18,990 nt of DNA from Vitrella brassicaformis CCMP3155 (taxonomy: Eukaryota > Protista > Chromerida). The DNA lies in NCBI GenBank assembly GCA_001179505.1, contig CDMY01000804.1:1-18990 (forward strand), in the 5' to 3' direction. Shown piece after piece: positions 1 through 18,990 of this stretch. Each line of letters starts with the position of its first letter. Positions within the stretch are counted from its first letter, which is position 1. Position numbers and translations under genes: made by a program. Below the pieces are notes generated by a model. That model was not told the origin of the DNA. It did no database searches and was given only the letters and a program-made list of their open reading frames with translations.

Positions 1-421
1 GGGGGGCCCGCCGCCGTCTCGCGGGATGAGGGTAGGTGGAGGGGGTTGGGTGTAGTCCGATACACGCTCGCTCATCCGAAAAGGAGGAGAAACAGCCGAG
101 AAATCACCAACTCAATCATGATGACGTGGGCGCCTTGTTGTCATTCAGGTGATGAGATGATGCAAGGAGTCTGGATCCGCTGGAGGGAGGGATAGATAGA
201 TGGAGGGGAGGGATAGCTACGCTATCCATCATCTCCATCCCTCGTAATTTTTTCCGCATGGCTCTAGGGTTGTTGAGCGCGTTGCCTGCTTGTATCTGGC
301 CGCCGCTCGCAGCGCATTGCATATCCTCCTGTCTGCTGCATCTGCCCTCTGCGTGCTGCGTGTTTCGTGTCCGGGTTGCATGTTAGGGTGCCTGTTTCAT
401 GTTGGACAGACCGACAGGGGA

Positions 422-464
422 CTTGGCCGTCAGGCCACCTAGGGTGCTCCCTGAAACCGCTGCT
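422..464 (+). repeat. Third, partial copy of the internal core of the 17-18.9 kb repeat
   Basis: GGGTGCTCCCTGAAACCGCTGCT (442-464) is identical to 17252-17274. The preceding CTTGGCCGTC is also shared, and CTAGGGTGCT matches copy B at ~18800-18809. Confidence 0.75.
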
Positions 465-768
465 ACTGTTGAGCGCGTTTAACTGTTTTCTTTGCCTTGG
501 TCGATGGGTGCCGATTGTCGTTTTCGTTTGTGTCTAAGTAAGTCCTGACTACGGGTGGGGTGGCTGATTCACTACTATGCTCATGTGTTAAGATACGGAG
601 GGAAGGACCATGTCTCTCAGTTCAGGACAAGGAGTGCCATCAATCCGTGTGTCTGATCGATGCACAACGCGACTCACCCACACACTCAATCATGTCATGC
701 AGATAGACACGATAGATGTACATGTGGCAAATCTACATGAGTGCCTATGTATCGATCCATCTTGTCAG

Positions 769-2164
769 TCACAGCACACCCGGCAGGACGACCCACCGAC
801 ACCCACCACAACTGATGGACACACAGCAGACACATGCAAACCCTCCGTGCGACTATGTGTATTCGAATTCATCCGCCACACCTCCTATGTGCGCCATTGT
901 ATGCATTGGGAAGATTGTCCCGGTACCACCGGTCGACCCGAAGGCCTGCATACAATTGCACAACCAATAAAGACAGATGCGTAGACGACTTACGGCTTCC
1001 TCTCACCGTTCAGCACAAGAGTTGTGGTGACGAACACAACACACGACCATCTGGAAATGCCATTCACGCATACAGGCATGCGCATTGGCACACACTTTCT
1101 AACGCGGCCGTCGCTCACAGGAGTGTCTTTGTGTGAGGGTGTGCGGCGGCCAGTGCGGCATAGATGGCGATCTCTGCCGTGTAGTGGGGGCACGTCAGCC
1201 GCCGGAACAGCACACCGGGGGGATACTCCCGCCTCTCACCCACACGAGACCTCGCGCAATACAGACGGGCTAATGTGCGATGACACCTATGCTGACACAC
1301 AGACACACAGACACACAGACAGACCGACACACAAGAACAGAGAGGACACGGTCTACCTGACGTCTGTGTCGGTCTGTTCGTCCACATCCTTATTCGCTCA
1401 CTCCTGACTCACCTGAATGACGTTTGCGGCACAGAAGAGTACAATGGGCAATGTGGCAACACGTCCCCCACTAGTGCTGTCGCTCACGGCCCTCACAAGG
1501 GCGATCGGCGTCACTACATAAAAGCTGACCACATTGGAGTCACGTGTGGGATCTCATGCTACCGCTGCTGGTGGTTGTGCTGCTCACCTAAGTCCGACTA
1601 AATATGCGACCACATGCATTCGGCTGGACGGCTGATCATCCTTGTCCCGTCGCTCCCTGCCGCTGGTGCCGCCGAACAGGATGCGCTGCTCTAGCAACCG
1701 CCGACCGAGATGCGCCTCGTACAGCACAAGGGACACCAACGACGCACCTGACGGATGGATACGACACACACACACACACACACAGAAGTTCTTCGATGCA
1801 TTGGCGCAAGGGTGGACGCCTTTGCTCCGCTGTGCTTACCATTCACCGTTGTTGTGGCGGCCCAAACGACGCACACGGCATTCCACACGACTCCCAGCAG
1901 ATAGAAATGCCAGAACCAGCACTTTGGCACCCACAGGTCATCAAGCCACACCCATATCCACTGCAAAATGCCTCTGCCCGCCTCGCGTGTTCCCTTGGTC
2001 ACGCGGCCCTCCCTCTGCAACGGTCCGTGAAGACTCCAGCGCCTCAGCGTCTGCGACCAGCATGTGAGAAAGGCAAACACGGCACCGGCGAGATAGTAGA
2101 ATATGATTGTGGCGTCAAGGAGCAGGGGCAGGGGTGCACGGAGGCCTGGCCATGCTGGATTCAT
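769..2164 (-). CDS. SRD5A3: Polyprenol/polyprenal reductase (steroid 5-alpha-reductase family, SRD5A3/DFG10-like), 7 exons, ~306 aa
   Basis: Hand-spliced GT-AG exons 2164-1840, 1747-1588, 1524-1413, 1291-1119, 1050-1007, 945-882 and 811-769 are phase-consistent (921 nt). Family motifs appear in order: VPKCWFWHFY, RRLLEQ...SRMHVVAYLVGL, QHRCHRTLARL, YPPGVLFRRLTCPHYTAEIAIY, RWYRDNLP and C-terminal RWVVLPGVL*. Several hydrophobic segments are present. Confidence 0.9.
1764..1784 (+). repeat. (AC)n microsatellite in an intron of the polyprenol reductase gene
   Basis: Uninterrupted AC run; representative of many intronic CA/GT tracts in the window (e.g. 2581-2600, 4684-4719, 10959-11007). Confidence 0.9.
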
Positions 2165-2375
2165 CCCATCACACTGCAGCTCATGAGATCAACTGCAGAT
2201 CCAGACAGACACACACATTCATTCATCTTTTGCACCTGCTTGTCTGACATGTTGTTCACCGCCTATTGACGAGTTCTCCTTTGCAGTTTCTCCCGTTTTC
2301 CCTTCCTGCGCGAGCTTGAATTGCATGCTCAGCTTGCAGATCTCCCCCCTCGGATGCTCCACCGAAGGCCCATTG

Positions 2376-5300
2376 ATGGCCGCTGTGTCCGCACGCCGCC
2401 TGAGCTCTGCCAAGCCGCTGCTCTTCAATGCTCAGACGCTCGAAAGATCTGTTGGCATCACATCGTTCGCCTGCCGTGACGCAGGTATGGACGCGTTGCT
2501 CATGCTGCACGCAAAGGAAGCAGCAATCCCATGCATTCGAATGCATGCACTCGGTCTCTGCTGGTGTTTTCTCTTTCTCTGTGTGTGTTTGTGTGTGTGT
2601 GCGCGCAGATGGCTTCGATGGCGTGCTGGACGCGGCAAGGCAGCCGAGGGACTACATGGTAACTCACCAGTGCAAGATCTATGGCTGTTGCTCAGTGCGA
2701 TTCATTGCAGCTGAATGAGGTAGACCGTGAGGGCCGTTTGGTGCAGCTGTTGAGCCTGGAGGACTCCCTCTACCGCCTCCCACCACGCAACCCAAAACAG
2801 CCTAACCTCACATTCACACTGTACGGCACACACACACATAGAAAGCCATCCACGAACATACGCAGGGGATGAGTCGACCAGATCATCCATGTATCTGCGC
2901 AGGTACCGTAGTGGTCTGGAGGTCTACACGACGCTCAAGGCCATCAGCTACGTGTGCGACGTCCCCTACCCCCATCTGCGTGTGGCTGGCCAGCTGGGCC
3001 CCCCCACCCAGGGCATATCTGTGCAGTCTGTGATAGCAAAGAAGGTCTCCCGACAGGAGCTGCTGCCGTTAGTGGAGCAGCTGAGCGAGCGGACGGACCT
3101 CAGGTGCGGCAACTTCGACTACACCGTGACCGACGAGTTGGGCGACGGCCACAGTGGGGGTGAGAGGGGCGTCTACCGGCTGTCGGCTGCTTTGAGGCGT
3201 GTGTCACCGAGTGCTGAAAGTAAGGTGGCCGAGATGGTCACTCAGATCTCTCAAGTGGGCTTCCTCAACTACTATGGTACGTCGGTGGACAGCCAGCCAT
3301 CCATCCATTGCACAGCCGACTTGCCAATCGCTCACAATCGCGTTCTCACCGATGGATATGTGTGTGTGGATAATGCAGGTTCTCGATATTTTGGCCGGAG
3401 TGATGTGAAACGGCATGAGGTGGGCCTGGCGGTGCTGCAGGGCGACTGGCGAAAAGCCGTCGGCCTGCTCATTGGAACCAACAGGTGGGTACGTGCGTGG
3501 GTTCCCGGGTGGACTCGACTCACACCAGTCAGGGATCGGGGGGAGTGACGCACGAACGGGCAGCCGGCTCGCTCTCAGGCCTCCCTGCGTGCACCCACTG
3601 GGGATGGGAGGGGAGGGTGATTACGCGAGCCAAGAGAGAGGCTAGGGCCACCGGGCTCCCAGCGCCCCTTTTAGACACGTGTGCATGACAACAGGGGTCT
3701 AGAAGGGCTCGGACACCTTTGTGGACTGTCTGTGCTCTTTATGTATGCAGGCGAGAGGATTCCCCGACGTTTGAGGCGTGGCAGGCGTTCCAGAAGGGAC
3801 AAATGGTATGGCTGGTCAGCTCCGAGGAGAAGGCTCCATGTGTCCATGTCCTAGAAGTGGTGATCCATCCACCTGTCACTGGTTGTGTGAGGATGTCACA
3901 GAAAGACTGCCTCTCCCTGTTGCCCGACACGTGCCCCAACCTCCGGGAGATGATTCTCACACTCATCAAGACAGGGTAAGCAGATAACGCAAAAGCACAA
4001 GTCGCCTCCTCATTTGTGTCCGTGTGTTGTGTCTGTCTGTGTGCTGTGTGTCAGCGATGCGAGGGAGGCGTACATGTCACTGCCTGCGGTCGTGCGCCGG
4101 CAGCACATGTCGGCCATCGGCAAGTTCGCATTCAACCTGGCCGCGGATTTCAGAGTTGGCCGGTACGCATAACAACCCCGCGAGTGGCGTGAACCGTGCA
4201 TAATCCTGTCCGTGTGGTTGTCAGTATGGGCCACAAGGTCCTCCCTGGAGACTTTGTGCGGTCACCCGCAGCACCTGGAGGGGTCAGTGAAGCAACACAA
4301 GACAGAAGGGCACAGTGTGCAACGCAACCTACCTTTCTGTGATGGCTGGCTGGCTGTATGTGTGTGTCATTCATTTGTCAGGTGAGTATGGTGCAGGTGG
4401 AGGACATCAAGAAGAAGATGTGGCGTCTGGAGGACGTGTTGCTGCCGGTGCTGGGCTCGGGGGTGGACCTCCCAGACAATGCTGTGGCCCAATTCTACAG
4501 ATCCATCTTCGACAGATTCGACCTCTCGCCACAAGCACTCACGGTCAATAGGACGAGAATGCAGCCACAGTACAGGCATTCTTGTATCGGGCTGTTTCCT
4601 TCTGGCATACTGCAGGTTCCCTCTAAGCCAGAGCTGGCTGTCACGGGTTTCTACAGGTGAGTACATCAAGTACGCTGACTGTCCACACACACACACACAC
4701 ACGCATCGTGTGTGTGTGTCTCTAGGCCGGCTGTGAGCATACCGCGCGAGATCCAGTGGGACATGGTGCACTACCAGCAGCCACACACACACACCCACGA
4801 GGCCCCCGACGGCGACAATGCAGGCAGCCCCCCCGCCCCGGTGCCCCTCCTGCTGTGTGGCCTGCAGCGGCTCAAGGCACTCAGGAGGACGACCATCACC
4901 GAGGAGGGTCATGATAATGAGATGGCAGACGCTGCCACAAGTGGTACGCAAGAGAGAGCGCATGGCCACATAGCAGGCAGGCAGGCAGGCGGACGGATCG
5001 CAGTACGTGTGCTCTCTGCATGTGTGTAGATGCGGCTTCCGACGACTGTATGTTGCCCCCTGACGTGCCCGACTTCGACAGTCCCGGCGGTGCCGACGGT
5101 GGTGTTGTGGGTGACGACTTCGCTCGCCCGTCGGACGGCTCTGCAACAGCCGACGCCTCGTCAGGCAGGGGCGGCAGGGGAGGGGGCGGGAGAAGAAGCA
5201 TCAGGCAAAAGGTAAGTACGACAATAAGATCTCTCGGGTGGTATGCAGCCTTGTTCGTGCCTTACGTTTGTGTGTGCAGCGTCAGCAAGACACGGCGCTG

Positions 5301-5497
5301 CGTATTCGCGCGACGCTCGACAGACACGCAGATGGTCAGAGAGAGGGGCAAGACATTTGTGGGATGTGCGCGAGTGTGAGTGTGTTTACGTGTTTGCGTG
5401 TGTGTTGACAGGTATGATGTTCTTACGTGAGCTGCTGCATCGTGATGTCTCGGAGTTCGATGTGTCGGCCGATAAGATATCTGACAAGCTGCTGTGA
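2376..5497 (+). CDS. PUS7: TruD/PUS7-family pseudouridine synthase-like protein with degenerate catalytic motifs, ~15 exons, ~595 aa
   Basis: Phase-consistent exons: 2376-2484, 2609-2658, 2711-2820, 2903-3276, 3379-3484, 3751-3805, 3902-3975, 4055-4162, 4225-4282, 4382-4543, 4616-4656, 4726-4943, 5030-5211, 5280-5334, 5412-5497. TruD landmarks appear in order: VGITSF, FDGVL..DYMLNEVDREG, LTFTLYRSG, GFLNYYG, LPGDFV, LEDVLLPVLG..LPDN, VTGFYR, FLRELL. An upstream in-frame ATG at 2325 is an alternative start. Confidence 0.85.
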
Positions 5498-5695
5498 TGT
5501 CGCTGGCTGCATGAATTGGCTGACACTAAATCACATTGGATGAATGTACAGACACAAATTGAGAGCAACGATTAAGTATAGGCAGGCGAGGCAGGCCTTA
5601 TGTCCACACACATACACACATACACACACGTCCCCCAGAGCGCCACAAACCGGCAGACAGCAATGCGATGAGCCCATGTCGATGTGTTTATCTAG

Positions 5696-6450
5696 CTATT
5701 GTTTGACCGGCACCTGCTCTTCCTCCACACTGACCCCCAGCTGCTGCAGCCCCTGCTTGGATGTGGGCCCTATCTCAGCGTTGCTCATGAGCTGCTTGGA
5801 CACCTGGGCGCAGAACGAGCCAGGCGACTGGTCCGCCTGCCCGACTCCACCATCTTGGCCAGTGTGTCCCGCACAGGAAAGTCATCGGGCATGTTCATCT
5901 CGTCCAGCAGCTCGCTGAGGTGCTCCAACTCCGCCTTGCGGTCCGAGGCGTGCTGGGGGTGCGCCTTGAAGTATTGTTGCAGCTCCTTCTCGCAGGCCTT
6001 CTTGAGCTTCTCCTCTATCCGCTTGGTCACCTGGGCCAAACTCAGCTGGTGCTTGTGCTGAGAGGTGTCCCGCAGACTGGTCGACTGCTCGGTCAGCGCC
6101 GTCTGGCCGTCGAGGGGCGAGGGATTGCTGCCCTCGGTGCGTGGGGGGCCGTCGGGCTCATCTGAGTCGGGGTTGGCCTCCACCAGGTCCGGCCAGGCGA
6201 TTTCGCTCTCCTGCTGTGCCTGGGCGCCCTCCTGCATCATTGCAGTGGCCTGGTCGGATGCATCCACAGTGAAGGAGGTGCCGGGAGAGGCGGCTGCGTC
6301 CTCTGCAGTGTCGCTGTTGGTCAGGGATTGGTGAAGGGCCTGCTGCGCTCGCTCCACATCGATGAGACTCCTGCGGGTCGCTGATGCTGGGGTGGGGCCC
6401 AGAAAGAGCCACACAAGGCTGACGCAAAGGACGAGGGAGCGAAACAACAT
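5696..6450 (-). CDS. Predicted secreted protein of unknown function (signal peptide, acidic low-complexity middle, helical C-terminal part); 3' end needs a -1 frameshift or a short intron near 5840
   Basis: The ATG at 6450 gives MLFRSLVLCVSLVWLFLGPTPASA|TRR, a classic hydrophobic signal peptide with A-x-A. The intronless frame runs to a stop at 5785. A GC3-rich, protein-like reading (ADQSPGSFCAQVSKQLMSNAEIG...PVKQ*) continues in another frame to the TAG at 5696-5698. Confidence 0.7.
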
Positions 6451-6543
6451 CGCGAACGGGAGGGTACCAAAGGAAGGCGGCCCCACGGGGGGGCCGTTTC
6501 GCGACCGGCGATCGTTCCCTCTTCCCCCCCCTCTCTCGCAAGA

Positions 6544-8990
6544 ATGGCCGCCTCTTCCAACGCCGAGGTGCTTGCTGCATTGACCCTGACCACTGACGAC
6601 GGGAAGCTGAATGTCAGGCTGGGACTGGAACACCTCAAGATAGTCGTTAAGGAGTACGCCAAGAAGGACCCCAAAGTCCGCACCTCAAACGAGATCCAGG
6701 TAGGTAGATGTGCCGCCCGCAACTGATCTGCAGACACAATTGGTATCGTGTCCTGCAGGCGATTGGAGCATGGCTGAATCAGCCTGGTTTGCTGGCCACC
6801 CTGCGCGAGGAGACGAGATTGGAGTGTGGTGCCAAGTGTTACTACAAGAGGATAAGGGCGGGGAAGGCCCTTGACAAGACACTCCTGCAGAAGTATGCTG
6901 TGGTCGTTATCGGTACGCATGTCCATCAGAATTGCCGGTGACGGCCGTGTGCGTGTATCTTCAGAGGGCCTGCTCGCCCAGTTTCAGCATTCGATGGCGC
7001 CTGAAGTGCCCTCCTTCTCACGCTTCAGACCTCCAGGCACACCATCAGAAGCATCGTCGGCAGAAGGCATGCAGCCACACGCACGCACACAGACAAGAGC
7101 ACGAGGATATGATGTCCCGCGTGCAGGGTCTGCATCTGTATCTTCGTCTTCCGTGTCCTCTCCGTCTGAGAGGCGGCTGCTCGCTCTGGCGCCCCCGGAC
7201 CCCAGGCGGCAGGAGATGGGATACCTGGGGCTCGATCTCGACGAGGCGCTCAAAAAAGCCGTGCGTGTGTGGAGATCGGGTGAGGGAAGGAGACACGACT
7301 GAGACACATTTATGGCTCCGTGTCTTTCTTATGCATCATGTGTCAGGGACCTTGCTGCTGTTTCCATCACTGCTGCCAAAAGCGTCTCGGGAGAACACTG
7401 GGGTGGGGGTGCGCCGCAAGCAGGTGGTGGTTGAGGAAGAGGCGATTAGAAGGCAGCAGACGGTGGAAAAGACCAAGGCGAGAGAAGGTATGGACGCATG
7501 GGTGTCTGTCTCATGCTGCTCAGGCAGACGCGAATGCTCGTGTCCTTTTGCATTTGTTGCTGGGCAGGATCGCGTTCTCCGGCTGTGGGTGTCGGCGAGG
7601 CACCGCAAATACTTGGAAGCGGCAAAGCTGACAGACCCCCCGCATCACGACCGGTAAGCTAAGGCAGCACAGCCAAGGACATGACCTTCGTCCGTATGTC
7701 TCTGCGTGTGATCCTGTCAGGTGTTTGTTGGTGGTTCAGGCGAGAGTGACGATGCGGCCCGCGCCAAGTGTTTCCCCACGGCGCTACCGGCATGGTACAA
7801 TGTTGAGTCCTACCTCTGGATCGCACTCACACACAACGACCTTATCCTGCTGCCATACGAGGCACGCTACACGCCTCAAGGAAGAAGAAAAGGACAGCCA
7901 CACCGCCATTTCATTTCGATTTTGGTGCAGGTGTTGGGTCAGAGTTTGAAGATCGAGCGTGCACAGGAGCAGAAGAGGCGAAGGGCCTTTACCGTTATGG
8001 CCCTGCCGCTGCAGATCCGCCGCCTTGTGCGCGAATCCCACATGGAGAGGCTGATGACCACTTTTCAGTACCAGTCACTGACCAGGGGCAGACTGCTGGT
8101 CAGAGAGGGACAAATCAGCAGCACCCTGTTCCTCGTCCTGTCGGGGCAGGTGCGCTTCTCGGCCACGGGGCGCACAGCCACAACCCTCTCCCAGACGCCC
8201 ATGCACCAGCTGCTGTCACTCCCACAACGCACTCTCGCTCGCCCGGTCTCGAGAGCCGACACACATGTCACAGATGTCACGGTCAAGGATGCAGAGGTGA
8301 GCAGCGCACTGGGCAGCAGCAGCAGGGCACTGGGCGGCACATGGGGCTCGGCAGCTCTGCAGTCGGAGGCTCAGATGGCTGCCGATCGGCCTGTGAGTGC
8401 GTCCGAGGGCGGCGCTGTGGTGATGGGTGGCGAGGAGCTGGGAGAGGCGGAGGGGATGGAGTTCAAAGCTGTCGAGACACACAAAGGGGTGCCTGGGTGC
8501 TCTTGGCTGGTGGGCAAGGGCGTGTGGGTGGGCTGCAGGGGGTTGCTGTCCATACCTGAGCTGTTCACTGTCCACACCGGTAAGCCAACTTGACACAACA
8601 ACACAGTCACCACACACGTTGCCCCTGAGTGTGTGTGTGTTTGTGTTTGTGTTTGTGTGTCTGCACATGCATGCAGAGACATCGGTGGTGGAGCTGTTGA
8701 TGTGTTCTTGCCACGACTTCCTGGACCAGTGTGGATCGATGGGCGCGTCGACAGGCCAGGACCTCCCCACCAAGCTTAACAGTGGCGAGGAGGCCCGGAC
8801 GGTGTGGGCCCTCAGCAACATCCAAGGACACGTGGCCACGGCTCCTCAGCTGAGCATCCCCCGGCTGACGCTGCTGGAGCCGCCCCCGTGTGTGGTGCAG
8901 GAGATGCAGCGGTACCTCGACCTCACCTCTTGGCGGCCGCCTAAACCGCCATACAAGAGGGGCACCGACCTCATGCAGGCTGAGAGCTGA
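6544..8990 (+). CDS. Multi-exon protein with a degenerate cyclic-nucleotide-binding (cNMP/CAP_ED-like) domain
   Basis: ATG 6544 (MAASSNAEVL) is followed by phase-consistent exons with GT-AG introns, for example 6700-6758. The segment FQYQSLTRGRLLVREGQISSTLFLVLSGQVRF (~8060-8160) matches the start of the cNMP-binding beta-roll pattern. The last clear exon ends MQAES* at 8990. Some internal junctions and the true 3' end are uncertain. Confidence 0.6.
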
Positions 8991-9242
8991 CACGCATGTG
9001 CTGCCTGCAGTGCTTACTGTGTCGATCTCGTGACTTTGGGTCTGTTGGGAGACAGAGCGGCATCTTTGCTGGTGAAGAAGGGAAGGGGACATACTACACG
9101 AGCAGCTGTTGTGTGTGTCTGCAGGTGCGGTTGGCTGCCACGCAGCTCGTGCAGACACGACTGTGTGTACGTGTCTGTGTGGTTTGGTTTGATGATGGGA
9201 CTCGCTATAGCACAGAGCTCTCAATCACCCATGGGTACTCAT

Positions 9243-11260
9243 TCAGTGTCCTTTCATCTGAGACGCAAACAAATGGCTTGCACAGCGCACTGCCCACAGC
9301 CATAGGCCAAATACACCAGGGAGACAGAGACACATCCACCTGTCTGCGTGTTGCTGACGATATGAGATGTAGGCACCGATTTGCTCGCCCCCCGTCATCA
9401 AGCTGTCCGCACCCTCCCTCTCCTCTCCTCCCTGGCCCTCGACGATGGCCAGTGACCTGTCGAAGTCGGCGCTGACAGTCGCCACATGCTCCGGGTCCTC
9501 GCGGCGGCGACGCCACTCGGCCTCGATGAACACTTGCAGCCAGCGCACAACACGTCGGCGACCCTCAGAGCCAGCTGCTGGGTGGCCGTCACGTCGTACG
9601 GCACGTCAGCAGCAGGTGGGGGGAACTCGAGCCGGAAGTTGCAGCACATCGGTGTGTCCTCGAGAATCGTGATGCTGAGCGAGCAGCACATACCACATAC
9701 ATACACACATGTGGACGAGATCCACACTCTTCTTCCCACCGTTCCCCCCCCCCCNNNNNNNNNNNNNNNNNNNNNNNNNNNNNNNNNNNNNNNNNNNNNN
9801 NNNNNNNNNNNNNNNNNNNNNNNNNNNNNNNNNNNNNNNNNNNNNNNNNNNNNNNNNNNNNNNNNNNNNNNNNNNNNNNNNNNNNNNNNNNNNNNNNNNN
9901 NNNNNNNNNNNNNNNNNNNNNNNNNNNNNNNNNNNNNNNNNNNNNNNNNNNNNNNNNNNNNNNNNNNNNNNNNNNNNNNNNNNNNNNNNNNNNNNNNNNN
10001 NNNNNNNNNNNNNNNNNNNNNNNNNNNNNNNNNNNNNNNNNNNNNNNNNNNNNNCCCCCCCCCCCCCCAACCTACCCCAGTTCGTCCAATGACAGGTCTC
10101 GGTAGTACAGCTCCACGGCGGCTTCCACAGCACCTTGTCGGACCTCCAGCACCTCGCCTGCGCCCCTCCCCCTCTGACGTCCCTGCCCGTCCTCGAACGG
10201 CTCACGCACCTGCATCGCGTCACTGATCGCCTGTGTGGGCAGGGTCAGTCGGTTGGCGTTGACGTAGTGCTCAGCGCCTTCTGCAAGCGGGAGGGAGTGC
10301 ATCGGCTGCTGTGAGTCGGGGCGGACCAGGCACACGTCCCATGGCTGGCGGCGGACGCCCTCGAGGAAGAGCGACCGCTTCTTGGCGGTCGAGACGGCGT
10401 CTTGCAGTAGGGGGGAGGGTGTGAGGGTGGCGCGGCCGGTCAGCTTGCCGCCGCCCGTGCGGTTGCCCAGGTCGATGGCCATGCCCACCTTGGTGCTGCG
10501 CAGGCCTGCTGTGATGACCTCGTCCCCTCGGGGAAAACGATTCCGACCTTGACCGATCCTGCGGGAAGGGTGAAAACATGGCGCTTGTTCTTCGTGATGG
10601 TCTTCGGCTGGTTGATGTAGTTGCGGTCCACATACTGCTCCGAGTACCTCGTCGCACCCGTGCCTGGAAAGAACTCCAGCCCGCGGCAGCCGGGCGCGAC
10701 GGGGTGGGGGGGAGGAATGCGTTGCTGGTGACGTGATCGGTGCAGACGAAGCCAAGGGCGTAGGCCGCGCGGTGCGCACGGACACGACGACTAGCATGAC
10801 AGCCAGCAGGTCCAGCAGCTCACCGGCCACGTCGATCCGCTCATCTTGTCTCTCGATTTCGTCTTTGCTGTTGGTGTTGGGGTAGTCCTTGGCGATTGCG
10901 GGCACGGCGAAGCCAGTCCGGACGAGGCCAGTCAGTGTAACGTAGTGCTCATTGTCTGCACACACACACACACACACTCACACTCACACACACGCACGCG
11001 CACACACGAAGAGAGGGCGATGAGATGAATGGGCAAGTGCTGCGGGGACCCACCCACCTACCGAGGTACTCCATGGGGACGACAAGGCAGTCCCTTGGCT
11101 CCTATCCGGCCATGGTCAGCTGCCCCCTGAGAGGGGCGTCAGCGTACGGCATGGGGGAGGGGACGCTCCGCCAGAGCTGTGGGTCTGAGCCGATTGTTGT
11201 TTTGATGTAGTTGAGCCGACTGCTTTCCTGCCGGGCATCTATTTGTCCATGCTGCTCCAT
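9243..11260 (-). pseudogene. Disrupted gene of unknown family (3+ exons; in-frame TAG plus four -1 frameshifts): pseudogene or low-quality assembly
   Basis: Exon 1 is 11260-11062 (MEQHGQID...MAG*EPRDCLVVPMEYL, with TAG at 11102-11104). It is followed by intron 11061-10956 and exon 2 from 10955 to ~10075 (donor GTAGGT). After the intron containing the gap, exon 3 starts near 9677 (ITILEDTPMCCNFRLEF...). Protein-like, GC3-rich reading switches frame near 10785, 10709, 10525 and 9549. The 3' end is approximate. Confidence 0.6.
9755..10054. other. Assembly gap (300 N) flanked by poly-C runs, inside an intron
   Basis: N run 9755-10054, with C11 at 9744-9754 and C14 at 10055-10068. Confidence 0.99.
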
Positions 11261-11339
11261 CAAGCCGGCCCATGGAAAGGGTAGGGTTTGTGGGGTTTGT
11301 CCATTCCGTCGCGAATTCTCGCCGGGAAATGCGACAACG

Positions 11340-14300
11340 ATGCGCTACTCCATGAGGGACGATTCCAGTTCGCCAGAGGGCCCTGGGTCTGGGCTGCCTC
11401 TCACCCGCGAGGAGCAGCTGAGATTATGGCAAGAGAAAACCGGCCGGCGACGAAACACAACTTCGACCATGATCCCCAAACTCAACCCGCCTACAGACGC
11501 TGGACGCAAGAGGAGGCATGCAGCACGCCACCTCGGTAGCAGCGACGACAACGAACATCGCAACCATGAGTCAAGCCCGTTCGACAGCATTCCCACACCG
11601 CCGCAGTTCCAGTTGTTCGTCAAGCAGAGGTGGTTCGATGAGGCGCCTATGAGGGAGGATCTGCTCATCAAGTCGGAGGGAAGGTCGCCTGAGGGCTATC
11701 TCATCCCGTGCTCGTCTCCGCCGCAGCAGCCTGACCCGATGCAGCAGCTGCAGAGCGACAATGGCGACGAGCCCCTTGTGGAGGGCGGTTTTGACGGCGA
11801 GTGGGGCGAGGCCTTCCTCTCAGAAGACGACAATGACATCGGTGAGCCTATCGGCCCCTATCGTCCCTCGTCCGTGAACCTGCTGTCATCTCTCGAGGCC
11901 AAGATCACACAGGTGGCCTCACAGATCAGCAGGGTGCGCGCGCGGGCGACGGATGGGCACAGCAGCGGGGCCAAGAGCCCCGAGGGAGGCCGTGAGGTGA
12001 ATGTGGGTAAGGTCATGGGTGTGGGTGGGAGTCGGCTGGTGTCTGCTGCTGGTGGCCAGGGGAGGGGAGGTGGTGACGGCATCGATGGGGCAGGGGATGG
12101 CGAGCAGGATGGTGATGACGATGGGTGGAGGAGGCGGCGCGCCATGTCCACTGACGGCACACCCACACGGCCGCTGCGTGAGCTGCAAGGGAGGGAGGGA
12201 TGTGCACCCACAGAAATAAGGTGTATGCGTTGATTGCCCTCTCTGTGTGTGTCTCATCCATCCATCAGGTTATGGCTCCCTGCGTGAGGAGCTGGATGTG
12301 TTAGGTTCGATGGTTGATGAGCTCAAGACCGGCTTGCATCAGACCACAGACGTCATCAAACATCTACAGCGCAACGAACAACAGGTACACACGACAAAAC
12401 ATACATACACAAGTACACGTTAAACACACTATCTTCGTTTCGGTTGCAGTATCAATCGCAGCTGGAGTCGGCCCACGAGCGCATCGTAGCTCTAGAGGAC
12501 CACAACCGCGACCTCACTCACCAGTTGGCGCAGCATCGCATCGACCGTTCGTGTGTGTCGCCGTCTTCGCCCGGTCTGCAGTCGCTCGCCGAGGCACGGC
12601 TGCGGGCACGCTACGAGGCGCTGCTGAGGGAGAAGGACGAGGAGATCCAACGAATCACGAAGGCCAACAGGTGGGTGAGGGACGGGCAGTAGCTGTTGTT
12701 TGTAGGCAGACATCTGTGTCCACGCTCCGTATGTGTGTGTGCAGGGGCCCTGACGGTGAAGAGCTGACGGAGACGCTGCGTGAGATCCAAAGTGCCAACG
12801 AGGAGCTCACAACGCAGCTCGTCAAGGCTCATGCACTCAACCAGGTACAAATGAGACCACAGCTTAAATGGCCTCGTGACGGTGCGTATGCGTGTGAGTG
12901 TGTGCGTGCATGTATTGTGCAGGCGTTGCAGCGGAAGTATGTGCAGGGGGAGGAGATCCGCAGCCGCCTGCACGCCTTCGTCGAGACCCTAAGGGGACCC
13001 ATACGCGTGTTTGTCAGGTCCGCACACAACTGACCGGCTGTTCGTTTTTCTGCGAAGTGTGCGTGCGTGCGTGGATGTCCTTACTCGTGTAGGGTGCGTC
13101 CGTTGATTGGCCGTGAGGTAGTGGATCACCAGGGAGAGCCGCTGCCGATTGACGTAGGTGGCAGAGAGAGTGGAAGGTCACGTCAAGAGGTAGGTACCTC
13201 TGCTGCTTTGGTTTTCCCGAAGGTGTTGGATGTGGACGACGGCCGGTGTGTGGAGTGGTTGTGCCCAAAACACATGCAGCAGAGGGTCACGGTAGGTGAA
13301 CACACCCAAGCAAGGCAAGCGAAGCGGGTGACCGATGGATGCATCCCCTTTGTTTGTGCAGAACACGCGTCTGCTGTACCAATTCGATCGCGTGTTTAGC
13401 CCAGAGGCCACGCAGCACGAGGTGAGTGGAGTGAAGCGCTGCACTGAACCCCCTTCATGCCCGTACGTATTCTGTGTCTGCATGGGTGTATTTGTACTGC
13501 AGGTCTACGACGTGGCGTGTGCGCCTCTGATCCAGTCGGCCCTCGACGGCAAACGAGTCGCCATATTCGCTTACGGACAAACCGGCAGCGGTAACCGCCG
13601 CACGTATCCACCCACACACCCTACAGCAGCATATCAATGCTCTTGCCTTGTGTGCATCCATCCATCCATCCATCCATCAGGCAAGACGTACACCATTCTC
13701 GGCCCTGCGGGTCTGGTGGGGACCGAGGAGGGTGCGGCCATGCACAGTGCCTCGTCCATCCACGACGAGGGCCTCATTCAGCGGGCCGTGCGGCTCATCT
13801 GGGCGGAGAGGACACGCATGGAGGGCACACGCAGGGCATTCGCTGTACAGGTACGTTCAAAGTGCCGAAAGAGAGCGGTGTTCGTGGATCTTGGCTAATG
13901 TCGTTTTATGGTCTTTCTGTCAGGTTGTGTGTGTGGAGCTGTACAATGAGTCGTGTCGCGATTTGCTGACTGGGCAGGCCGCCACTGTGGCTTTGCTGCC
14001 CGGCCGCACCACGGGCCCACTTGGCAAAGTCGACGTCCGAAACATACACCCCACCGTGTATGAAGGCACCTCACGATGACCTGTGCTTCACTCTGTATGT
14101 GATGGATGGATGGCTGGGGGGATGACGTCTGTGTGTTGGTTCAGTGCCGACACGCAGGAAGAGGTGTTGGATCTCCTGCAGCAGGCGGCTGCAAACAGAC
14201 AAACCGACAGGTGAGGACAAAAACACAAGCCACACGAACGGAGGAGTCTGCATTGATCACTCATCAGGACTCATCGCAACGCCACGTCGTCCCGCAGCCA

Positions 14301-14961
14301 CGCGGTGTTTCAGCTCAGGTTCATGCCCGTCGCCACTCGCACATCTGCGGACCCGTCAATGCAACACCACAACAAGTAGGACGGAAGGCAACGAGCCAGA
14401 GTGTACATCAGACACACATTGGTTGGTTGGTTGGTTGTGTGCAGGTACGGCAGTGTTAGCTTTGTTGACCTGGCGGGCAGCGAGCGTCTGGAGACGCAAC
14501 AGGTGTGTGCGGATGTGGACAACTCACACGCGACCCGTGTGGCCCGGCTAACTTGTATGCATCTTGGTCGGTTCAGGTCGGATCGAAGCAGCTGAACGAG
14601 GCGCGGTCCATCAACCTGTCCCTGGCCCACCTGGCCCAGTGTGTCACAGACCTGGCACAAAACAACAAACACGTCAACTTCAGGTACCACTCACTGCACA
14701 CGGCCATGGAATCCCTGTCGCCTGCATTTCTGCGTCTCTTGGGTGTGGTGCAGGAACTCCCAGCTGACTTGGCTGCTGCAAGACTGCCTCGGCAGCAACC
14801 CCGACGAGTCGCAGTGCGCGTTTGTGGTGAACCTGAGCCCTTTGCCGCGTCACGCCTGGGAGAGCAAGTATAGCTTGAACTTCGCGTACAAGATATCTCT
14901 CGGCATTCGGGCCGCCAGAAATGAGGGCGCTCCTGCAAATGCGTGGGGCGCCTCCGTGTGA
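11340..14961 (+). CDS. Kinesin-14 family motor (N-terminal disordered tail, coiled coil, C-terminal motor domain), many exons
   Basis: The spliced product has the neck TLRGPIRVFVRVRP, YQFDRVF, the P-loop IFAYGQTGSG|KTYT (split by an intron), ELYNE, switch I NATSSRSHAVF, switch II FVDLAGSER, INLSL, HVNFRNSQLTWLLQDCLG and ESKYSLNFA. The stop is at 14961. A C-terminal motor with this neck indicates kinesin-14. The junction near 12200-12270 is ambiguous. Confidence 0.92.
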
Positions 14962-15500
14962 ATGAGAGTGGGGATGGATGCTGGGGCGGGCTCCTGAATG
15001 AGACACTCTCGTGGTGATGCTGTCGATGGATGGATGCATGACGGACCATGTATCTGTGTGCTTGTGCCCGATGTATTGCACCTTGTGTGGTTGACAGACG
15101 TCAAGGTGAGTGATGTTTCCTGCTGCACGCCAGTGTTGCGGCTCAGGGATTTTGACTACGCGGGGTGTTCACAATCGAGGCGTGCGACGATGGATGAAGA
15201 CGCTGTTAAAAACCCACGTACGATAGGGTCAATGACACGACACACCTAATGTCACATACACGTCTGGCGGCACCCAAAACGGGCGGACGCGACACGTACA
15301 CACACTCACGCACACACGCGCACATGTCAGCAAATCGCTTGAGAAGGGCAAAGAGAAAGGAAGAGAGGACCGGAGAGTAGTGTAGCACACATACAGGCAT
15401 GCAGGCAATGCAATGCAGGCAAGTAGGTATGGGATGGCAAACTCTTATGCCACCCGTCCGTCCATTCAGGATGCTTTGTACAAAGTCAGGCTCTCCACCT

Positions 15501-15524
15501 GATGGATGGATGGATGGATGGATG
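15501..15524 (+). repeat. (GATG)6 microsatellite, intergenic
   Basis: Six exact GATG units. Shorter GATG/CATC runs occur at ~13657-13677 and ~14101-14113. Confidence 0.9.
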
Positions 15525-15646
15525 CAGTCACGTAGTCACGACGGCCGGCCGCGCTCCTGTCTATCTCTCTTCCCTGTTCCTCTTCACAAATGCACCCACC
15601 CACCGGCCACTCACTGCCATGCGCATGATTGCTTGGTTCGTCCATC

Positions 15647-16853
15647 TCATCCCCGCTGCCCCCCCTGTAGGAAGCCGAAGATGCCGCCCTTTCTCCCCCC
15701 TCTGTCCAGCTGCCCAGCACCCCTCTGTCGCTTGCTGTCGTCCTCCGGTCCGCCCACGAGCAGGTCGTCGACCCGCCCTAGGCCGCCCAGCCCCATGCCA
15801 CCCAGGCCGCCCAGCACCATGTCGGAGTCGGTCTCGCCCTTGAGCTTCGTCTTGACTTTCTCAACCTCATCCTTGACCTGCACACCAGACATCACACACG
15901 GGGGGACACAACACACGCAATGTACTGACGCGGCGTGTGGGTGTGAGTGTGTTCGGTTCTGTACGTTTTTCTCTTCTGCGAGGAATTTCTGTCGCTCCTT
16001 GCTGTCGTCGGTGAGTCGGTCGTTGAGGCTCTTGAGGACCTGCTCAGTGGCCTTGCCCCACTTGCCCAGTATGTCGATCATGTCGTCCAGGTCTTGCGGC
16101 AGACGCACATCGCGACTCGCCACACCACTCACAGCAAAGCACTGCTTCTCCTGGACAATCACACACGCACACACACACACCCCACCACACACACACGCCC
16201 TTAAATAATGTGTATCCGTCGTCGTGTGTGTGGTAAAATGTCGCCTCCCTCCCTCCACCCCCGGCCATGGACGTACCTGGTCCATTTTGCCCTCGACGAG
16301 TTCGGCATAGATGGTCTCGATGATGATGTTCTCCAGCTGGCGTGTGTTGCCGGGCTCCAGGTCCAGCGCAGTCGCCAGCGCATCGAAGGTCAGCAGGGTC
16401 GAGTTGGAGGCCATGGACGTCACCGTCAGCATCCGCAGCTTGCGGTACATGGCGGGGGACAAATCGGCCGCCGGGAAGAGCTCACGGCGGGCCTTGTACT
16501 CCTCCAGGGTGCCGTAGGCGAAGAGCTTGAGGAGCGCCACCTGCTTGTGCGCCTCAGGAGACGACTTCTCGTACTCCTTGATCGACGGCAGCTCCAGCAA
16601 CTCACCGAACGTGAAGACGCCGGGGTGCTCCAGCACCTGTGTAATGAGCGCCTCCTGCACACGGACAGAACGCACGTCAGACGCAGTCACATGCGCGTGT
16701 TTGTCGACGCATCTCTGCGTCTGGGTCGGGTGTGCAGGTTTGTTGGCGTGGTTCTGCGTGTGTGTGTTTCCTCGCCCTCACCAGCGCTTTGCCCTTGACG
16801 GTCTTGCCCAGCAGGATGAACTGCTCCACCGCGGATGTGTCGAGCGAATCCAT
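15647..16853 (-). CDS. CSN7: COP9 signalosome subunit 7 (PCI domain), 4 exons, 288 aa
   Basis: Exons 16853-16782, 16654-16277, 16150-15965 and 15877-15647 are all phase 0 with GT-AG introns. The sequence VEQFILLGK...LITQVLEHPGVFTFGELLELP...LKLFAYGT...KLRMLTV...RQLENIII...GKMDQ...SRDVR is typical of CSN7, and closer to it than to eIF3m. Confidence 0.9.
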
Positions 16854-17051
16854 CGCACGTCACGGAAACGAACAAAGCGCTGATAGATGCGAACAGGAGA
16901 GATGATGGCGAGCAACAAATCAAGGCACTTCGGTTCGGCGGAGTTGCGACATGTGCGAGCTTGAAGATGGATAAACGGAAACAGAGACCCTAGAGCTCAG
17001 GGAGGCCGTGCGTGGAGAGTCCGCGAATTGGGCTAGTGCCCGATTTGCGCC

Positions 17052-17349
17052 TTTAAGAAACAACACGTTCGGTCAGACAAAACGTTCGATCGCGATCCTA
17101 TGGAAGAAAAAAGGAAAACTGGTAGCGGTGATGTGTTGCTCGCACTACTACAGACACGCCAATATGTCGAGAAGCTTCGTGGTTTTTTGTCACGTTTGGA
17201 TCAGTGACCATTAAACTGATGTACCCTAAAGCAAGTATAGCTTGGCCGTCTGGGTGCTCCCTGAAACCGCTGCTCCTTGAAGAAGATCGCGTTTTTTTTC
17301 GCGGAGAAAGTAAGCGAACAAGGGCATCTCTGGGCGCGAACTTCTTAAA
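17052..17349 (+). repeat. Dispersed repeat copy A (~298 bp) with TTTAAGAA...TTCTTAAA inverted ends; MITE-like or transposon-terminus-like
   Basis: Aligns to 18584-18860, with about 11 differences over the first ~160 bp by manual count. It has ~40 extra bp at ~17282-17322 bounded by AAG microhomology. TTAA lies at 17053-17056 and 17345-17348. Confidence 0.85.
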
Positions 17350-17419
17350 AGATGCATCAGCTGACTGAACACACGAAACGCGCCAGTTTGTGGTGGATGG
17401 GATGTTCTCCTTTGTCCGG

Positions 17420-18432
17420 TCATACAGCTGGTTGAGCTTGGTCTTTCTTGGGTGCCTTTTGCAGGTCCCTCAGTGCCGCATCGACTTTGTCGAGCTTCTG
17501 GCGGTTAACGAAAGAGATTTCGCCGACTATCGTGCAGTGGACTTGGGAGTGGATATGCTTGCAAGACTCCTCTCTGCAAATGCGGTCACCATCGACTTTC
17601 TGCTGCTTCCCCGCTTGGCGCCGCAGCCTCTTCTCGCCACTCTCGGAGTCATCGAAGACGTGCAGGAGCGAATCGATGGTCGAGCCTCCGGTGTTATCTG
17701 CAGCCACACCGGTAAGTGCCGCCAGACACAGCCAATGTCTGCATTGCAGTTGAGCAGAAGAAGCCTTCGCGGCTCTCATGACGGTCTTGCCAGTGCCGCC
17801 CTCGCCAGTCAGGCACATGCACAAGGGCGCGATGTATTTATTGTCCCGCAGGTCTCTGTAGTGGTTCAGCAAGTGGCTGCAGATGATTCGGGACGCCCGC
17901 ATATGCTCTTCGTTCAATCGGTAACGGCTCTCCCAGCGAACAGAGAAGGTCCTGTCGTCGACCGTCTCAGGCGGCTTGAATGCGGACACCGGCTGCGCCA
18001 GCAGTCGAGTGAGGCTGGCAGCATCCATCGAGTGACCACCGTGTGTGAAGACATTCGACTCGAAGAGAAGGTACTCAGGAGGCTTGCTTCATCTGACGTG
18101 ACACGGGTGTGCCCGATTTCACTTTGCTTGTTGCGTTGCTGGAGCAGGCCATCATTGTTGCTGCGTTGTTCGTGCAGGTCATCGTTGGGCTGATCCTGGC
18201 GGCTCCCATGTGATTGACAAGCCGATTGACAGTCATCGAGGGCAGTCTTCGATAGCCCCTTTAACAGGCACATCCAATTGTATCCAGCGATGCGATATAC
18301 TTGGCGAGGCACGTCTTGAACACGGGCGCAGCAGGAGCGGCAACATGAGGGGTGCAGCCACTCTGAGTACCTGCATGTTATGGCCACGTCTGTCTTCGAG
18401 ATCTGCATGTTTTTGAGACTCTCTCTCGCCAT
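17420..18432 (-). mobile_element. Decayed PIF1-family (SF1B) helicase fragment of Helitron type, truncated after motif II
   Basis: ORF 17420-18028 reads LNEEHMRASRIICSHL...PLCMCLTGEGGTGKT (Walker A, 17783-17806), then AALTGVAADNTGGSTIDS (the PIF1 A-x-TG-x-AA-xx-IGG-x-TIHS motif), then IVGEISFV (degenerate DEISMV). Motifs III-VI and any Rep/HUH domain are not seen. The upstream ORF (ATG 18432) needs a frame change near 18030. Confidence 0.75.
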
Positions 18433-18583
18433 TGTTGCATGCGTCGGTGTGCTTCTCGCCAACACTCGTGCTGTGCGCGTCTTTGTGACGCATAATTGGA
18501 CCACCACTTCGCACGCTTTTTTCGACCCCCGCCCAATTCGCGGCCTGGGGTGCCCACGCAGTGGGTGCCCCTTACTCGGAATC

Positions 18584-18860
18584 TTTAAGAAACAACACGT
18601 CGGGTCAGACAAAACGTTCGATCGCGATCGTATGGAAGAAAAAAGGGAAATCGGTAGCGGTGATGTGTTGCTCGCACTACTACAGACACGCCAATATGTC
18701 GAACAGCTTCATGCTTTTTGTCACGTTTGGATCAGTGACCGTCAAACGGATATGCCCTAAAGCGGCAAGTTATTGGAAAAAGCTTGGCGGTCGGGACGTC
18801 TAGGGTGCTACATGAAACCGCTGATGCTTGAAGGGCATCTCTGGGCGCGAACTTCTTAAA
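18584..18860 (+). repeat. Dispersed repeat copy B (~277 bp), direct repeat of copy A
   Basis: Same orientation and same ends as copy A (TTAA at 18585-18588 and 18856-18859). Similarity to copy A stops within a few bases outside these ends. Confidence 0.85.
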
Positions 18861-18990
18861 AAAGCAAGAGTGGAAACTGTCATTAACCGTAACACTCGTC
18901 TGTGTGTCCGTGATACTCATACAAATACAGTCCCATCAGCACGCAGACTCAAACAGGCTCAAGGGGAGGAGGGATCAATCCCCGCCCCAT

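What the first reader, a model, noticed from the sequence alone, without database searches (positions are those of the whole stretch)
2376..5497. Intact TruD/PUS7 paralogue with every catalytic motif degenerate: candidate pseudo-enzyme
Seen: the frame stays open across ~15 phase-consistent exons, so the gene looks maintained, yet each functional motif is altered. AGQLGPPTQGISVQ (from 2985) replaces A-G-x-K-D-x-x-A-x-T-x-Q, with GGC/Gly at 2997-2999 where the catalytic Asp should be, plus a 2-residue insertion. GNxF becomes GVYR, NYFGxQRFG becomes NYYGSRYFG, the AYQS..WN helix becomes AIGKFAFN, and SYAT..LRE becomes HADG..LRE. Established: TruD needs this Asp (Asp80 in E. coli TruD) for pseudouridylation. 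Inference: the protein keeps the RNA-binding fold for a non-catalytic job such as RNA chaperone or ribosome-assembly/structural factor.
Basis: partly seen in the sequence, partly recalled or inferred. Interest (0 to 1): 0.75.

Follow-up and report, generated by a model that had tools for sequence, protein, structure and literature searches.

The report
Expressed dead PUS7-like gene in Vitrella
The alga Vitrella brassicaformis has an intact, spliced and transcribed 15-exon gene for a protein with the fold of the RNA-modifying enzyme PUS7/TruD but without its catalytic aspartate or most other active-site residues. It is a credible "dead enzyme" that probably only binds RNA, a kind already known from trypanosome mitochondria.

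Summary
Window 2376-5497 (+) is a 15-exon GT-AG gene. Every junction appears in spliced contigs from three public runs, and exon 4 matches the genome with no differing letter. The spliced translation from ATG 2325 equals the public protein P0001, 612 aa, "TRUD domain-containing protein", Vitrella brassicaformis CCMP3155.

It belongs to the TruD/PUS7 family:
- Pfam TruD 97 bits.
- Human PUS7 8e-23 and yeast Pus7 1.7e-21.
- Foldseek best matches are PUS7, archaeal TruD and T. brucei mt-LAF4.

Three alignments place Pro141 (3003-3005) at the catalytic Asp, and residues 127-157 hold no acidic residue. The NxF, QRFG, YQSYxWN and YATM motifs are also replaced, and the eukaryotic R3H-like insertion is missing.

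The reading frame looks selected: 0 internal stops against 16 and 22 in the other frames, and GC3 0.73 against 0.545 in introns. The branch is about six times longer than those of canonical PUS7s, and no closer relative was found.

A non-catalytic RNA-binding role is the best reading, but its nature is inferred. Dead TruD-family proteins are already known (kinetoplastid mt-LAF4). I could not check whether a canonical PUS7 exists in this genome.

The parts
2376..5497 (+). TruD/PUS7-like gene with 15 exons. The public model P0001 starts at ATG 2325 (612 aa). From ATG 2376 the protein is 595 aa.
   Evidence: spliced translation identical to P0001; spliced RNA-type contigs.
2376..2441 (+). N-terminal leader, residues 18-39 of P0001. 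It has three basic residues, no acidic residue, is rich in Ala/Ser/Leu, and has an RRL|SS (R-3-like) site. This is a possible mitochondrial presequence (weak inference).
   Evidence: composition. RNA contigs start at 2335-2341.
2611..2719 (+). N-terminal active-site strand, GFDGVLDAARQPRDYM|LNE, spanning exons 2-3. Yeast K61 aligns with D61 (2629-2631) next to a 2-residue insertion, F67 with Y69, and E71 with E73, which is kept.
   Evidence: HMMER alignment to 7mzv; MAFFT A1; codon map.
2821..2902 (+). Intron 3. The 18-residue linker SLEDSLYRLPPRNPKQPN, encoded just upstream in exon 3, replaces the insertion domain I (R3H-like, 100 aa or more) of eukaryotic PUS7.
   Evidence: Alignment A1, columns 100-335. 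No PUS7L_N or R3H Pfam hit.
2985..3026 (+). Degenerate catalytic loop AGQLGPPTQGISVQ (A135-Q148), standing where AGTKDKRAxTxQ should be. Pro141 (3003-3005) sits at the catalytic Asp position (yeast D256, human D294).
   Evidence: AF2 pLDDT is below 50 for residues 136-145.
3156..3182 (+). Equivalent of the NxF motif, GGERGVYRL (G192-L200), with a 4-residue insertion and neither Asn nor Phe.
3267..3395 (+). NYYG|SRYFG in place of NY[FY]GxQRFG, split by intron 4 (3277-3378). Q becomes R234 and R becomes Y235.
   Evidence: exon 5 alone hits Pfam TruD, E 4e-4.
4110..4136 (+). SAIGKFAFN in place of H[AG]YQSYxWN.
4544..4615 (+). Intron 10. It is 72 nt, in frame and stop-free, so it looks like coding sequence in a plain ORF scan, but transcripts remove it.
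   Evidence: joint 4542>4615 in X1, X6, X7.
4778..5285 (+). Lineage-specific insertion, residues 451-568, mostly predicted disordered (pLDDT below 50) and acidic. It begins at a (CA)n repeat that codes HTHTH.
5164..5196 (+). RGG box GRGGRGGGGRR inside the insertion, followed by the basic stretch SIRQKRQQ. A likely accessory RNA-binding element (inference).
   Evidence: Sequence.
5325..5431 (+). C-terminal motif HADG|MMFLRE in place of xxYATMxLRE. The M-x-x-R-E part is kept.

Best explanation
This is a transcribed, selectively maintained member of the eukaryotic TruD/PUS7 pseudouridine-synthase family that has lost catalysis, i.e. a pseudo-enzyme.

Shown:
- It keeps the V-shaped TruD fold and 41 of the 76 positions that are invariant in the canonical PUS7s aligned here. 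Most of the kept ones are glycines and hydrophobic or aromatic residues outside the catalytic motifs.
- Its uridine pocket is dismantled: catalytic Asp to Pro141, the NxF motif gone, Q-R of QRFG to R-Y, and YQSYxWN and YATM replaced.
- The eukaryotic R3H-like insertion domain is deleted.
- A disordered insertion carrying an RGG box has been gained.

Inferred: the protein still binds RNA in the cleft between the catalytic and TRUD domains, helped by the RGG box, but cannot isomerise uridine. It would then act as an RNA chaperone, placeholder or scaffold in the assembly of a ribonucleoprotein. The best precedent is ribosome biogenesis, as for kinetoplastid mt-LAF4. Which RNA it binds and in which compartment are unknown. 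The short basic leader hints at mitochondria, while the RGG and basic stretch hint at the nucleolus.
For: Gene structure and expression:
- Exon-exon joints appear in contigs of runs X1, X6 and X7, and exon 4 is unchanged.
- The spliced translation equals public protein P0001.

Family and fold:
- Pfam TruD 97 bits, E 1.5e-27.
- phmmer against PDB: human PUS7 8e-23, yeast Pus7 1.7e-21.
- Foldseek: 7mzv 2.6e-20, 5kkp 4.7e-20, 1z2z 1.5e-15, mt-LAF4 6yxy_ED 1.8e-14.
- The ESM Atlas model has TM 0.71-0.72 to TruD clusters.

Loss of active-site residues:
- Searches show the substitutions.
- In yeast Pus7, D256A gives no activity and N305A/F307A lower the rate by up to 50,000-fold (PMC8794802). Human D294A is inactive (PMC8599909).

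Selection on the frame:
- 0 internal stops in 595 codons against 16 and 22 in the other frames. The chance probability is 5e-9.
- GC1/2/3 are 0.64/0.46/0.73, against intron GC 0.545.
- All 14 introns keep GT..AG.

Precedents for RNA binding without catalysis:
- D256A Pus7 binds RNA at 60 nM (PMC8794802).
- mt-LAF4 is a TruD-family, probably inactive, mitoribosome assembly factor (PMC7957421).
Against: - No activity or binding was measured.
- The AF2 model is poor in exactly the three active-site loops (pLDDT below 50 at 136-145, 186-195 and 233-240). I had no coordinates, so I could not see whether D61, E73 or E194 reach the pocket.
- No orthologue was found, so conservation (dN/dS) is unmeasured. 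A very long branch (9.5 against a median of 1.5) also fits relaxed constraint.
- The run types are 'guessed RNA', although spliced contigs imply RNA.
- The localisation cues conflict and are weak.
Confidence: 0.65

Rival explanations
1. It is specifically an organellar (mitochondrial) ribosome assembly or structural factor. It would be a convergent counterpart of kinetoplastid mt-LAF4, covering immature, fragmented rRNA. This is a narrower version of the best explanation.
For: mt-LAF4 is a TruD-family protein with a disrupted active site bound to the pre-mtLSU (PMC7957421; PDB 6yxy, 7am2). The first hit of the ESM Atlas feature search is a Euglenozoan TruD cluster of 614 aa, score 0.93 against 0.92 for the next (a lead only). 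The leader from Met18 is basic, has no acidic residue and carries an R-3-like site.
Against: P0001 is much closer to canonical PUS7 (84 bits) than to the Leishmania mt-LAF4 homologue (30 bits), so there is no sign of common descent. The leader is very short if the protein starts at Met18. No targeting predictor was available. No TruD-like chain occurs in any PDB entry other than the kinetoplastid intermediates and the canonical enzymes, Toxoplasma mitoribosome entries included. An RGG box is more typical of nuclear or nucleolar proteins.
Confidence: 0.2
2. It is still an active pseudouridine synthase with a rewired active site, using another carboxylate such as D61, E73 or E194 as the nucleophile.
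For: E73 (yeast E71) is retained. An Asp sits at or near the K61 position. Tyr69 and Tyr198 could stack on the base. The active-site loops are modelled with low confidence, so their geometry is open.
Against: The catalytic Asp on this loop is universal in all pseudouridine synthase families (PMC8599909, PMC8794802). Here the loop holds Pro-Pro and a 2-residue insertion, with no acidic residue in 31 positions. The NxF and Q-R motifs are lost as well. The Pfam TruD model fails to align its first 134 positions, which are the ones that hold the catalytic motif.
Confidence: 0.07
3. It is a transcribed gene drifting toward loss, with relaxed or no selection, and has no function of its own.
For: The terminal branch is very long. 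No orthologue was detected anywhere. A microsatellite-derived HTHTH stretch and a long low-complexity insertion lie inside the coding sequence.
Against: At about 27% identity to canonical PUS7, neutral drift would long since have broken a 1.8-kb frame and 28 splice sites. Yet there is no internal stop (P 5e-9), the codon periodicity is strong, all splice sites are canonical, and many structural core residues are kept along the whole length as far as the C-terminal LRE. Spliced transcripts occur in three runs.
Confidence: 0.07
4. It is a non-catalytic partner or regulator of an active modification enzyme, in the manner of RPUSD3 with RPUSD4/TRUB2. It would supply RNA binding or specificity rather than acting alone.
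For: Human RPUSD3 has Gly at the catalytic Asp position and is nevertheless required for mitochondrial pseudouridylation (discussed in bioRxiv 10.1101/2023.02.23.529727).
Against: TruD/PUS7 enzymes are not known to need partners (my own knowledge). No partner is identified, and the presence of an active PUS7 in this genome was not established here.
Confidence: 0.1

Closest known systems
Eukaryotic PUS7 (human PUS7, PDB 5KKP; yeast Pus7, PDB 7MZV)
   Same: These are the best sequence and fold matches (E 8e-23 and 1.7e-21; Foldseek E about 1e-20). P0001 shares the catalytic-domain core, the helical TRUD insertion domain, the N-terminal GFxG...D[FY]xxNE strand, NY[FY]G..FG and the C-terminal LRE.
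   Different: The catalytic Asp is replaced by Pro141. NxF, Q-R, YQSYxWN and YATM are replaced. The R3H-like insertion domain I is reduced to 18 residues. There is a private disordered acidic insertion with an RGG box. The branch is about six times longer.
Kinetoplastid mt-LAF4 (T. brucei 6YXY/6YXX/7AOI chain ED/XC; Leishmania 7AM2 chain CA)
   Same: It is a TruD-family protein of about 615 aa with a non-functional active site, and it serves a structural role on RNA (PMC7957421). The Leishmania catalytic loop also lacks the KD motif (alignment). It is a significant fold match.
   Different: Sequence kinship is weak (30 bits, E 1.7e-6) and no closer than between mt-LAF4 and canonical PUS7 (80 bits to profile A1), so an independent origin is likely. 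In mt-LAF4 the site is disrupted by an inserted beta-hairpin. Here it is lost through point replacements and 2- to 4-residue insertions. Ribosome association and mitochondrial location are unknown for the Vitrella protein.
Human RPUSD3 (RluA family) and T. brucei mt-LAF3
   Same: Both are pseudouridine-synthase homologues whose role does not need catalysis. RPUSD3 has Gly at the catalytic Asp position. mt-LAF3 carrying D211A complements fully.
   Different: They belong to a different PUS family (RluA rather than TruD), and their mitochondrial location is documented.
Bacterial and archaeal TruD (E. coli 1SB7/1SI7/1SZW; M. mazei 1Z2Z)
   Same: The core fold is the same. Like them, P0001 has no R3H-like insertion after the second strand.
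   Different: These are active enzymes with the catalytic Asp. They match P0001 only at the fold level (Foldseek 1e-8 to 1e-15). phmmer with P0001 finds none of them at E of 0.01 or better.

Membership tests
TruD/PUS7 superfamily (Pfam PF01142) | Significant match to the family HMM above the gathering score | tested here: met
   97 bits against a cutoff of 27, E 1.5e-27. Only residues 204-441 match, covering profile positions 135-383.
TruD/PUS7 superfamily (Pfam PF01142) | TruD fold: catalytic domain plus TRUD insertion domain | tested here: met
   The twelve matches with Foldseek E of 0.001 or better are all TruD-family chains, and the best reach 1e-20. The Atlas model has TM 0.71-0.72 to TruD clusters. 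The core at residues 100-450 has pLDDT mostly 70-95.
Active TruD/PUS7 pseudouridine synthases | Catalytic Asp in the GxKD loop (E. coli D80, yeast D256, human D294) | tested here: not met
   Pro141 sits at that column in three independent alignments, and residues 127-157 contain no Asp or Glu.
Active TruD/PUS7 pseudouridine synthases | NxF motif (yeast N305/F307) | tested here: not met
   Residues 186-204 contain no Asn or Phe, and there is a 4-residue insertion.
Active TruD/PUS7 pseudouridine synthases | N-terminal active-site residues K61, F67, E71 (yeast numbering) | tested here: inconclusive
   K aligns with D61, but a 2-residue insertion makes the placement uncertain. F becomes Y69, a conservative change. 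E73 is kept.
Active TruD/PUS7 pseudouridine synthases | Conversion of uridine to pseudouridine | not testable with these tools
   Needs a biochemical assay.
Eukaryotic PUS7/PUS7L subfamily | Eukaryote-specific insertion domain I (R3H-like) between the N-terminal strands | tested here: not met
   18 residues stand where canonical sequences have 100 or more (A1). P0001 has no PUS7L_N or R3H_PUS7L hit, whereas P0007 and P0010 do.
Kinetoplastid mt-LAF4 family | Closer sequence kinship to mt-LAF4 than to canonical PUS7 | tested here: not met
   30.4 bits to 7am2_CA against 84.3 bits to human PUS7.
Kinetoplastid mt-LAF4 family | Mitochondrial location and binding to the pre-mtLSU central protuberance | not testable with these tools
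   Only a weak presequence-like leader is available as a cue.
Pseudoenzyme (operational definition) | Intact, expressed gene in an enzyme family that lacks essential catalytic residues | tested here: met
   intact, spliced, periodic; residues lost.

The most novel reading that the evidence does not exclude
Vitrella independently converted a PUS7 copy into a non-catalytic RNA scaffold for assembling an organellar ribosome built from fragmented rRNAs. That would be a second, convergent origin of the mt-LAF4-type solution outside Euglenozoa. It would suggest that dead TruD folds are a recurrent answer to rRNA fragmentation or reduction.
Probability: 0.15. Interest if true: 0.6.

Novelty: new member of a known kind. 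Interest (0 to 1): 0.35.

Why it matters
Catalytically dead RNA-modification enzymes are emerging as RNA chaperones and ribosome-assembly placeholders; mt-LAF4, mt-LAF3 and RPUSD3 are examples. This would be a TruD-family case outside kinetoplastids, apparently of independent origin, in a free-living relative of apicomplexan parasites. It offers a natural experiment on which parts of the PUS7 fold matter for RNA binding alone. It also warns annotators that a 'TRUD domain-containing protein' need not be a pseudouridine synthase. Its reach is limited, because no orthologue was found in any other organism and the function is untested.

Tried and rejected
Searches of single exons:
- Exon-by-exon Pfam scans by reference found only exon 5, which hit TruD weakly (19.7 bits, below the cutoff). 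Exon 4, which carries the degenerate catalytic loop, hit nothing.
- phmmer of exon 4 against PDB found nothing. Single exons are too short and too diverged.

Handling of the joined model:
- I never typed or submitted the joined spliced model.
- The exhaustive search with the uninterrupted reading 2904-3482 (exon 4, in-frame intron 4, exon 5) returned the public protein P0001.
- A script showed P0001 to be identical to the spliced model. All whole-protein searches then used that id.

Word-index searches:
- Three searches (P0001 whole, residues 36-450, alignment A1) returned only P0001 itself among 8000 candidates.
- They did not recover even the canonical PUS7s known to be in the collection. 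They therefore exclude only close relatives, very roughly above half identity by my estimate.
- They say nothing about a canonical PUS7 in Vitrella or about distant orthologues.

Other attempts that led nowhere:
- The Atlas search restricted to unnamed clusters gave nothing usable.
- The look-up of encoding contigs for P0002 and P0004 gave SRA run ids but no organism, so they could not seed an alveolate-biased search.
- A search for an alternative exon coding a KD motif, by six-frame regex and by tblastn of five canonical PUS7s against the whole contig, found none. There is also no second TruD-like region.
- Rfam found no RNA family, so no known family (intronic snoRNAs included) in the gene or the window.
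- The scan's own notes hold no other TruD/PUS7 finding in this genome.

Reading rejected: descent from a bacterial-type (organelle-derived) TruD. The missing insertion domain suggested it, but the sequence is clearly closest to eukaryotic PUS7.
Full report
**What is in the sequence**

The window is a GC-rich (about 57%), intron-dense eukaryotic contig. Reading the three forward frames between 2300 and 5560 gave a chain of GT..AG exons from ATG 2376 to TGA 5495-5497.

I laid contigs of four public runs on 2300-5600. Three runs (X1, X6, X7; studies P1, P4, P2) hold contigs from which the introns are removed. X6 and X7 each have a single contig of 1874-1883 nt spanning about 2339-5555. Twelve of the 14 junctions are listed as joints. 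Introns 1 and 11 follow from the record coordinates. All junctions agree with my model.

The contigs also revealed a 72-nt in-frame, stop-free intron (4544-4615) that plain ORF reading cannot see. Exon 4 (2903-3275) is covered with no differing letter. No alternative splice or edit restores a KD motif.

The run kinds are not on record, but spliced contigs imply RNA. Contigs cannot give expression levels or true transcript ends.

**Identity of the protein**

Only exon 5 reached Pfam TruD, and weakly (E 4e-4, 19.7 bits). Exon 4 alone found nothing in Pfam or PDB.

I then ran the exhaustive HMMER search with the uninterrupted reading 2904-3482 (exon 4, in-frame intron 4, exon 5). It returned ten proteins:
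- P0001 at 99% identity.
- Nine canonical PUS7-type proteins at 31-43% identity (E 2.5e-6 to 5e-4). All nine carry [AS]GTKD[KR].

P0001 (612 aa) is NCBI "unnamed protein product [Vitrella brassicaformis CCMP3155]" and UniRef "TRUD domain-containing protein". Its only contig is 18,990 bases long, the length of this window. A script confirmed that the 15 exons, started at ATG 2325, translate exactly to P0001. I never typed the joined model or sent it to any search. From that point I used the id P0001.

The three RNA contigs start at 2335-2341, downstream of ATG 2325. This mildly favours Met18 as the real start.

**Family and fold**

- P0001 matches Pfam TruD at 97 bits (E 1.5e-27). The match covers only residues 204-441, which correspond to profile positions 135-383. 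The part of the model holding the catalytic motif does not align.
- phmmer against PDB finds human PUS7 (5KKP, 8e-23), yeast Pus7 (7MZV, 1.7e-21) and, weakly, the Leishmania TRUD-domain protein of a mitoribosome assembly intermediate (7AM2 chain CA, 1.7e-6).
- An AlphaFold2 model built on a shallow 8-sequence alignment has mean pLDDT 58.7. The core at residues 100-450 is well modelled.
- Foldseek's significant matches with that model (E of 0.001 or better) are exclusively TruD-family structures: yeast and human PUS7 (about 1e-20), M. mazei TruD (1.5e-15), T. brucei mt-LAF4 (1.8e-14) and E. coli TruD (1e-8).
- The ESM Atlas's own model of this protein (pTM 0.72) aligns to TruD clusters at TM 0.71-0.72.

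**The degenerate active site**

Three alignments agree that the loop AGTKD[KR]xAxTxQ is AGQLGPPTQGISVQ here. These are HMMER against human PUS7, HMMER against yeast Pus7, and MAFFT with seven canonical sequences (A1). All three put Pro141 (CCC, 3003-3005) opposite the catalytic Asp (yeast D256, human D294). That is only a different gap placement, because residues 127-157 contain no acidic residue.

Other changes:
- K61 (yeast numbering) becomes D61, beside a 2-residue insertion.
- F67 becomes Y69.
- E71 is kept as E73.
- The NxF motif is lost within GGERGVYRL, which carries a 4-residue insertion and has no Asn or Phe.
- NY[FY]GxQRFG becomes NYYGSRYFG.
- H[AG]YQSYxWN becomes SAIGKFAFN.
- YATMxLRE becomes ADGMMFLRE.

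The literature shows what these residues do:
- In yeast Pus7, D256A abolishes activity.
- N305A and F307A lower the rate up to 50,000-fold.
- K61A, F67A and E71A lower it 40- to 200-fold.
- D256A still binds RNA at 60 nM (PMC8794802).
- Human D294A is inactive (PMC8599909).

Of the 76 columns that are invariant among the canonical sequences, P0001 keeps 41. The kept residues are mostly glycines and hydrophobic or aromatic positions, and they run along the whole chain as far as the C-terminal M-x-x-R-E. Many of the losses fall in the motifs listed above.

P0001 also lacks the eukaryote-specific R3H-like insertion domain I, with 18 residues where canonical sequences have 100 or more. It has no PUS7L_N or R3H Pfam hit. 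It has its own insertion (residues 451-568, mostly pLDDT below 50, pI 4.8). That insertion starts at a (CA)n-encoded HTHTH stretch and contains the RGG box GRGGRGGGGRR, followed by a basic stretch.

**Maintained or decaying?**

- The 595-codon frame has no internal stop, against 16 and 22 in the other two frames. The chance probability is 5e-9 for this base composition.
- GC at codon positions 1/2/3 is 0.64/0.46/0.73, against 0.545 in the introns.
- All 14 introns keep GT..AG.

At about 27% identity to canonical PUS7 (canonical sequences share 33-46% with each other), neutral decay would long since have broken the frame and the splice sites. I therefore infer purifying selection on a folded product.

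Against this, the terminal branch is about six times the median (9.5 against 1.5 changes per site). No relative closer than canonical PUS7 was found in 1.84 billion representatives, although that search used only the fragment. The three word-index searches returned only the protein itself. Those word searches did not recover even known canonical PUS7s. They exclude only close relatives and are otherwise uninformative. dN/dS could not be computed.

**Mechanism**

*Shown:* a TruD fold, a dismantled uridine pocket, and an intact transcribed gene.

*Inferred:* the protein binds RNA without modifying it and works as a chaperone, placeholder or scaffold.

The closest precedent is T. brucei mt-LAF4. 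It is annotated as a TruD-family synthase with a disrupted catalytic site, and it covers immature rRNA at the central protuberance of the pre-mtLSU (PMC7957421; PDB 6YXY, 6YXX, 7AOI and 7AM2). Diplonemids also have a mitochondrial TruD-superfamily protein that co-purifies with the mtLSU (PMC10325924). In the RluA family, RPUSD3 has Gly at the catalytic position, and mt-LAF3 carrying D211A complements fully (bioRxiv 10.1101/2023.02.23.529727).

P0001 is no closer to mt-LAF4 (30 bits) than canonical PUS7s are (80 bits for profile A1). Any similarity of role would therefore be convergent.

Localisation cues are weak and they conflict. From Met18 there is a short basic leader with no acidic residue and an R-3-like site. 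The internal RGG and basic stretch is more typical of nuclear or nucleolar RNA-binding proteins (my own knowledge). No TruD-like chain occurs in the Toxoplasma mitoribosome entries or in any other PDB entry.

**Caveats**

- The three active-site loops are the low-confidence parts of the model, and I had no coordinates. I could not test whether D61, E73 or E194 reach the pocket, so a rewired active enzyme remains possible at low probability.
- I could not establish whether Vitrella also has a canonical PUS7, so "paralogue" is an expectation, not a result.
- The contig holds no second TruD-like region and no alternative KD-coding exon.
- No Rfam family matches the gene or the window.

**Verdict**

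The pseudo-enzyme reading is well supported by sequence. The proposed non-catalytic job is plausible by precedent but untested. This is a new member of a known kind (catalytically dead pseudouridine-synthase homologues), apparently an orphan in current databases. Interest is moderate.

Noticed in passing
window 2325-2375: The public gene model (P0001) starts at ATG 2325, but all three spliced RNA contigs begin at 2335-2341. The real start codon may therefore be ATG 2376 (Met18), which would expose a short basic, presequence-like N-terminus.
   Followed up: partly
window 3277-3378, 3806-3901 and 4544-4615: Introns 4, 6 and 10 have lengths divisible by three and no in-frame stop, so retaining them would keep the frame. 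Intron 4 would insert 34 residues into the NYYG|SRYFG motif. The contigs show all three spliced out.
   Followed up: partly
window 4782-4793 (also 2590-2601, 2827-2838, 4684-4719): (CA)n/(TG)n microsatellites are frequent in the introns. One lies inside exon 11, where it encodes HTHTH at the start of the disordered insertion. This looks like a repeat-seeded expansion of the coding sequence.
   Followed up: no
window 9755-10054: A run of 300 N marks an assembly gap. It explains the apparent GC dip at 9501-10000.
   Followed up: yes
window 15650-16690 (-): An open reading with PCI domain and CSN7 helical-bundle hits. It is probably part of a COP9 signalosome subunit 7-like gene.
   Followed up: partly
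window 13335-13895 (+): An exon-sized reading with a kinesin motor domain hit (P-loop region). It is part of a multi-exon kinesin gene.
   Followed up: partly
window 17423-18028 (-): A reading with a PIF1-like helicase hit (27 bits, just above the cutoff). It could be a helicase gene or a Helitron-type element fragment.
   Followed up: no
window 5788-6633 (-): A 282-aa reading with no Pfam hit whose internal Met is followed by a hydrophobic, signal-peptide-like stretch. It is an unannotated neighbour immediately downstream of the TruD-like gene, on the opposite strand.
   Followed up: no
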